DNA from: an uncultured Shewanella sp.
Lineage (GTDB): Bacteria; Pseudomonadota; Gammaproteobacteria; Enterobacterales; Shewanellaceae
Direction of reading: 5' to 3'
DNA length: 64,000 nucleotides
Assembly: GCA_947503555.1 (NCBI GenBank)
Contig: CANNEE010000005.1
Span: 171,951-235,950, forward strand
In this document: piece by piece, positions 1 to 64,000 of the stretch
Numbering within the stretch: the stretch's first letter is position 1
Layout: every line of letters starts with the position of its first letter
Position numbers and translations under genes: made by a program
The notes under the pieces: generated by a model
Told to the model about the DNA's origin: nothing
The model's input: the letters and a program-made list of their open reading frames with translations, nothing else
Database searches by the model: none

Positions 1-1116
1 TTCGTGAGTTGCCTGCTTAGGGTTAGTAAAACCACAAGCATCTTTCAGTGCGTTGTCTGCAAGCGTTGGGATATCTTCAGCTTTAACGCCAAGCTTAGTT
101 AGGTTTTCAGGAATTTGAACATCAACAGAAAGCTGCTTGATTGCTGCGATAGCTGCTGCTGCACCTTCTTCATCGCCCATAGAAGTGGTATCAACACCCA
201 TAGCAGTAGCAACATCTTTTAGACGAGCTGCAGATACTTGTGCATTGTACTCTTGAACGTGTGGTAGAAGTAGTGCATTACAAACGCCGTGTGGTAGGTC
301 GTAGAAACCACCTAACTGGTGAGCCATAGCGTGAACATAACCTAGGCTGGCGTTGTTGAATGCCATACCTGCTAGGAACTGAGCGTATGCCATTTGGTCA
401 CGAGCTTCGATGCTTTGACCATTGTTTACCGCTTCACGTAGGTTTTGCTGGATAAGCTCAATCGCTTTGATTGCACAAGCATCAGTGATTGGGTTAGCAG
501 CGATAGAAACATAAGCTTCGATTGCGTGAGTTAATGCGTCCATGCCTGTAGCAGCAGTTAGGCCAGCAGGCTTAAGTAGCATTAGCTCAGGATCGTTTAC
601 AGATAGGATAGGCGTAGTGTTCTTGTCTACGATAGCCATCTTGATGTGACGATCTTCATCAGTGATGATGCAGAAACGCGTCATTTCACTCGCTGTACCA
701 GCAGTAGTGTTGATAGCCACTAATGGAAGTTGTGGCTTAGCTGAAACGTCAACACCTTCGTAGTCTTTGATGTTGCCGCCGTTGGTTGCAACAAGGGCGA
801 TACCTTTAGCACAATCGTGTGGCGAACCACCACCTAGAGAGATAACAAAGTCACAGTCGTTGCTCTTAAGTAGCTCAAGACCTGCTTCAACATTACCTAC
901 AGTTGGGTTTGGTTGAACGCCGTCAAAAGTGACAGTTTCGATGCCGTTTTCTGCAAGCTTAGCTGCAACTTTGGCTACCAGACCGATATCGACAAGTGGC
1001 TTGTCAGTTACGATTAGACCACGCTTGAAACCAAGAGTTTTGATATCACCAATTGCGTCATCAACAGCACCTTGACCCAGAACGTTTACAGCTGGAATGA
1101 AAAATTTAGCGGCCAT
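1..1116 (-). CDS. adhB: Iron-containing alcohol dehydrogenase (ADH II / YiaY family); 3' end runs off the window
   Basis: Not in the ORF track; translated by hand from ATG at 1116: [29 protein letters not shown]...[13 protein letters not shown]...[15 protein letters not shown]...[12 protein letters not shown]...[23 protein letters not shown]. These are the Fe-ADH family GGGS and His motifs. Confidence 0.93.
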
Positions 1117-1731
1117 AAAATCACCTATGTTATTAAGTTAAAATTAAAAGTTATTAAATTAAAAAAGTTTTCAAAGATTCTGGTTATCAAGGTATCAATA
1201 CTTGTCAGACCATGGTGTGACCCGTGTCTAATTCTGTACTTCTTTAATGTCAAAATTAGTCAAAAGTTGGAACTTAATAACTATAAGGGTGAGTTTTTTG
1301 ACATGAATTACGTAATTTTTTTCAATAACGCCTCGCTTAAATTAGATTGATAATTATTTGTATTTGGTGGTGTGAAGGATGAGATTCAACTTTAAATTGC
1401 TTTGATTTTGTTTATAGCGCTTAATTTTCATTTGCTTACGATACTTTTTTGTCTTGTTTTTTATTTGGGGAATGAGTTCCTCTTTACCGCATGTCGTCTT
1501 AACTGGGCTTATTGAAATAATAAAATTAAATACAGTTTCGGTATTTGTTGTCAGCTTGTTGTCACGTCTGTAATTCTATCTTTAGGTTTTAATTGGTGAG
1601 ATGTGTTGCAGAATTGAAAATAAAGAGAGCCCAATAACACTGAGAGATAATTTATATACAACAATTGCTTATAAAGTGTCATTGCATTTTCTTCGTCTAT
1701 ACTTTTTTTGATGTCCTACTAATAAAAGAGA

Positions 1732-2874
1732 ATGATGATGAAAACCTATCTGACAAGATTAAGCCTTCTCTGTGTTGGTGCTCTTGCAAGTAGTGGTATA
1801 GCAATAGCTGAGGAACTAACGTTAGCGGAGTTGAAGCAACAAATAGAGGTGCTGCAAAAGCAGGTTCAGCGCTTAGAGCAGGCCCAAGAGGCGCAAAAAG
1901 TGGCTCAGCAACAGCCTAAAGTTCAGCAGGTCGCTAAGGTATCCAAGCCTGAGCCGAATAATAAACAGATTGCCGTTTATGGCTCCCTTAGACCTACCTA
2001 TGGTTATTATGATTCCAATGATGACGACTCTTGGGATGTTGGCGATGCCTTATCCCGTATCGGCATAAGGGCTCGTAATGATTTTATGCCTGGGTGGTGG
2101 GCAGAGCTTCACGGAGAGTGGAGTGTCGATATTGCCAATAATGGTGACTTTGGTAAGGCTCGTAACGCCTATGCCGCTGTAGGCTCTCCCTTGGGAAGAG
2201 TTGCGATAGGTAAGATGCGGCCACCTCAATACAGCTTAGTGGCCGAGTATGTCGATATCTTTAACCATGGCAATAGCCCCTTTGGTTATGATGCCAAAGG
2301 GATCTTCTTCATCAATAATATGGTTTCCTATCAATATAAGACAGAGCGGCTGACTTTTATGGCTGCGGGTCAATATGATGGGGAAAATGGTGACGATGCT
2401 AACGATCTCACGAATGCAGGTGTCGGCTTTGACCATGGCAATTTGCATCTGGGGGTGAGCTACTTGATGCAAGACAGTACAGACGCAGGTTTCGTGAATG
2501 GCGATGATAATGTTTGGGCCGCAGTGGCTGCATACAGCTTTGACATGGGCTTGTATCTTGCGGCTGCGTATCAAGATTACACCTATGAAAGAGATGGTTT
2601 AGCCGATAGAGATGGGCATTCGTTGGATGTTACCGCAGCCTATCCATTATCGGATCAATTTAAACTTAAACTAGGGTATTTTGATTTCGAAGATGGTTAT
2701 AGTGCAATAATGAGCCAGAACTTTGATGGCTATAATGCGACGCTAGAATGGCAGCCAGATCCTGATTTAAGATTACATCTAGAGTATTTGCATAAAGATT
2801 TTGAGTACCTAGAGGACTTCTCTTCTCTATTGGTTGGCTTTAGATACGACTTCTCTCAGTCCTGGCATTTTTGA
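1732..2874 (+). CDS. Outer-membrane porin (Gram-negative porin fold) with an N-terminal coiled-coil extension
   Basis: Signal peptide (…GIAIA-EE), then LAELKQQIEVLQKQVQRLEQAQ. Followed by porin-like IAVYGSLR…SRIGIR and alternating beta-strand patterns; C-terminal aromatic residues (GFRYDF…WHF). Confidence 0.82.
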   Translation: MMMKTYLTRLSLLCVGALASSGIAIAEELTLAELKQQIEVLQKQVQRLEQAQEAQKVAQQQPKVQQVAKVSKPEPNNKQIAVYGSLRPTYGYYDSNDDDSWDVGDALSRIGIRARNDFMPGWWAELHGEWSVDIANNGDFGKARNAYAAVGSPLGRVAIGKMRPPQYSLVAEYVDIFNHGNSPFGYDAKGIFFINNMVSYQYKTERLTFMAAGQYDGENGDDANDLTNAGVGFDHGNLHLGVSYLMQDSTDAGFVNGDDNVWAAVAAYSFDMGLYLAAAYQDYTYERDGLADRDGHSLDVTAAYPLSDQFKLKLGYFDFEDGYSAIMSQNFDGYNATLEWQPDPDLRLHLEYLHKDFEYLEDFSSLLVGFRYDFSQSWHF

Positions 2875-2882
2875 TATGACGT

Positions 2883-2919
2883 AAACAAACCCGCATCAGC
2901 TGTTGCGGGTTTGTTTTTT
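2883..2919 (+). terminator. Intrinsic terminator after the porin gene
   Basis: AAACAAACCCGCA-loop-TGCGGGTTTGTTT followed by a T tract. Confidence 0.85.
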
Positions 2920-3018
2920 CACGTCTAACAATAGCCTTGTTGCTGTCTCGAGGTTATTTTTGTTGTCAAAAAAAGTACGAGCGTGCTAAAGTGCTGAGCA
3001 AATCATTGAGAGTGAATT

Positions 3019-3606
3019 ATGAGTAAAGGCAAAGCAACCCGGGAGAACATTCTAATTAAAGCGTTTGAGCTGGCCAGTGAAAATGGACTGGAAAGCTTAA
3101 CGATAGGAGAGTTAGCCAAGCAGTGTGCTATGTCTAAAAGTGGTTTATTTGCTCACTTTAATTCAAAGGACAATTTGCAGGTTGCTGTGTTGGAACACGC
3201 AAAGCAAGTGTTCAGCCAAAGAGTAATTTCGCCAGTTAGACAAGATACACAAATAAATATAGAGAAGAAGCTGATGAGGCTTCTTGATAACTGGTTGGGC
3301 TGGAACCACTCGTTTCAAGGCAGTTGCATGTTTCTTGATGCGTGGCGTGAAATGGGAACAGAAACTCCGCCAACCCAGAAAGCGTTGAGACAGATAACAG
3401 AGACTTGGATTGAGTATTTGTGTATTCAAATAGAGAAAGGCATTGAGAGTGGAGAGTTTCGACAAGAACTGGATGCAAAGCAAGCAACGTTTGAGTTGTA
3501 TGGCTTGTATTTAAGCGCGAATCTTTTTTATTCCTTGCAAGGAAAAGAGGTCAGCTATCAGCATTTTTGGCAAGGTGTTACGCGCTTAATTGCAAGTTGG
3601 AAATAG
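3019..3606 (+). CDS. TetR/AcrR family transcriptional regulator
   Basis: N-terminal HTH: GLESLTIGELAKQCAMSKSGLFAHFNSKDNL. Confidence 0.93.
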   Translation: MSKGKATRENILIKAFELASENGLESLTIGELAKQCAMSKSGLFAHFNSKDNLQVAVLEHAKQVFSQRVISPVRQDTQINIEKKLMRLLDNWLGWNHSFQGSCMFLDAWREMGTETPPTQKALRQITETWIEYLCIQIEKGIESGEFRQELDAKQATFELYGLYLSANLFYSLQGKEVSYQHFWQGVTRLIASWK

Positions 3607-3654
3607 CAATCAATATTGGCTAAGTGCAGTCACTTAGCTTTTTATTTACCCATC

Positions 3655-3678
3655 AAAAGCACGACCGTTCGTATTTTT
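3655..3678. promoter_or_regulatory. Candidate TetR operator (AGCACGACCGTTCGTA)
   Basis: Imperfect palindrome ACGA-CCGT-TCGT between tetR and the hydrolase. A related GTACGAGCGTGC lies at 2975-2986 in the tetR promoter spacer. Confidence 0.4.
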
Positions 3679-3709
3679 GATGGTTAAAAGTGAAACAAGA
3701 GTAGCAATC

Positions 3710-4567
3710 ATGAGTGACAAAATTTATTTCAATAGTGGTAACAAAGCCACATTCAAGAGCCGACTAGTTAACTTAACGACTCGGTTGCATCATACCTTAG
3801 CGCCAAGGCATGCTCGTAAAACTGCACGCAGACTCCTATTAACACCGGCAAGAGTCAAATCCAAGAACCTTGAGCCTCAAGGTCTAACGAAAGGTGAGGT
3901 GGTGTCGACAGAGGGAAAATTAAAAACTTATCGTCTAGGAAATGGGCCTGTATGGATTTTAGCCCATGGCTGGTCTGGTAATGCGAGTCAGTTTTTTCCT
4001 TTAATGGAACATATTGCTAGTCAAGGTTTTACGGCTTTGGCTTATGACCATCCAGGGCACGGTCAAAGCGAAGGCGTCTATGGGCATATTCCTGCTTTCG
4101 TAGCAGGTCTTGAGGCAATTCTTGACAGTGTTGATGATGTTGCGGGTATGGTTAGCCATAGTATGGGGACTGTTGCAGCTATTGAATGTCATCATAACAA
4201 ACTGGTAAATAAACCATTTTTGTTAATAGCACCAGCTTTGGATTATATGGATAACCTATATGCCAGTATCGCTCGCTCTGGTTATTCGATGAAGCTATTT
4301 AACAGCCTTATTTCTGAAATAGAAGTGCAATACCGCTATCCGACTCAATCAATAGACCCCTATGAAAAATTAAAACGTCGAGATGCAACAAGTATCATAG
4401 TCCACGATGAACAAGATAAGATTACCAACTTTTCAGTATCTTTTGATGCTGCGCAGAAGATGGCAAATGTGACCTTGATAAGCACTCAGGGCCAAGGACA
4501 TGGACGGATAATGAAAAGCGCTGCTGTGATGACGAGCTTTGACACCTTGATAGCTTGCTCCACATAA
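3710..4567 (+). CDS. Alpha/beta hydrolase
   Basis: HGWSG oxyanion motif, nucleophile elbow SHSMG, VHDEQD and a C-terminal GHG. Likely start is ATG 3710; the ORF track starts at 3677. Confidence 0.88.
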   Translation: MSDKIYFNSGNKATFKSRLVNLTTRLHHTLAPRHARKTARRLLLTPARVKSKNLEPQGLTKGEVVSTEGKLKTYRLGNGPVWILAHGWSGNASQFFPLMEHIASQGFTALAYDHPGHGQSEGVYGHIPAFVAGLEAILDSVDDVAGMVSHSMGTVAAIECHHNKLVNKPFLLIAPALDYMDNLYASIARSGYSMKLFNSLISEIEVQYRYPTQSIDPYEKLKRRDATSIIVHDEQDKITNFSVSFDAAQKMANVTLISTQGQGHGRIMKSAAVMTSFDTLIACST

Positions 4568-4931
4568 GGCCTATTTGATGTGTGCTTTTATGTTTAATCA
4601 TCTATAAGTATAAGTACTGAAAATTATATTGTGGCAATATTCATCATGTTGGCTTTCACTGTGAATATTGCAGCAACGCTGCTTTCATTGTCGGTTTTGA
4701 GGGATCTCTGACGGCAACTGTTTTCTCTTCATTTTTCATTTTGTGCTCACTAATTGTGCAATTGCACCAAAACTATTCTAGAGTTTTATTCTGTTCTAAG
4801 GACATTGATTCACACATTTGATGGATATCCTTTGTCATTATTCAATCTATATTATCTAAGCTTATGAATTTAAGTTGATTTAATGTTTTTTACTAGTCAA
4901 TTATGGATTGTCTTAAAAGTGTTACCTTGCC

Positions 4932-4948
4932 TTGGTATGTTACCTGCT
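4932..4948 (+). promoter_or_regulatory. Putative sigma54 (-24/-12) promoter upstream of malQ-glg
   Basis: TTGGTATGTTACCTGCT with GG(4934-35)-N10-GC(4946-47). It matches 10 of 13 specified positions of YTGGCACG-N4-TTGCW. Confidence 0.45.
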
Positions 4949-5062
4949 AGATGGATGGAATAGTGATTTTGACAGGCAATGCTATCGGCGTTGTTCTCAT
5001 ATCAGGTCAATAACATTGCTATGAAAGGAGTCTTGGACTTTTGAGATTATTAGGGAAGCGAG

Positions 5063-7408
5063 ATGTCACTGGATAAATTGCTATATCTTAGGGGAGTCGG
5101 GCTTGAATATACCGATTACCATGGTGAGCGAGTTGTGATACCTGAGCGAGACCGGCAGGCATTGTTAGCGTGCATGCTAGATCAGCCCTTAACCCCAGAA
5201 CTGAATGCCAAGCAAAACTATCATATTGATGCCACACCTTGGTTGCTGCCCCTTGCTTCTTTTCAGTGGTGTTATGCCGATGACCTGAATATTCAGCTTT
5301 GTTTACCAGCCCAATTCACCGGTGACCTTGAACTGCGTTTGGAAACTGAGTGGAAGGGTTTTCACTCTTTGAGCCTAAGCTTTCCGCAAGTGCTCTGTGA
5401 TAATGTCATTGCAAGTGGGGAAAGTTTAGCCAATCAGATTAAGGTGAGTTGTATTGGCGACTATTACATAGATGGTATGAGCTTCTTTAAATATCAGATT
5501 AGTTTGCCGTCCTCTAACACTAGTGACTTTTTCAAGGCTCTCAAGCCTGGCTACCATAGACTGATATTGGATTATAAAGGCGCATCCAAAACGGGATTTA
5601 AGGCTGTTAGCTTGGGTGTTGATAAAACCCATTCTCTTTATCAGCCCTATAGGCAGAGCCATTATTTGGGGGCTTTAATGGTAGCACCCACAGAGTCATA
5701 CCAAGGGTTAGACTCTAAAAAACAGTGGGGGGTTAGTGTTCAGCTATATAGCTTGGCGAGCCCGGAGCAGTGGGGAATAGGAGACTTTGGACAGTTAAGG
5801 GAGTTAATTGAGCTTCTAAGCCCCCTAGGTGCCTGCTTTATTCAGTTAAATCCGCTCCATGCCCAGCATCATCACAGAATTGGTCACGAAAGCCCCTATA
5901 GCCCAAGTGATAGACGTAGGATTAACCCTATCTATATCGATATTGCTGCCTTAAGCGAATATCAATATGTGAGCTCTGAGCTTGAACTGCCCCAATGGCA
6001 GTTGGCGCGAACTCAGCTTAACGAACTTGAGTGGTTAGATTATTCAAGTGTGTATCGCCTTAAGTTTGCTGCACTAGCACTAAGTTATGAGGCTTTTTGC
6101 CGTCATGAGTTATCTCTCGATACGCCTCGAGCAAGGCAGTTTCAAGTCTATGTGCAACAACAAGGTAATCGTCTTCTCGGTTATGCTCTTTTTGAAGCAA
6201 AGGCAGGACTAAAGGTCAGAGGTGATACGACTGAGCTTATCTCCCTTGGAGAAAAAGCAGTTGAAAGTTATCGCCAGGTGATTGCTAAGCAGGAGTTTTA
6301 CCTTTATCTCGCCTTTGTCTCTGAGCAGCAGCTAGAGCAATGTCAAAAGCTTGCCAAAGAGTCAGGCATGGCTATAGGCATTATTCGCGATCTAGCTGTT
6401 GGTGCTCAATCCGATGGTTATGAAGTAGAAGAAAATGCTGAGCTCTTTTGTACTCGCGCTAGTATAGGGGCTCCGCCCGATGACTTTACTGCTCAAGGAC
6501 AGGACTGGGGATTACCACCGTTAGATCCGGTTGCGGTAAAAGAGAATGATTTTACCCACTTTATTCAACTGGTTCGCAGTAACTTGCAAAGTTGCGGTGG
6601 GCTGCGCATCGATCACGTGATGGGGTTATACAGGCTTTGGTGGTGGATACAGCAGGATCCAATCTCAAAAGTAGCTCAAGCTGAAAGCTCGAATACTAAA
6701 ATTGGTGGTTATATCTATTATCCCCTTGAAACCTTGATGGCTATTCTGGCTTTAGAAAGTCATAGGGCCAAGTCCATCCTTATTGGTGAAGACCTTGGGT
6801 TAGTGCCAGAGCCCGTAAAATACCAGCTAGATAAGCTAGGTATTATCTCAAATGAACTTTTCTATTTCAGTCGCCATGATGACTGCTTTTATCAGCCTCA
6901 CGAGTTTAAACCCCATAGCCTTTTGATGTTGGCCAATCATGATGTGCCGCCATTAGCGGCGTGGTGGAGTGGTAAAGATATTAGCACGGCCCAAAAAATA
7001 GGCCTGCTAACAACACAAGATGAAGTTGAGCAGGCGTTGAATCTAAGGGCTCGCCATAAACAAGAGCTATTAGCACTACTTATCGAGCTAAGAGTGTTGG
7101 ACCGTATGGATTTGCAAGCTGGATCGGTTGAGCAAGCGGGGCCGGATTTTGCGCTGCTGATGGAAGAGTTGACGCTAGATAAAGTCGTGCAAGCATGGAT
7201 TAAAGGTTTGGCTAGGGCGAACTCATCACTATTGGCCATTCAGTTAAGTGATTTAGCACTAGAGACTCAAGCTGTGAATATTCCTGGAACGTGGAAAGAG
7301 TATCCCAATTGGCGCCGCAGAATTTCTTTAACTAGCGCTGAAATTCTCAATCAGCAATGGGTTAAGAAGTTAATGGGCGATTTACGTCAAGTTAGAGGTG
7401 CTATTTGA
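5063..7408 (+). CDS. malQ: 4-alpha-glucanotransferase (amylomaltase, GH77)
   Basis: WGIGDFG, SPYSPS, DLAVG, GQDWGLP, LRIDHVMG, IGEDLG, NHD and NIPGT…YPNWRR motifs. Confidence 0.95.
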   Translation: MSLDKLLYLRGVGLEYTDYHGERVVIPERDRQALLACMLDQPLTPELNAKQNYHIDATPWLLPLASFQWCYADDLNIQLCLPAQFTGDLELRLETEWKGFHSLSLSFPQVLCDNVIASGESLANQIKVSCIGDYYIDGMSFFKYQISLPSSNTSDFFKALKPGYHRLILDYKGASKTGFKAVSLGVDKTHSLYQPYRQSHYLGALMVAPTESYQGLDSKKQWGVSVQLYSLASPEQWGIGDFGQLRELIELLSPLGACFIQLNPLHAQHHHRIGHESPYSPSDRRRINPIYIDIAALSEYQYVSSELELPQWQLARTQLNELEWLDYSSVYRLKFAALALSYEAFCRHELSLDTPRARQFQVYVQQQGNRLLGYALFEAKAGLKVRGDTTELISLGEKAVESYRQVIAKQEFYLYLAFVSEQQLEQCQKLAKESGMAIGIIRDLAVGAQSDGYEVEENAELFCTRASIGAPPDDFTAQGQDWGLPPLDPVAVKENDFTHFIQLVRSNLQSCGGLRIDHVMGLYRLWWWIQQDPISKVAQAESSNTKIGGYIYYPLETLMAILALESHRAKSILIGEDLGLVPEPVKYQLDKLGIISNELFYFSRHDDCFYQPHEFKPHSLLMLANHDVPPLAAWWSGKDISTAQKIGLLTTQDEVEQALNLRARHKQELLALLIELRVLDRMDLQAGSVEQAGPDFALLMEELTLDKVVQAWIKGLARANSSLLAIQLSDLALETQAVNIPGTWKEYPNWRRRISLTSAEILNQQWVKKLMGDLRQVRGAI

Positions 7409-7485
7409 TTTAGCCTTGGTGGGTAACTGTCTCGATATTGACGCGGGATGAAAGGATTAACTTAAGCAATGGATAGGGTAAGACG

Positions 7486-9723
7486 ATGACACAAAATGCT
7501 CCATATTTTCACGATGGTGCAGAGGTTGCACTAATCAGGGGTGATTATATCGATGTCTTTTCCTTGTTGGGAATGCATCAAGCACCTAGTGGCAAAGGTC
7601 TGATGGTACGCTGCTTCTTACGGGGAGCCTTGGCAGTCGATGTCATCAGTTGTAAGGATAATCGTAAAGTAGCCAGTCTTGATAAGGTTAATGATGAAGG
7701 GGTTTTTGCTGGTTCTATGGGCCGGCGAGTTAATCCTTTTCTTTATAAGCTGAAGGTGACTTACCCCCTTGCTCAATGCGACATTATCGATCCTTACCAG
7801 TTTCCTAGCATGCTTAATGAAGATGATTTGCATCTATTTGGTGAAGGTAGTCAGCAGCAAGCTTATCAATTTTTAGGAGCCAATTGGCGAGAGTATCAAG
7901 GGATTACTGGAGTCCACTTCTGCGTTTGGGCTCCCAACGCTAAATCCGTGGCTGTATCTGGTGATTTTAATGATTGGGACGGTCATAGGCATGTGATGCG
8001 TCAGCACATGGCTAATGGCTTATGGGAGATATTTCTACCCGATGCCAAAGCTGGGCAGCACTATAAATTTGACGTTATCACCCAAGAAGGCGAGCGGCTT
8101 ACTAAGGCAGATCCTTACGCCAAGGTGATGCAATGCTCGCCAGACAATGCCTCTTTAGTGCCAGCAAATAAGCCTTATACATGGCGTGACGATGACTGGT
8201 TAGCACAACGTGCGCAATCTGAGCCCCACAGTTCGCCCATGAGTATCTATGAGGTGCATTTGGGCTCATGGCGCCGCCAAGGTGAAGCAGGACAAGATTA
8301 TCTCGATTACCAAGCTCTGATTGACTCGCTAATTCCCTGTGTTAAACAGATGGGGTTTACTCATCTGCAGTTGATGCCGATTAGTGAGTTCCCATTTGAT
8401 GGCTCATGGGGCTATCAGCCAGTAGGCCTTTATGCTCCTAGTTATCGGTTTGGCTCTCCCTATGAGCTCAAGGCGTTTATCGATGCTTGTCATCAAGCAG
8501 AGATTGCCGTGATTTTAGATTGGGTGCCGGCTCACTTCCCTAGAGATCCTCACGGATTAGGGCGTTTCGATGGTACCTGTCTCTATGAACATGAAGATCC
8601 TCGTCAAGGGGAGCATCCTGATTGGGATACCCTTATCTACAACTATGGTAGAGGCGAAGTACAAAGCTATCTGCTCAGTAATGCTCATTATTGGCTTAGT
8701 GAATTTCATTTTGATGGTTTAAGGCTAGATGCTGTGTCTTCCATGTTGTATCTCGACTATAGCCGAGAGCCTGAGCAGTGGTTGCCAAATCATAATGGTG
8801 GTCGAGAAAACCTAGAAGCAATCGAGTTTTTGAAAACGTTAAATTGGCGCCTGTATCAGGCCTTTCCCGGTATTAATATGATAGCCGAGGAATCTACCGC
8901 CTATGAGGGGGTTACACGTCCAGTCGATAGTCATGGATTAGGCTTTGGCTTTAAATGGAATATGGGCTGGATGAATGACACCTTAAGTTATCTTTCAAGA
9001 GATCCTTTATATCGCTGTCATCATCATGATCAGATGACCTTTAGTCTTATGTATAGCTTTTCAGAGCACTTTATTTTGTCGATAAGCCATGATGAAGTGG
9101 TGCATGGTAAGGGAAGTTTGATTAATAAGATCCCAGGAGATGATTGGCAAAAGTTCGCCACATTGAGAGCTTACCTTGGCTTTATGTGGGGCCATCCAGG
9201 TAAGAAGCTAATGTTTATGGGGCAGGAGTTTGCCCAGCGAGATGAGTGGTGTCATGACAAAAGCTTAGATTGGCACCTGACTGAATATGATAGTCACAAT
9301 CAGGTGCAGAAATGGTTAGCGGATTTAAATTCCTGTTACCGAAACTCATCAGCACTTTGGGCTAAAGATGCGACTGGAGACGGTTTTCGCTGGCTAGATT
9401 GCGACAATGCCAAAGCCAGCCTGTTTGCTTTTATTCGTTACGGCGACAATGGCGAATACCTGATTTTTGTTATCAATATGACGCCACAGTTGCATCATCA
9501 CTACCGAGTTGGGCTACCAGAGGCTGGTGAATATGGCGAGGTGTTAAACAGTGATAGTCACTTCTATGGTGGCAGTAATCAAGGCAATCTTGGTTGCATT
9601 AAGGCTGAAAATCAGCCTTGGCATGGTATGAACTTCAGTGGTGAGATAACTGTGCCGCCTCTCTCATGTTTAGTTATTGCTCCTCGTTGCCAATACAGTG
9701 ATAAAGCCCAGGGAACGACATAA
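7486..9723 (+). CDS. glgB: 1,4-alpha-glucan branching enzyme
   Basis: [36 protein letters not shown] and SHDEVVHGK motifs. Confidence 0.97.
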
Positions 9724-11954
9724 TGAAAATAAGCTCAGGTCGACCTTATCCGCTGGGTGCTAGCTTCGATGGCAAGGGGGTTAATTTTGCCATTTTCTCT
9801 GCCCATGCAACTCAAGTCGAGCTGTGTTTATTTGAGGTTGTAGAGAGCAGTGAAGAGGAGGCTCAACGACAAGTTAACCCAGAAACTGAGTTAATGCGTA
9901 TTCATCTGGCTGCATGTACTCATCAGGTATGGCATGTCTATGTTGAAGGTCTGATGCCTGGAGCGTTATACGGTTATCGCTGCCACGGCCCCTTTGAGCC
10001 TGATTCTGGGTTAAGATTCAATTCAGCTAAGCTGCTAATCGATCCCTATGCCAAGCAGTTAAAGGGAGAGTTTATTCATCATGGGGCGCTATATAGCTAT
10101 GACTTAACGAGTCCTGATGAAGATTTGTCTTTAGATTATCAGGATAGTGCCCCCTATATTCCAAAATGTGTGGTTATTGATGAAGCGCAGCTTAAGCGTC
10201 ACATTGGCAAGCGTATGGCGGATAATGCTGCGCCTAGCCCTAAGCGGCCAATGTCTGAATCTATTATCTATGAGCTCCACGTTAAAGGTTATACCGCGTT
10301 AAATTCAAATATAGATAAGCATCTTAGGGGCAGTTTTGCGGCACTATCTGATTTAACGGTTATCGATAACATTAAACAGCTCGGGGTGACCTGTGTTGAG
10401 CTGCTGCCAGTACAAGCTTTTGTTACTGAACCATTTTTACTGCAGAAGCAACTGACTAATTATTGGGGCTACAATAGTGTCGCTTTTTTTGCTCCTCATC
10501 CTGCCTATTTAGCAGAGGGAGAGCTCACTGAGTTTAGTCGTATGGTGCAAGCTTTTCATCAGGCCGATATAGAAGTCATTCTAGATGTAGTATTCAATCA
10601 TACTGCAGAAGGCAACCGCCTTGGTCCCACCTATAGTTTTCGTGGCATAGACAACACTAGCTACTACCGCTTACAGCATAATAACCCTCGTTATTACATC
10701 AACGAGACTGGCTGCGGGAATACCTTGAACCTTAGTCATCCAAGAGTCATTCAAATGGTAATGGATTGTCTCAGATACTGGGTTGAGGTGATGGGCGTTG
10801 ATGGTTTCAGATTTGATTTAGCGAGCATTTTAGGGCGAGAAGATCAAGGTTTTGAAATTGGTGCAGGTTTTTTCGATGCCGTGAGCCAAGATCCCGTGTT
10901 ATCTCAAGTAAAACTTATTGCAGAGCCTTGGGATATAGGGCCTGGTGGTTATCGTCTAGGGCAGTTTCCTATCGGTTGGAGCGAGTGGAACGACAAGTTT
11001 CGAGATACTATGCGTCGTTTCTGGCGCGGTGATAAGGGAATGTTGCCAGAGTTTGCCCGCAGGTTTCATGGCTCTGCGGATTTATTTGAAGCCGGCGGAA
11101 GAAAGCCTTGTGCCAATATTCACTTTATTACCAGCCATGATGGTTTTACCTTACGAGATCTTGTCAGCTACGCCATGCGTCACAACCTAGCTAATGGTGA
11201 AGATAATCGCGATGGTCACAGCCATAACTTTAGCGCTAATCATGGGGTTGAGGGGGAGACGCTAGACACCGAAATACTGAGCATAAGGCGCAGACAGTCT
11301 AAAAACTTGCTGGCGTCACTATTTCTCTCCCAAGGAGTGCCTATGTTACTGGCCGGAGATGAAATAGGTCATTCACAGCACGGGAATAATAACGCTTACT
11401 GTCAAGATAACCCCTTGAGCTGGAGAGATTGGCAAGTAAATGATGAAGGATTGTTGAGTTTTTGCCAGCGATTGATTGCGATCCGTAAAGCTTATCCATT
11501 TATATGTCATCAAGACTATATTCATATGGGGGTTGAGGCAGACAGCTTGACAGGGTTTAGCTGGTACACCCCTCAGGGCATACCTATGTCCAGTGAACAT
11601 TGGCATGACTCGGACGCCCATGGATTAACCTTGGCCATAAAAGGTGAACTGGAAGATGATGAGAGCCGAGTGTTTTCAGAATGTCATAGTGCTGCAAATA
11701 ACCTCAGTCAAACTAAAGCATCTGTGGCAGGCCAAGAAAAACTTCATTTGCCAAGGGATGGGGAGCATATATTGCTATTAATGCTAAATGCTCATTCTCA
11801 AGCTATGGAATTCACTGTACCAGAATTGCCTCGAGTGAGTCTGTGGCAATGTTTGCTGCACTCTCAAGAAAGTGAGCCCCTGTTAGATAGCGATATGTGT
11901 TGTCAGTTATTAGGTAAAAGTTTTGTATTGCTCAGTGCCAAGTTAGTCGCTTAG
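9723..11954 (+). CDS. glgX: Glycogen debranching enzyme
   Basis: GVNFAIFS, IYELHVKG, NYWGYN, DVVFNHT, DGFRFDLA, IAEPWD and HDGFTL motifs. The start overlaps the glgB stop. Confidence 0.96.
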   Translation: MKISSGRPYPLGASFDGKGVNFAIFSAHATQVELCLFEVVESSEEEAQRQVNPETELMRIHLAACTHQVWHVYVEGLMPGALYGYRCHGPFEPDSGLRFNSAKLLIDPYAKQLKGEFIHHGALYSYDLTSPDEDLSLDYQDSAPYIPKCVVIDEAQLKRHIGKRMADNAAPSPKRPMSESIIYELHVKGYTALNSNIDKHLRGSFAALSDLTVIDNIKQLGVTCVELLPVQAFVTEPFLLQKQLTNYWGYNSVAFFAPHPAYLAEGELTEFSRMVQAFHQADIEVILDVVFNHTAEGNRLGPTYSFRGIDNTSYYRLQHNNPRYYINETGCGNTLNLSHPRVIQMVMDCLRYWVEVMGVDGFRFDLASILGREDQGFEIGAGFFDAVSQDPVLSQVKLIAEPWDIGPGGYRLGQFPIGWSEWNDKFRDTMRRFWRGDKGMLPEFARRFHGSADLFEAGGRKPCANIHFITSHDGFTLRDLVSYAMRHNLANGEDNRDGHSHNFSANHGVEGETLDTEILSIRRRQSKNLLASLFLSQGVPMLLAGDEIGHSQHGNNNAYCQDNPLSWRDWQVNDEGLLSFCQRLIAIRKAYPFICHQDYIHMGVEADSLTGFSWYTPQGIPMSSEHWHDSDAHGLTLAIKGELEDDESRVFSECHSAANNLSQTKASVAGQEKLHLPRDGEHILLLMLNAHSQAMEFTVPELPRVSLWQCLLHSQESEPLLDSDMCCQLLGKSFVLLSAKLVA

Positions 11955-12105
11955 TGGGCTAACTTTTGTTGAGTTTGGTTCTGGGTTTTGAGTTAACCCT
12001 TAACATCGCTGTAGTTTCGCTGAGCTATTTCATTGCCAAGGTGGTGAAAAGGGCTTAGGAAAGCGAGGTCTGTTATTGATTCAACTTGAGTCAGTTGGAG
12101 GAGTG

Positions 12106-14613
12106 ATGAAGCAACAAGGAAAAAGTCCTCAGTATAGTGATAAACAGCCTGCTTCTAGCCAAGCACAGAGCGATATGGCGAAAAGTAACGGTATGCTTGA
12201 ACAAGAGCCTTGTGATTCATTGTCCGCGGCTTTTGCTCGACAGATGCGTTATAGCTTAGGTCGAGATGAGCTTAAAGACCATGAATTATATTTGGCGATG
12301 GCCAGTGCAGTAAAAGAGCAGATGCTTGATGACTGGCGCAATACACGTAAGCAGGACAGCCTGTATCAGCGTAAGCAAGTTGCCTATCTTTCGTTGGAGT
12401 TTCTGATGGGAAGAGCCCTTGGCAACAGCTTATTGAGCCTGAATATTGAACAGGAGGCAAGAGAAGCCCTATTGCCCTACGCCATAGAGCTCGAGCGCAT
12501 CGAAGAGGAGGAGCATGATGCTGGTCTAGGTAATGGTGGCTTGGGGCGTTTAGCCGCTTGTTTTTTAGATAGTTGTGCCAGCCTAGATCTGGCGGTAACG
12601 GGTTATGGTATTCGCTATGAATACGGCATGTTTGCACAGAAGCTGGTGGATGGTTATCAAGTCGAGCGTCCCGATCGCTGGCTGCGCTCTGGTAATCCAT
12701 GGGAGGTTCGCTCAGCGGTTCATAATGTGACAGTTCCTTTCTTTGGTCATACACGCACCTATGAAGATAGAGATGGGCGTACTCATATTCGCTGGGCCGA
12801 TACCCATGATGTGTTGGCCGTCGCTTTTGATATGCCGATTCCTGGATATAAAAACGGCCGTGTGAATACCCTTAGGCTCTGGAAGGCGGAAGCGACAGAA
12901 GATTTTGATCTTGATGAGTTTAACCAAGGTGATTACACCGAAGCGGTAGCAAGAAAAAACCTTGCCGAGCAGATAACCATGGTGCTTTATCCCAATGATG
13001 CCAGTGAAAATGGTAAAGAGTTGAGGCTAAGGCAGCAGTATTTCCTCTCAAGCGCCAGTTTACAAGACCTCCTTAATAATTGGGTTAACCAGTATGGTGA
13101 GGATTTCTCTCGTTTTGCTGAGCTTAATGTGATGCAACTTAATGATACCCACCCAAGCATAGCGATTCCTGAGCTAATGCGGCTATTGATCGATAAGTAT
13201 TACCTTGAGTGGGATCAGGCATGGAAAATTACGACTTCGGTGATGGCTTATACCAACCATACCTTGTTGCCTGAAGCATTAGAGCGTTGGCCCGTGCGCA
13301 TGTTTGAGCAGATGTTGCCGCGGATCTTAGAGATCATCTATGAAATCAATGCCAGATACCTAGATGATGTTGCACACCATTGGCCGGGTAATAGTGAAAT
13401 GCTCAGGGTGATGTCGATTATTGAAGAGGGAGATTACCCGCAAATTCGCATGGCGCATCTGGCGATTGCTGCAAGCTTTTCGGTAAATGGCGTGGCTGGA
13501 CTTCACACTCGCTTATTAACCGAAGGCTTGTTTAAACACTTTTATCAGCTTTGGCCACACAAGTTTAATAACAAAACCAACGGCGTCACTCCAAGGCGTT
13601 GGTTGATTCAAAGTAACCCTCAATTGACCCAGTTGATCAGCAGTAAGCTAGGCGATGATTGGACTAAAGATCTGAGCCAATTGAAGCAGCTTAATGCTTA
13701 TGTCGATGATACTGAATTTCTGAAGCAGTGGCGTCAGGTTAAGCAGGAAAATAAACAAGTTTTAGCCGACTTAGTAAAACAAAGATGTGGCGTCGAATTT
13801 GATCCAAATATGATGTTTGATGTGCAGGTGAAGCGTATTCATGAGTATAAACGTCAGCTGCTGAATATCCTGCATGTTATTCACCTTTACCATCAAATTC
13901 AGTCTGGTGAATTACAGGAAGCCTCGCCGCGCTGTGTGTTAATCGGCGGCAAGGCGGCTCCGGGTTATGCCATGGCTAAGTTAATTATTAAGTTAGCGTC
14001 TAATGTGGCCCATATGATCAACTCAGACTCTCATATGAAGGCTGGATTGAGATTTGCTTTTTTACCTGACTACAACGTCAGTGCCATGGAGAAAATTTGC
14101 CCAGCAACTGACCTATCTGAGCAGATCTCGACCGCAGGCAAAGAAGCCTCTGGCACAGGCAATATGAAGTTTATGATGAATGGTGCGTTGACCATAGGCA
14201 CGCTTGATGGCGCCAATATTGAGATGCTGCAAGAGGTGGGGAAGGAGGACTTCTTCCTGTTTGGCCTAAATGCAAGACAAGTCGATGAGCTAAAACTGCA
14301 TTACAACCCTCAGGAGTTTATTAATCAGTCTCCAGCGTTAGAAAGTGTGATGCACTTGCTTGAAAGTGGGCATTTTAATCTATTGGAGCCAGGCATTTTC
14401 GACCCTTTAATTGCGTCAATCAAAAGTCCACACGACCCCTGGATGATAGCTGCTGATTTCGAAGCCTACCGCCAAGCTCAACAGCGCGCTTCTTTAGCCT
14501 ATTTAGATCATAAGGCATGGACTCAGATGAGCATTCGTAATACCGCGGCCAGTGGGCGATTTTCAAGTGATGTCACCATAGCAGGTTACCGTGACGATAT
14601 CTGGAAGGCTTAA
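12106..14613 (+). CDS. glgP: Glycogen/starch phosphorylase (GT35)
   Basis: GNGGLGRLAACF, QLNDTHP, AYTNHT, KRIHEYKRQ and EASGTGNMKF motifs. GGAGGA RBS precedes ATG 12106; the ORF track starts at TTG 12076. Confidence 0.96.
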   Translation: MKQQGKSPQYSDKQPASSQAQSDMAKSNGMLEQEPCDSLSAAFARQMRYSLGRDELKDHELYLAMASAVKEQMLDDWRNTRKQDSLYQRKQVAYLSLEFLMGRALGNSLLSLNIEQEAREALLPYAIELERIEEEEHDAGLGNGGLGRLAACFLDSCASLDLAVTGYGIRYEYGMFAQKLVDGYQVERPDRWLRSGNPWEVRSAVHNVTVPFFGHTRTYEDRDGRTHIRWADTHDVLAVAFDMPIPGYKNGRVNTLRLWKAEATEDFDLDEFNQGDYTEAVARKNLAEQITMVLYPNDASENGKELRLRQQYFLSSASLQDLLNNWVNQYGEDFSRFAELNVMQLNDTHPSIAIPELMRLLIDKYYLEWDQAWKITTSVMAYTNHTLLPEALERWPVRMFEQMLPRILEIIYEINARYLDDVAHHWPGNSEMLRVMSIIEEGDYPQIRMAHLAIAASFSVNGVAGLHTRLLTEGLFKHFYQLWPHKFNNKTNGVTPRRWLIQSNPQLTQLISSKLGDDWTKDLSQLKQLNAYVDDTEFLKQWRQVKQENKQVLADLVKQRCGVEFDPNMMFDVQVKRIHEYKRQLLNILHVIHLYHQIQSGELQEASPRCVLIGGKAAPGYAMAKLIIKLASNVAHMINSDSHMKAGLRFAFLPDYNVSAMEKICPATDLSEQISTAGKEASGTGNMKFMMNGALTIGTLDGANIEMLQEVGKEDFFLFGLNARQVDELKLHYNPQEFINQSPALESVMHLLESGHFNLLEPGIFDPLIASIKSPHDPWMIAADFEAYRQAQQRASLAYLDHKAWTQMSIRNTAASGRFSSDVTIAGYRDDIWKA

Positions 14614-14689
14614 TTATGACTTTTTTATTTGGTTCTTTCTGTTGGTTGTTTTTGAGTAAAAATGAGTTGAACTCAAGGAGTGAGTATTA

Positions 14690-15958
14690 ATGGCGAATCC
14701 AAGTCCACGTTATATAAGTAATTTGACACGTGATACCTATGCACTGATTTTGGCTGGAGGTCGAGGTTCTAGGCTACATGAATTAACAGATTGGCGAGCC
14801 AAACCTTCGCTCTATTTTGGTGGCAAGTTTCGGATTATCGATTTTCCGTTATCTAACTGTATTAATTCGGGGATTCGCCGAGTGGGAATTGTGACTCAAT
14901 ATAAATCTCATTCGCTTATTCGTCATGTGATGCGGGGTTGGGGGCACTTTAAAAAAGAGCTCGGAGAGTCGGTGGAGATCTTGCCCGCATCTCAGCGTTA
15001 TTCTGAAGATTGGTATCAGGGAACAGCTGACGCAGTATTTCAAAATATCGATATTATTCGTCATGAATTGCCCAAATACGTCATGATTCTCTCTGGCGAT
15101 CATATTTATCGCATGGATTATGCAGGCTTGCTCGCTGCCCATGCCGAGAGTGGTGCTGATATGACAGTCTCTTGTCTTGAAGTGCCAACGGCGGAAGCCG
15201 CTGGAGCCTTTGGGGTGATGGAAGTCGATGCTAACCATAGAATTCTTGGTTTTGAAGAGAAGCCTCAGCTGCCAAAACATTTGCCCGATAACCCAGAGAT
15301 GTGTCTCGCTTCTATGGGCAATTACGTCTTTAATACTGAGTTTCTGTTTGAACAGTTAAAAAAGGATGCTGCCAACAGTGACTCAGAAAGGGACTTTGGC
15401 AAAGATATCATCCCTTCTATTATCGATGAGCATAAGGTCTTTGCTTATCCATTTCGCAGCTCATTTCCAGGGGAACAGGCCTATTGGCGTGATGTCGGTA
15501 CCTTAGATTCTTTTTGGAAGGCTAACATGGAGTTACTTTCTCCGACTCCAGCTCTCAATCTATATGACGATAGATGGCCGATATGGACCTATCAGGAGCA
15601 GCTACCGCCAGCCAAATTTGTATTTGATGACGATGACAGACGCGGCATGGCGTTAGACTCTCTTATCTCCGGAGGCTGTATTATCTCTGGTGCGACAGTA
15701 CGTTCGAGCGTGCTGTTTAATGAGGTTAGAGTTTGCTCTTATTCTTTGGTTGAAGGGGCTGTGATTCTGCCCGATGTCGTGATATTGCGTAACTGTAAGA
15801 TTAAAAATGCCATCATAGATAGGGGCTGTGTTATTCCAGAAGGGACTGTGATTGGTTATAACCATGAGCATGATAGAGCACGTGGTTTTAGGGTTTCCAA
15901 AGACGGCATAGTGTTGGTCACACGGCATATGTTAGGTCTTCCGCTTGGTTATGAATAA
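14690..15958 (+). CDS. glgC: Glucose-1-phosphate adenylyltransferase
   Basis: LAGGRGSRL…[29 protein letters not shown] and DFGKDIIP motifs. Confidence 0.97.
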
Positions 15959-16003
15959 CAGCAGTAGGTAAATTAGGGACTTAAACAACAGGGAGAAAAA
16001 GGA

Positions 16004-17659
16004 ATGCAGGTATTGATGTTGGCTGCTGAAAATGGGGCGATTGAGGGAGCTAAGGTTGGCGGCATGGCCGACGTAATAAGGGATTTACCCTTAGCACTAA
16101 CTAACGCTAATCAAGATGTGAGCTGCCATCTTGTTATGCCTGCATTTGGAAAACTGATTACCAATGCCAATGCTACTTGGGTTGCTCAATTTGAAGTCCC
16201 CTTTGCAGGTAGAATGGAGATGATTGATATCTATCAATCTCATCACCCTCAAGCAGAGTCGGTGCGTTTCTTCTTCCTGAGTCACCCTCTATTTCAGGGG
16301 CAGTATAAAGGGGTATATAGTCAAGGTAGTGCTGAGCGCCCTTTCGCCGAGGATGCGACTAAGTTCGCACTCTTTTCTATGGCGAGTGCCACAGCCCTGT
16401 TGCAAGGTTTATTACCTATGCCAGATGTACTACATCTGCATGATTGGCATATGGCTATGTTTGCCATGTTGGTGGCTTTTGAACCTAAGTTTGTCTCGCT
16501 CAAATCGCTAAAACTTGTCTATACCATACATAACCTTGCATTGCAGGGTATTAGGCCGATAGATTTTGAGGCTTCCTCTTTTGAAGCCTGGTTTCCTCAG
16601 TTATGGCGCACGCTAAGCCTTAAACAGAGACAGCAAGTCATAGATCCTAGATATCCTAATTGTGTTAATCCTATGCGAATGGGGATTAATTTAGCTCATA
16701 AGGTACATTTAGTATCGCCAACGTATGTCGAAGAGGTGTTGCGTAAGTCAGAGCCAGAATTGGGCTTTTTTGGTGGTGAAGGCCTTGAAGCTGATCTGCA
16801 ACTCGCGGCCAGCCAAGGAAAACTCGTGGGTATTCTCAATGGTTGCCATTTGGATGACAAGGTTGGTGAGTCACTGCGCCGTTCTAATGTCCAACCCAAG
16901 GAGAGTAAGCGCTGGGTTCGAGGACTGAGTCAATCGGCAAAACGTAAGGCCTTTGCTGAATTGCTGGATGAGGTTGAGGGCTCAATAATTACCAGTCTTG
17001 CTCAGTTTCAGTGGGTGAGAAGCCAAGATCAAATAGCCTTAAGCAGAGTCAATCAATTTCGCTGCAATAAATATATAAAGTCTGGGCCTAAGATGCTACT
17101 GACATCGGTTGGACGGCTGACAAATCAAAAGGTGCTATTGTTGCGGCAAACTCTTGATTCTGGCGTTTGCGTGCTTGAGCAGATGCTAAAGCAACTAGCC
17201 TGTGCACAAGACTCTGGCTTGTTCATCATGCTTGGCAGCGGCGACGATAAAATCGCTGATGAGTTTACTCAGATAGCGGCTAGATACAGTAACTTTTTGT
17301 TTATGAATACCTATGATGAAAAGTTGTCGACCTTACTTTATCGTCTTGGAGACCTGTTTGTTATGCCTAGCTCGTTTGAGCCCTGTGGGATCAGTCAAAT
17401 GTTGGCTTTATCCCAAGGTCAGCTTTGCTTAGTCCATGGGGTGGGAGGCTTAAGAGATACAGTCTTACCAGGGCAATATGGCTTTGTGTTTAATGGCAAA
17501 AACTTAACAGAGCAGGGGAAAGCCTTACTCTCTAGTGTTGACGAGGCGCTTGAATTATTTGATTCTCAAATTTGGCTCAATATGGAACAAGCGGCGTTGC
17601 AAGCCAAGTTTGATTGGCAAACTCAAGTACCGCGCTATTTAAAAGAGCTTTACTCATAA
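16004..17659 (+). CDS. glgA: Glycogen synthase (GT5)
   Basis: KVGGMAD, HLHDWH, TIHNL…QG, GILNG, RLTNQK and PSSFEPCGISQM motifs; last gene of the glg cluster. Confidence 0.93.
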   Translation: MQVLMLAAENGAIEGAKVGGMADVIRDLPLALTNANQDVSCHLVMPAFGKLITNANATWVAQFEVPFAGRMEMIDIYQSHHPQAESVRFFFLSHPLFQGQYKGVYSQGSAERPFAEDATKFALFSMASATALLQGLLPMPDVLHLHDWHMAMFAMLVAFEPKFVSLKSLKLVYTIHNLALQGIRPIDFEASSFEAWFPQLWRTLSLKQRQQVIDPRYPNCVNPMRMGINLAHKVHLVSPTYVEEVLRKSEPELGFFGGEGLEADLQLAASQGKLVGILNGCHLDDKVGESLRRSNVQPKESKRWVRGLSQSAKRKAFAELLDEVEGSIITSLAQFQWVRSQDQIALSRVNQFRCNKYIKSGPKMLLTSVGRLTNQKVLLLRQTLDSGVCVLEQMLKQLACAQDSGLFIMLGSGDDKIADEFTQIAARYSNFLFMNTYDEKLSTLLYRLGDLFVMPSSFEPCGISQMLALSQGQLCLVHGVGGLRDTVLPGQYGFVFNGKNLTEQGKALLSSVDEALELFDSQIWLNMEQAALQAKFDWQTQVPRYLKELYS

Positions 17660-17745
17660 CCAAGTTTTATAACAAATTTGCTACACCTAGCGGAAGTGAA
17701 TTAGTATAAAAGTTATAAGTCTGCATTAAGGTTAGTGTAATCTTT

Positions 17746-20700
17746 ATGGATAAAGGGGCCTTTTTTCCTTTAGCGCAAAATGCCGCGTTGTTGATTGCGC
17801 TGGTCTATCTCTATGACATGGTGCCAAAGCAGCAACGTCGGCGCCATTTTCAACTTTGGCGTCTTCTTGTTGGTTTAGTGATTGGTTTGGTCGGCGTGAT
17901 TATCATGATGACGCCACTGGAACTGCAGCCAGGTTTATTCTTCGATGCTAGATCCGTACTTTTTAGCGTATCAGGCCTTTTCTTTGGTGGTGTGCCGACT
18001 CTCATTGCAGCCATTATCTGTAGTATCTATCGATATAGTCTTGGAGGTGAAACCGTTTGGATCAGCATAGCTCTGATTTTCTTAGCGGGTGGTGTCGGCG
18101 TACTGTGGCGAGCTAAACGTAAATCTTCTTTGGCTGAAATTGGTTATCAAGAGCTCTATAGCTTTGGTATGTTGATTCACCTTGGCATGTTGGCATTGAT
18201 GATCTTCTTGCCTATGGGCCTATCTCAGCAGACAGTGGTTAATCTCGCCTTACCCTTACTTGCAGTTTTTCCTATCGCCACCATGTTAATTGGTGGCTTG
18301 TTGTCTAAACACCTTGAAATTGAACGAGACGAGCAAATACGTCTACAAGATACTCTGTTGTTTCAGGGGCAATTTAATGTGGGCAATATAGGTATAGCTA
18401 TTTCATCTGTGGATAAACGCTGGATTCGAGTTAATCCCTATGTTTGCCAAATGCTCAAGTATACAGAGCAGGAGTTGATTAACAGTAACTGGATTAAACT
18501 GACACACCCAGATGATGTCAGCGCCGATATTGAGCATTATGAGCGCATGCTAGCTGGAGAGATTGATTCCTATGAGCTAGATAAGCGTTATTTAGCGAAA
18601 GATGGCGGTGTGGTTTATGTCCATTTGACTGTGGCCTGTAAGCGAGTCGCGGGTAAAGTTGAGCTGGTGGTCGCGGGTTTGCTTGATATCACTTCACTTA
18701 AGCAAGCCGAGCAAGAGATGCGAGATAATCAAGAGCAACTCGGATTAGTGCTAGAGAGCAGTGATTTGGGCCTTTGGGACTGGAATATTGTCCAGGACAA
18801 GGTCGTTCGTAACGAACGCTGTGCTCAGCTTTTAGGTTGTGATTATCCCGAGCTCATTGAGAATGAACAGCTTTGGGTCGATGCTATTTTACCTTCAGAT
18901 AGACAAGGGCTTGAAAAACGAATACGCCGCCATTTATCGGGACAGACCAGTCACTACAAAGCTGAGTACCGTATTCAATCTCGAAGTGGTGAGATCCGTT
19001 GGATTGCTGATACGGGGCGAGTTGTGAGCCGTGATGATAATGGTCAAGCCTTGAGAATGTGTGGTGTCCACTCTGATATCACAGATGCCAAACGGGTGCA
19101 GGAGTCGATGCGGTTAGCTGCCTCAGTGTATAACAATAGCAGTGAAGCCATGACGGTTATGGATCAAAAAGGCCATATTATTACTGTAAATCAGGCTTTT
19201 AGTGAAATTACCGGTTACAGTTACGACACTGTGATTAAACAGCATATTGGTATTATTCGAAGTCGTCGTAATGGTTCAGGTTTTTATAAAAAATTGTTTG
19301 AAACCTTACAAAGCGAACATAGGTGGCAGGGTGAGGTTTGGCTAAAAAGTGCTGATAATCAAGAGTATATTGTCTGGCTTACGGTAAATGCGATTGAAGA
19401 TGAAGATGGAAACGTCAATCGCTGGGTTGCGCTATTTTCTGATATTACTGACAAAAAAAATACCGAGCAGATGATATGGCGTCAAGCGAACTATGATGCA
19501 CTCACGGGGCTACCTAACAGGCGTATGTTCCTTGAGTATTTGGAGCACGAGATAAGTCTAGCCAACGGGCGCCATCAACACTTTGCCTTACTGTTTCTAG
19601 ACTTAGACTACTTTAAGGAAGTTAATGATACCTTAGGTCATGATATTGGTGATCAGCTACTTATCGAAACCGCGGAAAGATTAAAGCGTTGCATACGTGA
19701 GTCTGATGTGGTGGCTCGTCTTGGTGGAGATGAGTTTATTATCGTGCTCCCTGGCATTGTCGATAACCATGGGGTAGAACGTGTTGCTGAGCAAATATTG
19801 ACTAATTTAGCTGAGCCCTATCAGTTGGGAGATGAGACCAGTTATATCAGTGCCAGTATAGGTATCACCTTGTACCCAGATGATGCCAATTCTCCGGAAA
19901 CCCTATTAAAGAACGCCGATCAGGCCATGTATGCGGCTAAGGATTTGGGACGTAACCGATTTAACTATTTCACGCCGTCGATGCAAGAGTCAGCACGTTA
20001 CCGCATGGAACTGATTAGAGACTTGCGTAACGCCCTAAAAAACCAAGAGTTTAATGTGTTCTATCAGCCGATTGTAGACTTAACAACCGAGCAGGTATTT
20101 AAAGCCGAGGCCTTAATTCGTTGGCATCATCCAAGCCGTGGAAATATTTCACCTGCAGAATTTATTCCTGTAGCTGAAGACACTGGAATGATTATCGATA
20201 TAGGTACCTGGGTATTTGAGCAATCAGCAAGACAGGCCGTTGCTTGGCGAGAAGAATATGGTAAAGCAATTCAGATCAGTGTGAATAAATCACCAGTGCA
20301 ATTTAGAGATGAAGGTGAAGAGTTTGAGCGCTGGATTGAATTGTTAAAAGAGCTCAATCTGGCAAAGTCAGGTATCTGTATCGAAATCACTGAAGGGTTA
20401 TTACTCGACACCAGCATTGGAGTATCAGAGAAGTTATTGCAATATCGGGATGCTGGTGTGCAGGTCTCTTTAGATGACTTTGGTACGGGTTATTCATCTT
20501 TGGCCTATTTGAAGAAGTTTGATATTGATTACTTAAAGATAGATCAGTCATTTACTCGTAACTTGGGCATAGATGATAATGATTTAGTGTTATGTGAAGC
20601 GATTATTGTGATGGCCCATAAGTTGGGAATGAAAGTGATTGCTGAAGGTGTTGAAACCCAAGAGCAACGGGATATTTTAGCTGCTGCAGGTTGTGACTAT

Positions 20701-20790
20701 GCTCAAGGCTACTATTATTCGCCACCTGTGACACATGAAGAGTTTGCCAAGCAATTCTTACGTCCTTCTCAAGATCTGCTGCAGGGTTAG
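17746..20790 (+). CDS. Membrane-bound diguanylate cyclase/phosphodiesterase (5TM LytS-type sensor, PAS x3, GGDEF, EAL)
   Basis: Hydrophobic N-terminus with FFDARSV (5TM-5TMR_LYT-like), PAS/PAC repeats (HPDD, GLWDWN), RESD…GGDEF, EAL, DDFGTGYSS and AEGVET. Confidence 0.92.
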   Translation: MDKGAFFPLAQNAALLIALVYLYDMVPKQQRRRHFQLWRLLVGLVIGLVGVIIMMTPLELQPGLFFDARSVLFSVSGLFFGGVPTLIAAIICSIYRYSLGGETVWISIALIFLAGGVGVLWRAKRKSSLAEIGYQELYSFGMLIHLGMLALMIFLPMGLSQQTVVNLALPLLAVFPIATMLIGGLLSKHLEIERDEQIRLQDTLLFQGQFNVGNIGIAISSVDKRWIRVNPYVCQMLKYTEQELINSNWIKLTHPDDVSADIEHYERMLAGEIDSYELDKRYLAKDGGVVYVHLTVACKRVAGKVELVVAGLLDITSLKQAEQEMRDNQEQLGLVLESSDLGLWDWNIVQDKVVRNERCAQLLGCDYPELIENEQLWVDAILPSDRQGLEKRIRRHLSGQTSHYKAEYRIQSRSGEIRWIADTGRVVSRDDNGQALRMCGVHSDITDAKRVQESMRLAASVYNNSSEAMTVMDQKGHIITVNQAFSEITGYSYDTVIKQHIGIIRSRRNGSGFYKKLFETLQSEHRWQGEVWLKSADNQEYIVWLTVNAIEDEDGNVNRWVALFSDITDKKNTEQMIWRQANYDALTGLPNRRMFLEYLEHEISLANGRHQHFALLFLDLDYFKEVNDTLGHDIGDQLLIETAERLKRCIRESDVVARLGGDEFIIVLPGIVDNHGVERVAEQILTNLAEPYQLGDETSYISASIGITLYPDDANSPETLLKNADQAMYAAKDLGRNRFNYFTPSMQESARYRMELIRDLRNALKNQEFNVFYQPIVDLTTEQVFKAEALIRWHHPSRGNISPAEFIPVAEDTGMIIDIGTWVFEQSARQAVAWREEYGKAIQISVNKSPVQFRDEGEEFERWIELLKELNLAKSGICIEITEGLLLDTSIGVSEKLLQYRDAGVQVSLDDFGTGYSSLAYLKKFDIDYLKIDQSFTRNLGIDDNDLVLCEAIIVMAHKLGMKVIAEGVETQEQRDILAAAGCDYAQGYYYSPPVTHEEFAKQFLRPSQDLLQG

Positions 20791-20886
20791 GGGGCTTTAC
20801 ATAACTTGATATTAGGGTTATTTAAGTATGATTCTGCTACACTGTCGCGCTTTCAATATTTACTAGCGCTAAGGCAATCTTGCTCA

Positions 20887-22221
20887 ATGAAATTTGAATC
20901 TTTACCCCTTGTGTCCCAGCTGCTTTCAGGCGTTGCTGAGTGTGGTTATCTGTCTTTAACTCCAGTGCAGGAGAAAGTGATCCCACTTGCGCTCAAAGGG
21001 GGAGACTTGATGGCCTGTGCCGAGACTGGCACGGGTAAAACCGCAGCCTTTGGTTTGCCAGTGCTACAGATGGTGATGGCTGCAAAAGAAGATGTTCCTT
21101 GTCTTAGAGGCTTGATATTAACGCCTACCCGTGAACTTGCCATTCAAGTTGCTCAGAGCTTATCTAATTATGCAAGCCAGCTGAATGTAGAAATTCAGGC
21201 TGTATACGGTGGAGCCAATATTAATCCACAACGTAAGGCTATCGCCCAAGGGGTTGATATTCTCGTGGCAACACCGGGTCGATTATTTGATCTTATTGGT
21301 CAACATGGCCTGTCTTTGGCTGATGTGAACTGCTTAGTGGTTGATGAGGCGGATCGCATGTTAGATCTTGGTTTCGTCAGAGATATTGAAAAGGTGAAAA
21401 CCTTGATTTCACCTTCCCATCAAACCATGCTGTTTTCAGCGACATTTAGCGATAGCGTGCGCAAATTGAGCAACAAGATGTTGCTATCGCCCACATGGAT
21501 CAATATCGATACTAAGAGTACCAAGGCTCGAATAGAGCAATGTGTGTATCTCGTCGATAAAAGACGCAAAGCTGAGATGCTGGCTGAACTGATAGGGCGT
21601 AACAATTGGCAGCAAGTATTAGTCTTCACTAGCACCAAAGAAAGTGCTGAACACTATGTTAAAGAGTTAAAACTCGATGGCGTTAAAGCCAGTGTCTTTC
21701 ATGGTGATAAAACCCAAGGTGCCCGTAATAGGGCGCTAGATGACTTTAAATCTGGAGCAATCAGAGCCTTAGTAGCAACAGATGTTGCTGCGCGAGGATT
21801 AGATATTCAAGCTTTGCCTTTAGTGATCAATTTAGAGTTGCCCGATGATAGCCAAGATTATGTACACAGAATTGGCCGAACTGGGCGAGCTGGATTAAGT
21901 GGCCAGGCCTTTAGTTTTATTAGCCCGTCTGAAGAGAAGGCCTTGAAGGAGATAGAGGTTGAACTTGGATATCAAATTGCCAGAAGGCAACTAGCAGGTT
22001 ATGAGATAGGAGCGCCACTCCCAGAACGCTATCGACAGATTAGCGCCTTGGATAGCAATAAAGGTGCGCGTAAGCAAAAACATGATAACAAGCAACAGCG
22101 TCGCTCTGATAGGGCAAGTCGTAGTAATAAGGGGAGCTCAAAGAGTAAGTTCTCCTCAGCTAAGGAGAGTAGTGGAAAAAGAAAGGTTAATCAGGGAAGT
22201 AAATTGCGTAAAGTGCGCTAG
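20887..22221 (+). CDS. DEAD-box RNA helicase (RhlE-like)
   Basis: TPVQ, AETGTGKT, PTRELA, TPGRL, DEAD, SAT, ATDVAARGLD and YVHRIGRTGRAG motifs; basic tail. Likely start is ATG 20887. Confidence 0.95.
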   Translation: MKFESLPLVSQLLSGVAECGYLSLTPVQEKVIPLALKGGDLMACAETGTGKTAAFGLPVLQMVMAAKEDVPCLRGLILTPTRELAIQVAQSLSNYASQLNVEIQAVYGGANINPQRKAIAQGVDILVATPGRLFDLIGQHGLSLADVNCLVVDEADRMLDLGFVRDIEKVKTLISPSHQTMLFSATFSDSVRKLSNKMLLSPTWINIDTKSTKARIEQCVYLVDKRRKAEMLAELIGRNNWQQVLVFTSTKESAEHYVKELKLDGVKASVFHGDKTQGARNRALDDFKSGAIRALVATDVAARGLDIQALPLVINLELPDDSQDYVHRIGRTGRAGLSGQAFSFISPSEEKALKEIEVELGYQIARRQLAGYEIGAPLPERYRQISALDSNKGARKQKHDNKQQRRSDRASRSNKGSSKSKFSSAKESSGKRKVNQGSKLRKVR

Positions 22222-22266
22222 TATTTTTTGCCAAGGTTAGGGCATGATCAACTCATTCTTGTATAA

Positions 22267-23316
22267 GTGGCAAAGACGATGATATTGCAAGCAGTGGCGA
22301 CCAATGTAATTACTGGTTTTTTAGGTACAGGCAAAACTTCTTTAATCAAACGCTTGCTTGCGAATAAACCTGAAGGTGAAACTTGGGCTGTACTCGTTAA
22401 TGAATTTGGCAAAATTGGTTTAGATGCCAGTTTATTGGACCAAAAAACACAAAAGAGCATTCAAATTAAGGAAGTTGCAGGTGGGTGTATCTGTTGTGCA
22501 GCAGGAGTGCCACTGCAGGTGGCCGTTAATCAGCTACTGATGAAAGCTAAGCCAGACAGGTTACTGATTGAACCTACGGGATTGGGCCACCCTCAGGCAA
22601 TTTTAACAATGTTGTCTGAGCCTCACTTTAAGCAGAGTATCAAACTAAAGAGCTGTATTACCTTGGTGGATGCGAGAAAGCTCAGTGATGAGCGTTATAC
22701 TGAGCATGAGAGCTTTAATCAGCAGCTTGCTGTGAGTAACCTTGTGTTAGCGGCTAAGTCTGATAGTTACAGTGATAACGAGTTAGCGCGATTAACTCAA
22801 TATCTTGTGAATAAAGGCCTACCTCATCTCACGCCTTTACCTTACTCTGACTCCCTACCTTTGCCTGAGACTTTGCTGGATGTGCTAAATCAGGAGTTAA
22901 TTCCAAGTCGTGACGTTAGAGTCTCTCAGCCATCTTTATTACTGAATAGAAGGAAGTCGGGTATTGAGTTGTTCGATGTTCAGTCGGCAGAAGTTGCGCT
23001 ATCGATCGAATTTGATGAGAGTGGAATTTATCGCCAAGAAAATCAAGGTGAAGGATTCTTCTCCTATGGTTGGGTTTTTGATATTAACCATGAGTTTTTG
23101 TTACGCAGCTTAGTGACTTTGGTGAAGTCCATAGAGGCAATTCGGGTTAAATTAGTCATGATCACCGATGAGGGCATAGTGGCGATAAATGTGAGCGATG
23201 GCGAGCTCGATGCCTACGAACTAGATGAAGCAATGGACTCTCGAATTGAAATCATTACCGACAAGGTATTAGATAAGCTTTACTTGGAACAGGCCTTGGT
23301 GACGTTAACGCGATAG
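22267..23316 (+). CDS. COG0523 / CobW-family metal-chaperone GTPase
   Basis: TGFLGTGKTS, VNEFG, GCICC and LIEPTGLGHP motifs. Confidence 0.92.
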   Translation: MAKTMILQAVATNVITGFLGTGKTSLIKRLLANKPEGETWAVLVNEFGKIGLDASLLDQKTQKSIQIKEVAGGCICCAAGVPLQVAVNQLLMKAKPDRLLIEPTGLGHPQAILTMLSEPHFKQSIKLKSCITLVDARKLSDERYTEHESFNQQLAVSNLVLAAKSDSYSDNELARLTQYLVNKGLPHLTPLPYSDSLPLPETLLDVLNQELIPSRDVRVSQPSLLLNRRKSGIELFDVQSAEVALSIEFDESGIYRQENQGEGFFSYGWVFDINHEFLLRSLVTLVKSIEAIRVKLVMITDEGIVAINVSDGELDAYELDEAMDSRIEIITDKVLDKLYLEQALVTLTR

Positions 23317-23439
23317 CGATCTGTTTGTAAATGGGAGCTTGGTCGAATTTATTGTCATCATTGTTGTGGGTTACTTTCCTTATTTCAGTATGCCTGCTGT
23401 AATCTTAGTCATACCAAAGTGCTCATTGAGGAGACGTTG

Positions 23440-23886
23440 ATGCATACCTATCCTTGGCAAGAAAAGTATAATGTTGATTTAGAAGCGATAGATGTTGAGC
23501 ATAAGAATTTACTTGCCTGTGTAAACAAATTGATTACCGCTCAAAATATGGGAAAACCTGCCCTGTTAAAGCTTGCCGATGAAGTGGTTTTCTATGCAGA
23601 GTTTCACTTTTTGAGTGAAGAAAACTTGATGTTTATGACCCATTATCCGGATCTTGCAAGTCATAGTGAGCTCCATAGACAATTAATAAAACAGTTGAAA
23701 AATGAGCGAAATAAGTTAGAAGACAGCGTTGAGAATTTGCAGGAGTTTGTGAGTTTTCTTGTTCACTGGTTCGTTGAACATACCCAAACGATTGATCGTA
23801 AACTCAGCCATTATATTCGCCATTATAAACCGGGTAAGGGCTCCCCTGAATATTTGATAAAAATGTTAGCTGAAGGAAAACCTTAA
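23440..23886 (+). CDS. Single-domain bacteriohemerythrin
   Basis: IDVEH…HFLSEE…HSELH…WFVEHTQTID di-iron ligand pattern; GAGGAG RBS before ATG 23440. Confidence 0.9.
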   Translation: MHTYPWQEKYNVDLEAIDVEHKNLLACVNKLITAQNMGKPALLKLADEVVFYAEFHFLSEENLMFMTHYPDLASHSELHRQLIKQLKNERNKLEDSVENLQEFVSFLVHWFVEHTQTIDRKLSHYIRHYKPGKGSPEYLIKMLAEGKP

Positions 23887-23990
23887 GCTTAAACATCTTA
23901 AACAAGCATTGAGCTCTCCATTAATTGCTCTTGTTATTCTAAAACTGATGACCTAGAGTGTTATCTTTGTTTTTACATAGGGATATCACA

Positions 23991-25079
23991 GTGAATCTAA
24001 AGCAATTTTCATTATCTATTTTATTCTGCGGGGTGAGTTTGGCCTCTTATCCTAGCCAAGCTTCACAGGTAGATTTCAAATCTTCTTATCAAGCCTATCA
24101 AGATGCTCTAGCATCAGGGAAGCCTGAACTTATCTTGTCAACGGCCCAAGATGCATACAATCAAGCCCAATCTGTTTATGGCAAAGATAGCGTAGATATG
24201 GCAAATCTGGCATTAAACTGGGCTAGCGCCCTTATTGATAATCAAGAGAAAAAGGCCTCTGGCAATCTTAAGGCTGCTGAGCTATTGCAGTTTGCTCTTG
24301 GTGTTTATGAACAGCAATATGGTGAGTATGGAGTAGAGCTAGTCGACCCGCTTTTAGGTTTGGCCTCAATTAGCAAAGATATGGTTAAGAAGAAGGACTA
24401 CTTCAACAGAGTGCTTGAGATTGCCAGAAAGAGTGATGACAAGCTTCTACTCGCAGATATGCAGATAGAAACCGTATTGGGTCTTGCCGGAACACCTGAA
24501 TACAATAGGAAAGTACAAAATTATGTTTTTTCAGCATTGAGTACTTATAGCGAACTACTGCCAGAGGACGCCCTCAAACGCGTTAAGACGACTTATCTTG
24601 CTGCTAGCATAAGGTTTTCTCAGAAGAAGTTTGTAAAGGCTACAGAGCTGTTTGAAGAGGTTGTAAAGCAGTTTGATAAGCTCAACTATGATCATCCCTA
24701 TGAGCTGACATCACATGCAAAATTAGTCGAGCTCTATGAGCGCCAAGGTGAAAGTGATAAGTCGACTAAGCACTGTTTAGCTATAGGTGAAATGACACCT
24801 TGGTCAGATGACCAGGATCAGACCCCACTTTATCGAAAAGAGCCTAAGTGGCCTATGTCTTATGTGAAAGCTGGAAAAAGCGGTATGGCACAGGTGGCCT
24901 TCAAGGTAGATAAACAGGGCTTTGTGACTGAAGCTGAAGTTATTACTGTCGAAGGAGGCAAGAAGTTTGGTAAAGCTGCTTTAGAGGCGGTAAAGAAATG
25001 GCGCTATGCACCTAAGTTTGAAAATGGCCAGCCAGTAGTGGCAAAGTCTAAAGTACAAATTGATTTCAACATGCTTTAG
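23991..25079 (+). CDS. Exported TPR-repeat protein with a C-terminal TonB_C domain
   Basis: Signal-like N-terminus, helical TPR-like middle, and C-terminal PLYRKEPKWP…AFKVDKQGFV…AVKKWRYAP…VQIDF. Start is uncertain (23958 or 23991). Confidence 0.8.
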   Translation: MNLKQFSLSILFCGVSLASYPSQASQVDFKSSYQAYQDALASGKPELILSTAQDAYNQAQSVYGKDSVDMANLALNWASALIDNQEKKASGNLKAAELLQFALGVYEQQYGEYGVELVDPLLGLASISKDMVKKKDYFNRVLEIARKSDDKLLLADMQIETVLGLAGTPEYNRKVQNYVFSALSTYSELLPEDALKRVKTTYLAASIRFSQKKFVKATELFEEVVKQFDKLNYDHPYELTSHAKLVELYERQGESDKSTKHCLAIGEMTPWSDDQDQTPLYRKEPKWPMSYVKAGKSGMAQVAFKVDKQGFVTEAEVITVEGGKKFGKAALEAVKKWRYAPKFENGQPVVAKSKVQIDFNML

Positions 25080-25102
25080 CTGTCGCTATAAATTTCAGGC
25101 AT

Positions 25103-25136
25103 AAAAAAAGGCCGGGTTGTCGAAGCCGCGGCCTTT
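25103..25136 (-). terminator. Terminator-like hairpin after lldG (between convergent genes)
   Basis: AAAAAAAGGCCG…CGGCCTTT inverted repeat with an A tract on + (U tract on -). Confidence 0.6.
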
Positions 25137-25157
25137 GGCTTGTGCTCTAATAGCGAG

Positions 25158-25730
25158 TTAGAGAAGGTACACGTTTAAGCTGCAGGCACCGTGTGCCCCG
25201 ACAACCAACGATTGTTCGATATCAGCCGTTTTAGATGGGCCTGCAATGTAGGCTCCAAAACCACCTGATTCGTGTATTACTTTCTTAGAAGCTTCATGCA
25301 TATTTGGTACTATGCTATCAGCGTCAATCATAAGAATGAGGTTTTCGCAGATAAAAGGAATAACCCTTTGACCTAGCTTGTCAATATCAACCCAGATGGC
25401 ACCGTTTTCAGCGACACCTAGCTGACCTTTAACTACTGCAAAGTCGATGTTTTGCAGCTCGTGACCCGTTGTTTCAGGTACTTCGCGGTTACCTTCGATA
25501 CCATCAACCAATGAGATAACTTGGCTACCTTCTTTGGTTAACTTGTCAATTTGAGCTTTAACAGCATCGTAACCACCTTCTTTGTGCAGGATACCTGCAA
25601 CAGCTTTCAGGTTAGTTTCAAATTGACCTACAAGATCATCAGTGCGTGCTTCAACCTTGATCTCTGGCATAGGCACTGGCGCGATAGCCACTTGCTTTAC
25701 AGCATTTAGAATATGATTTTTACTAGACAT
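25158..25730 (-). CDS. lldG: L-lactate dehydrogenase complex subunit (LUD domain; LutC/YkgG-like)
   Basis: GVAENGAIW…IAGPSKTADIEQSLVVGAHG; third gene after lldE-lldF. Likely start is ATG 25730. Confidence 0.9.
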   Translation of the reverse strand: MSSKNHILNAVKQVAIAPVPMPEIKVEARTDDLVGQFETNLKAVAGILHKEGGYDAVKAQIDKLTKEGSQVISLVDGIEGNREVPETTGHELQNIDFAVVKGQLGVAENGAIWVDIDKLGQRVIPFICENLILMIDADSIVPNMHEASKKVIHESGGFGAYIAGPSKTADIEQSLVVGAHGACSLNVYLL

Positions 25731-25731
25731 C

Positions 25732-27096
25732 TTAGTTGCTCCTGTTCTTCTTATACCAAGCTTCGAAGCTTGAAGAGGCACCAGCTGGTAGCTCGCGGTA
25801 CTTACCCCATGCGCCAGAGAATGGCTTCATTAAGCCGCCTGGTAGGATACGAAGCGCGGTACGTGCAACGCTCATAGAGCAGTTGAGCATAGTTTCGCTC
25901 GCCATGAAGTTACCTACTAGTGGCATATAAGAGCCTTTACCGTAAGGTAGCTTGCCAGCCTCAGCTTTAAGGCGACGATGGCGATGAATAATCTGGTCTA
26001 GTGGAACCTTGGTCGGACAAACTGAAGTACAGCTACCACATAGAGTACACGCCCAAGCAATCGAGTTGGTGTCATCGTCTTGTGCACCTACGGCGATACC
26101 GATAGGGCCTGGAATCACATAGTTATAACTATGACCACCAGAACGACGATAAACAGGACAAGTATTTAGACAGCCACCACAGCGGATACACTTAAGTGAC
26201 TCGCCGATGATCTTGTCTTTCAACATTGCAGAGCGACCTTGGTCTACCACGATGACGTGCATTTCGCCGCCTTTTTGTGGACCACGGTAGAAGGTGCTGT
26301 AAGTAGTAACAGGCTGACCTGTAGCGTTACGAGCAAGCATACGCAATAATACGTGTGCGCCGTCCATATTAGGTACTAGCTTGTCGATACCCATAGAGTG
26401 GATTTGAACCTTAGGTAGGTTCGCACCCATATCTGCGTTACCTTCGTTGGTACAAACGACAATGCTACCTGTTTCAGCAATTGCCATGTTAACACCAGTC
26501 ATGGCGGCATCGGCAGTTAAGAAGTGCTCACGTAGGTGTGAACGAGCTGCACGAGTTAGATAGGTTGGGTCAGAAGCGCCGGCTTCTGTACCAATCTTCT
26601 CGTGGAATAGATCACCCACTTCTTCTTTTTTCATATGAATTGCAGGCAATACAATATGTGAAGGTGGCTGTTCTGCTAGCTGAATAATACGCTCACCTAA
26701 GTCAGTATCGATAACTTCAATACCACGCTTTTCTAGGTAAGGGTTCATGTGACACTCTTCGGTCAACATGGACTTAGATTTAACTAGCTTTTTAACATTG
26801 TGCTTAGCAAGAATACTGTGAGCAATTTCGTTGTGCTCTGCTGCATCTTTAGCCCAGTGAACGATAACGCCGTTTGCTTTACAGTTCTTTTCAAACTCTT
26901 CTAGGTATTCAGCTAGGTGAGTTAGCGTATGTAGCTTAACCTGTGAACCTAGTTCACGGATTTGCTCCCACTCAGGGATGCTGCCAGCAGCGCGGTCACG
27001 TTTTTCACGAACAAACCAAAGTGCTTTTGAATGCCAGTCAACTTTTGGCTCATTTTGGCAAAAGATGTCGGCCTTATGGGCGTGAACATTAGACAT
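25732..27096 (-). CDS. lldF: L-lactate dehydrogenase Fe-S subunit (LutB/YkgF-like)
   Basis: VKSKSM, ETDLGE-like TDLGERI, PSHIVLPAIH, NEGNA, CIRCGGCLNTCP and CTLCGSCTSVCP motifs. Confidence 0.94.
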   Translation of the reverse strand: MSNVHAHKADIFCQNEPKVDWHSKALWFVREKRDRAAGSIPEWEQIRELGSQVKLHTLTHLAEYLEEFEKNCKANGVIVHWAKDAAEHNEIAHSILAKHNVKKLVKSKSMLTEECHMNPYLEKRGIEVIDTDLGERIIQLAEQPPSHIVLPAIHMKKEEVGDLFHEKIGTEAGASDPTYLTRAARSHLREHFLTADAAMTGVNMAIAETGSIVVCTNEGNADMGANLPKVQIHSMGIDKLVPNMDGAHVLLRMLARNATGQPVTTYSTFYRGPQKGGEMHVIVVDQGRSAMLKDKIIGESLKCIRCGGCLNTCPVYRRSGGHSYNYVIPGPIGIAVGAQDDDTNSIAWACTLCGSCTSVCPTKVPLDQIIHRHRRLKAEAGKLPYGKGSYMPLVGNFMASETMLNCSMSVARTALRILPGGLMKPFSGAWGKYRELPAGASSSFEAWYKKNRSN

Positions 27097-27108
27097 AATG
27101 AGATCTCC

Positions 27109-27852
27109 CTATAGTGCCGCGTTGATGATTTGCGCAATATGGCGCGTTTCGATAGGCAGCTTCTGCTTGCGGATCGTACCATCTAGGTGCAATAAGCAAG
27201 ATGGATCGAAACCTACTGCGTAAGCAGCGCCTGTAGCAGCATGGTAATGGGCTTTATCTTTACCCATCTTGCCAGATACAGAGCCTTCATCTAGTGCAAA
27301 GGTGCCACCGAAACCACAACATTCATCTTTACGTTCTGGATATACAATCTCGATACCTGAGATACGCTCAAGGATCGCTTCCATTTTGTTGTACTTGGGT
27401 CCCATCTCTTCACTTGGTGAAGCCAAATCCAGCATACGAATACCGTGACAGCTAAGCTGCAGGCTGATCTTATGAGGGAATGATTTGTTGAACTTCTTGA
27501 TAGGTGCAACATCATGAAGGAATTCAGTTAGCTCATAGAGCTTGTTGATCACTTCTTGTGCTTCACGGCTATCATCAAATTCGTGGAAATTTTCTTTTGC
27601 AGCAACCAGGCACGAGGCTGCAGGACAAACGATGGCATCACACTCAACACCCTTGAAGGCGTTAAGCAGTTTTAAGGTTGTCTTTTTAGCCTCGTTGAAA
27701 CATCCTGAGTTGGTCATTGGCTGACCACAACATGTTTGACCTGAGGGTAAAATGACCTGATGCCCTAGTTTCTCCAGTAGCTCTAAGGTAGCGATTGCGA
27801 CCTCTGGTACCATCTGGTTCACTAGGCATGGAATGAAAAGGGCTATTTTCAT
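27109..27852 (-). CDS. lldE: L-lactate dehydrogenase subunit (CCG domains; LutA/YkgE-like)
   Basis: FIPCL, QTCCGQP and ECCGFGGTF motifs. Likely start is ATG 27852; the ORF track starts at 27879. Confidence 0.93.
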   Translation of the reverse strand: MKIALFIPCLVNQMVPEVAIATLELLEKLGHQVILPSGQTCCGQPMTNSGCFNEAKKTTLKLLNAFKGVECDAIVCPAASCLVAAKENFHEFDDSREAQEVINKLYELTEFLHDVAPIKKFNKSFPHKISLQLSCHGIRMLDLASPSEEMGPKYNKMEAILERISGIEIVYPERKDECCGFGGTFALDEGSVSGKMGKDKAHYHAATGAAYAVGFDPSCLLHLDGTIRKQKLPIETRHIAQIINAAL

Positions 27853-28090
27853 TGTGTTATCCCTTGTGTTGGCTGACATTGCTCGGTACTTTAAAAGCGA
27901 GTGTTAACGCTTTGTTGGTACCTTAATTATAGGAACAATATATGTCTTCTGGGTGGGTAAGAATAGAGCTAATTTAGTAAATAAGCTTTTGTATATTCTC
28001 ATTTTTGAGAAGGTGTTAACTGGTTGATTTTATTTTTATTTTTAAAGGTAGTAGGTCAAAAAGTAAACTGCAAAAAATGCTTTTTTAGTT

Positions 28091-28106
28091 TGTGATCTCC
28101 ATCTCG
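28091..28106. promoter_or_regulatory. Possible CRP site upstream of lldE
   Basis: TGTGA-TCTCCA-TCTCG; 8/10 match to TGTGA-N6-TCACA. Confidence 0.4.
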
Positions 28107-28107
28107 T

Positions 28108-28144
28108 AAAAAAGCCCTGATTATTGCTAATCAGGGCTTTTTTT
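28108..28144. terminator. Intrinsic terminator after dld
   Basis: AAAAAAGCCCTGATTA-TTGC-TAATCAGGGCTTTTTTT. Confidence 0.9.
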
Positions 28145-28159
28145 TGAGCTATTTCACGT

Positions 28160-30964
28160 TTATCGTGTACATTCTTCTAACAAATATGCTAGGTGCCTGT
28201 ATGGGACGCCACTATGTTGTGTTAATCCGACTTCACACATGCGATTTGCATAGTAACCTTCCTTAACATCAACAGGGATTAGCTTCTTGATATTTCGCAG
28301 AGCTACCGCGTTAATTTCAGGTTTGTACAAGCCTTTTTCACCAGCATAACCACAACATTCAATTCCAGCCGGACGAATGACTTGATCACAACATGCATTC
28401 GCGATGGCCTGCATTTTAGGTTCCATCTGCATGGTTCTAGCACTACAACCTAAGTGCAGAGCCGCATGCGACTTCTTATTAATCTTAAGTTTCGGCATGA
28501 TTTCGTCATGCATAAACTCGACAAGATCGACAATATTCACATTGGGGTTGCCACCTAAAGTACGTTTAGTACAAGACAGAGCATCAACGATAACTGGAAG
28601 TTTCCCTGCGTCAGTCATTTGCGCTACCGCATTGATCAGCTCTTGACGTTTGGCGTCGGCATTTTTGAAATCACCCTTAGATTCCCACATTTGACCACAA
28701 CAGAGATCGCGTGTTTTTTCAGGAGTAATCACGTTATAGCCGGCACGCTCAAGAAGCGTAACCACGACTTCTGGTAATGGGCGTTTGTCGGTATCAACTG
28801 GAGTCGGTCCAAAGGTGCGACCACCACAGGCTGGGAAATAAACCACTGTTTGTTGCCCAGCTTTTGGTGCTGAAACCGTGGGTAATTTACCGCCTTTCGG
28901 GAATGAAGGATTCCAATATGGCACTTCACTACTGATGGCTCGACCCGCTTTCATCATGGCACCGGTAATACCGTCGCCAGTGATTTTGTGAATAGTGCCT
29001 AACATATCGAAGCCAGCACTAATCACACCATTGACCGCACCAAAGTTATTAGCTTGGAAGTCCAAGAACTTTTGCTGGCCAGGAGTGATGTACTCGGTTC
29101 TTAGCTTGCGAACCAACTGACCCATCTTGTTATCGACTGGGCAAGCTATGGTACATAGCTGGCAGGCGGCACAGGTATCAACCACATCATATTTAGCTGC
29201 TGCTTTGAGTTCGGCTGCTGCTTGTTTATCACCGGATTGCTCCAAACGCTCGATTTCACGAAGGGTGGCAATACGTTGACGAGGAGTGAAGTTCAGCGCT
29301 GAAGTAGGGCAAGTCTTTTCACAGAAACCACAGTCTAAGCACTTATCGACAAAGTCATCGACTACAGGGCAAGGCTTGATGTTCTTAACATGGATTTCAT
29401 CATCAGTGTTAAGAATAACACCGGGGTTGAGTATGCCTTGAGGATCGAATAACTCTTTGATCTTATGCATCAATTCCGTTGCTTCTTTACCCCATTCTTT
29501 TTCAACAAAAGGTGCAACCGCACGACCTGTACCATGTTCAGCTTTCATTGAACCGTCGTACTTGTTGATCACCATATCGGCAATATCGTCCATAAAGGCT
29601 TGGAAATTATCGATATCTTTTTGAGTCGAGAAGGTTGGTGTAATGATGAAGTGGAAGTTACCTGCTAATGCGTGACCATAGATACAGCCTTCAGGGTAAC
29701 CGTATTTATGGAATAGCTCGGTGATATCACTTGCTGCTGCCGCTAAGTGCTCAAGTTCAAATGCCACATCTTCAATAATAACTGATGTGCCCTTTGGACG
29801 CTCACCAGCAACGATTGGGAAAAGCCCCTTACGCATTGCCCAGTATTCATTGAATACTGCTGGGTCTGTACTAAAGGTCACAGGGCGAATAACATCAAAA
29901 GGTGAAAGCTTTTGAATCACATCTTGAGTGTATTCTTCTAAGGTATCTGCATCATCGGCACGGGACTCGATCAGCAAAATTGCTGACAGTTCAGGTAGTT
30001 CTGATAGCCAATTTGGCATACCTGGTTTACCTGTAACCGCTTTAATGGATGGCCAGTCTAGTAGTTCGGCAGCGGCAACACTTTCACCGTTGATTAACGG
30101 AATCGCGCGTGCAGCATCTTCCATATTATAGAAAACTGCCATGGCAGATGCTTTAAATTTAGCTTCATTAACAGTGTGGTATGTCACTTCGCTAATGAAA
30201 GCCAGAGTACCTTCCATACCCACCATTAGGTGGTTAAGGATGTCGAAGGGCTCGCTAAAATCGACCAGAGAGTTAATGCCGTAACCAGTGGTATTTTTAA
30301 TGGCGAATTTCTTACGGATTTTATCCGCTAGTTCCTTATTATGGCGGGTCTCATGTGAGAGTTCATTTAAGGTATCTAGAATATGGCCGTGGGATTGTTT
30401 AAAGGCTGCTTTTGAATTATTACAACCTGTATCAAGCTCAGTGCCATCGGCAAAAACCAGTTTAGCTGAATCTATGGTTTGATAGCTATTTTCTGCGGTA
30501 CCACAACACATACCTGAAGCATTATTTGCGACAATACCACCGACCATGGCTGATGCAATTGTGGCTGGATCTGGACCTATTTTACGGTTAAGGGGAGCAA
30601 GTACGGCATTAGCGTCAGCGCCAATGACAGCAGGACCTAAGGTCACTTTCATTGCATCGCTGCTAACGTCAATTTTTCTAAAGCCATCATGACCAAGAAT
30701 AAGCAAAATACCTTCACCTATCGCCTGACCAGACAAACTGGTACCAGCGGCACGGAAGGTAAGGGGAGCGCTATGTTTTCTGGCTACAGCTAAGGTTTGT
30801 TTGACTTGTTCAACGGTATCTGCGTGAACTACCACTTCTGGGACGATTCTGAAGTAGCTTGCATCGGTTGACCAAGCAAAACGGCGTACATACTCATCGC
30901 TTACGGGCGCGTCACCCAACGCGTTGCGCAAATCCGCAACAACGTCTTTATAATTTATCGACAT
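28160..30964 (-). CDS. dld: Respiratory FAD/Fe-S D-lactate dehydrogenase (Dld-II)
   Basis: RAAGTSLSGQ FAD motif, GMEGTL, IEDVAF, HALAGNFH, AEHGTG, CLDCGFCEKTCP and C-terminal CCG domains; lies between lldP and lldEFG. Confidence 0.92.
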   Translation of the reverse strand: MSINYKDVVADLRNALGDAPVSDEYVRRFAWSTDASYFRIVPEVVVHADTVEQVKQTLAVARKHSAPLTFRAAGTSLSGQAIGEGILLILGHDGFRKIDVSSDAMKVTLGPAVIGADANAVLAPLNRKIGPDPATIASAMVGGIVANNASGMCCGTAENSYQTIDSAKLVFADGTELDTGCNNSKAAFKQSHGHILDTLNELSHETRHNKELADKIRKKFAIKNTTGYGINSLVDFSEPFDILNHLMVGMEGTLAFISEVTYHTVNEAKFKASAMAVFYNMEDAARAIPLINGESVAAAELLDWPSIKAVTGKPGMPNWLSELPELSAILLIESRADDADTLEEYTQDVIQKLSPFDVIRPVTFSTDPAVFNEYWAMRKGLFPIVAGERPKGTSVIIEDVAFELEHLAAAASDITELFHKYGYPEGCIYGHALAGNFHFIITPTFSTQKDIDNFQAFMDDIADMVINKYDGSMKAEHGTGRAVAPFVEKEWGKEATELMHKIKELFDPQGILNPGVILNTDDEIHVKNIKPCPVVDDFVDKCLDCGFCEKTCPTSALNFTPRQRIATLREIERLEQSGDKQAAAELKAAAKYDVVDTCAACQLCTIACPVDNKMGQLVRKLRTEYITPGQQKFLDFQANNFGAVNGVISAGFDMLGTIHKITGDGITGAMMKAGRAISSEVPYWNPSFPKGGKLPTVSAPKAGQQTVVYFPACGGRTFGPTPVDTDKRPLPEVVVTLLERAGYNVITPEKTRDLCCGQMWESKGDFKNADAKRQELINAVAQMTDAGKLPVIVDALSCTKRTLGGNPNVNIVDLVEFMHDEIMPKLKINKKSHAALHLGCSARTMQMEPKMQAIANACCDQVIRPAGIECCGYAGEKGLYKPEINAVALRNIKKLIPVDVKEGYYANRMCEVGLTQHSGVPYRHLAYLLEECTR

Positions 30965-31000
30965 TGGAAACTCTCTCTAGCTCGCTATTATATTTATACA

Positions 31001-31026
31001 GCAAAAGCCGCTAATGCGGCTTTTGC
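31001..31026. terminator. Hairpin/terminator between lldP and dld
   Basis: GCAAAAGCCGC-TAAT-GCGGCTTTTGC. Confidence 0.7.
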
Positions 31027-31042
31027 TTGATAGGGTTGGGTA

Positions 31043-32686
31043 TTAGTAACCGCCCCAAATGGTGGCGATAGTACCCGCTATCAGTGCGTAACTTAGTGCT
31101 ACTGGCATTGTCTTACGGATGATTTCTGACTCTCGACCAGCCATTCCTACAACCGTTGCCGCTGCAACTACGTTCATTACACACATCATGTTACCTGCGT
31201 TAGCACCGATACCTTGAAGGGCTAGGATAACGGCAGGATTAGCACCGATATTTTCCGCTACACTAAATTGTAGACCAGAGAACATCATGTTAGAGAAAGT
31301 TGCACTACCAGATAAGAAGGCACCGAAGATACCAACAATTGGAGCAACCCAAGCCCAAACTGCACCCATAGAGCTTGCTAGAGCGTCTGCTAGTGCCACA
31401 GGCATAGAGTCTAGGCCTGCACTGTTAGTACCAGAGTTAAGGAAGATTTTCACCATAGGTACAGAAGCACCTAGAGAGATTAATGTTGGGATCATAGATT
31501 TTAGTGATACGCCAACAGAATCTTTGATTGCCTTAGAGTTCATCTTGAATAGGAAGAAACCTAAGATACATACTGCTACGAAGAAAGCACCTGGTGCATA
31601 TAGGGTCTTGAAACCAGAACCCAGAGACGTACCAAGAAGGCCTGTCCACTTAAGGTTGAAGCTAAGTAACCAAGCTTTGAAAGGAGCTACTACACGAGAT
31701 AGTACAAGTAGGCCTGCCATGATTAGGTATGGAGTCCATGCTGCAAGCTGAGAGAACTTAACTTCACCAGTCGCTGCTTTTTCTTGCTTGCCTTCGTTTT
31801 CTGCGAAGTCATTCCAAGGGGTAGCTGGAAGTAGGAAGCCTTTCTTAGCTAGTGGGATAACGATACCCATACCGATAAGAGCACCAATTACAGATGGGAA
31901 CTCAGGACCCGCTAGGAAGTTAATAGTGAATGCTGGGATAGTGAATGCTAAACCTGCGAAGATAGCGAATTTCCAGATAGCTAGACCTTCAGCAAATGAC
32001 TTCTTACGACCGAAGAAACCAGTCAGAATAGATACCATTACTAGTGGGATTAGCGTACCAGTAATCATATCGATAGTAGTCATGTGCATAGCAATGAACT
32101 GTGCATAGTCTGCGAAGCTAGTACCGTGCTCGGCAATTTGAGCTGCAGCCATGTTAACACCACCAGATGTTAGACCTTGCTCCATACCGAATAGTACAGG
32201 TAGACCAATCGCACCGAAAGATACTGAAGCAGAGTCAGCAATCAGAGCAACAACCGCTGCTGCGACAGGTGGAATACCTAGTAGTACTAGTAATGGTGCG
32301 CCAATCGCAGCAGGTGTACCGAAACCGGCACTACCTTCGATGAATGCACCGAATAACCAACAGATGATGATGACCTGAACACGGGCATCGGCACTGATGT
32401 TAGTGAAACCGGCACGAATGGTATCCATCGCACCAGAATATTTAAGCGTATTAAGTAGGAATACCGCACCAAAAATAATGGTTAACGGTGTGATTGCGGC
32501 AAGTAAACCTTCAACAACCGAGGCTGCGAGGAATGTCGTGTCCATTTGCCAAACGAACACAGCTGCTAAAGCTGTGAGGATCATAGAAATGGGCATAGCC
32601 CGGGATGCAGGCATCTTAAGTAATACTAAAAATAGCATTACGCTGATTACCGGCGTTAAGCTTGCGAGTAATTGAATAAAGGTCAT
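31043..32686 (-). CDS. lldP: Lactate permease
   Basis: Polytopic membrane protein with [31 protein letters not shown] and GANAGNM motifs (LctP family). Confidence 0.93.
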
Positions 32687-32898
32687 GCTAGCCTCTTTGT
32701 GTTTGGTTGCTTCATTTATTTGAATTTCTACCTGCGCCTGATCTTATGCCAGGTCTTCAGTTACATCTTTATTTATAGGTAGTGTGCGTAATAAACGTTA
32801 ATTTGAACTTCGCTAATATGATCTAGATCAGTTTGTAGTCCAAGTTCAGCATGAAATTTACCGCGTGGGAGATCTATCTCTACTTGCGTTCTCCGACC

Positions 32899-32914
32899 TG
32901 TGATCATGATCACT
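32899..32914. promoter_or_regulatory. CRP site upstream of lldP
   Basis: TGTGA-TCATGA-TCACT; 9/10 match. Confidence 0.65.
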
Positions 32915-33079
32915 AAAAAAATGGGCAATATATAACCTCTTTGTTTATCGGTGGTTAAAAAAAGGTAAAAATAGAATATAAATTAAAGTTTATACTCTAT
33001 TTGATGGTTTAACATGGAAATATCTGATCTATTTATTTCAAAATTGTTTTTTCATCAGACCGAGAAGACGAAAGTGTGG

Positions 33080-33095
33080 TGTGATGTGGCTCACA
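33080..33095. promoter_or_regulatory. CRP site upstream of lldP
   Basis: TGTGA-TGTGGC-TCACA; perfect core. Confidence 0.75.
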
Positions 33096-33296
33096 CTTGC
33101 TGATTTCGTTAAATAATTGTTTTTGCAATTATTGGTTTAATTTTTTATAAAACAATTACTTAGTGATTTTAGGTTGAAAGCTCTAATTTAGGCTGATAAT
33201 TGATGAAGGCAAAGGTAGTTGAGACTACCTTTTGCTGTAAGACGTTTGGGTGACAGGTTTGTAAGTCAATATCCTAAGGTTTTTATCACGTAAATG

Positions 33297-34175
33297 TTAA
33301 AAAAGTTTACTTCCCCAGCCCAATTTGTTTCTCAGTACGTGAAAATAGTTGTGACCCTTAGGATGGATCAAGCGTAGCTTCTCAATACTGCGCTTAATTA
33401 TGATCTCGTCTCCAGGTAATACGGCTAATGTGACGTGACCGTCACAGCTCACCTCTAGATTTTCACCATTGTCTGGGGAGACGACTAATTTTATTGTGCT
33501 GTTAGCATCGACTACAATCGGACGACAGCTTAAGGTGTGAGGGAACATAGGTACTAGAATAAGTGCCTGAAGGTTTGGTGTAAGTATGGCCCCGCCAGCA
33601 GAAAGTGAGTAGGCAGTTGAGCCAGTGGGAGTGGAGACAATCATACCGTCTGCACGCTGGCTATACATGAACTTGTCGTCAATATAGACTTCAAATTCAA
33701 TCATATGAGCGATTTTTCCTGGATGTAATACCGCTTCGTTGACCGCTGAATTGCTGGCCTTTAACGCGCCGTGGCGATGCACTTCAGCTTCGAGTAGAAA
33801 GCGCTCCTCGACATCGAATTGTCCATCAAGCACTTGAGCAAGCTGCTCTTCAAAGCCATTTGGAGGAAGATCTGTTAAAAAGCCAAGGTTTCCGCGGTTG
33901 ACACCAATCACACTGATATCATAGCGCGCTAACACTCGAGCTGCGCCTAGCATATTGCCATCGCCGCCGACTACTATAGCCAGATCACATCGCTGACCTA
34001 TCTCCAGTAAATCGACTTTATCGATTTTGATATCTAAATCGGCAGCGACCCGCTCTTCAACTAAGATTTGATACCCTTGCATGCTCAGCCAATGGTGCAG
34101 ACGCTTAAGGGTTAAATTGGTCCCTTTATGGTGTGGTTTGCCAATTAGGCCGATTGTACGGAACTTTGTTGTCAT
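33297..34175 (-). CDS. nadK: NAD kinase
   Basis: [18 protein letters not shown] and ADG…[15 protein letters not shown] motifs. Likely start is ATG 34175 (MTTKFRTIG). Confidence 0.97.
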
Positions 34176-34192
34176 ATTTGTCTTAGATAAGG

Positions 34193-34220
34193 CTTGAAAC
34201 GTCAGATTTGATCCCCATAA
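34193..34220 (+). promoter_or_regulatory. Sigma32 heat-shock promoter of grpE
   Basis: CTTGAA(34193-98)-N14-CCCCAT(34213-18). Confidence 0.85.
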
Positions 34221-34266
34221 TATGCCCAGAGTATGCAGAAACAAAGCATTTTTAGCTGGAGTAATA

Positions 34267-34872
34267 ATGAGCAACGAGTCAAACAAAGCAGAAGTGGAGC
34301 AAGTTGAAGAGGGAGTTGAAGTTGAAGCTTCAACAGAAGAGGCAAGTCTAATTGATGAATTGACTCAGGCTAACTTCCGTATCGAGGAGCTAGAGCAGGC
34401 TCTTGAACAGGCTAATGCCAAGGTTGATGAGCAGAAAGATTCTGTTATTCGAGCTGCTGCTGAAGTAGACAATATGCGTCGCCGTAGTGCTATGGATATT
34501 GAAAAAGCACATAAGTTTGCTTTAGAGAAGTTTGTTAACGAGCTACTACCTGTTATCGATAACATGGAGCGTGCACTACAAGGCACCTCAGCAGAGGATG
34601 AAGCGACTAAGGCGATGTACGAAGGCGTAGAGCTAACGCTAAAGAGCTTTATTAGTTCAGTAGAGAAATTTGGCGTTAAGCAAGTTGATCCACAAGGTGA
34701 GGCTTTTGATCCAGATTTACACCAAGCGATTGGCATGCAGCCAAGTGCAGATTTCCCTGCCAACACTGTGATGATGGTGATGCAGAAAGGTTATCAGTTG
34801 AATGAGCGTTTATTGCGCCCAGCCATGGTAATGGTTTCTCAAGGTGGTGGAAGCGTCGAGACTCAAGCTTAA
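34267..34872 (+). CDS. grpE: Nucleotide exchange factor GrpE
   Basis: [36 protein letters not shown] and [18 protein letters not shown] motifs. Start is ATG 34267. Confidence 0.97.
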
Positions 34873-34889
34873 AGCTTAATTCTCCCAAT

Positions 34890-34919
34890 AAAAAAGGACT
34901 GCCTAGGCAGTCCTTTTTT
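34890..34919. terminator. Bidirectional terminator between grpE and dxs
   Basis: Perfect palindrome AAAAAAGGACTGCC-TA-GGCAGTCCTTTTTT. Confidence 0.9.
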
Positions 34920-34934
34920 ATTGTCTGTTTATCG

Positions 34935-36812
34935 TTAGGCCAAAAAAGCCTCAACTTGCTTTTGAATCCCTTTGGCGTCAAGCCCTAGCTCTTCGGTTAT
35001 TTCATCGGGAGCGCCATGCTTAATAAATTCATCAGGCAAACCGATTTGCAACACTGGCATAGGTAACTTGAGTTGTTGTAGCAGCTCAAGTACTCCAGAA
35101 CCTGCGCCGCCCATAATGGCATTCTCTTCAACGGTAATCAGCACATCATGGTTCTGGGCTAACTCTTTCACCAACTCAACATCTAATGGCTTAACAAAGC
35201 GCATATCAGCCACAGTAGCATCGAAGTGCTCCGCTGCCTCAAGCGTTGCCGCTAAGGTAGTACCAAAATTGAGCATGGCTACTTTAGTGCCTGATTGAGC
35301 ACCTTGACGTTTAATTAACCCTTTACCAATTGGCAGCGCCGTCATCTTCTCAACCTGAGTCGCACCTGTAGCACTGCCTCTTGGGTAGCGCACTGCAGTT
35401 GGACCATCTTGGTAACAGTAGCCAGTGTAGAGCATTTGACGGCATTCATTTTCATCTGAAGGCGCCATAATGATCATATTTGGAATGCAGCGCATATAGC
35501 TTAAGTCGAACGCACCTTGGTGGGTTGCGCCATCTGCGCCCACAATGCCGCCTCTGTCTATGGCAAATAAGACTGGCAGTCGTTGCAGTGCAACATCATG
35601 AATCAGTTGGTCGTAGCCACGTTGCAAGAAAGTGGAATAGATGGCAACGACAGGCTTATAGCCTTCGCAAGCAAAACCAGCACCTAATGTCACCGCATGT
35701 TGCTCTGCTATGGCGGCGTCGAAGTATTGCTCAGGGAATTTTTGAGAAAATTCCACCATGCCAGAGCCTTCACGCATCGCAGGTGTTATTCCTAAGACTT
35801 TTTCATCTTTTGCTGCGATATCACAAAGCCATTTGCCAAATACCTCAGAGAAACTAGGATCGCTTGGCTTAGTTGCGGGTTTCTTAAACTGGCTCGGATC
35901 GAACTTAGGCACAGCGTGCCAACCGATAGGATCTTTTTCTGCTGGCTCATAACCACGACCTTTTTTAGTCATGATATGTAAAATTTGTGGGCCGCCTAAG
36001 CTGCGCATGTTTCTTAGGGTTTCCACTAAGGCATCGACATCATGACCATCGATTGGGCCGATATAATTAAAGCCTAGCTCTTCGAACATGGTGCCTGGTA
36101 CTACCATGCCTTTCAGGTGTTCTTCAGTGCGTTTTGCCATCTCTTTGATGACAGGCATGCCCTTTAATACCTTCTTACTGTTTTCTCTGATAGTGGTGTA
36201 GAAACGACCCGACATCAGCTGAGCAAGGTGGTTGTTGAGTGCACCTACGTTCTCTGAGATAGACATCTCATTGTCATTAAGCACAACCAGCATATCGTTA
36301 TGAAGATCACCTGCATGGTTCATGGCCTCAAACACCATGCCGCCTGTCATGGCGCCATCACCGATAACCGAGACAACCTTACGACCTGCTTGCTCTTTTT
36401 CAGCTGCTACAGCCATAGCGAGAGCTGCACTGATAGAAGTACCTGAGTGGCCTACGCTAAAGGTGTCATATTCGCTCTCTTCACGCCACGGGAAGGGATG
36501 CACGCCATCTTTTTGCCGAATGGTATGCATACGGTCCCGACGACCCGTTAGAATCTTATGGGGATAGGCTTGATGTCCTACATCCCAAACAAGTCGATCA
36601 AAAGGTGTGTTATAGACATAATGCAAAGCCACGGTCAGTTCTACCGTGCCTAAACCTGAGGCGAAATGGCCACTGGATATACCGACAGATTCCAGTAAGA
36701 ACTGTCTTAATTCGTCGGCAAGTTGTGGCAGCAATGCTTGAGGCAATTGCTTTAATTCATGTGGGGTGTTGGCTTGGGCCAGCACCGGATATTGAGAAAT
36801 GTCCAGGCTCAT
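34935..36812 (-). CDS. dxs: 1-deoxy-D-xylulose-5-phosphate synthase
   Basis: [26 protein letters not shown]…LNDNEMSI and IAEQHAV motifs. Confidence 0.98.
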
Positions 36813-36833
36813 ACGAGATACTTCGTCTCTTAT

Positions 36834-37715
36834 TTATACTCTTCGCTCAATAATATAACGGGCGAATTCTTTAATTAACTGGCTATTGTATGGCAATTTT
36901 GCCAGAGCTGATAGTGCATCTTGGATCAGTTTTTCTGCTGTTGCTTGCGCACCTTCTAATCCTAGCAGCTGTGGGTAGGTACTCTTATTACTCTGAGTAT
37001 CAGAGCCTTGCGGCTTACCTAACTCTTCAGTGCTGGCTGTGATATCTAAGATATCATCTTGTACTTGGAAGGCTAAACCTATGGCGTTGGCATAATCAAG
37101 CAAAGCTTGTGTTTCATCTTGAGAGGCATTGGCCGCAATGATGGCAAGCTTAACCGAAGCGCTAATGAGGGCGCCTGTTTTTAAGTTGTGTAATTGGGTC
37201 AGCTGCTCTAGGGAAATCTGTTTATCTGTGGCGTTGAGATCCATGGCTTGGCCACCACACATGCCTTTGTAACCCGAGGCTGTTGCGAGCGCGTTAACCA
37301 TAGCCAATTGCTGTTGGGGAACTAATCCATCTATAGGTTGACTGATTATCTCAAAAGCAAGGGTTTGTAGCGCATCACCAGCAAGAATCGCTGTTGCTTC
37401 GTCATAGGCGATATGCACCGTGGGTTTGCCACGTCTAAGGGCGTCGTCGTCCATGGCGGGGAGGTCGTCATGGATTAAGGAATAAGCATGAATACATTCA
37501 ATGGCGGCTGCACAATTGTCTAAAATCTCAAGCTTAACACCCAGCATGTCACCGATGGCATAGACCAAAAAGGGACGAATGCGCTTACCGCCAATTAAAG
37601 CGCCGTGCTTCATGGCGGCTTTAAGGCTTGGGTCGATTACTTCGAGACGATCTATGTGAAGTTCAAGTTGCTGATTGACTCTGCTTTGATAGGATTTGAG
37701 CGCTGGTTCTAGCAC
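36834..37715 (-). CDS. ispA: Farnesyl diphosphate synthase
   Basis: GGKRIRP, HAYSLIHDDLPAMDDD…RRG, GQAMD, KTG and FQVQDDILD motifs. Confidence 0.97.
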   Translation of the reverse strand: MLEPALKSYQSRVNQQLELHIDRLEVIDPSLKAAMKHGALIGGKRIRPFLVYAIGDMLGVKLEILDNCAAAIECIHAYSLIHDDLPAMDDDALRRGKPTVHIAYDEATAILAGDALQTLAFEIISQPIDGLVPQQQLAMVNALATASGYKGMCGGQAMDLNATDKQISLEQLTQLHNLKTGALISASVKLAIIAANASQDETQALLDYANAIGLAFQVQDDILDITASTEELGKPQGSDTQSNKSTYPQLLGLEGAQATAEKLIQDALSALAKLPYNSQLIKEFARYIIERRV

Positions 37716-37717
37716 GA

Positions 37718-37957
37718 CTATTCACCTGTTGCTTTAAAGTCTACGAGTGCAGCGTCCTCTTCTTGCTCCATCAAGATTGACACTTTTTGCTGAGCTGTTT
37801 CCAATTTAGCTTGGCTTGAGCGAACGAGTTTTATACCTCGTTCAAATTGTTTCAGAGCATCATCTAAGGGGACTTGTCCCTGCTCTAGCTCTGAGACGAT
37901 ATGTTCTAATTCGGATATGGATTCTTCGAAACTAAGATTCTCAGGTTTTTTTGCCAC
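37718..37957 (-). CDS. xseB: Exodeoxyribonuclease VII small subunit
   Basis: SFEESISELEHIVSELEQGQVPLDDALKQFERG; conserved xseB-ispA-dxs order. Confidence 0.96.
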   Translation of the reverse strand: MAKKPENLSFEESISELEHIVSELEQGQVPLDDALKQFERGIKLVRSSQAKLETAQQKVSILMEQEEDAALVDFKATGE

Positions 37958-38089
37958 TTTTTATTATTCCTTGAATTTCGCGTCACACAAAGTATATCAG
38001 GGGCGCTCATGGGTCAAACTGATACGATGGATATTTGCTCAAAAGCACGCTTTAGGGAAGTAATTTAGTTAATTAAATTAAAATGTCAC

Positions 38090-38116
38090 TAAACTTGCTT
38101 CGCGAATGTCCGATAA
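38090..38116 (+). promoter_or_regulatory. Sigma28 (FliA) promoter upstream of pomA
   Basis: TAAA(38090-93)-N15-TCCGATAA(38109-16), against consensus TAAA-N15-GCCGATAA. Confidence 0.75.
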
Positions 38117-38310
38117 CAGAAAGTAGGAGTATGATTTGTCTTTTGTGATTTTCTAAATATCGGCTTAATATGGCATAAGAATAAAACTAATACCTGATTG
38201 TTTTATATACAAGCATTGCTGTTGGCGTAAAGCGACTGACGGTAACATTTTTATGATAGGTAATTTTAGCTAAGGGCTGATATTTAGCTATAAGCGTTTG
38301 AGGAGTTGGT

Positions 38311-39078
38311 GTGGATTTAGCAACCCTGATTGGACTGATAGGTGCATTTGCGTTTGTTATTGGTGCTATGGCAACCAGTGGTGGTATCGCTATCTTTATT
38401 GATGTCGCCTCGGTATTGATTGTTATCTGTGGTTCAACCTTCGTGGTGCTGATGAAGTACAACATGAAGCAATTTTTTGGTGCGGTAAAGATTGCTGTGA
38501 AGGCTTTTATGTTCAAAATTGATAAGCCAGAAGAGCTTATCGAGCAATCTGTGACTATGGCCGATGCTGCTCGTAAAGGTGGTTTTCTTGCGCTAGAGGA
38601 AGCACAAATCGATAACAGCTTTATGCAAAAAGCGGTGGATATGCTCGTTGACGGTCATGACGGTGAAGTGGTTCGTGAAGCACTGGAGAAAGATATTGCT
38701 CTTACCGAAGAGCGCCACAAAAGTGGTGTTGGCATATTTAAGAGTTTTGGTGATGTGGCACCAGCCATGGGCATGATTGGTACACTAATTGGTCTGGTTG
38801 GTATGTTATCAAACATGGATGATCCAAAATCTATTGGCCCTGCGATGGCGGTCGCGCTTTTAACCACACTTTATGGCGCCATGATTGCCAACATGATTGC
38901 AATTCCCATCGCTGATAAGCTCGAGTTAAGAATGAAGGAAGAGCTGCTTAATCGAAACTTGATTATGGATGCGGTACTTGCGATTCAAGACGGTCAAAAC
39001 CCACGTGTGATTGAAGGCTTCCTAAAGAATTATCTTGCAGAGAAGCAGCGAAATATCGATACGACGGATGGGGAATAA
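38311..39078 (+). CDS. pomA: Na+-driven flagellar stator subunit A
   Basis: MDLATLIGL, ARKGGFLALEE, APAMGMIGTLIGLV and ALLTTLYG motifs. Confidence 0.96.
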   Translation: MDLATLIGLIGAFAFVIGAMATSGGIAIFIDVASVLIVICGSTFVVLMKYNMKQFFGAVKIAVKAFMFKIDKPEELIEQSVTMADAARKGGFLALEEAQIDNSFMQKAVDMLVDGHDGEVVREALEKDIALTEERHKSGVGIFKSFGDVAPAMGMIGTLIGLVGMLSNMDDPKSIGPAMAVALLTTLYGAMIANMIAIPIADKLELRMKEELLNRNLIMDAVLAIQDGQNPRVIEGFLKNYLAEKQRNIDTTDGE

Positions 39079-39081
39079 CCC

Positions 39082-40020
39082 ATGGCAAAGAAATGCCCCG
39101 AATGCCCACCACCTGGCGCCCCTGCATGGTTAGCAACCTTTGCTGACCTCATGTCGCTGTTGATGTGCTTTTTCGTACTGCTGCTGGCTTTCTCTGAAAT
39201 GGATGTGATGAAGTTTAAGCAGATAGCGGGGTCGATGAAGTATGCCTTTGGTGTGCAAAATAAAGTCAATGTAAAAGATATCCCTAAAGGGACTTCGGTG
39301 ATTGCACTGGAGTTCAGACCTGGGCGCCCAGAACCCACCCCCATTGAAATCATTAACCAGCAAACTAATGAGATCACTCAGCCCATGCTCGAGTTTCAAG
39401 AAGGGGATGATGATGCCGCTGGTGGTGTTCAGCAACAGCGTGGTGAGCAGCGTGGTGGTCAAGCCTCTGCGACAGCGCAAAAAGAGGCTGAAGCGAAGAA
39501 AACACAGGCCTCTTCTGCCGCTCAAGATAAGATCAATGAGCAGCTTAAGAAAATGGCCCAAGAGCTCAATAAAGAGATAGTTGATGGTGCCATTGAGTTA
39601 GAGTCATTAGGACAGCAAATTATTATTAGAATTCGAGAAAAGGGGGCCTTTGCCTCAGGCTCTGGTTTCTTACAACCTAGGTTTAAACCTGTGGTCCGCG
39701 CCGTTGGTGAGCTGCTTAAGGATGTGCCTGGAATCGTGACTGTTTCTGGTCACACAGATGATATGCAAATCAGTAATGAGCTTTATAGCTCTAACTGGGA
39801 TCTCTCTAGCAAGCGCGCTGTTGCCGTCGCCCATGAGCTGGTGAAGGTGAAAGGTTTTGATCAGCAGCGGATGAAAGTGGTGGGCATGGCGTCATCGGCG
39901 CCCTTAGTTCCTAATGATTCTGCGGTTAATCGTACGCGTAATCGTCGTGTTGAAATTGCAATCGAGCAAGGTAAGCCTGCTGAGTCTGATGAGATTTTAG
40001 TGGGCGATGATGAGCCTTAA
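39082..40020 (+). CDS. pomB: Na+-driven flagellar stator subunit B
   Basis: WLATFADLMSLLMCFFVLL transmembrane segment with the conserved Asp; OmpA-like domain GHTD…NWDLSSKRA…RNRRVEI. Confidence 0.96.
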   Translation: MAKKCPECPPPGAPAWLATFADLMSLLMCFFVLLLAFSEMDVMKFKQIAGSMKYAFGVQNKVNVKDIPKGTSVIALEFRPGRPEPTPIEIINQQTNEITQPMLEFQEGDDDAAGGVQQQRGEQRGGQASATAQKEAEAKKTQASSAAQDKINEQLKKMAQELNKEIVDGAIELESLGQQIIIRIREKGAFASGSGFLQPRFKPVVRAVGELLKDVPGIVTVSGHTDDMQISNELYSSNWDLSSKRAVAVAHELVKVKGFDQQRMKVVGMASSAPLVPNDSAVNRTRNRRVEIAIEQGKPAESDEILVGDDEP

Positions 40021-40043
40021 GTCTTACAGGTTAATATTGAAAT

Positions 40044-40070
40044 AAAAAAGAAGCTTCGGCTTCTTTTTTT
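40044..40070. terminator. Terminator after pomAB
   Basis: AAAAAAGAAGC-TTCG-GCTTCTTTTTTT. Confidence 0.9.
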
Positions 40071-40085
40071 GATCTAAAACTCAGT

Positions 40086-40230
40086 AAAAAAAAGACCACC
40101 CTAAGGGTGGTCAACACAATTTATTTTCCAAACTGTTCAAATCGAGTGACAAGGTGGCCATTGCGCTAGCTGTTGCCGCCTTGCCCGCTCGCAAGGGATA
40201 TGATGAAGAACGATGATGAATTCGTTACCT
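40086..40230 (-). ncRNA. Putative sigmaE-dependent small RNA, copy 1 (~145 nt)
   Basis: Promoter GAACCT(40261-56)-N16-TCTGA(40239-35). 5' end GAGGUAACGAAUUCAUCAUCGUUCUUCAUCAUAUCCC, then an internal hairpin. Terminator GACCACCC-UUA-GGGUGGUC-U8 (40112-40086). The 5' end is inferred. Confidence 0.72.
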
Positions 40231-40234
40231 CTAT

Positions 40235-40261
40235 TCAGAGTGGCATAATTGAAAAAGGTTC
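40235..40261 (-). promoter_or_regulatory. SigmaE (RpoE)-type promoter, copy 1
   Basis: GAACCT-N16-TCTGA with an AT-rich upstream tract; the spacing equals the canonical GAACTT-N16-TCTGA. Confidence 0.75.
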
Positions 40262-40346
40262 AAAGTAGATCGCAATTAATTCAGTTTATTTTTTGTGGAG
40301 CTCATCAAACCCTAATTTCTACGGTCTTCAGCGGCAGGATTTAACC

Positions 40347-40491
40347 AAAAAAAAGACCACCGCTAGGGTGGTCAACACAATTTATTTTCAAAACTGTTCA
40401 AATCGAGTGATGAGTTTGACATTGCGCTAACTGTTGCCATCTTGCTCACTCGCAAGGGATATGATGAAGAACGATGATGAATTCGTTACCT
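40347..40491 (-). ncRNA. Putative sigmaE-dependent small RNA, copy 2
   Basis: GAACCT(40522-17)-N16-TCTGA(40500-496); same 5' seed as copy 1; terminator hairpin 40355-40373 plus U8. Confidence 0.72.
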
Positions 40492-40608
40492 CTATTCAGA
40501 GTGGCATAATTGAAAAAGGTTCAAAGTAGATCGCAATTAATTTAATTTATTTTCTTGTGGAGCTAATCAAGCCCTAATTTCTGCGGTTTTCAGCGGCAGG
40601 ATTTAACC

Positions 40609-40752
40609 AAAAAAAAGACCACCGCTAGGGTGGTCAAGACAATTTATTTCAAAACTGTTCAAATCGAGTAGCAAGGTGGACACTGCGCTAGCTGTTGCCT
40701 TCTTGCATGCTCGCAAGGGATATGATGATGAACGATGATGAATTCGTTACCT
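40609..40752 (-). ncRNA. Putative sigmaE-dependent small RNA, copy 3
   Basis: GAACCT(40783-78)-N16-TCTGA(40761-57); seed variant GUUCAUCAUCAUAUCCC; terminator hairpin 40617-40635 plus U8. Confidence 0.72.
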
Positions 40753-40883
40753 CTATTCAGAGTGGCATAATTGAAAAAGGTTCAAATTAGATCGCAATTA
40801 ATTCAATTTATTTTTGCCTTGGTGTCTCAAGCGTTAATTGTCTAGGTTTTTAGAGGAAGATCAGTTTGTGGGGTAATTAGAAT

Positions 40884-41026
40884 AAAAAAAGACCACCGCT
40901 TGGGTGGTCAAAACAATTTATTTCAAAACTGTTCAAACCGAGTGGCAAGGTGGGCACTGCGCTAGCTGTTGCCCTCTTGCTTGCTCGCAAGGGATATGAT
41001 GATGAACGATGAAGAATTCGTTACCC
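40884..41026 (-). ncRNA. Putative sigmaE-dependent small RNA, copy 4
   Basis: GAACCT(41057-52)-N16-TCTGA(41035-31); terminator hairpin 40891-40909 plus U7. Confidence 0.72.
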
Positions 41027-41146
41027 TTATTCAGAGTGGTGTAATCGAAAAAGGTTCAAATAAAATTGAAATAATTTTAAAAGCTGGCTCGATAGTCCGA
41101 AACTAGCAAGCTTTACATTGTGGTGGTTTGGCTGACATTAGGGCAT

Positions 41147-41256
41147 AAAAGAAGGCAACCTTGTGGGTTGCCTTGGGATCTATTCCTAGATCAAGGGGAC
41201 AGCGCTAAATGTCCCTGGGAGAATGATGAACACGAAAAAAACTCTTCCACTGTTCA
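41147..41256 (-). ncRNA. Putative sigmaE-dependent small RNA 5 (diverged member, ~110 nt)
   Basis: Promoter GAACTT(41288-83)-N16-TCAAA(41266-62). Contains GUUCAUCAUUCUCCC and the hairpins GGGACA-UUUAGCGC-UGUCCC and GAUCUA-GGAA-UAGAUC. Terminator AAGGCAACC-CACAA-GGUUGCCUU-CUUUU. Confidence 0.68.
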
Positions 41257-41261
41257 TAGTA

Positions 41262-41288
41262 TTTGAGCTTAAGCTTGCAATAAAGTTC
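41262..41288 (-). promoter_or_regulatory. Consensus sigmaE promoter
   Basis: GAACTT-TATTGCAAGCTTAAGC(16)-TCAAA, an exact match to the enterobacterial sigmaE core. Confidence 0.82.
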
Positions 41289-41365
41289 AAAAAATAGGCA
41301 AAAATAATTTGGTTTTTATTAACCTCTCATTAAGGTGTGAACTTTATCCTTTTTAAATTAATTGG

Positions 41366-41848
41366 TTAAAGCAAGGCTTCAATCTCATCTGCTAGCGAAC
41401 TAGGTTTCGTTTTTGGTGCAAAGCGGAATATTTTGTTGCCATCAGCACTGACTAAGAACTTGGTGAAGTTCCACTTTATTGACTTGGAACCCAGTAAGCC
41501 AGGTGCTGATTGTTTTAATAGCTCAAATAGTTCACTGGCATTATCACCATTGACTTCAATTTTGGAAAAAAGCGGGAAACTGACGCCAAAATTTAGCTCG
41601 CAAAAGGATTGAATCGCTTCTTCGTCACCTTTTTCCTGGGCACCAAATTGGTTACATGGAAAACCTAATACCATTAAACCTTGGTCTTTATAGCTTTGGT
41701 AAAGGGCTTCTAATTCCTTGTATTGGGGAGTAAAGCCACAGGCGCTAGCGGTATTTACGATCAATAGCACCTTGCCTTGATACTGTGACATATCATGTTC
41801 ATTTCCTTGAATATCTTTTACTTTGATATCGTAAATACTCTGCTTCAT
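41366..41848 (-). CDS. Glutathione peroxidase (Gpx/BtuE family)
   Basis: VNTASACGFTPQY, GFPCNQFGAQE and IKWNFTKFLV motifs. Confidence 0.96.
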   Translation of the reverse strand: MKQSIYDIKVKDIQGNEHDMSQYQGKVLLIVNTASACGFTPQYKELEALYQSYKDQGLMVLGFPCNQFGAQEKGDEEAIQSFCELNFGVSFPLFSKIEVNGDNASELFELLKQSAPGLLGSKSIKWNFTKFLVSADGNKIFRFAPKTKPSSLADEIEALL

Positions 41849-41876
41849 TTTTAATCTCCTATTAATTGATGTCAGC

Positions 41877-41908
41877 AGTATACAAATAATTTAAATTGTG
41901 TGCAATTT
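41877..41908 (-). promoter_or_regulatory. Sigma70 promoter of gpx overlapped by an OhrR/MarR-like inverted repeat
   Basis: TTGCAC(41905-900)-N17-TATACT(41882-77). The palindrome AAATTG-TGTG-CAATTT at 41893-41908 covers the -35. Confidence 0.55.
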
Positions 41909-42050
41909 TATTTTGAGCAATTATTAAGAGGAGAAAAGGAGAATGGAGAAAAGGAGTAGAGCCTAGATAAAGGGTAAAGGCGTTAAACTTGATTTAGCAC
42001 TTTGCTTGAAAAGATGAGTGAGATAGGGGAAAGCCAGTGAAAAACCTTGG

Positions 42051-42084
42051 AGCTTGCCGTAAACCTAAGGGGTTACGGCAAGCT
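42051..42084. terminator. Strong hairpin downstream of the DUF4382-like gene
   Basis: AGCTTGCCGTAA…TTACGGCAAGCT 12-bp stem; no clear U tract. Confidence 0.5.
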
Positions 42085-42098
42085 TAATACCTTAGTGT

Positions 42099-43073
42099 CT
42101 AAGGCTGTATTTCATTGAAGTCTTGAGTAGAGTCTTGCTCATTTGTTAACACAACTTCATGGAGCTGGTTAGTTGGGTTTGGTATAGCAATCTCATTGTA
42201 TTGCTCTGGATTGTCATCAACAGCACTACAAGTAAAGGCAACGGTATAGTCACCTGCTGGAATAAACCCAAATGCATAATTACCAAAGTTACCCGACTCA
42301 TAGTTGACTGCAACTGAGTTAACAGGTGCCACGGCGCCTTCTGGTAGCTCATTGGTTTGATTAATGCTTGGGTCGTAGTTATCAACTAATAGGTCTGTGT
42401 TTAAATCATGACCTGGATATAGATAGACATAGTTGCCCGTATCCGACTCACATTCACCAGCATTAAATAGATTGATATCAACTTGCCCTGATAGTGAAGC
42501 GACAGTTGCATTGTTTACTATGGTTACACCATGTGGTTTAAGGTTGTATCTTTGGCCTCCTTGGTTTTGCACCAGTGATGTACGGAGATCAAATTCGATA
42601 GTAAAACGTTGCACACCAGCACTTGTCACTTCAAAACTACCTAGGCGCAGCATTTGGCTAGGCTGTTTTAATGGCACTTGGCCTGTTTGATCGTTGACAT
42701 AGCTGACATCTAAGCCTGTTGACTCATCCAAAATATGAAGAATGAGCTCATCATATACGCCAATATCTAAGGTTTGATCGCTTAACAGTAGCGCACTATC
42801 TGAGCCTTGATAGGCAAGTAAATCAATTTGTTTATAGTCTTCACCGTTATCGCCGGATACTTCGATGATAACGTTATCTTGGCCACTGCGTGCAAGTTCG
42901 ATTTTGTCAAAAGCGATAACCACATTGTCAGCACTATCCACAGGCGCGTCGGATACTGCAAAAGAAACGGTTGCTGTGGTTGGAGTTGAGTCTGAGCTAG
43001 ATCCGCCGCAAGCGACAAGCGTTAAACTAGATAACAGCGAAAGGGCTAGCACAGGCGTAAACTTGGTATTCAT
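42099..43073 (-). CDS. DUF4382-like lipoprotein
   Basis: Lipobox LVAC-GGS; VSDAPVD, IDLL…G, FTIEFDLRTSL and YNLKP motifs typical of this family. Confidence 0.8.
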   Translation of the reverse strand: MNTKFTPVLALSLLSSLTLVACGGSSSDSTPTTATVSFAVSDAPVDSADNVVIAFDKIELARSGQDNVIIEVSGDNGEDYKQIDLLAYQGSDSALLLSDQTLDIGVYDELILHILDESTGLDVSYVNDQTGQVPLKQPSQMLRLGSFEVTSAGVQRFTIEFDLRTSLVQNQGGQRYNLKPHGVTIVNNATVASLSGQVDINLFNAGECESDTGNYVYLYPGHDLNTDLLVDNYDPSINQTNELPEGAVAPVNSVAVNYESGNFGNYAFGFIPAGDYTVAFTCSAVDDNPEQYNEIAIPNPTNQLHEVVLTNEQDSTQDFNEIQP

Positions 43074-43386
43074 AATCCATCCTTCTATCTATAGTTATGC
43101 AGATAGAAGTATAGCGTCAAAGTTGAACAAAAGTACGCCATACTGTTTTATTTGATGGCAAATTAAGCAATTTAAATCAGAAAAAAGTAAACTCGGTTAC
43201 TTTAGATAACTATGTTAAAATTTTGCTTAATTTTTCGAATGTTAAGTTTCTACTAATGTGCAAATTTGTTTAGGCTCATTATGCGAAAATTAACATTCGT
43301 TTGTATTTATGAGCCTAGACGAGCTAGTAAGGGCTGTTATCTAATAATGGCTTACTTTTGATGCAGAAGTCATTATCACAGCCGTG

Positions 43387-44742
43387 TTACCGTTGCCTAA
43401 TCATGCGTACGACGAACATGCCATCACAATCGGCTTCATGGGGCCAAATCGTTAACATCTTGCTTTGCTCTTGGGTGAAAGGGTGAGTAAGCATCTCTAA
43501 TGAAAATTCAGGGTGAAGTGCTAAAAATTCAGTTACTACGCTCTCATTTTCCTTTGTTGCCAACGAACAAGTTGCATAAACAAGCTTGCCACCAGGTTTT
43601 ACGGCGCGGCTTGAGCGGCTAAGAATATCAAGTTGCAATTCTGGCTTACTCAAGACTGCAGTTTCATCATCTGTCCAGCGCATATCTGGATTGCGTCGCC
43701 ATGTGCCCAGACAGGAGCATGGAGCGTCAACTAACACACCATCAAACAGTTTTGTTACGGGTAATGAATCTGATTGCCATGGTGCAATGTCGATATGCTT
43801 GTAGCCCGCTCTTTTAGCGCGTTTAAGTAGCTCTTTTAGTGGACCTTGGCGAATATCCGATGCTGTGATACTGCCTTTAGCCTGACTATCTTGAGCCAAC
43901 ATATGGGTTTTAAGCTGTAGACTCTTTCCACCTGCACCAGCACAAGTATCCCACCAATGCTCTTCTGGTTTTGGTGCACAGACATGGCCAATGACTTGAG
44001 AGGCAAGGTCTTGGATCTCTAATTTGCCCTCTTTATAAAGCGTCACTCCATCAAGGTTGAGGCTTTTACTACCAAGGCTCAGGGCATCGTCAAAGTGAGT
44101 CGAGGCCTGTGCAGGAACATCTTGCTTTAGCAGTTGTTTAATCGCATCGCTAACCTTGAGCCCTTGGGTTCGACACCAAATAGGTGGGCGCGTCATCATG
44201 ATGCGAATAAATTCATTATGTTTATTTTCAGGCAAGGAGATCTGCTGCCAAAACCAGTCGGGTAATAGCTGTTTGGTATCAAACTGAATATTGGAATAGC
44301 AGTTGGCAAGGTAGTTCAGCCTGTCCTCTAAACTGACGAGCCCTTGGTTATCTTCTGGTCTGATAGCGGAAACTTGTGCCCAAACATGGTGAATGTTAGC
44401 CCAAGGGTGCTTTTCTAACTGGGCGCACAGGTAGAGCTGATTGAAGTCAATTAGTCCATCTTGATTTGATGGCAGTTGCTTAAGCCAACCCCACCAACGA
44501 AACAGGCCAAAGAAAGTTTCTCTGATCACTCTTCTATCTTTAGAGCCATGCTTTTTGTGCTCTCTAAAATAGTTGGCTATCACTCTGTCGGCAGGCTGTT
44601 TGGTCTCCATCACCTGGTTAAATAGCCTAGCTATAGTGTTAGCGTAACTGACAGCGCGCTTTTGATTCGGTGTTTCAATCGTGAATTGAAATGAAAGCCC
44701 AAAAGCGTCTGCTTGAGAAGAGTCTGCTTGTGATGTCGCCAT
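43387..44742 (-). CDS. RsmB/NOP2 (Fmu/Sun)-family RNA m5C methyltransferase
   Basis: EIQDLASQ, WDTCAGAGGKS, VDAPCSCLGTWRRNPD, LVYATCS and HEADCDGMF motifs. Confidence 0.9.
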   Translation of the reverse strand: MATSQADSSQADAFGLSFQFTIETPNQKRAVSYANTIARLFNQVMETKQPADRVIANYFREHKKHGSKDRRVIRETFFGLFRWWGWLKQLPSNQDGLIDFNQLYLCAQLEKHPWANIHHVWAQVSAIRPEDNQGLVSLEDRLNYLANCYSNIQFDTKQLLPDWFWQQISLPENKHNEFIRIMMTRPPIWCRTQGLKVSDAIKQLLKQDVPAQASTHFDDALSLGSKSLNLDGVTLYKEGKLEIQDLASQVIGHVCAPKPEEHWWDTCAGAGGKSLQLKTHMLAQDSQAKGSITASDIRQGPLKELLKRAKRAGYKHIDIAPWQSDSLPVTKLFDGVLVDAPCSCLGTWRRNPDMRWTDDETAVLSKPELQLDILSRSSRAVKPGGKLVYATCSLATKENESVVTEFLALHPEFSLEMLTHPFTQEQSKMLTIWPHEADCDGMFVVRMIRQR

Positions 44743-44836
44743 TAACCTTGCCTGACTGATTAACTAGCGCGATGCGCCGTTGAATAATTAAGGGCGGCAA
44801 GTCTATCAGATTTATTACCGCCTCTCTATTGAGGTT

Positions 44837-45508
44837 TTAATAATCCAGCTCTAAGGCAAAGCAGAGATAATGCATCAGCCTTTGGCACTCGGTAAATTGC
44901 TCATTGCAAAACTGCTCAAAATTCGATGAGGTTACCTGTTTGGCCGAAATCTCTTTGACCGCAATAAAATCCTTTCGCTTTAGCTCATCAAGCAGTGGGT
45001 GAGTCTTATCAAATCCTTTGGGTGGGCGAATGAGACTATCGCCAGCCATGGTAAAGCCCGCTTCGCTTAGTTGTGAGATAGCTTTGAGATAGGCCTTGGG
45101 GTTTTCATCAATACAGGTGCGGATTTTGTTTAGGGACTTTGAATCTGGATGCCAGACGCCGGCACCAACAAAACAGCTATCGTTAGCGATATGAATATAA
45201 AGCCCTGGAGCATGAACATCCTTACCTTGAAAATGTCGAAATTGAATACCGACATTGGTTTTATAGGGTGTTTTATCTTTGCTAAAGCGGCTGTCTCTTT
45301 GGGGGCGCATAAGACTGCCACCCACTTTTTTAGCAACTGCGGTTAGCCTTGGAGAAAGCCCTTGAATGTGAGGCTGCATAGCTTCAATGAACATCAGTGC
45401 TGGGGTGCGCACTGTGTTTTCATACCTGTCTTGGTTGGCTTTAAACCATTCTCGGTTATTGTTGTGCTCTAATTCATGTAAAAACGAAAAGCTGCTTTGA
45501 GTAAACAT
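44837..45508 (-). CDS. DUF2461 / TIGR02453 family protein
   Basis: FLHELEHNNNREWFKANQ…RDSRFSKDKTPYKT…GAGVWHP. Likely start is ATG 45508. Confidence 0.88.
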   Translation of the reverse strand: MFTQSSFSFLHELEHNNNREWFKANQDRYENTVRTPALMFIEAMQPHIQGLSPRLTAVAKKVGGSLMRPQRDSRFSKDKTPYKTNVGIQFRHFQGKDVHAPGLYIHIANDSCFVGAGVWHPDSKSLNKIRTCIDENPKAYLKAISQLSEAGFTMAGDSLIRPPKGFDKTHPLLDELKRKDFIAVKEISAKQVTSSNFEQFCNEQFTECQRLMHYLCFALELDY

Positions 45509-45641
45509 AGTTGCATTAATCGTGATGTTTGATGTGGGGTAATCTAGCATTTGTGTAATCGTTATGTCTTGCTATCGGGCTGACTTTATTGCGTGTTATA
45601 GTCGCCGACAATTTGAATGAGGTAACAACCGAGGGGAAATC

Positions 45642-46088
45642 ATGAAAATTTGGGTCGATGCCGATGCCTGTCCCGCCGTGATTAAGGAAACGCTATTTAG
45701 GGCTGCTGAGCGCACTCAAACACAAGTGACCTTAGTCGCTAATCACACTATGCGAGTGCCGCCATCTAGGTTTATTAGTATGCTGACAGTGTCCTCTGGG
45801 TTTGATGTGGCCGATGATGAGATAGTCAAACGCTTGGAGTCCGGTGACTTGGTGATTACCGCAGATATTCCCTTGGCTGATGAAGTGATCACTAAAGGTG
45901 GTCTTGCGCTCAATCCTAGGGGCGAAATGTATAGCCATGAAAATATCAAGGCTAAGCTAAATATGCGTGATTTTATGGAGACAATGCGCGCCAGTGGTGT
46001 GCAAACCGGTGGCCCATCGGCATTAAGTCAGGCAGAACGTCAGGCATTTGCCAATCAATTAGATAGGCTATTAGCTAAACGTAAATAA
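45642..46088 (+). CDS. yaiI: YaiI/YqxD (DUF188) family protein
   Basis: [19 protein letters not shown] and [11 protein letters not shown] motifs. Confidence 0.92.
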
Positions 46089-46290
46089 GCTCAGCTCGGG
46101 ATAACGAGTGCTGTCACTATATGATACCTATGTACCTTATATGCTTAGCTCTCAAGATGGTTAGCTTAGTGCCTATTTCGAGCTGCAATTAAGTCATCTC
46201 TTTTGTATCGGTAGTGGCCAAATCTATGCTAATCGGCATCTAATTCTCGCGAATAGATATCGAACTTATACTAATAACTATCTAATCTGT

Positions 46291-46306
46291 ATTGATCTAG
46301 CTCACA
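46291..46306. promoter_or_regulatory. Possible CRP site upstream of the pseudouridine operon
   Basis: ATTGA-TCTAGC-TCACA; 8/10 match. Confidence 0.45.
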
Positions 46307-46486
46307 TATGTCGTAGAAGTAATCAGTTTCTGCTTGCTTATTACTCTGCTTTTATTTAGCGTTAAACAAAAGTTGGGTTTGCAAACAAATGTTTGGTTTT
46401 GGCTGCAGGTAAATGAGTATTCATTTTCCAGTTTGCTGGTTAAATGTTTGTTTTGCCAATAGGTGATTTTAGCAGTAGGTCTGATT

Positions 46487-47593
46487 ATGACGGAACGTGA
46501 ACAACAGATACTGGCGTTATTAAAGCAAGATCCTCTCATTGCGCAGCAAAGTATTGCTGAGCAACTCGGTATTAGTCGTTCAGCGGTTGCTGGACATATT
46601 ATGAACTTGACCAACAAGGGTGTGATTCGAGGCAAGGGCTATATCCTTGCACAGAACAAGTTTGCCGTGGTCATAGGTGGCACCAATATGGATATTTTGG
46701 GTCGCCCGAGTGGTCGTTTTCAAGCTGGCGACTCTAACCCTGGTAGCGTTAGCTGCTCCCCTGGTGGCGTTGGACGTAATATAGCCGAGAACCTAGCGCG
46801 TATCGGTTCTGATACTCGTTTAATCTCTGCTATCGGCAAAGACACCTATGGCCAGATGATTATGCAGCACTCGCAGATGGCGGGTGTTGATATGAAAGCC
46901 ATGTTGCAACTCAGTGACGCTGCGACGTCGACTTACCTTTCAGTGCTTGATGGTGAAGGTGATATGCATGTGGCAATTAATGATATGGCCATTTTAGAGC
47001 GCCTTAATGCCGAGATGCTAAAGCATCATGCAGAGCTACTACGTCGAGCCGAGCTCATTATCCTTGATACAAACTTAAGTGAAGATGCGCTCGAGTATCT
47101 ATTGAGTAACTTCGCTGACAAGCCTATCTTCGTCGATACCGTATCCTGCGCTAAGGCGGGTAAATTAAAGCCTTATCTCAGCGCCATCCATACCTTGAAA
47201 CCCAACTTGAAAGAAGCGCAGCAGCTCTCAGGCATCAATGTCGAGAGTCATGATCAGCTGCCGCAACTTGCCAACTGGTTCCATGAGCAAGGTGTCAAAC
47301 GTGTCTTCTTAAGTATGGGTAGCCAAGGTGTATTTTATAGTGATGCTAGCCAGCCACAGAGTGTCGAACAGGCACTGGTGCCAGCGATTCCCGTTGCCAT
47401 GACCAATGCCAATGGTGCAGGAGACGCGTTCCTTGCTGGGCTTGCCCATAGTTTTCTTAAGCAGTGGCCGGTTGAGCAATCAACTCATTTCGCCATGGCC
47501 GCTGCTGTTGTAGCCCTATCCCATTTGGCTACGATAAACCCCAATATGTCTGAAACCTCGGTAAACCGAGTGCTAAAGGAGTCAGTATGTTAG
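46487..47593 (+). CDS. psuK: Pseudouridine kinase-like PfkB kinase with an N-terminal winged HTH
   Basis: N-terminal [25 protein letters not shown]; [13 protein letters not shown] and ANGAGDAF PfkB motifs; overlaps psuG. Confidence 0.82.
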
Positions 47594-48501
47594 AGCAATA
47601 CCTAGATGTTAACCCAGAAGTTCAAGCAGCAATCGATGCTGGCAAGCCTGTGGTGGCATTAGAGTCGACCATTATTTCCCACGGTATGCCTTATCCGCAA
47701 AATGTGGAAACTGCGCTTAAGGTTGAACAAATTATTCGTGATAACGGCGCGATTCCTGCGACCATAGCGATTCTAAAAGGTCGCTTAAAAGTGGGTATGA
47801 CTCCAGAGGAGATCGAGTATCTAGGTAAGGCGGGTCAAGATGTGATTAAGACTAGCCGCCGTGACATTCCATTTATTGTGGCTAAGCAAGCCGATGGCGC
47901 AACCACGGTAGCCTCTACCATGATTCTGGCTGCTATGGCTGGCGTTAAGGTGTTTGCAACTGGTGGTATTGGTGGCGTGCACCGTGGTGCTCAGGAGACC
48001 TTTGACATCTCTGCTGACCTACAAGAGTTGGCGAATACCGATGTGACCGTTGTCTGTGCGGGCGCTAAGTCTATTCTGGATATTGGCCTTACCCTTGAAT
48101 ATCTAGAAACTAATGGTGTGCCAGTTGTGGGTTATCAAACCGATACATTGCCAGCTTTCTATACTCGCGAGAGTGAGTTTGGTGTCGATTACCGACTAGA
48201 TAGTGCGAAAGAGATTGCCACAGCGATGAAAGCTAAATGGGATATGGGACTTAAAGGCGGCATGGTGATCGCTAACCCTATTCCGCAAGAGTTTGCTATG
48301 GATAAAGCCGAAATCGATCAAGTGATTATCGATGCGGTTGCTGAAATGGATGAAAAAGGCATTTCAGGTAAGCAGTCGACGCCTTTCCTATTGGCTAAAG
48401 TGGCAGAGAAAACTGCAGGTAACAGCCTAAAATCTAACATTCAGCTGGTATTTAACAATGCCAAGCTAGCGGCACAAATTGCGGCCAACTATAGCGCTTA
48501 G
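47587..48501 (+). CDS. psuG: Pseudouridine-5'-phosphate glycosidase
   Basis: [49 protein letters not shown] and GAKSILD motifs. Confidence 0.96.
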
Positions 48502-48521
48502 CCGCTCAACTCTTTGCCATT

Positions 48522-48555
48522 AAAAAGCCCCCTAATCTGATTAGGGGGCTTTTTT
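48522..48555. terminator. Bidirectional terminator between psuG and the EEP gene
   Basis: AAAAAGCCCCCTAAT-CTG-ATTAGGGGGCTTTTTT. Confidence 0.9.
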
Positions 48556-48615
48556 GTTTGCTCAAGCCAATAACGAGTTTTTAGACTTGAGCAATAAGCT
48601 GATAACGGTTAGAAC

Positions 48616-49842
48616 CTATTTATCTAGCTGGATATCAACCCACACTAGGCGGTGATCTGAAGTGACACTCTTACCTTGCTCACCTTCAGCATTTTCAAAT
48701 AGGTATCTGTGTTCGCTACCTTTTGGCTCCCAGTAAACACCAGAATCAATAACCTTAAGATCGGCAGAAGGTAGTACATAGTCTAATCGCAGTGGGAATA
48801 GCTGGGTCCAGCTGTCAGCAACACCAAAGTAGGCTTTGTCGGTTTGGTATTCGGCCGCACCTTTACTCTGTGGTAGGTAATTACCTACAGCCACTTCTTG
48901 AGAAACACGGCTGTTGCTTAGCAGTGGACGAATGGCAAAGTTGTAAGAGTCACCATCGACAGGATCGGCGTTTAAGTCACCCGCGATAACGAAAGAAGCG
49001 TCGGTTGCAAGACCGCCTTTCACGCCTTTGTCATCGATAAGGTAAGCTGACTTTGTCACATCATCGCTGACATAGTCAGAGAATAGACGCAGCTCATCAT
49101 AGTTTCTGCGACCATTTCTATCTTCTGGGCCGTCAAATACTGGTGGTGTTGGGTGCATAGCCAGTAGGTGAATCGTCTTGTCGCCAATGGTGACAGGTAG
49201 GTCAACATGGTTTTTAGAGGATAGACGGAAGTCAGATAGCGCTTCTTCTGTGTAGAAGCTGCTGCCATCTTCTTTGCTTGGCAGTACTGCGCCAGGCATA
49301 TCTTTCCATAGGAATTTTTGGAAAGAGCGAATGTTATCTGTATCTAATGGGTATTTAGATAGCACGATAAAACCGTATTGACCATGGTAGAAGCCAAAGC
49401 CATAGGTATCGGCTGGTACGTTGATTTCACCGTCACCGTTAAGATCTTTGGTCGCTAACAAGCCTGTGTTGGTTGGGGCGATATAGGCGTATGGATAATC
49501 GATCGCTTTCGCGCCATTTTGTGAGACCGCAAGATAGTTTTTCTTGAAGTCATTAACACTGGTCATATCTTTGCCAACGCCGTCGTGATCGAACTCGTTA
49601 AGTAGTACGACGTCTGGGCGAATGCGCTGAAGTGTTTCGGCTACATTTTTGATCTGTTGGTTGTCGCCTGCAGCCATCTCTTCGGCTAGCTGAGTAGCAG
49701 TCTTGCGATCGAAAGATGCATTAAAGGTGGCGAAACGCACTGAGTTATTTTCTTCTACGATTGGCGCGTCATTGTCTGAACCACAGCCTGCAAGCAGTGC
49801 CATAGTGATTGCTGCCGCAGCAGCCGATTTGATTAATTTCAT
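48616..49842 (-). CDS. Endonuclease/exonuclease/phosphatase (EEP) family lipoprotein
   Basis: Lipobox LLAG-C; RFATFN, PDVVLLNEFD, HPTPPVFDG, AGDLNAD, RLDYVLPS and SDHRLVWVD motifs. Confidence 0.88.
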   Translation of the reverse strand: MKLIKSAAAAAITMALLAGCGSDNDAPIVEENNSVRFATFNASFDRKTATQLAEEMAAGDNQQIKNVAETLQRIRPDVVLLNEFDHDGVGKDMTSVNDFKKNYLAVSQNGAKAIDYPYAYIAPTNTGLLATKDLNGDGEINVPADTYGFGFYHGQYGFIVLSKYPLDTDNIRSFQKFLWKDMPGAVLPSKEDGSSFYTEEALSDFRLSSKNHVDLPVTIGDKTIHLLAMHPTPPVFDGPEDRNGRRNYDELRLFSDYVSDDVTKSAYLIDDKGVKGGLATDASFVIAGDLNADPVDGDSYNFAIRPLLSNSRVSQEVAVGNYLPQSKGAAEYQTDKAYFGVADSWTQLFPLRLDYVLPSADLKVIDSGVYWEPKGSEHRYLFENAEGEQGKSVTSDHRLVWVDIQLDK

Positions 49843-50104
49843 CCTAATTACCATCTTATAATTAATTAACTAAATTATTGTTTTATTAGTTCAGTGACCC
49901 CTGAACGGATGTCATCATACTTAAAACAAATGTGAATTCTTGCTTTATTGATCACGTTTTGTGATGACTGCTTATTTAGTGAACTTAGGGGCTATTTTGT
50001 GATTGAAAAATATTAAAAATGGGTAAAGCACAGGTAAGTAAAAGCCGACAAACAGGCTTTCACCGTATGTACACAGATTGAGTTGGCGGGTTTTAATTGA
50101 GAAT

Positions 50105-51469
50105 TTATGTTTTATCTAAACAAAGGCTAAATTTTGCTCCTCCTAAGGTACTGTCTTCTACCTCAAGCTTTCCCTGTAGACGTTTACTCGCGGCTTGAGC
50201 TATGGCTAACCCTAGCCCTAATCCTCCAGTGGCCTTAGTGCGGCTCTTATCTAACCGAGAGAAGGGCAGGAAAATTTTGTCAAAGTCCTGGGCCTTGATG
50301 CCATCACCATCATCTTCAATATTGATCTGATAATGGGCTTCATTTTGCAAGATAGAGATGTTGACTTCTTGATGGCAATAGCGAAAAGCATTGGATATTA
50401 AATTGTCGATGACCAGTCGCAAATAGCTTTGTTCGCCACTAAACCAAGAGTTAGCTGGAATATTACACTGAACTGTCACATGTTCTGGTTTAGATAAGGC
50501 CTGAATACGCTCATTAATAAAGTGAGCCAGTTCGATACTTTCGCTATGTTCTGACGCCGCAATTCTATTGTTAGGATCATCTTGGCTTTGATTCAATTTA
50601 GCGAGCACCAACAGCTGTTTAATCAGATCATTAATATCTTCAATATAGGTATCGATATTATTTAATAGTGCGAGATTTTCAGGCGTTTGCTTAGTACTTG
50701 CAAGAATGCCGGCCGCAAGTTGAATACGGCTTAAGGGAGTCCTTAATTCGTGGGGTACTGCTTGGGCAAATATCTGATTCTCGGTGACGGTTTGCTCAAT
50801 ATTTTGTGCCATAGCGTTAAAATGCTGGGCTAGCTCATTAAGGGGCGCAGGTAAGTTGACATCGGCTCTGATATTGAGTTGACCTTGACCAAATTGCTGT
50901 TGGACTTGGTTGAGACCTTTTATCCTGCTTTGCAGCTGTCTAATTGGGTAATAGAGCCCTAAGCCCATGGCGACTAATGAGCTGAATATAACGAGTATGG
51001 GGAGCCAGTCTTCAGGATCTGACTCAGGCTCGGGCAGGATAGAGGCTTCTTCATCATCTTCAGCTAGCTCATTCCTGTCTTGAATAATCAAGGAGCCTGA
51101 ATCTAGCTCCATTAAAAACTGTACCAAAAACTCGCCATCATCTGTTTGGTAGAGTCGATATTGAGGGTGTTGATTAAGCAGCTGGCATTGACGACAGACG
51201 GTGTCATTTTCGCTCAGCCAATAGACATCAAAATGAAAAATATGCTGATGCTGATTAATGTATTCTTGAATAGACAGCTTGCTAAAAAAGGCTTGTTGTT
51301 TGATGGTCGACAAGCTTATCTGACTATCTCTTAGAAAGTCATTTTCTGCATCCTGCTCGGCCCAATATTGGCTGAGGTAAAAGGTGATCCCAGTCGTCAT
51401 GGCCAGTACCAGGATAATACTCAGATACAGACGGCTAAAGAGGGATAAGCTTAGGCTACTCATGGACAA
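50105..51469 (-). CDS. Sensor histidine kinase (HAMP, HisKA, HATPase)
   Basis: Two transmembrane segments; HELRTPL, NLISNAFRY, EDDGDG and GLGLGLAI motifs. Confidence 0.94.
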   Translation of the reverse strand: MSMSSLSLSLFSRLYLSIILVLAMTTGITFYLSQYWAEQDAENDFLRDSQISLSTIKQQAFFSKLSIQEYINQHQHIFHFDVYWLSENDTVCRQCQLLNQHPQYRLYQTDDGEFLVQFLMELDSGSLIIQDRNELAEDDEEASILPEPESDPEDWLPILVIFSSLVAMGLGLYYPIRQLQSRIKGLNQVQQQFGQGQLNIRADVNLPAPLNELAQHFNAMAQNIEQTVTENQIFAQAVPHELRTPLSRIQLAAGILASTKQTPENLALLNNIDTYIEDINDLIKQLLVLAKLNQSQDDPNNRIAASEHSESIELAHFINERIQALSKPEHVTVQCNIPANSWFSGEQSYLRLVIDNLISNAFRYCHQEVNISILQNEAHYQINIEDDGDGIKAQDFDKIFLPFSRLDKSRTKATGGLGLGLAIAQAASKRLQGKLEVEDSTLGGAKFSLCLDKT

Positions 51470-52145
51470 GTTTATATCCCTTGTTTCGTATGGTGAGAAT
51501 GCGTTGATAGGGTGGTTGATCGTCTTTAAGCTTTTTTCTCAATCCCGAAATTCGCATATCGACGGACCTATCGGTCACGTCATAATCTATTCCCCTCAGG
51601 GCTTTACAGCAGGCTTCACGGGATAGGGTGTCACCGGCATTTTCCGCCAGTACCATCAACATCTCATACTCAGCAGAAGTTAAATTAACTGGCTGCTGAT
51701 GGTAGTGGACACTCTGCTGGACTCTATTAATGCTTAAGGGGCCAAGATTGAGTATGTTGTCATTTTGCTTGATGCTGTTGCCTTGGCTACGTCTAAGCAG
51801 AGCCTGTATTCGTGCTAGCAGTATCTGTGGTTTAACTGGCTTACTTAGGTAATCGTCAGCGCCTAGCTTAAGCAGACTGACTTCACTCATCTCATCATCA
51901 CAGGCTGTGATGACAAGTATTGGGCCTGAGTAGATCTCTCTGGCTCGCTGGCAAACTTCAATGCCATCTAATCCGGGCAGCATAAGATCCAGTAAGATGA
52001 TATCTGGTGTCTGTTTTGCTATCGCTGCTAGTCCATCTAAGCCATTATCAATATGGGTAACCCGATAGCCTTCGGCACTGAGAAACATGCTAGTGAGTCT
52101 GGCAATTTCTTGATCGTCTTCAATCAGTAGCAGATGAACTGACAT
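51456..52145 (-). CDS. OmpR-family response regulator
   Basis: LLIEDD, LLDLMLPGLDG, GADDYLSKP and DRSVDMRISGLRKKL…RNKGY motifs. Confidence 0.95.
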   Translation of the reverse strand: MSVHLLLIEDDQEIARLTSMFLSAEGYRVTHIDNGLDGLAAIAKQTPDIILLDLMLPGLDGIEVCQRAREIYSGPILVITACDDEMSEVSLLKLGADDYLSKPVKPQILLARIQALLRRSQGNSIKQNDNILNLGPLSINRVQQSVHYHQQPVNLTSAEYEMLMVLAENAGDTLSREACCKALRGIDYDVTDRSVDMRISGLRKKLKDDQPPYQRILTIRNKGYKLVHE

Positions 52146-52250
52146 AGTGTTTGCCTCGCTAGCCTCGATTAAGTCGGTACATTTAGGTTCTGTATTCGAG
52201 TTCTGATTTTATCGTGAAAAACGACGAAGTACATGTTTTCCCTAGCAGGT

Positions 52251-52297
52251 GCTTACAAACCCTTACATGAGCAATTCGCTGCTTACAAGCTCTTACC
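52251..52297. promoter_or_regulatory. Helically phased CTTAC(A) direct repeats: candidate OmpR-family binding sites
   Basis: CTTAC at 52252, 52262, 52282 and 52292, i.e. two GTAAG-N5-GTAAG pairs on the minus strand, in the divergent promoter region. Confidence 0.6.
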
Positions 52298-52349
52298 CTA
52301 TTTCATTTTGAGTTTGGCACACTGGCTTCAAATCAATCGAAGGAGCCAC

Positions 52350-53618
52350 ATGATGAAACCCTCTTCAGCACTATTAATTGCATTTGCTTCTGCCTCAGCA
52401 CTTATCGTCTGTGGCTGCAACTCAAGTAACAAAACAAGCACGCCAACCACTCCGGTGACCACCACGCCGAGCACGGGGGGCTCGGGGGGCACAACCGATA
52501 ATAGTGGCCTGTCAAAGGCGACCCTTGCTCTAGGTATTACTGCCGTTCCAAGCGAGCTTGCCACTACCTATAGTAAGGCGAAAAAGTTTAATCGCTATAC
52601 CAAGCATGTCGCGCCAAATGGCAAGGCGATTCATATCGTGGCGCAAGATCAAGTCACAGATAATCAGATAGTGCGTGCACGTAATATTCTGCAGCACTAT
52701 CTGACTAACTATCCAGGCTCACTATATGGCGCGAACAAAGATGCCGTCGCGAACAAGATGACTGAAAATGGTGCCATCTTGATTCTTGGTAACGGTGCCG
52801 ATGGTGAAAATAAGGTGGTTGCAGAGTTAAATGGTCAGCCTCTGTATTACTCTGAAATGCAAGTAGAAGGTGGCACCTGGTATATCAATCAAGATTATCA
52901 ACACAGGGACGCTATGTTTGAAGAGATAGTGCATATGGTCCATGACTATGGCATAGGCGTCGACCAAGGTGAGAAATTCATCGGCGCGCTACCAAAATAT
53001 CAAGCAGAGATTCGAGCGGCTCAGGTCAATGCTACCAATGGCAAGCTATGGGGCGGTGACAAGAGTTGGATGGATGAACTGAGCGCCGAAAACAGCCTGT
53101 CCCAAGAATATTTAGCCGCTGTCGTCGATAGCTATTATGGTTTGTGGGGAGCTTATAAAGAGAGTGATAAAGGCATGTGGGGTATGTATGTGGCTAAGAC
53201 TCGCAAAGACTTGCCAAGTAAAGACCCCTTAGGCTATCAGTTGATGGATAATAAATTCTTTCATCCTTATTTGACCTATAACGCCAGAATCGATGAAAGC
53301 TTTAAGGGTAACTTTAGCCTCAAGTTTGATACTAAGCTGCCTTACACTAATGTTTCGCAGTATCTTAAGGATGTCACTTTAACGGGCAGCAATGATTCAG
53401 GTGTGGTCGTCAATGGCTATGATAATGATATTACGGGTAACACAGGTAAAAATTCCGTGGTGCTAACTGGGCCATCTTCTGAATATAAGACTGAGAAGCA
53501 AAGCGATGGCAGCTACTTAGTGCAAGATATGGTGGATAACCGAGATGGTCGCAATATCGTTAGGGATGTGGAAGAACTGGTATTTACCGATTCTAAGTTG
53601 GACTTAACTAGCTTGTAA
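52350..53618 (+). CDS. Lipoprotein of unknown function, possibly metallopeptidase-like
   Basis: AGGAG RBS, lipobox IVCG-C and a Thr/Gly linker. Contains FEEIVHMVH and QEYLA motifs and a Gly/Asn/Asp-rich C-terminal tail (…DGRNIVRDVEELVFTD). Confidence 0.7.
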   Translation: MMKPSSALLIAFASASALIVCGCNSSNKTSTPTTPVTTTPSTGGSGGTTDNSGLSKATLALGITAVPSELATTYSKAKKFNRYTKHVAPNGKAIHIVAQDQVTDNQIVRARNILQHYLTNYPGSLYGANKDAVANKMTENGAILILGNGADGENKVVAELNGQPLYYSEMQVEGGTWYINQDYQHRDAMFEEIVHMVHDYGIGVDQGEKFIGALPKYQAEIRAAQVNATNGKLWGGDKSWMDELSAENSLSQEYLAAVVDSYYGLWGAYKESDKGMWGMYVAKTRKDLPSKDPLGYQLMDNKFFHPYLTYNARIDESFKGNFSLKFDTKLPYTNVSQYLKDVTLTGSNDSGVVVNGYDNDITGNTGKNSVVLTGPSSEYKTEKQSDGSYLVQDMVDNRDGRNIVRDVEELVFTDSKLDLTSL

Positions 53619-53633
53619 ATATTGTTAGCCAAC

Positions 53634-53666
53634 AACCCAGCATTGTGCCTCAATGCTGGGTTTTAT
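53634..53666 (+). terminator. Intrinsic terminator
   Basis: AACCCAGCATTG-TGCCT-CAATGCTGGGTT followed by TT-ATT. Confidence 0.8.
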
Positions 53667-53757
53667 TAGTTTTTATTATCATTTTCATCTTAAACTGTGC
53701 ACTCACACCACGACACTTACCTAAGACCTGACTAAACTAAAACAAAAGTCGCAAGGA

Positions 53758-54882
53758 GTGGTTAACTTGATAGATTCGTTTCAGTGGGATGAGCATTTTG
53801 TCACAGGGTTAGAGGATGTTGATCACCAGCATCACAACCTAGTCGATTTGATTAATAAATTAGGGCACCTATTAGCTGATAATGAGTTAGTGTTCGAAGA
53901 TGTTGAAAGCTTACTTATACAGTTGCTCGATTACGCTGAGCTTCATTTCTGGGAAGAAGAGCTTTTAATGCAGGAGGTGGGAGTCGATCTTCGCCATGTC
54001 ACCTTGCAGAAGAAGCAGCATAAAGAGTTTATCGACGAAATCAAACGGCTTCAAAAAGAGTTAGCCCAAGATAAGCCTGAAAAAGGTCAGTATCTATTGG
54101 ACTTTCTTACCCATTGGCTCGCTTGCCATATTCTTGGCATTGATAAAGCTATGTCTCGACAAGTGGCCGCGATTGAGTCTGGTCTTTCGCCAGCACAGGC
54201 CTATGAGCAAGAGGAGCGTGATGTCGACAGTGCAACCGCGCCGCTACTTAAAGCTCTGCATGCACTGTTTGAGCAGGTCTCCATTCGTAATAAAGAACTT
54301 TCTGAGCTTAATGAGCAGTTAGAGCAGAAAGTCGAGCAGCGCACGCAAGCATTGCTGGATGCCAATTTGCATCTTGAGCAGATGGCGTTAACTGATGTGC
54401 TCACCAATCTGCCCAATCGTCGCCATGCTATGGGTGCGTTAGTTGAGCTATGGCGTGAAGCGGTTGAACATAAACAGCCATTATCGTTAATGATGATAGA
54501 TGCGGATCATTTTAAAGAGGTTAATGACACCTTTGGTCATGATGCCGGTGACGAGGTGTTATGCGAGGTGAGTAAAACCCTCACTTACTCGGTACGCAAT
54601 GACGATATGGTTTGCCGCTTAGGTGGCGATGAGTTTTTGATTATCTGCCCTAATACTCCACTCGATGGTGCCATGCACATTGCCAATATCGTTCGCGAGA
54701 AAGTCGCGCAAATCAACCTTGAGTTTGATAATGCTGGTAGTTGGCAGGGGAGTGTCAGTATCGGTGTTGCCGAAATGCAGCCTAAAATGGCTCACTATGA
54801 AGAGCTGATTAAAGCTGCTGACAGAGGTGTTTATGGCGCAAAAAGCGCTGGGAAAAATTGCGTTTTTAGTATTCAAAACTAG
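53758..54882 (+). CDS. Hemerythrin-domain diguanylate cyclase
   Basis: VDHQH…HFWEEE…WLACHILGID hemerythrin domain, a coiled-coil linker, TDVLTNLPNRR, DADHFKEVND and RNDD…RLGGDEF. Confidence 0.92.
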   Translation: MVNLIDSFQWDEHFVTGLEDVDHQHHNLVDLINKLGHLLADNELVFEDVESLLIQLLDYAELHFWEEELLMQEVGVDLRHVTLQKKQHKEFIDEIKRLQKELAQDKPEKGQYLLDFLTHWLACHILGIDKAMSRQVAAIESGLSPAQAYEQEERDVDSATAPLLKALHALFEQVSIRNKELSELNEQLEQKVEQRTQALLDANLHLEQMALTDVLTNLPNRRHAMGALVELWREAVEHKQPLSLMMIDADHFKEVNDTFGHDAGDEVLCEVSKTLTYSVRNDDMVCRLGGDEFLIICPNTPLDGAMHIANIVREKVAQINLEFDNAGSWQGSVSIGVAEMQPKMAHYEELIKAADRGVYGAKSAGKNCVFSIQN

Positions 54883-55822
54883 GATGGCTTTCTAATCTAA
54901 ACTAAGATATTTAAACTGCGTTTGAATTAAAGTCCTGGGATTTCATCCCACACCTAAGTTAAGGGGAAAAGCACTTATTCTCCTTAACAATCCCCTTGCG
55001 CCTAATGTGCATGCACGCATGTCGCAATGGCACGGATGCTAGATAGTGAACCTAAGTTGTTCTTCCTTGTACTTATTTGATAACCCTTATGCATCTGAAG
55101 GGCCATCCAAGCCCTCAAAAGCTAAGCTGACATCCTGTCAGCTTGACAGGATTATCTTCAGTGCTCCGCGGCAACGTCAACGGGAACCATCGTTCGCCCA
55201 GTGCCATTTCAGAATTAAAGCGTTTTTGATTTTACACTTCGATTAATTAGACGGAAAAACTGAAATTCGTCAATTATATATTTACACATAAGAGGTTGCT
55301 TGCTTTTCATATTTACAGTAATTTTCTTATACTTCAGTTGGTTGAATTTCCGTGGTAAAAGTACCCGTATTTGAACACGGAATTTTCCGGTTCATATGAT
55401 CTTCACTTCGCTTTGTGTTTAGGATTCGTTCCGTGCTCTTGATGTTAACTGTTGTAAAGAAGAAGTTTTAGTTGGCAAATAGTGAATAGAACTCTCAAAA
55501 CTTTAGATGCTAAATTCAGCTGAAATTAATTCAAGAACGGTTGGGGCTCAATTCCCCATTGAAGTTGCCGTAGGGCGTTGAAGAAAATAGCGTAAGCTCA
55601 GCATGGATGCTGAGCTAATTTTCGGGGTATAGGGATATACCATCGGAAATGTTAGTGATTTTCGAATAAGCACAAGGATAAACAACTTCGCTGGGGCGGC
55701 TGGGGAGATGCAAGAGGGGAAAGCTGTTGTTCCCCTTTTGCCCAGTGCTGGGTGGAACCCTGCGATCTTAATCCAAACGAAGTTTGGAAAATAAGTCATT
55801 TAATTCGCTTTAATTCTATAGC

Positions 55823-56422
55823 TTACTCAAAGCTAATCCCAATATTTGATATTCCTGCGGCTACCAGCTCCTTACGTAGGCCTTTGATAAACTCTGGCCC
55901 CATCTTAGGGTTATCTTCAACAATATCCAGTAGCTGAGCCTGCAGTGCTTGCTCTTCCTGCATGACTTCATGGGCAAAGATGTAATCATCTAGCTTATCG
56001 CCTTCAAGTGCCACATCGCTGCTAGCTTCAATATAGTTTGCGACCGTGCTCGAAGAGAGTTTGCTGATATTGATAATATCGTCTTCTACCTTGCTTTGAA
56101 TGGCGCTTAATAGACTGGTGATGGCAACAACCGCATCTAGGGCTGGGTAGACGCCATACATATCAAAGTTTTCTGGCTCAGGAGTGTTGTCTTCTAGTCT
56201 TTGCAGATGAATATCGATATTGAGTTTGAGCTTCTTGTCATAGAGGCTTTGCCATAACAGTTCCAGTGCTGTGTTTAGCACTTTAGCATCGCCAAACTCG
56301 GACACTTCACTGAAAAGCTGGTAGTTGGGCAACATGCGCTGGCAAAGTGCGGTGGCAAATAACTGCTTTTGTGGTTGTGATAATTCTTTTAGGCGTTTAA
56401 AGAAGCCTGGCTTTTTACTCAT
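55823..56422 (-). CDS. YjaG / DUF416 family protein
   Basis: ALCQRMLPNYQLF…LELLW…DMYGVYPALDA pattern; overlaps the barA stop. Confidence 0.85.
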   Translation of the reverse strand: MSKKPGFFKRLKELSQPQKQLFATALCQRMLPNYQLFSEVSEFGDAKVLNTALELLWQSLYDKKLKLNIDIHLQRLEDNTPEPENFDMYGVYPALDAVVAITSLLSAIQSKVEDDIINISKLSSSTVANYIEASSDVALEGDKLDDYIFAHEVMQEEQALQAQLLDIVEDNPKMGPEFIKGLRKELVAAGISNIGISFE

Positions 56423-59222
56423 CTACTACTTCCACTGATAATTGGGCGATAACTTGCGTTGCGGCAGATTCTACCTTAGTTAACTCATCAAGTAACTCTA
56501 GTATTTCAGGTTCGAGATCTTCGACCGAACTGTCTTTCTTCAGTGCAGTCTCGATTTCATTACAAAGCTTTTGTGTGGTGGGGACGCCACAATAACAAGA
56601 GGCGCCATGGAGTTTATGGACTACGTTATACATCTCTTTGGTATCTTGCTGCTCTAGCGCCGATTCGATTTGACCTATGGTTTGGGGCAAAGAGTCAACA
56701 AGCATCTGTAGCATCTCTAGGGCGAGATCCTGCTTATGGTTTGCCTGACTGAGGCAAAGATCCCAGTTTAATGTGTGCTGATCAAAGTGGGTAAATTTAG
56801 GGCGGGTAACCCAGCGGTTAATGACCCCTTTTAGTGCCGCCTCATCTATTGGCTTAGGCAGATAACCATTCATGCCACTGTTGAGAATGGCCTCTTTCTC
56901 TTCTGCTAAGGCGTGGGCTGTCACCGCTATAATAGGGGTGTTGCGATTTAGAGAGTCGTGGCGAATTTGCTCTGTCGCCATAATGCCGTCCACATCTGGC
57001 ATCTGAATATCCATCAAAATCAGATCGAAACGCTTAGTTCTGGCAAGTTCGACAGCTTTCTGGCCATTATCTGCAGTAATCACGCTAGTGACTATCTCAT
57101 TGAGCAGAGTGTCAATAAGCTTGAGATTCGCTGGGTTGTCGTCTACTGCTAGTACAGTTAATGGCTGACGCGCCTCTGGTATCTGCGGCATGCTGGTGCT
57201 TGCTTGATACTGAGGCTCAATCGGTGGGAACAGAATATGCCTTGCCAGCACATGCTCACCCACGGGCGCTGCAATAATGACATCCACATAGGGACGAGCC
57301 ACTTCAGCAAGCCCATGCTGGTCGTGACAATCATTAAGCATGATAATAGTGTCTACTTGCTGACGTAGATTTTGCATTATCCCTGTGAAGTTCATCTCTT
57401 GGGCTAACTGGTGGCAGTTTATCAGCGCATAGTCAAAGTGAGTTTGCCTTTGGTTGACTTGGTACTCGAGTGCTTGAATACTCGGTTGACTGGTGACATC
57501 CATATGCCAGTCCTGCAGTCGGCGACAAAGGACATTGCGACTTAGGGCTCTTGGTTCAAAGACCAATACTCGCTTATTAATGAGCTTATCTAGCTCAAGG
57601 GCATCACCTAATGGAAATTGACTGAGTTTTATTGGCAGTACAAACCAGAAGGTGGAGCCTTGGCCTAAAGATGAATGGAAGCCGATTTGTCCACCCATTT
57701 GCTGAATAAGGCGCTTAGTAATGATGAGTCCTAGTCCTGTGCCGCCAAAGCGACGAGAGATAGAAGAGTCAGCTTGGCCAAAGGCTTGGAATAGCATCTC
57801 TTGTTGATTGTCGCTGATGCCGATACCTGTATCTATCACTTCACAGCGCAGGGTAATCATCTGCTCTTTCACTTCGGCAAGTTCAAGCTTGAGCTGCACT
57901 GTCCCTGCATCGGTAAACTTAATGGCGTTACCCAGCAGATTCGTAATAATCTGGTTAATACGTAGTGCATCACCGGAGAGGTGATCTGGAATATTGCTCG
58001 GTAGGTCGACAACTAACTCCAGCCCCTTGTCTTGGGCGCTACCCGCTAATAGGCTGATGGTGTCGTGAATGGCATCGCGCAGGGAGAAAGGTGCGGTATC
58101 TAACACCATTTTACCTGCTTCCAGCTTTGAAAAGTCGAGAATGTCGTTAATGATGCCTAAAAGATTGGTCGCGCTGCGCTCAATGGTCTTGATATAGTCG
58201 AGCTGACTCGAATGCAATGGCGTTTTGATCAGCTGCTTGGCAAATCCAATCACACCATTGAGTGGTGTGCGCAGTTCGTGGGACATGTTGGCTAAGAATT
58301 CAGATTTGATTCGGCTAGCCTCGAGCGCGCGCTTTTTGGCAAGATCTAACTCGACGTTCTGAATTTCAATCTGTTCTAAGGTTTCCCTTAAGTCGGACGT
58401 TGCCTGATCGATGTTTTGCTGCATCTCATCATGGTATTCAGATAAAGAACCCGCCATGGCGTTAATACCACGTTTGAGCAAGTCTAGCTCACCGATAAGG
58501 TTGCCAGTTAATCGAGTATCGAGTTTACCCTCACGAATTTTAGCCACCACTCTTACCATCTCGGTAATGGGTTGGGTGACGTTTTTCACTAACCTAAAGG
58601 TAAAGAGTAGGTTTAGCTGCACCCCAATCAATACAATAATAAAGGCGGCAACGGCGGCTCTGTGTTGCTCTAACAGGGCTTTTTCTTTATTAATTAGTAA
58701 CGTGATATAGCCCAGTTGCTGTGCCTGTTGCCCCATTAAACTATCGTCAAAACCCGGTGCGCTTGGATTTAATTCTGCCACTTGGGTTATGGGTGACAGC
58801 ACATTATCCGATGAGATAATAGGCGTGCGTAAAATTAGGCTATCGCCAATATGTTCAAATTCGGTGCGAGTCAGACTCGAGACAGGCCCTTTAAGGCGCA
58901 TGATTTCGAAATCTTTATGATAATGGGAAGTGACAAAGAGCTGATTATTTTTGTCAAAAATCGCGATGGATTTAATAAGCGTAGATTTATTGAGCTGAGC
59001 CGCTGCCAATAGGCGCTTGGTGGCCTCACGGTTATTACTGCCAAGTCCTAACTCACTGGCGATGGCCAGAGGCTCTATGATATTGCTACCTTGTTCAATT
59101 AAGGTATCTTCCAGCTCATAGAAGCGATTTATGGTAAAGTAGCTGCCCAGAAGAATACCGACCAGAATCGTTGGGGCTAACGCAAGTACGAGTACCCAAG
59201 ATCTCAGACTATATTTGGTCAT
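56415..59222 (-). CDS. barA: Hybrid sensor kinase BarA
   Basis: MTKYSLRSW start, HAMP domain, EFLANMSHELRTPLNG, NLLGNAIKFT, GGTGLGL, receiver DLILMDIQMP and HPt HKLHGASCY; divergent from rlmD. Confidence 0.95.
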   Translation of the reverse strand: MTKYSLRSWVLVLALAPTILVGILLGSYFTINRFYELEDTLIEQGSNIIEPLAIASELGLGSNNREATKRLLAAAQLNKSTLIKSIAIFDKNNQLFVTSHYHKDFEIMRLKGPVSSLTRTEFEHIGDSLILRTPIISSDNVLSPITQVAELNPSAPGFDDSLMGQQAQQLGYITLLINKEKALLEQHRAAVAAFIIVLIGVQLNLLFTFRLVKNVTQPITEMVRVVAKIREGKLDTRLTGNLIGELDLLKRGINAMAGSLSEYHDEMQQNIDQATSDLRETLEQIEIQNVELDLAKKRALEASRIKSEFLANMSHELRTPLNGVIGFAKQLIKTPLHSSQLDYIKTIERSATNLLGIINDILDFSKLEAGKMVLDTAPFSLRDAIHDTISLLAGSAQDKGLELVVDLPSNIPDHLSGDALRINQIITNLLGNAIKFTDAGTVQLKLELAEVKEQMITLRCEVIDTGIGISDNQQEMLFQAFGQADSSISRRFGGTGLGLIITKRLIQQMGGQIGFHSSLGQGSTFWFVLPIKLSQFPLGDALELDKLINKRVLVFEPRALSRNVLCRRLQDWHMDVTSQPSIQALEYQVNQRQTHFDYALINCHQLAQEMNFTGIMQNLRQQVDTIIMLNDCHDQHGLAEVARPYVDVIIAAPVGEHVLARHILFPPIEPQYQASTSMPQIPEARQPLTVLAVDDNPANLKLIDTLLNEIVTSVITADNGQKAVELARTKRFDLILMDIQMPDVDGIMATEQIRHDSLNRNTPIIAVTAHALAEEKEAILNSGMNGYLPKPIDEAALKGVINRWVTRPKFTHFDQHTLNWDLCLSQANHKQDLALEMLQMLVDSLPQTIGQIESALEQQDTKEMYNVVHKLHGASCYCGVPTTQKLCNEIETALKKDSSVEDLEPEILELLDELTKVESAATQVIAQLSVEVVDE

Positions 59223-59337
59223 GTTATTGACACTACTCATTAGGTGTCGGTATTCCCTTAAAATAATTAACTGTCATAGCTTAGACTGCCAGAAATAGGG
59301 GCGTCTTTGCCAGTATTTTATTGATTTCGAGACCCGA

Positions 59338-60702
59338 ATGGCACAATTTTTCAAAGCAAAACCAAATAGATCCAATAAGCTCTCAGCAAAGCTGGCTCTA
59401 AGTGTAACCCAGTTAGACCATTTAGGGGCGGGAATTGCTCAGCATCAAGGTAAGGTCGTGTTTGTGCCCGGTGCATTACCTGGTGAAACTGTGACGGCGC
59501 AATTGACCGAGCAAAAAAAGCGCTATGCCAAGGCCAAGTTAATTAAAATAGATACTCCTTCGGCTCAGCGATTGACGCCTGAATGTGAGTTTTATGGTCA
59601 GTGTGGGGGCTGCGATTTACAGCATATGTCCCTTGAAGGGCAGCGAGAGCATAAACAGCGGGCGCTTGCCGAGCTGATGGGAAAAACCGTTAAAGTGGAG
59701 AATTCCATAGATATAGCACCAGCACTAATGGGCAATCCTTGGGGTTATAGACGCAGAGCGCGTTTGGCGACCTATTTTGATAAGCAGAGTAAGGCGCTGA
59801 GTTTAGGGTTTCGCGCAGCTAATTCAAATAAGGTAGTGAATATCAGTCACTGCAAAGTACTCTCTCCTGCGCTGTCGGCGCTCATCGCGCCTTTATCTGC
59901 GCAGTTGAATTTACTCTCTAACAAGAAAGCCCTTGGCCATGTTGAGCTCACCGCCGCCGATAATCATCACTTTGTCGTGATACGTGTTGTCAGTGCCCTT
60001 AAGCAAACAGATTTAGATCTACTGGCCGAGTTTGCAACCCAGCATCAAGTGATTGTGCTGCTACAAGATGAAAACGGTGATTGTCGTGATGTGAAAGCCC
60101 AAGTCGGTAGCGCTGATAATCTTAATAGTCTTGAACAGCCGCAATACCTGCTCAATGAAGGAATCAAGCTTGATTTTGCACCGGGCAACTTTATTCAAGT
60201 TAATGGTGAAATGAATCAGGCGATGGTAAGTCAGGCAATCGATTGGCTTGAATTGACGCCTAAAGATAGGGTGCTGGACCTCTTTTGCGGCATGGGTAAC
60301 TTTAGTTTAGCTATGGCCAAAACAGGGGCTCATGTGATTGGTGTTGAAGGTGTGCCCGCTATGGTTGAGCAGGCCAAAGCCAATGCTGAACTTAATGGTC
60401 TTAACAATGTCGACTTTTATCATGCCGATTTAAGTGCTGATATGGTCGATGCGCCATGGATGGATGCGGTTGATAAGCTGCTTCTCGATCCTGCCCGTGC
60501 TGGTGCCTATGAGATTCTGCACCTTTTAGAAACTATGCAACCTAAGTTGGTGGTCTATGTCTCCTGTAATCCTGCCTCGCTTTCAAGAGATGCCTGCGTG
60601 TTATATGAGCAGGGTTATAAACTACAAAGAGTCGGCTTAATCGATATGTTCCCTCAGACCCACCATATCGAGGCCATAGCATTGTTTAGTAAAGCTAAGT
60701 AG
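59338..60702 (+). CDS. rlmD: 23S rRNA m5U1939 methyltransferase
   Basis: TRAM domain, [10 protein letters not shown] Fe-S motif, [28 protein letters not shown] and MFPQTHHIE. Confidence 0.96.
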
Positions 60703-60859
60703 TAAGTTGAAGTTAGATGGTTTTTTAGCCGTTTAAAGTAATAAAATGAAAGCTTGTTATATATTCGCTCATTTGGCTTTAGGATGTTTGACTTCTGTCG
60801 CGTAATCCTGAATATATGAGTAAAACATTGAGGCTGTTCTAGCGTAAAGGAATGAACAC

Positions 60860-63064
60860 ATGGTATCGGTTCGCGAAGCACATTTTGATGATCCAGACTT
60901 TCAAGTAGAAAAGTGGGCTCAACGTCATATCAGTGATACGGACGAGGCTCTAGCTATCGTAGCGCTTATGGGGCAACTCGATAGCCTGCCCTATGAAAGT
61001 GAGCAGCAGCATCAAGAGCTATTAGCCCTATCGCGCGAAATGATAGAGATATTGGCGCCGCTCAATATGGATCTTGAAACGCTGCAGGCGGCAGTCTTGT
61101 TTGTGATGCTCGATGCCAAATTGCTTGATAATGAGCAGATAGAGGAGAGATTCGGTGCTAAGCTGGCGGCGCTAGTGGCCAGTGCCGTGACCATGGACGC
61201 TATTGGCAATTTACAGACATCGAGTTCTTCTGAGCCTCAGGTCGATAATATACGTCGCATGCTACTGGCCATGGTGGAAGATGTGCGCGCCGTGGTGATA
61301 AAACTTGCCGAGAAAGTCTGCCAGCTAAGACTAGTGAAAAATGCCTGTGAAGAGACGCGAGTGCTACTTGCTCGTGAGATTTCCGATATTTACGCCCCTT
61401 TGGCCAACCGTTTAGGCATAGGTCAGCTTAAGTGGGAGCTAGAAGATATCTCTTTTAGATATTTGCATCCAGAAACCTACAAAGAGATTGCCAAACAGCT
61501 GGATGGTAAGCGTCTTGATAGGGAAACCTTTGTCGATGACTTTGTCTCACAGCTGCAGGCCAAGCTAGATGAAGAGAATATTCGCGCTAAGGTCTATGGT
61601 CGTCCTAAACATATCTATAGTATCTGGCGCAAAATGAAAGGTAAGCAGCTGAAGTTTGATGAGCTGTTTGACGTTCGTGCCGTACGTATTGTTACCGAGC
61701 GTCTACAGGATTGCTATGGCGCATTAGGTGTCGTTCATACCCTTTGGCATCATATTCCTCGTGAGTTCGATGACTATGTGGCAAACCCTAAGCCCAATGG
61801 CTATCAGTCTATTCACACCATAGTTGTTGGTCCTGAAGGTAAAACCGTCGAAATTCAAATTCGTACCCAAGAGATGCATGATGATGCCGAGCTTGGTGTT
61901 GCGGCGCACTGGAAATATAAAGAGGGCCATGCGGGTAAACAGAGCGGCTACGAAGAGAAGATCAACTGGCTACGTAAAATTTTGCAGTGGCAAGAAGATG
62001 TGGCCGAAAGTGGCAACCTAGTTGAAGAGATCCGCAGCCAAGTATTTGAAGACAGAGTCTATGTCTTTACGCCAAGTGGTGAGGTCGTTGACTTGCCATT
62101 AGGCTCGACGGTATTGGACTTTGCTTACTATATTCACTCCCATGTTGGCCATAAGTGTATCGGTGCTAAGGTTGATGGCCGTATCGTACCTTTCACCTAT
62201 CAAGTGGAAACTGGCGAGCGAATTGAGATTATCACCTCTAAGCAGCCAAACCCTAAGCGTGACTGGCTCAACCCTAACCTAGGGTATATTCGTTCATCCA
62301 GAGCTCGATCGAAAATTCAGCACTGGTTCAAGCAGCAAGATAGAGACAAGAATATTGTTGCTGGTCGTGAGATGTTAGAAACAGAGCTAGCGCGCATTGG
62401 TAAGAAGATTAAAGATGCCGAATGCGCGGTTGAACGCTTTAACATGATGAGCATGGACGATCTACTTGCGGGTATTGGTGGCGGTGATGTGCGCCTTAAC
62501 CAAGTAGTCAACCATGTTGAGTCTCAATCCCGCGCTGAGAAGTTAACCGATGAGGAAGTGGTTGAAGGCATAGTTAAGAAGAGCCAAAACCATAGACCCG
62601 CAGCCACTAAAAAGACCAAAGGTCAGGTTGAAGTCAGTGGTGTCGGTAATCTGATGAGCCATATTGCCAACTGTTGTCAGCCAGTGCCGGGCGATGAGAT
62701 CTTTGGCTATATCACTAAGAGCCGGGGCATTTCGGTGCACAGAGCTGATTGTGAGCAGGTTAAAGAGCTCCTTAGAACCAGCCCTGAGCGCGCCGTGGAT
62801 GTGGTTTGGGGTGAGAACTACTCAGGCGGATATAAGATCAGTATTCGCGTGGTGGCCAATGATAGAAATGGCCTACTAAGAGACGTGACTGCGGTATTAG
62901 CTGCGGAGAAAACCCATGTGATGGCCATGAGTTCATCATCGGATGTGAAGACCCAGACTGCTGCGATAGAGCTCGATTTAGAGCTATATAATCTTGAAGG
63001 GCTATCACGTATCTTATCTAAGCTGACCCAAATTGATGGGGTGATTGAGGCCCGTAGACTTTAA
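60860..63064 (+). CDS. relA: (p)ppGpp synthetase RelA
   Basis: RAVVIKLA, APLANRLGIGQLKWELED, GRPKHIYSI, PKPNGYQSIHT, EIQIRT and TGS/ACT domains; degenerate hydrolase region. Confidence 0.97.
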   Translation: MVSVREAHFDDPDFQVEKWAQRHISDTDEALAIVALMGQLDSLPYESEQQHQELLALSREMIEILAPLNMDLETLQAAVLFVMLDAKLLDNEQIEERFGAKLAALVASAVTMDAIGNLQTSSSSEPQVDNIRRMLLAMVEDVRAVVIKLAEKVCQLRLVKNACEETRVLLAREISDIYAPLANRLGIGQLKWELEDISFRYLHPETYKEIAKQLDGKRLDRETFVDDFVSQLQAKLDEENIRAKVYGRPKHIYSIWRKMKGKQLKFDELFDVRAVRIVTERLQDCYGALGVVHTLWHHIPREFDDYVANPKPNGYQSIHTIVVGPEGKTVEIQIRTQEMHDDAELGVAAHWKYKEGHAGKQSGYEEKINWLRKILQWQEDVAESGNLVEEIRSQVFEDRVYVFTPSGEVVDLPLGSTVLDFAYYIHSHVGHKCIGAKVDGRIVPFTYQVETGERIEIITSKQPNPKRDWLNPNLGYIRSSRARSKIQHWFKQQDRDKNIVAGREMLETELARIGKKIKDAECAVERFNMMSMDDLLAGIGGGDVRLNQVVNHVESQSRAEKLTDEEVVEGIVKKSQNHRPAATKKTKGQVEVSGVGNLMSHIANCCQPVPGDEIFGYITKSRGISVHRADCEQVKELLRTSPERAVDVVWGENYSGGYKISIRVVANDRNGLLRDVTAVLAAEKTHVMAMSSSSDVKTQTAAIELDLELYNLEGLSRILSKLTQIDGVIEARRL

Positions 63065-63955
63065 ATGAAACGAGAAGATTGTCAGTCTGTTGATAGCCAT
63101 TTGGTTGATAGCCACTCGGTTGATAGTGAACTGCAGAGTCAGTCGCTATCAGCCGATATCATACCTCTGTTGAATATCATGGCCAAGTTGAGGGACCCTG
63201 AAATTGGTTGCCCTTGGGATAGAGCGCAAGATTTTAACTCAATAGTGCCTTTTACCCTTGAAGAGGCCTATGAGGTTGCCGAAACCATAGAGACTCAAGA
63301 TTGGCAGGAGTTACCCGACGAGCTGGGCGACCTGCTGTTTCAGGTCGTGTTTTATTGCCAGCTAGGTAAAGAGCAGGGCATGTTTGATTTTCAAACTGTG
63401 ATTGAGCGTATTTGTAATAAATTGACTAGCCGTCATCCCCATGTGTTTGAACTCGATGGAGCCGCCACGAGTCCTGAGCAGGTCAAACAAACCTGGGAAG
63501 CGATAAAAGCAAGCGAGCGCGAGCAAAAGTCCCAGTTAACGCAAGGTCAAACTGCTTCTGTGCTGGATAATGTCCCTTTAGCCTTGCCATCTTTGTCACG
63601 TGCAGTGAAAATTCAAAAACGTGTCGCTAGAGTTGGTTTTGATTGGGATGAACTTGAGCCAGTAGTGGCTAAAATTCATGAAGAGATAGATGAGGTCTTG
63701 GCAGAAGTGACTCAAGGTGAAATTGCACAGGACAAGGTGCAAGATGAACTGGGCGACCTGCTGTTTGCTGTGGCTAACTTTGCTCGGCATATTGGGGTTG
63801 AACCTGAGCAAGCTTTGCGTCAAGCCAATGCCAAGTTTGAGCGGCGTTTTCGCGGTGTTGAGCAGCTAGCTAATAACAGTGATAAAACGATTGAGCAACA
63901 TAGTCTTGAAGAGTTAGATAAATATTGGGAACAAGTAAAGCAAGCAGAGAAATAG
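63065..63955 (+). CDS. mazG: Nucleoside triphosphate pyrophosphohydrolase MazG
   Basis: LRDPEIGCPWD, EEAYEV, ELGDLLFQV, RHPHVF, GFDW and EEIDEV…ELGDLLF motifs. Confidence 0.96.
   Translation: MKREDCQSVDSHLVDSHSVDSELQSQSLSADIIPLLNIMAKLRDPEIGCPWDRAQDFNSIVPFTLEEAYEVAETIETQDWQELPDELGDLLFQVVFYCQLGKEQGMFDFQTVIERICNKLTSRHPHVFELDGAATSPEQVKQTWEAIKASEREQKSQLTQGQTASVLDNVPLALPSLSRAVKIQKRVARVGFDWDELEPVVAKIHEEIDEVLAEVTQGEIAQDKVQDELGDLLFAVANFARHIGVEPEQALRQANAKFERRFRGVEQLANNSDKTIEQHSLEELDKYWEQVKQAEK
63089..63133 (+). repeat. Three imperfect 15-bp tandem repeats in the mazG 5' coding region
   Basis: GTTGATAGCCATTTG / GTTGATAGCCACTCG / GTTGATAGTGAACTG, encoding VDSHL-VDSHS-VDSEL. Confidence 0.8.
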
Positions 63956-64000
63956 TTTGCTGTCCCCTTAATTGAGCGCTAGCAGGCGTTGGTGCTCAAT

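What the first reader, a model, noticed from the sequence alone, without database searches (positions are those of the whole stretch)
40086..41288. Tandem array of self-contained, sigmaE-driven small-RNA genes between pomB and gpx
Seen in sequence: this ORF-free 1.2 kb holds four 261-274 bp repeats. Each is a complete minus-strand transcription unit: an AT-rich UP-like tract, GAACCT-N16-TCTGA, a ~145-nt body and its own GACCACC…GGTGGTC-U7/8 terminator. A fifth unit follows with GAACTT-N16-TCAAA. Established knowledge: GAACTT-N16-TCTGA/TCAAA is the sigmaE (RpoE) promoter. In enterobacteria and vibrios sigmaE drives Hfq-type sRNAs (MicA, RybB, VrrA, MicV) that repress outer-membrane protein mRNAs. 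The 5' segment GUUCAUCAUCAUAUCCCU loosely resembles the MicA pairing region (GUUAUCAUCAUCCCU). Inference: this is a multicopy, tandemly amplified envelope-stress sRNA family, an arrangement I do not recognise for sigmaE sRNAs, which are usually single-copy. I cannot exclude that it has already been described.
Basis: partly seen in the sequence, partly recalled or inferred. Interest (0 to 1): 0.88.

Follow-up and report, generated by a model that had tools for sequence, protein, structure and literature searches.

The report
Tandem envelope-stress small RNA genes
Five neighbouring copies of a small regulatory RNA gene, each with its own sigmaE-type (envelope-stress) promoter and terminator, belong to an RNA family absent from Rfam that occurs in nearly every Shewanella genome searched and probably blocks porin synthesis when the outer membrane is stressed.

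Summary
Window 40086-41290 holds four tandem units (261/261/274 bp) and a diverged fifth, all on the minus strand. Each has an AT-rich tract, GAAC(C/T)T-N16-TC(T/A)(G/A)A, a 109-143 nt structured body and a terminator.

The units belong to a genus-wide RNA family. A covariance model of the seed plus a constant-loop hairpin hits 147 of 148 genomes of the genus, with 1-7 hits each. Tandem arrays of other periods occur in other species. Convincing hits outside the genus were not found, and no Rfam family matches (MicA 19 bits against a threshold of 41).

The sigmaE-type promoter is conserved upstream of 53 of 59 distinct copies. A matrix built from other species' copies ranks this genome's own rpoE upstream region directly after the four units.

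The seeds are complementary to porin start regions. The exact 11-mer complements sit on nine start codons of eight genes, and all eight encode porin-type outer-membrane channels or their homologues.

Most likely these are sigmaE-driven, Hfq-type, porin-repressing sibling sRNAs that work like MicA or VrrA. I found no published description.

The parts
40086..40228 (-). Unit 1 RNA body (~143 nt). Seed variant CGUUCUUCAUCAUAUCCCUU. Central hairpin with loop GCUAGCGC. Terminator stem 40112-40094 and U8 40093-40086.
   Evidence: Sequence. Fold -52 kcal/mol, z -4.8. Terminator scan. The 5' end is inferred as about 7 nt after the -10 element.
40235..40261 (-). Unit 1 sigmaE-type promoter GAACCT-N16-TCTGA, with an AT-rich tract upstream.
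   Evidence: Matrix score 25.1, among the top four in the genome.
40347..40489 (-). Unit 2 RNA body. Same seed variant as unit 1. Terminator stem 40373-40355.
40496..40522 (-). Unit 2 sigmaE-type promoter.
40608..40750 (-). Unit 3 RNA body. Seed CGUUCAUCAUCAUAUCCCUU. Terminator stem 40635-40617.
   Evidence: Model R1 hit of 22.3 bits.
40757..40783 (-). Unit 3 sigmaE-type promoter.
40884..41024 (-). Unit 4 RNA body. Same seed as unit 3. Terminator stem 40909-40891 plus U7.
   Evidence: Model R1 hit of 26.6 bits.
41031..41057 (-). Unit 4 sigmaE-type promoter GAACCT-N16-TCTGA.
   Evidence: Matrix score 26.3, the best in the genome.
41147..41255 (-). Unit 5 RNA (~109 nt), the gpx-linked short subtype conserved across the genus. 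Seed GUUCAUCAUUCUCCCAGGG. A 6-bp hairpin with loop UUUAGCGC. Terminator stem 41174-41152.
   Evidence: Model R1 hit of 51.5 bits, E 5e-13. Fold z -3.95. The same position directly downstream of gpx is seen in four other species.
41262..41288 (-). Unit 5 sigmaE-type promoter GAACTT-N16-TCAAA.
41366..41848 (-). Glutathione peroxidase gene, the conserved neighbour of the sRNA cluster. No terminator was detected between its stop codon and unit 5.
   Evidence: Pfam GSHPx, E 8.7e-44. Synteny. Terminator scan.
39082..40020 (+). MotB/PomB-type stator gene, convergent with the array. It is a flank in this species only.
   Evidence: Pfam MotB_plug + OmpA. It is absent next to the cluster in the other species examined.
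1721..1750 (+). Translation start region of a Porin_4 gene (ORF 1732-2874). GAGAAUGAUGAUGAAAAC is complementary to the seeds of units 3/4 (11 nt) and unit 5 (11 nt). It is a predicted target inside the window.
   Evidence: Its antisense strand is even picked up weakly by model R1 (12.8 bits).

Best explanation
The region is a cluster of five sibling small-RNA genes of an RNA family, absent from Rfam, that is found throughout the genus Shewanella. Each gene is an independent transcription unit read by the envelope-stress sigma factor RpoE (sigmaE) and ended by its own intrinsic terminator.

Proposed mechanism (inferred):
- When outer-membrane protein folding is disturbed and sigmaE is released, all five RNAs are made at once.
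- Probably with Hfq, their seed (UUC[A/U]UCAUCAU followed by a C-rich anti-Shine-Dalgarno stretch) pairs across the Shine-Dalgarno sequence and AUG of porin and other outer-membrane channel mRNAs that begin AUGAUG(AUG)AA.
- This pairing blocks translation and lowers the load on the outer-membrane assembly machinery.
- Tandem amplification raises dosage.
- The single-base seed difference between units 1/2 and 3/4, and the different 3' half of the unit 5 seed, spread the siblings over different porin mRNAs.

Shown here by computation: the anatomy, family conservation, promoter conservation, structure conservation and seed-porin complementarity.

Inferred only: transcription, RpoE dependence, Hfq dependence and repression.
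For: Anatomy:
- Four tandem units plus a fifth, five terminators on one strand, and no ORFs.

Selection acts on each unit:
- Among units 1-4, mean pairwise identity is 94% for the promoter, 95% for the seed and 91% for the terminator, but 46% for the spacer.
- The unit-4 fold is kept in 89% of pair cells, against 35-47% when partners are slid. Four pairs show compensatory double changes.
- Fold z-scores run from -2.0 to -4.8.

Family:
- Covariance model R1 hits 147/148 genomes of the genus, including 144/144 good-quality ones, with 1-7 hits each.
- In the short subtype, 7 of 7 stem pairs under the constant loop show compensatory changes.
- Tandem arrays also occur in other species.
- A pattern scan of 185,579 species' genomes names Shewanella.

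Promoter:
- 53/59 distinct copies carry GAAC[CT]N-N15-17-TCNRA upstream, and the other six are near-matches. The spacer sequence is free and an AT-rich element lies upstream.
- A matrix built only from other species' copies ranks the four units first in this genome. The next hit is the upstream region of rpoE itself (score 20.2).
- The same hallmarks are described for the MicA promoter: -35 and -10 boxes, an invariant C in the -10 box, and an AT-rich upstream element (PMC1851643).

Hfq is encoded in the genome.

Targets:
- ATGATGATGAA, the complement of the unit 3/4 seed, lies exactly on 5 start codons. These are three OprO/P-like porin paralogues, a Porin_4 porin and a TorF-family porin.
- ATGATGAAGAA, the complement of the unit 1/2 seed, lies on 4 start codons. 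These are Porin_O_P, Porin_4, Tsx and one of the OprO/P-like porins.
- Together that is 8 of 8 genes, against about 3% of genes that look like outer-membrane proteins by a crude heuristic.
- The best predicted target of unit 5 is a homologue (no Pfam hit of its own) of the OprO/P-like porins, with 10+7 bp over the SD and AUG.
- 84 of 120 homologues of that porin family start with MM.
- Homologues in other species start AAUGAUGAUGAAAA.
- In a second genome the same 11-mer marks OmpW and the porin.
Against: - No transcript evidence could be obtained.
- RpoE dependence rests on motif similarity only. The rpoE upstream -10 element reads TCTAC rather than TCTGA/TCAAA. The genome has five further weaker ECF-type sigma hits.
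- Whole-seed duplex energies against all start regions were no better than those of shuffled seeds. Outer-membrane enrichment in energy-ranked lists was modest for unit 5 (p about 0.001-0.003) and weak for units 1-4.
- Proteins with signal peptides often start MKK, and three of the porins are paralogues. The 8/8 count therefore overstates independence.
- In the second genome, one of three start-site hits is a periplasmic PEBP-family protein, not an outer-membrane protein.
- Part of the 11-mer seed lies in the 3' arm of a weak predicted 5' hairpin.
- The central stem of unit 2 is partly broken.
Confidence: 0.72

Rival explanations
1. The RNAs are real, but they are transcribed by a different ECF-type sigma factor or respond to another signal. 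For example, unit 5 might respond to oxidative stress through read-through from gpx. They would then not be part of the RpoE envelope-stress regulon.
For: - The genome encodes five further, weaker ECF-type sigma hits.
- No terminator was found between the gpx stop codon and unit 5, so a gpx 3'-UTR-derived form is possible.
- The -10 element upstream of rpoE is TCTAC, not identical to that of the units.
Against: - The motif GGAACTT-N16-TC(T/A)(A/G)A with an AT-rich upstream element is the signature of the RpoE group (established knowledge; PMC1851643).
- The best match in the genome outside the units is the upstream region of the one sigma gene over the RpoE cut-off (TIGR02939, 334 bits).
- Every copy, including the gpx-linked one, keeps its own promoter across species.
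Confidence: 0.12
2. Only the conserved gpx-linked unit 5 is a working gene. Units 1-4 are a neutral tandem DNA duplication that is slowly decaying and adds no function.
For: - The long-subtype unit sequence is species-specific at the DNA level. Only the seed part matched by BLAST in 120 other genomes.
- Unit 2 has a weakened central stem.
- Units 1-4 score low with the short-subtype model (16-27 bits).
Against: - Divergence is strongly uneven. The spacer is 46% identical, against 94-95% for promoter and seed and 91% for the terminator.
- Compensatory changes keep the stems.
- Long-subtype copies with the same modules exist in other species.
- The two seed variants each match a separate set of porin start codons.
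Confidence: 0.08
3. The units are a mobile or dispersed repeat (REP/MITE-like), or they encode small proteins.
For: It is repeated DNA with hairpins. Two + strand ORFs of 45 aa overlap the array.
Against: - There is one locus only in the genome.
- The syntenic position next to gpx is kept across species.
- The short ORFs start with TTG, sit at different relative positions in the units, and are missing from two units.
- The conserved parts are the promoter, seed, loop and terminator, not a reading frame.
Confidence: 0.02

Closest known systems
MicA (enterobacterial sigmaE-dependent sRNA, Rfam RF00078)
   Same: - SigmaE-type promoter with an AT-rich upstream element.
- Short Hfq-type RNA with an intrinsic terminator.
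- A seed rich in AUCAUCAUCC that faces the Shine-Dalgarno/AUG region of outer-membrane protein mRNAs.
- The inferred role is to lower porin synthesis under envelope stress.
   Different: - It does not reach the Rfam model's threshold (19.2 bits against 41 for one unit; no hit at E<=1 in four other species' loci).
- It is longer (109-143 nt).
- It has an extra hairpin with an invariant UAGCGC loop.
- It is multi-copy rather than single-copy.
- Its neighbours differ (gpx here).
- Predicted targets are MM(M)K-start porins. ompA was not examined.
VrrA and MicV of Vibrio cholerae, RybB of enterobacteria (other sigmaE-dependent OMP-repressing sRNAs)
   Same: The same functional class. VrrA is a 140-nt RNA whose expression needs sigmaE. 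[quoted passage not shown]
   Different: - No Rfam family matched at E<=10 on the array or E<=1 on other species' copies.
- Those RNAs are single-copy genes.
- The seed sequences differ.
LhrC1-5 of Listeria monocytogenes (from my own knowledge, not checked here)
   Same: A sibling family with four copies in tandem plus a fifth copy. Expression is induced by cell-envelope stress. C-rich motifs pair with ribosome-binding sites of surface-protein mRNAs.
   Different: It is from a Gram-positive bacterium and is controlled by the LisRK two-component system rather than an ECF sigma factor. The sequence and fold are unrelated. In Listeria the fifth copy lies elsewhere in the genome.
OmrA/OmrB, PrrF1/PrrF2, Qrr1-5 (tandem or multicopy sibling sRNAs; own knowledge)
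   Same: Adjacent homologous sRNA genes, each with its own promoter and terminator. The seeds are shared or slightly diverged. OmrA/B also target outer-membrane protein mRNAs.
   Different: They use other regulators (OmpR, Fur, sigma54/LuxO). They have two copies in tandem at most (Qrr genes are dispersed). Here arrays reach 4-5 adjacent copies, and copy number varies from 1 to at least 7 among species of one genus.

Membership tests
MicA (Rfam RF00078) | Scores at or above the family's covariance-model gathering score (41 bits). | tested here: not met
   best 19.2 bits, E 5.6, on one unit only; no hit at E<=1 in four other species' loci holding 12 family copies.
MicA (Rfam RF00078) | SigmaE-type promoter with conserved -35 and -10 boxes and an AT-rich upstream element. 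| tested here: met
   The hallmarks are listed in PMC1851643.
MicA (Rfam RF00078) | Seed pairs with the ompA translation start region. | not tested
   The ompA homologue of this genome was not located. Predicted targets are other porins.
VrrA / RybB / any other Rfam 15 family | A match to the family's covariance model. | tested here: not met
   (E<=10 on the array) lists only sub-threshold chance-level hits, mostly on the terminators. (E<=1 on other species' copies) lists none on the sRNAs.
SigmaE-dependent, Hfq-type, OMP-repressing sRNAs (functional class) | The promoter matches the RpoE consensus and resembles the organism's own rpoE promoter. | tested here: met
   (53/59 copies). (the rpoE upstream region is the best non-self match).
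SigmaE-dependent, Hfq-type, OMP-repressing sRNAs (functional class) | Intrinsic terminator with a U tail, and hfq present in the genome. | tested here: met
   (five terminators against 1.0 expected). (Hfq, 102 bits).
SigmaE-dependent, Hfq-type, OMP-repressing sRNAs (functional class) | Seed complementary to the translation start regions of outer-membrane protein mRNAs. | tested here: met
   (the 11-mers lie on 9 start codons of 8 genes). Family assignments. Caveats.
SigmaE-dependent, Hfq-type, OMP-repressing sRNAs (functional class) | The transcript exists and is induced by RpoE or envelope stress. It binds Hfq and represses its targets. | not testable with these tools
No annotated record of a Shewanella genome is on hand.
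Sibling (multicopy, tandem) sRNA clusters | Two or more homologous sRNA genes side by side, each with its own promoter and terminator. | tested here: met
   The same holds in other species.
Dispersed mobile repeat (REP/MITE) | Many copies at unrelated loci. | tested here: not met
   all matches lie in one locus of contig C5.

The most novel reading that the evidence does not exclude
The family is more than a MicA analogue. It would be a copy-number-variable 'rheostat' that co-evolves with the unusual MM(M)K start codons of Shewanella porins.
- Arrays expand and contract between species (1 to at least 7 copies; periods of about 220, 233, 261, 360 and 400 bp). This would tune the strength of the envelope-stress response.
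- Single-base seed variants among siblings (UUCAUCAUCAU against UUCUUCAUCAU) would retarget individual copies to different porin mRNAs.
- The invariant hairpin loop UAGCGC, kept while its stem co-varies, would be a second functional module not known from other sigmaE sRNAs. It could be a second seed, a protein-binding site or a kissing-loop site.
Probability: 0.3. Interest if true: 0.78.

Novelty: new variant of a known kind. Interest (0 to 1): 0.62.

Why it matters
SigmaE-dependent sRNAs that lower outer-membrane protein synthesis are well studied in enterobacteria and Vibrio, where they are single-copy genes. This region shows the following.
- An RNA family with no Rfam match fills that role, by inference, in Shewanella, a genus studied for metal reduction and bioelectrochemistry.
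- The family is present in essentially every genome of the genus searched.
- It is organised as sibling clusters whose copy number changes between species.

It gives a directly testable case of three things: gene-dosage evolution of a stress regulator, seed divergence among siblings, and co-evolution between an sRNA seed and the start-codon context of its targets (porins beginning MM or MMM).

It also supplies a covariance model and a promoter matrix that could improve the annotation of Shewanella genomes. The predicted porin targets are relevant to envelope engineering of electroactive strains.

Tried and rejected
- Rfam scans of the array and of four other species' loci gave nothing above threshold.
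- A MAFFT alignment of all 18 copies gave no consensus structure. A trimmed alignment misplaced the 5' stem arm of the short subtype. I therefore built the model from the eight short-subtype copies with a hand-given structure.
- A loose sigmaE regular expression was not enriched genome-wide (127 hits against 188 in a shuffle). It was replaced by a position matrix built from other species.
- The first full duplex scan timed out. In the filtered scan, the real seeds did no better than shuffled seeds on energy alone. Energy ranking was dropped as evidence in favour of exact seed-complement counts at start codons.
- The order-level scan gave 21 weak hits outside the genus (20-26 bits). The five I inspected lack a promoter and terminator, and some are antisense to gene starts. 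I rejected them as homologues.
- The genome contigs pattern scan gave about 26 hits in unrelated taxa, including a cluster in Campylobacter MAGs. About 34 were expected by chance. I did not follow them up.
- Six literature searches found no description of these RNAs.
- The supplementary tables of Shao et al. 2014 (PMC4161247) list 52 putative and 33 annotated ncRNAs of S. oneidensis MR-1 and may include homologues. They are not held, so this could not be checked.
- An orphan sigmaE-like promoter on contig C6 with no ORF downstream showed no terminator or family features.
Full report
1. OBSERVATION

Tandem Repeats Finder reports one array (period 261, 3.7 copies, 88% matches, score 1369). The repeat finder places four copies at 40086, 40347, 40608 and 40882, spaced 261/261/274.

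No ORF above 48 aa lies between the MotB-type gene (39082-40020, +) and the glutathione peroxidase gene (41366-41848, -). Five intrinsic terminators are found, all on the minus strand, against 1.0 +/- 1.0 in shuffles. No sigma70-like promoter precedes any unit. In the 4.53-Mb assembly the unit occurs only here.

2. ANATOMY

Units 1-4, read 5' to 3' on the minus strand, contain:
- a spacer of about 70 nt;
- an AT-rich tract;
- GAACCT-N16-TCTGA;
- a body of about 141-143 nt.

The body comprises a weak 5' hairpin, the segment CGUUC(A/U)UCAUCAUAUCCCUU, a long central hairpin whose tip carries GCUAGCGC, a small A/U-rich hairpin, and the terminator GACCACCC...GGUGGUC followed by U7-8.

Unit 5 has the promoter GAACTT-N16-TCAAA at 41288-41262. 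Its RNA is about 109 nt (41255-41147). It keeps GUUCAUCAU, a C-rich stretch, a 6-bp hairpin with loop UUUAGCGC and a different terminator.

Among units 1-4 the spacer is 46% identical on average. The promoter is 94%, the 5' hairpin plus seed 95%, and the terminator 91%. With the unit-4 fold as the test structure, 89% of pair cells are standard pairs, against 35-47% when partners are slid. Four pairs carry compensatory double changes, a count reached by 2 of 500 shuffles. The structure was derived from one of the sequences, which biases this test in its favour.

3. A GENUS-WIDE FAMILY

BLAST of a unit against 120 genomes of the genus found only short matches over the seed. Reading those loci showed a common plan:
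- a sigmaE-type promoter;
- CGUUCAUCAUCAU followed by a C-rich stretch;
- a hairpin with the constant loop (U)CUAGCGC;
- a terminator.

There are two subtypes. The short one is 105-120 nt, and unit 5 belongs to it. The long one is 140-150 nt and includes units 1-4. In the short subtype, all seven stem pairs under the constant loop show compensatory changes.

I built covariance model R1 from eight short-subtype copies (61 positions, 7 bp). It hits 147 of 148 genomes of the genus at E<=0.01, including 144 of 144 good-quality genomes, with 1-7 hits each under strict filters. This undercounts: this genome scored 3 although it holds 5 copies.

Tandem arrays occur elsewhere too:
- four copies spaced about 200-225 bp in G127 (L051);
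- four spaced about 350-370 bp in G070 (L010);
- five within 2 kb in G132;
- four at 233 bp in G040.

The conserved anchor is gpx. The unit-5 type lies directly downstream of gpx here and in G020, G084, G068 and G047. In G068 the three copies are separated by an IS-like ORF and another gene.

In the order-level sample, only weak hits (20-26 bits) appeared outside the genus. The five I inspected lack a promoter and terminator, and some are antisense to gene starts. A pattern scan of one genome per species across 185,579 species returned 33 loci in named Shewanella genomes. It also returned about 26 hits in unrelated taxa, close to the roughly 34 I expected by chance. The genus is therefore Shewanella.

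4. PROMOTER

Upstream of 53 of 59 distinct R1 hits lies GAAC[CT]N-N15-17-TCNRA. The other six have one-base departures in the -10 element. The spacer sequence varies freely, while the -35 and -10 elements and an upstream A/T tract are constant. By my estimate the strict motif would appear by chance in under 1% of 160-nt stretches.

I built a position matrix only from other species' copies and scanned this genome. The four units rank first. The next hit (score 20.2) is AGAACTT-N16-TCTAC, located 64 nt upstream of the one gene that passes the RpoE family cut-off (TIGR02939, 334 bits). Autoregulation of rpoE by sigmaE is established knowledge for E. coli. The MicA promoter paper lists the same hallmarks: conserved -35 and -10 boxes, an invariant C in the -10 box and an AT-rich upstream element (PMC1851643).

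This is good comparative support for RpoE. It is not proof, because five further weaker ECF-type sigma hits are present.

5. TARGETS

Whole-seed duplex energies against about 20,000 candidate start regions were no better than those of shuffled seeds. I do not use them as evidence.

Exact seed complements are informative.
- ATGATGATGAA, the complement of UUCAUCAUCAU in units 3/4, occurs 15 times in the genome. It lies exactly on five start codons: three paralogous OprO/P-like porins ending NFGYYF (named porin or outer-membrane beta-barrel by sources), the Porin_4 gene at window 1732, and a TorF-family porin.
- ATGATGAAGAA, the complement of UUCUUCAUCAU in units 1/2, lies on four start codons: a Porin_O_P protein, a Porin_4 porin, a Tsx channel and one of the OprO/P-like porins.

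That makes eight genes, all outer-membrane channels. By a crude signal-peptide plus C-terminal F/W heuristic, about 3% of genes look like outer-membrane proteins (113/3655).

Further support:
- The best energy hit of unit 5 is a homologue of those OprO/P-like porins (no Pfam hit of its own; 50-69% identical to Shewanella homologues). Its start region CCUGGGAGAAUAUGAUGAA gives 10+7 bp over the Shine-Dalgarno sequence and AUG.
- 84 of 120 cluster representatives of this porin family begin MM, and 22 begin MMM. About 7% of this genome's crude gene set has ATGATG at any candidate start.
- Homologues in three other species read AAUGAUGAUGAAAA at the start.
- In G068 the same 11-mer marks three real gene starts: the porin, an OmpW-family protein and a periplasmic PEBP-family protein.

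Caveats: three of the porins are paralogues, and signal peptides favour MKK starts.

6. COMPARISON WITH KNOWN SYSTEMS

By inference the units work like MicA, RybB, VrrA and MicV, the sigmaE-dependent RNAs that lower outer-membrane protein synthesis. They are not members of those families by the one test available. The MicA model gives 19.2 bits against a threshold of 41 on one unit. No Rfam family matches copies from four other species at E<=1.

The clustered sibling layout recalls LhrC1-5 of Listeria, OmrA/B and PrrF1/2. This comparison rests on my own knowledge and was not tested here.

Six full-text searches, including one for the seed sequence itself, found no description. The transcript map of S. 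oneidensis MR-1 (PMC4161247) lists unnamed putative ncRNAs in tables that are not held here. Individual copies may therefore already be listed as anonymous ncRNAs.

7. RIVAL EXPLANATIONS

- A different sigma factor or signal. This is possible but disfavoured by the rpoE-promoter match.
- Units 1-4 as neutral decaying duplicates. This is disfavoured by the uneven divergence, the compensatory changes and the matching seed variants.
- A mobile repeat or small ORFs. This is contradicted by the single locus, the synteny and the non-conserved ORF positions.

Unit 5 may additionally be made from gpx read-through, since no terminator separates them.

8. WHAT WAS NOT DONE

No expression evidence exists in this report. 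RpoE dependence, Hfq binding and repression are all inferences.

9. VERDICT

The cluster is a lineage-specific four-fold amplification, plus the conserved gpx-linked copy. It belongs to a Shewanella-wide sRNA family with sigmaE-type promoters that is absent from Rfam, and its seeds face porin start codons. I rate it a new variant of a known kind, of moderate to high interest.

Noticed in passing
window 41290-41366: No intrinsic terminator was detected between the gpx stop codon and the unit 5 promoter. gpx transcripts may therefore end at the unit 5 terminator, and unit 5 could also arise as a 3'-UTR-derived RNA.
   Followed up: partly
window 40030-40085: The hairpin GAAGCCGAAGCUUC, flanked by an A-run and a T-run, lies between the end of the MotB-type gene and unit 1. 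It looks like a bidirectional terminator serving the stator operon and acting as a backstop for the array. The simple scan did not list it.
   Followed up: no
all family copies, e.g. window 40176-40183, 41203-41210; L050:3438-3445: The hairpin loop (U/G)CUAGCGC is invariant in nearly all copies of both subtypes, while the stem beneath it co-varies. Its function is unexplained. It could be a second seed, a protein site or a loop-loop contact.
   Followed up: partly
promoter-proximal transcribed region of short-subtype copies, e.g. L019, L050:3499: The first transcribed bases are conserved as (U)AUGAAC(C/A)G across species, just after the -10 element. This could be a conserved 5' end with a function of its own, or part of promoter recognition.
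   Followed up: no
G000 contig C6, about 74,970-75,330 (minus strand): A sigmaE-type promoter match (GAACTTCTTGTCATAGCCTTGCTCAGA, matrix score 18.8) has no ORF of 70 aa or more within 350 nt downstream. No terminator or family features were seen.
   Followed up: partly
L050:5900-5975 and 6068-6826: In genome G068 an IS-like ORF and a (GAAACC)n microsatellite lie between the gpx-linked copy and the long-subtype copy. The cluster tolerates insertions between its units.
   Followed up: no
window 1721-1750 (minus strand): The covariance model of the sRNA weakly hits the antisense strand of the porin start region (12.8 bits). This is an incidental sign of how closely the seed mirrors that start region.
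   Followed up: yes
L070, L075, L079 and eight more loci (uncultured Campylobacter MAGs): The search pattern CGTTCATCATCAT-N-CTAGCGC recurs, mostly at one fixed spacing (37 nt), in eleven Campylobacter MAG contigs. It is probably one conserved, unrelated sequence.
   Followed up: no
G000 contigs C10 (about 181,600-181,800, minus index) and C14/C146 ends: A 39-bp tandem repeat (TTTAAGCCTGTAGAACTAGCTGGTTCACCATACATCAAA) turned up as false sigmaE-motif hits. It sits at contig ends.
   Followed up: no

What the first reader, a model, noticed from the sequence alone, without database searches (positions are those of the whole stretch)
41147..41288. A fifth, diverged sRNA unit that keeps only the functional modules
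Seen in sequence: this unit does not align with the four repeats overall. It still has a perfect sigmaE core (GAACTT-N16-TCAAA), the seed GUUCAUCAU followed by a CCC tract (UUCUCCC vs CAUAUCCC), a hairpin with a UAGCGC loop (GGGACA-UUUAGCGC-UGUCCC) and a different terminator. Inference: keeping promoter, seed and loop while everything else changed indicates selection on these RNA motifs. That is much harder to explain by recent duplication alone, and it is the best internal evidence that the array is functional. This unit may be the ancestral or most strongly expressed member.
Basis: partly seen in the sequence, partly recalled or inferred. Interest (0 to 1): 0.72.

Follow-up and report, generated by a model that had tools for sequence, protein, structure and literature searches.

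The report
Conserved Shewanella envelope-stress small RNA gene
The "fifth unit" is the one member of a small-RNA gene cluster found in every Shewanella genome searched; it has an envelope-stress (sigma-E type) promoter and an unchanging stretch that fits the start of outer-membrane protein messages such as ompA, so it is probably this genus's undescribed counterpart of E. coli MicA.

Summary

- A covariance model of the unit matches 119 of 119 Shewanella genomes. An exact scan for its core in 185,579 species returned only Shewanella.
- Across 70 sequences the -35 GAAC, the -10 TC..A, the seed core and the loop UAGCG never change.
- Three hairpins keep pairing through compensatory changes: 97.5% of cells paired, against 37-49% when partners are slid.
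- The gene lies directly downstream of glutathione peroxidase (gpx) in 64 of 69 loci.
- 57 of 69 loci carry further, much more diverged, co-oriented copies downstream. The window's four repeats belong to this class.

The genome encodes RpoE and Hfq. There is no Rfam match and I found no paper describing the RNA.

Predicted targets are envelope proteins. All 30 ompA orthologues examined start AUGAUGAA, and 17 carry an 11-12 nt perfect complement. In this genome the four best translation-start matches all have signal peptides.

Most likely this is a new sigma-E-dependent, MicA-like repressor of outer-membrane protein synthesis. This scan has not noted the RNA on other DNA.

The parts
41366..41848 (-). 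Glutathione peroxidase gene (gpx, cytoplasmic type, 160 aa) directly upstream on the same strand. No terminator lies between its stop codon and the sRNA.
   Evidence: Pfam GSHPx, E 8.7e-44. Same arrangement in 64 of 69 Shewanella loci. The terminator scan finds none between 41366 and 41288.
41289..41300 (-). T-rich tract just upstream of the -35 element (UP-element-like)
   Evidence: TTATTTTTT is the consensus just before GAAC in most of the 70 aligned sequences.
41262..41288 (-). Sigma-E (RpoE)-type promoter: -35 GAACTT (41288-41283), 16-nt spacer, -10 TCAAA (41266-41262)
   Evidence: GAAC and TC..A are invariant in 70 sequences; spacer length is kept but its sequence is not. Motif count is 6 against 0.35 expected. 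This genome's own rpoE has GAACTT-N16-TCTAC upstream. That matches the RpoE motif reported for 17 Shewanella strains and differs from the RpoE2 motif TGATCC..CGTAAT (PMC4336711).
41147..41255 (-). Predicted primary transcript, about 109 nt. The start at G 41255 is inferred from the 6-nt distance between -10 and +1 seen at E. coli micA.
   Evidence: Covariance model R1: 106.4 bits, E 5e-23. Fold z = -3.74. micA promoter geometry read. The start site is inferred, not mapped.
41227..41256 (-). 5' stem-loop (UGAACA...UGUUCA) that holds the first bases of the seed
   Evidence: Minimum-energy fold. The GAACA:UGUUC helix is paired in 97.9% of cells across 70 sequences, with one pair changed on both sides in 2 sequences.
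41217..41231 (-). Seed GUUCAUCAUUCUCCC. 41226-41216 is single-stranded in the fold.
   Evidence: Core UUC.UCA.UCUCC is invariant in 70 sequences. It is complementary to translation-start regions of ompA, a TonB-dependent receptor, a porin and a periplasmic protein.
41196..41215 (-). Hairpin 1: GGGACA / UGUCCC stem with loop UUUAGCGC (loop at 41209-41202)
   Evidence: One stem pair is A-U in 40 and G-C in 27 sequences. Loop bases U, A, C, G of UAGCG are invariant and the middle G nearly so. The same loop motif CUAGCGC occurs in the diverged copies.
41177..41192 (-). Hairpin 2: GAUCUA-GGAA-UAGAUC
   Evidence: Two pairs show U-A/C-G/G-C/A-U exchanges across species.
41147..41174 (-). Rho-independent terminator (stem 41174-41152) plus U tail (41151-41147). 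This is a likely Hfq-binding 3' end.
   Evidence: Terminator scan. Four stem pairs have a change on both sides in at least one sequence.
40087..41057 (-). Four downstream co-oriented copies (second class), each with GAACCT-N16-TCUGA, a doubled UUCAUCAU seed, a CUAGCGC loop and its own terminator. Model matches at 40884-41034, 40610-40760, 40348-40499 and 40087-40238.
   Evidence: Repeat family D1. R1 matches at 22.8-26.8 bits. The same class lies downstream of the unit-5 orthologue in 57 of 69 loci.
1721..1742 (+). Translation start of a Porin_4-family porin (AAAGAGAAUGAUGAUGAAAAC): 11-nt complement to the unit-5 seed and 11-nt complement to the repeats' seed
   Evidence: The match is NOT kept in orthologues of other species, so it is a weak target candidate for unit 5.

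Best explanation
Window 41147-41288 (minus strand) is a complete gene for a trans-acting small regulatory RNA of about 109 nt. It is the genus-wide, vertically inherited core member of a Shewanella sRNA family.

Proposed mechanism:
1. Envelope stress releases the sigma factor RpoE, which fires the GAACTT-N16-TCAAA promoter.
2. The RNA has a 5' stem-loop, a single-stranded invariant seed (UGUUCAUCAUUCUCCC), two hairpins and a U-tailed terminator that can bind Hfq.
3. The seed pairs across the Shine-Dalgarno and start-codon region of mRNAs for envelope proteins. The leading candidate is ompA (start AAUGAUGAACA). Others are a TonB-dependent receptor (CCAGGGAGA...) and porin-type proteins.
4. Pairing blocks ribosome binding, so fewer outer-membrane proteins are made while the envelope is damaged. 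MicA and RybB do this in E. coli, and VrrA and MicV in Vibrio.
5. The four repeats downstream are diverged siblings. Their doubled seed (UUCAUCAUCAU) fits the AUGAUGAUGAA starts of porin genes.

Shown here: the motifs, their conservation, covariation in the structure, synteny, absence of a conserved reading frame, presence of rpoE and hfq, and complementarity to envelope-gene starts.

Inferred: that the RNA is made, that RpoE drives it, that Hfq binds it, and that it represses these targets.
For: Real, selected RNA gene:
- Model R1 matches 119 of 119 genus genomes.
- 58 exact hits to the seed-hairpin module among 185,579 species are all Shewanella.
- Three hairpins: 97.5% of cells paired against 37-49% for slid partners; 11 pairs (one of them in the 5' helix) with a change on both sides; 0 of 500 shuffles reach the observed values.
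- Downstream of gpx in 64 of 69 loci.
- The reading frame from the 5' start codon shifts between species, so it is not a protein gene.

Sigma-E promoter:
- Invariant GAAC and TC..A at fixed spacing, with a free spacer sequence.
- Same motif class as this genome's rpoE promoter and as the RpoE motif published for Shewanella; unlike the RpoE2 motif (PMC4336711).
- RpoE equivalog at 334 bits and Hfq at 102 bits are both present.
- The motif also sits upstream of ORFs that look, by my reading of their N-termini, like surA and dsbA.

Targets:
- ompA starts AUGAUGAA in 30 of 30 orthologues, with an 11-12 nt perfect complement in 17 of 30. This genome's ompA has 11 nt, AGAAUGAUGAA.
- Of 2,469 crude gene starts, the 4 with a complement of at least 11 nt all carry signal peptides: OmpA, a TonB receptor, a Porin_4 porin and a periplasmic protein. 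Background is 29%.
- 13 genes have at least 10 nt, against 3.1 for shuffled seeds; 0 of 200 shuffles reach 13.
- The TonB receptor leader keeps CCAGGGAGA in 13 of the 14 close orthologues that could be read.

The functional class (sigma-E sRNAs repressing OMPs, ompA central) is established in E. coli and Vibrio (PMC6694218).
Against:
- The first seed bases (GUUCA) are paired in a conserved 5' stem, which may limit ompA pairing.
- AUGAUGAA in ompA is fully fixed by the residues Met-Met-Asn/Lys, so its conservation could be protein-level.
- The seed resembles an anti-Shine-Dalgarno plus anti-AUG sequence, so matches at gene starts are inflated. The shuffled-seed control addresses this only partly.
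- The porin match in the window is not conserved.
- The gene set and the signal-peptide test are crude heuristics of my own.
- The function of the equally conserved UAGCGC loop is unexplained.
Confidence: 0.65

Rival explanations
1. It is mainly the 3' end of the gpx mRNA. The conserved hairpins and terminator would end and stabilise the gpx transcript. Any small RNA would come from processing of that 3' UTR, tying it to oxidative stress rather than to RpoE.
For: The unit directly follows gpx on the same strand in 64 of 69 loci. No terminator is predicted between the gpx stop and the unit, so gpx transcripts probably do run into it.
Against: A terminator role does not explain an invariant 15-nt single-stranded tract, or an invariant GAAC-N16-TC..A motif at a fixed distance upstream. 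It also does not explain that sibling copies with the same promoter, seed and loop stand alone far from any ORF, in downstream arrays and at a separate locus 2.5-3.3 kb away. The two origins are not exclusive: MicL and DapZ are 3'-embedded sRNAs with their own promoters (my knowledge).
Confidence: 0.12
2. It is a true but very diverged orthologue of enterobacterial MicA, not an independent family.
For: - Same promoter class and the same 6-nt distance from -10 to +1.
- Similar 5'-proximal seed: MicA UGUUAUCAUCAUCCCUG against UGUUCAUCAUUCUCCCUG.
- R1 with filters off puts its best hit in the 1.1-kb E. coli locus exactly on micA (21.8 bits, local E 6.5e-5).
- Rfam's MicA model weakly touches a sibling unit (19.2 bits, E 5.6).
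- Pairwise alignment z = 2.0-2.6.
Against: - Rfam MicA does not match unit 5 even at E <= 10.
- Across the whole E. coli genome, under the stricter filters, R1 listed only an unrelated site (23.8 bits, E 0.09) that scores above the 21.8 bits of micA. The micA match is therefore not significant genome-wide.
- Different neighbours: gpx and pomB here, luxS and gshA in E. coli.
- Different length and number of hairpins.
- Convergence on a U/C-rich anti-start-site seed is an equally good reading.
Confidence: 0.15
3. It is a conserved structured RNA that works chiefly through its invariant UAGCGC loop rather than by repressing OMP mRNAs through the seed. The loop could act as a decoy for a protein or another RNA, or through loop-loop contacts between the many sibling copies.
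For: The loop motif is as conserved as the seed. It is shared by all three copy classes despite different stems. No target for it was identified here.
Against: The loop core is too short to analyse: GCGCTAG occurs 657 times in the genome against 553 expected. Relatives in the sister genus keep promoter and seed but not the loop motif, so the seed is the older and more general module.
Confidence: 0.06
4. It encodes a small hydrophobic protein. In this genome that would be MNSGRVFFVFIILPGTFSAVPLI, read from the ATG at the transcript start.
For: A 23-codon frame starts at the 5' end in this genome.
Against: In other species the start is TTG, GTG or missing. Insertions and deletions that are not multiples of three shift the frame, giving FHVHHSPWDF* in some species and FMFIILPGTSSAVPLI in others. 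There is no Shine-Dalgarno sequence. The conservation pattern is that of RNA, with compensatory stem changes.
Confidence: 0.02

Closest known systems
MicA (E. coli/Salmonella; Rfam RF00078)
   Same: Sigma-E-type promoter with the same -10 to +1 geometry, a 5'-proximal U/C-rich seed (UGUUAUCAUCAUCCCUG against UGUUCAUCAUUCUCCCUG), a U-tailed terminator, and ompA as the (predicted) prime target (PMC6694218).
   Different: No Rfam match. About 109 nt with a 5' stem-loop, two internal hairpins and a terminator, against the 73-nt annotated micA. Lies after gpx rather than between luxS and gshA. Predicted pairing covers the ompA start codon, whereas MicA pairs just upstream of it (my knowledge). Comes with up to several sibling copies.
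VrrA and MicV (Vibrio cholerae) and RybB (enterobacteria)
   Same: Sigma-E-dependent sRNAs that act redundantly on shared envelope-protein targets, including ompA. Two or more sRNAs in one regulon share a seed (PMC6694218).
   Different: No sequence or model similarity: no Rfam hit at E <= 10. Their shared seed as I remember it (GCCACUGCUUUU type) is different. They are single genes at scattered loci, not a tandem cluster.
Multicopy 'sibling' sRNAs (Qrr1-5, PrrF1/PrrF2, OmrA/OmrB)
   Same: Several homologous sRNA genes, partly in tandem, share a seed and a promoter type. Copy number varies between species.
   Different: Those respond to sigma-54/LuxO, Fur or OmpR (my knowledge). Here the promoter is of sigma-E type, and one member is far better conserved than its siblings.
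MicL / DapZ-type sRNAs (3'-end-embedded, own promoter)
   Same: The sRNA shares its terminator with the upstream protein gene and still has its own promoter. MicL is also sigma-E dependent (PMC6694218).
   Different: Here the promoter lies in the intergenic spacer after the stop codon, not inside the coding region. Read-through from gpx is inferred only.

Membership tests
Sigma-E-dependent envelope-stress sRNAs (functional class: MicA, RybB, MicL, VrrA, MicV) | Promoter matching the RpoE consensus (GGAACTT-N16-TCAAA/TCTGA) at the right distance from the RNA 5' end | tested here: met
   GAACTT-N16-TCAAA at 41288-41262. GAAC and TC..A are invariant in 70 sequences. Matches the rpoE promoter of this genome and the published Shewanella RpoE motif, not the RpoE2 motif. 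This is sequence-level evidence only.
Sigma-E-dependent envelope-stress sRNAs (functional class: MicA, RybB, MicL, VrrA, MicV) | Transcript present and dependent on rpoE | not testable with these tools
No paper was found with transcript data for this locus.
Sigma-E-dependent envelope-stress sRNAs (functional class: MicA, RybB, MicL, VrrA, MicV) | Conserved accessible seed complementary to translation-start regions of outer-membrane or envelope protein mRNAs | tested here: met
   In silico only. ompA carries an 11-12 nt complement in 17 of 30 species and AUGAUGAA in 30 of 30. The 4 best gene-start matches in this genome are all exported proteins. The TonB receptor leader is conserved.
Sigma-E-dependent envelope-stress sRNAs (functional class: MicA, RybB, MicL, VrrA, MicV) | Hfq-type architecture (intrinsic terminator with U tail) and Hfq binding | tested here: inconclusive
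   Terminator plus U tail is present, and its stem shows covariation. The hfq gene is present. Binding cannot be tested here.
MicA (Rfam RF00078) | Reaches the family's covariance-model gathering score (41 bits) | tested here: not met
   No match at gathering score in the window. At E <= 10, unit 5 is not hit at all; one sibling unit gets 19.2 bits, E 5.6.
MicA (Rfam RF00078) | Reciprocal similarity (the Shewanella model recognises micA significantly) | tested here: inconclusive
   21.8 bits on micA within its 1.1-kb locus. Genome-wide, under the stricter filters, R1 listed only an unrelated site (23.8 bits, E 0.09) that scores above micA's 21.8 bits. Pairwise z = 2.0-2.6.
MicA (Rfam RF00078) | Conserved position between luxS and gshA | tested here: not met
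   Here the unit lies between gpx and (after the sibling array) pomB/pomA. The E. coli context was read.
VrrA / MicV / RybB (Rfam families) | Match to the family model | tested here: not met
   None of these families appears among the 23 matches at E <= 10 over 39900-41500.
Sibling (multicopy) sRNA families | Two or more homologous sRNA genes in one genome sharing a seed and a promoter type | tested here: met
   Unit 5 plus four copies in the window. 127 further co-oriented copies in 57 of 69 loci. A third, distal copy class exists in other genomes.

The most novel reading that the evidence does not exclude
Shewanella carries a genus-wide, previously undescribed battery of sigma-E small RNAs. 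It consists of one nearly invariant core gene after gpx, a tandem array of fast-evolving siblings whose number varies between species, and often a distal copy. Together these would read a start-site signature, AUGAUG(AUG)AA, that marks genes for outer-membrane and other exported proteins. The core member would be tuned to ompA and the siblings to porins. The second invariant module, the UAGCGC loop, would be a further, still unknown interaction site.
Probability: 0.4. Interest if true: 0.72.

Novelty: new member of a known kind. Interest (0 to 1): 0.6.

Why it matters
Sigma-E-controlled small RNAs that shut down outer-membrane protein synthesis are a textbook stress circuit, but they are known in detail only for enterobacteria and Vibrio. 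The published prediction of the RpoE regulon in Shewanella lists protein genes only (PMC4336711).

This locus would supply the missing non-coding arm for a genus studied for metal respiration, cold and deep-sea life and food spoilage. In these organisms the outer-membrane protein make-up, including porins, TonB receptors and surface cytochromes, matters directly.

The locus is also a natural experiment in sRNA evolution. One member is frozen across a whole genus while its neighbours duplicate and drift, keeping only promoter, seed and one loop.

All of this is directly testable in the laboratory strain S. oneidensis MR-1.

Tried and rejected
- Rfam at gathering score and at E <= 10 gave nothing meaningful.
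- An exact or 3-mismatch search for the full 23-nt anti-seed in the genome found only the gene's own antisense strand.
- A first whole-genome duplex scan timed out.
- A second scan with a 43-nt 'seed' gave inflated, uninformative energies and was dropped.
- Full-text searches for the seed sequence, and for Shewanella sigma-E or Hfq sRNAs, found no description of this RNA. A mis-set query was wasted.
- The Porin_4 gene in the window as a conserved target of unit 5 is rejected as conserved: its orthologues do not keep the complement.
- The small-protein reading is rejected.
- MicA orthology is neither shown nor excluded.
- A sixth sigma-E-like motif at 33669-33695 (+) lies antisense inside a coding region, with no RNA features, and is taken as chance.
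- The loop complement GCGCUAG is too frequent in the genome to analyse.
- Earlier notes of this scan hold nothing from other genomes.

Full report
**1. What is at the coordinates**

Read on the minus strand, the stretch follows a 160-aa glutathione peroxidase gene (41848-41366; Pfam GSHPx, E 8.7e-44). In order it contains:
- a T-rich tract;
- GAACTT (41288-41283), 16 nt, then TCAAA (41266-41262);
- UGAACAG at the expected start;
- a U-run, then GUUCAUCAUUCUCCC (41231-41217);
- the hairpin GGGACA-UUUAGCGC-UGUCCC (41215-41196);
- a second hairpin GAUCUA-GGAA-UAGAUC (41192-41177);
- the terminator AAGGCAACC-CACAA-GGUUGCCUU-CUUUU (41174-41147).

The 110-nt RNA folds at -36.9 kcal/mol, with z = -3.74 against dinucleotide shuffles. 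The promoter pattern GAACYT-N16-TCWRA occurs six times in the 64-kb window against 0.35 expected. Five of the six are the five units of this cluster.

Downstream lie four 261-274-bp repeats, each with its own terminator. After them come convergent motB/motA-type genes.

**2. Relation to the four repeats**

blastn of unit 5 against its own genome finds only itself, so there is no ordinary sequence similarity. MAFFT nevertheless lines up the same modules in the same order. A covariance model built only from orthologues of unit 5 in other species (R1) finds all four repeats full-length, at 22.8-26.8 bits and E 2.5e-4 to 2.3e-3. They are diverged copies of one family, not unrelated units.

**3. 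Comparative evidence**

- **Spread in the genus.** A DNA search of the genus found the unit in 109 of 120 genomes, with the best-conserved part running from the seed to the terminator. Model R1 found it in 119 of 119 genus genomes.
- **Restriction to Shewanella.** An exact scan for the seed-plus-hairpin module across one genome for each of 185,579 species returned 58 records, all named Shewanella.
- **Sister genus.** In one sister genus of the same family, three genomes hold weaker relatives (32-35 bits). These keep a sigma-E-like promoter, the UGAACAG start and the seed UUCAUCAUCAUUCUCCCUU, but not the UAGCGC loop.
- **What is invariant.** I aligned 70 sequences. The invariant columns are the -35 GAAC, the -10 TC..A, the seed UUC.UCA.UCUCC, the loop UA.CG and parts of the stems. 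The promoter spacer keeps its length but not its sequence.
- **Structure.** RNAalifold predicts the three hairpins. On my named structure, 97.5% of cells pair, against 37-49% when partners are slid by 1-3 columns. Eleven pairs have changes on both sides, and 0 of 500 shuffles reach the observed values. For example, one hairpin-1 pair is A-U in 40 sequences and G-C in 27. A 5' helix GAACA:UGUUC is also kept (97.9% paired).
- **No protein.** A reading frame from the 5' ATG exists in this genome but shifts between species, so this is not a protein gene.

**4. Genomic setting**

In 64 of 69 loci the unit sits directly downstream of gpx on the same strand, mostly 40-60 nt away. No terminator is predicted between gpx and the unit. 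gpx transcripts therefore probably end at the sRNA's terminator. The unit may be both a primary transcript and a 3' UTR.

In 57 of 69 loci, R1 finds one or more further copies, 127 in all. All that I checked were co-oriented and downstream. Their typical form is GAACTA/T-N16-TCUGA, a GUAACAG start, a doubled seed (UUCAUCAU...GUUCAUCAUCUCCC) and a GCUAGCGCA loop. The window's four repeats belong to this class.

Many genomes hold a third copy class 2.5-3.3 kb away, in another intergenic region, scoring about 37-50 bits. So one frozen core gene plus variable siblings is the normal Shewanella arrangement.

**5. Promoter type**

- The genome encodes an RpoE equivalog (334 bits, over the cut-off) and Hfq.
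- Its rpoE gene is preceded by GAACTT-N16-TCTAC.
- Dai et al. (PMC4336711) report GAACTT...TCTACA upstream of rpoE in 17 Shewanella strains, with a mapped start site.
- They list RpoE-type promoters of the same form for bam, lpt, surA, degQ and rpoH genes.
- They show that the second ECF factor, RpoE2, uses a different motif (TGATCC...CGTAAT). Their list contains no RNA genes.
- In this genome the loose motif occurs 61 times. Some occurrences lie upstream of ORFs whose N-termini look to me like surA and dsbA.

The assignment to RpoE is thus well founded at sequence level, but it has not been shown.

**6. Likely targets**

The reverse complement of the invariant tract reads GGGAGAAUGAUGAAC(A)UG, which looks like a ribosome-binding site followed by start codons. 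The evidence for envelope targets is as follows.

- **Best matches in this genome.** I built a crude set of 2,469 gene starts and looked for the longest perfect complement within -30 to +20. Four genes reach 11 nt or more. They are a 247-aa periplasmic protein (12 nt), OmpA (AGAAUGAUGAA), a TonB-dependent receptor (GGGAGAAUGAU) and the Porin_4 porin in the window (GAGAAUGAUGA). All four carry signal peptides, against a background of 29%.
- **Shuffled-seed control.** Thirteen genes reach 10 nt or more, against 3.1 for shuffled seeds; 0 of 200 shuffles reach 13.
- **ompA across species.** All 30 orthologues examined start AUGAUGAA, and 17 read (G)AAUGAUGAACA, an 11-12 nt perfect complement to UGUUCAUCAUU(C).
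- **TonB receptor across species.** The leader keeps CCAGGGAGA in 13 of the 14 close orthologues that could be read, within otherwise variable AT-rich sequence.
- **Porin_4 across species.** The match is not kept in orthologues.
- **The siblings' seed UUCAUCAUCAU.** ATGATGATGAA occurs 15 times in the genome. Five occurrences are at gene starts, and all five genes encode porin-type outer-membrane proteins: Porin_4, three paralogues of an unclassified 385-aa OMP family, and a TorF-family porin. Close orthologues of that OMP family keep AAUGAUGAUGAA in at least eight species.
- **Start signature in general.** Genes starting ATGATGAA are 27 exported against 7 not (odds ratio 9.6). The double AUG remains enriched among exported Met-Lys/Asn starts (odds ratio 3.4, p = 0.002).

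**7. Mechanism proposed**

RpoE-driven transcription would produce an sRNA whose seed, with Hfq's help, pairs across the start regions of ompA and other envelope-protein mRNAs. That would block initiation and lower the load on the outer-membrane assembly machinery. This is the role established for MicA and RybB, and for VrrA and MicV (PMC6694218).

Caveats:
- There is no expression evidence.
- Part of the seed is held in the 5' stem.
- Conservation of AUGAUGAA in ompA could be due to the protein sequence.
- The seed's likeness to an anti-ribosome-binding site inflates matches at gene starts.
- The function of the conserved loop is unknown.

**8. Comparison with known families**

- Rfam has no match at gathering score. 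At E <= 10, unit 5 is not hit, and MicA's model touches one sibling at 19.2 bits.
- I fetched the annotated E. coli micA. It has GAACTC-N16-TCTGA, 6 nt to +1, and the seed UGUUAUCAUCAUCCCUG.
- R1 places its best local hit exactly on micA (21.8 bits).
- Genome-wide, under the stricter filters, R1 listed only an unrelated site that scores above micA's 21.8 bits (23.8 bits, E 0.09). Pairwise z is only 2.0-2.6.

So the RNA works like MicA on the evidence available, but membership in the MicA family is not shown. I file it as a new family within the known kind 'sigma-E-dependent OMP-repressing sRNAs', with the added feature of sibling arrays.

**9. Verdict**

I found no description of this RNA in Rfam or in the held literature. 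Interest is moderate to high for RNA biology and Shewanella physiology. It is not a new kind of system.

Noticed in passing
L042:1488-1604 (+); also L043:1420-1529 (-), L040:1416-1539 (-), L044:1510-1632 (+): Many Shewanella genomes hold a third copy class 2.5-3.3 kb from the core gene, in a different intergenic region. In one genome it lies between an M1 aminopeptidase-like ORF and a multi-pass membrane-protein ORF. It has GGAAC-N16-TCTGA, the seed UUUUUCAUCGUUCAUCAUCAUCCUCCC and the loop UUUCUAGCGCA, and scores 37-50 bits with R1. No such copy was seen in this window.
   Followed up: partly
L154:6606-7051 (Shewanella corallii contig): One species has three tandem copies of the core-type module itself, about 200 nt apart. 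All three match the exact seed-hairpin pattern.
   Followed up: no
L132-L135 (sister genus of the same family): Relatives with a sigma-E-like promoter, a UGAACAG start and the seed UUCAUCAUCAUUCUCCCUU, but other hairpins and no UAGCGC loop. The seed and promoter are older than the genus.
   Followed up: partly
whole genome G000 (e.g. C1:348019, C1:560972, C8:180977, C19:69624, C19:76677; window 1732): Genes starting ATGATGAA (Met-Met-Lys/Asn) are strongly enriched for exported proteins: 27 against 7, odds ratio 9.6. All five gene starts reading ATGATGATGAA belong to porin-type outer-membrane proteins.
   Followed up: partly
G000:C1:580582-581736 and five paralogues (C19:76680, C19:69639, C8:180980, C7:139280, C4:263332): A family of ~385-aa proteins with a signal peptide and a C-terminal Phe, probably outer-membrane barrels. 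The member tested has no Pfam or NCBIfam match. There are six copies in this genome and up to seven in relatives.
   Followed up: no
window 41289-41365 (-): The gpx gene has no predicted terminator of its own. Its transcript probably runs into the sRNA and ends at the sRNA terminator.
   Followed up: partly
window 33669-33695 (+): A sixth match to the sigma-E promoter pattern lies antisense inside a 329-aa ORF, with no RNA features after it. It is probably chance.
   Followed up: yes
window 40143-40987 (-): The central hairpin of the four repeats changes its stem between copies while pairing is kept (for example CGAGUGA...UCACUCG in copy C against GCAAG...CUUGC in the others), around a constant CAG(C/U)UAGCGCA loop.
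   Followed up: partly
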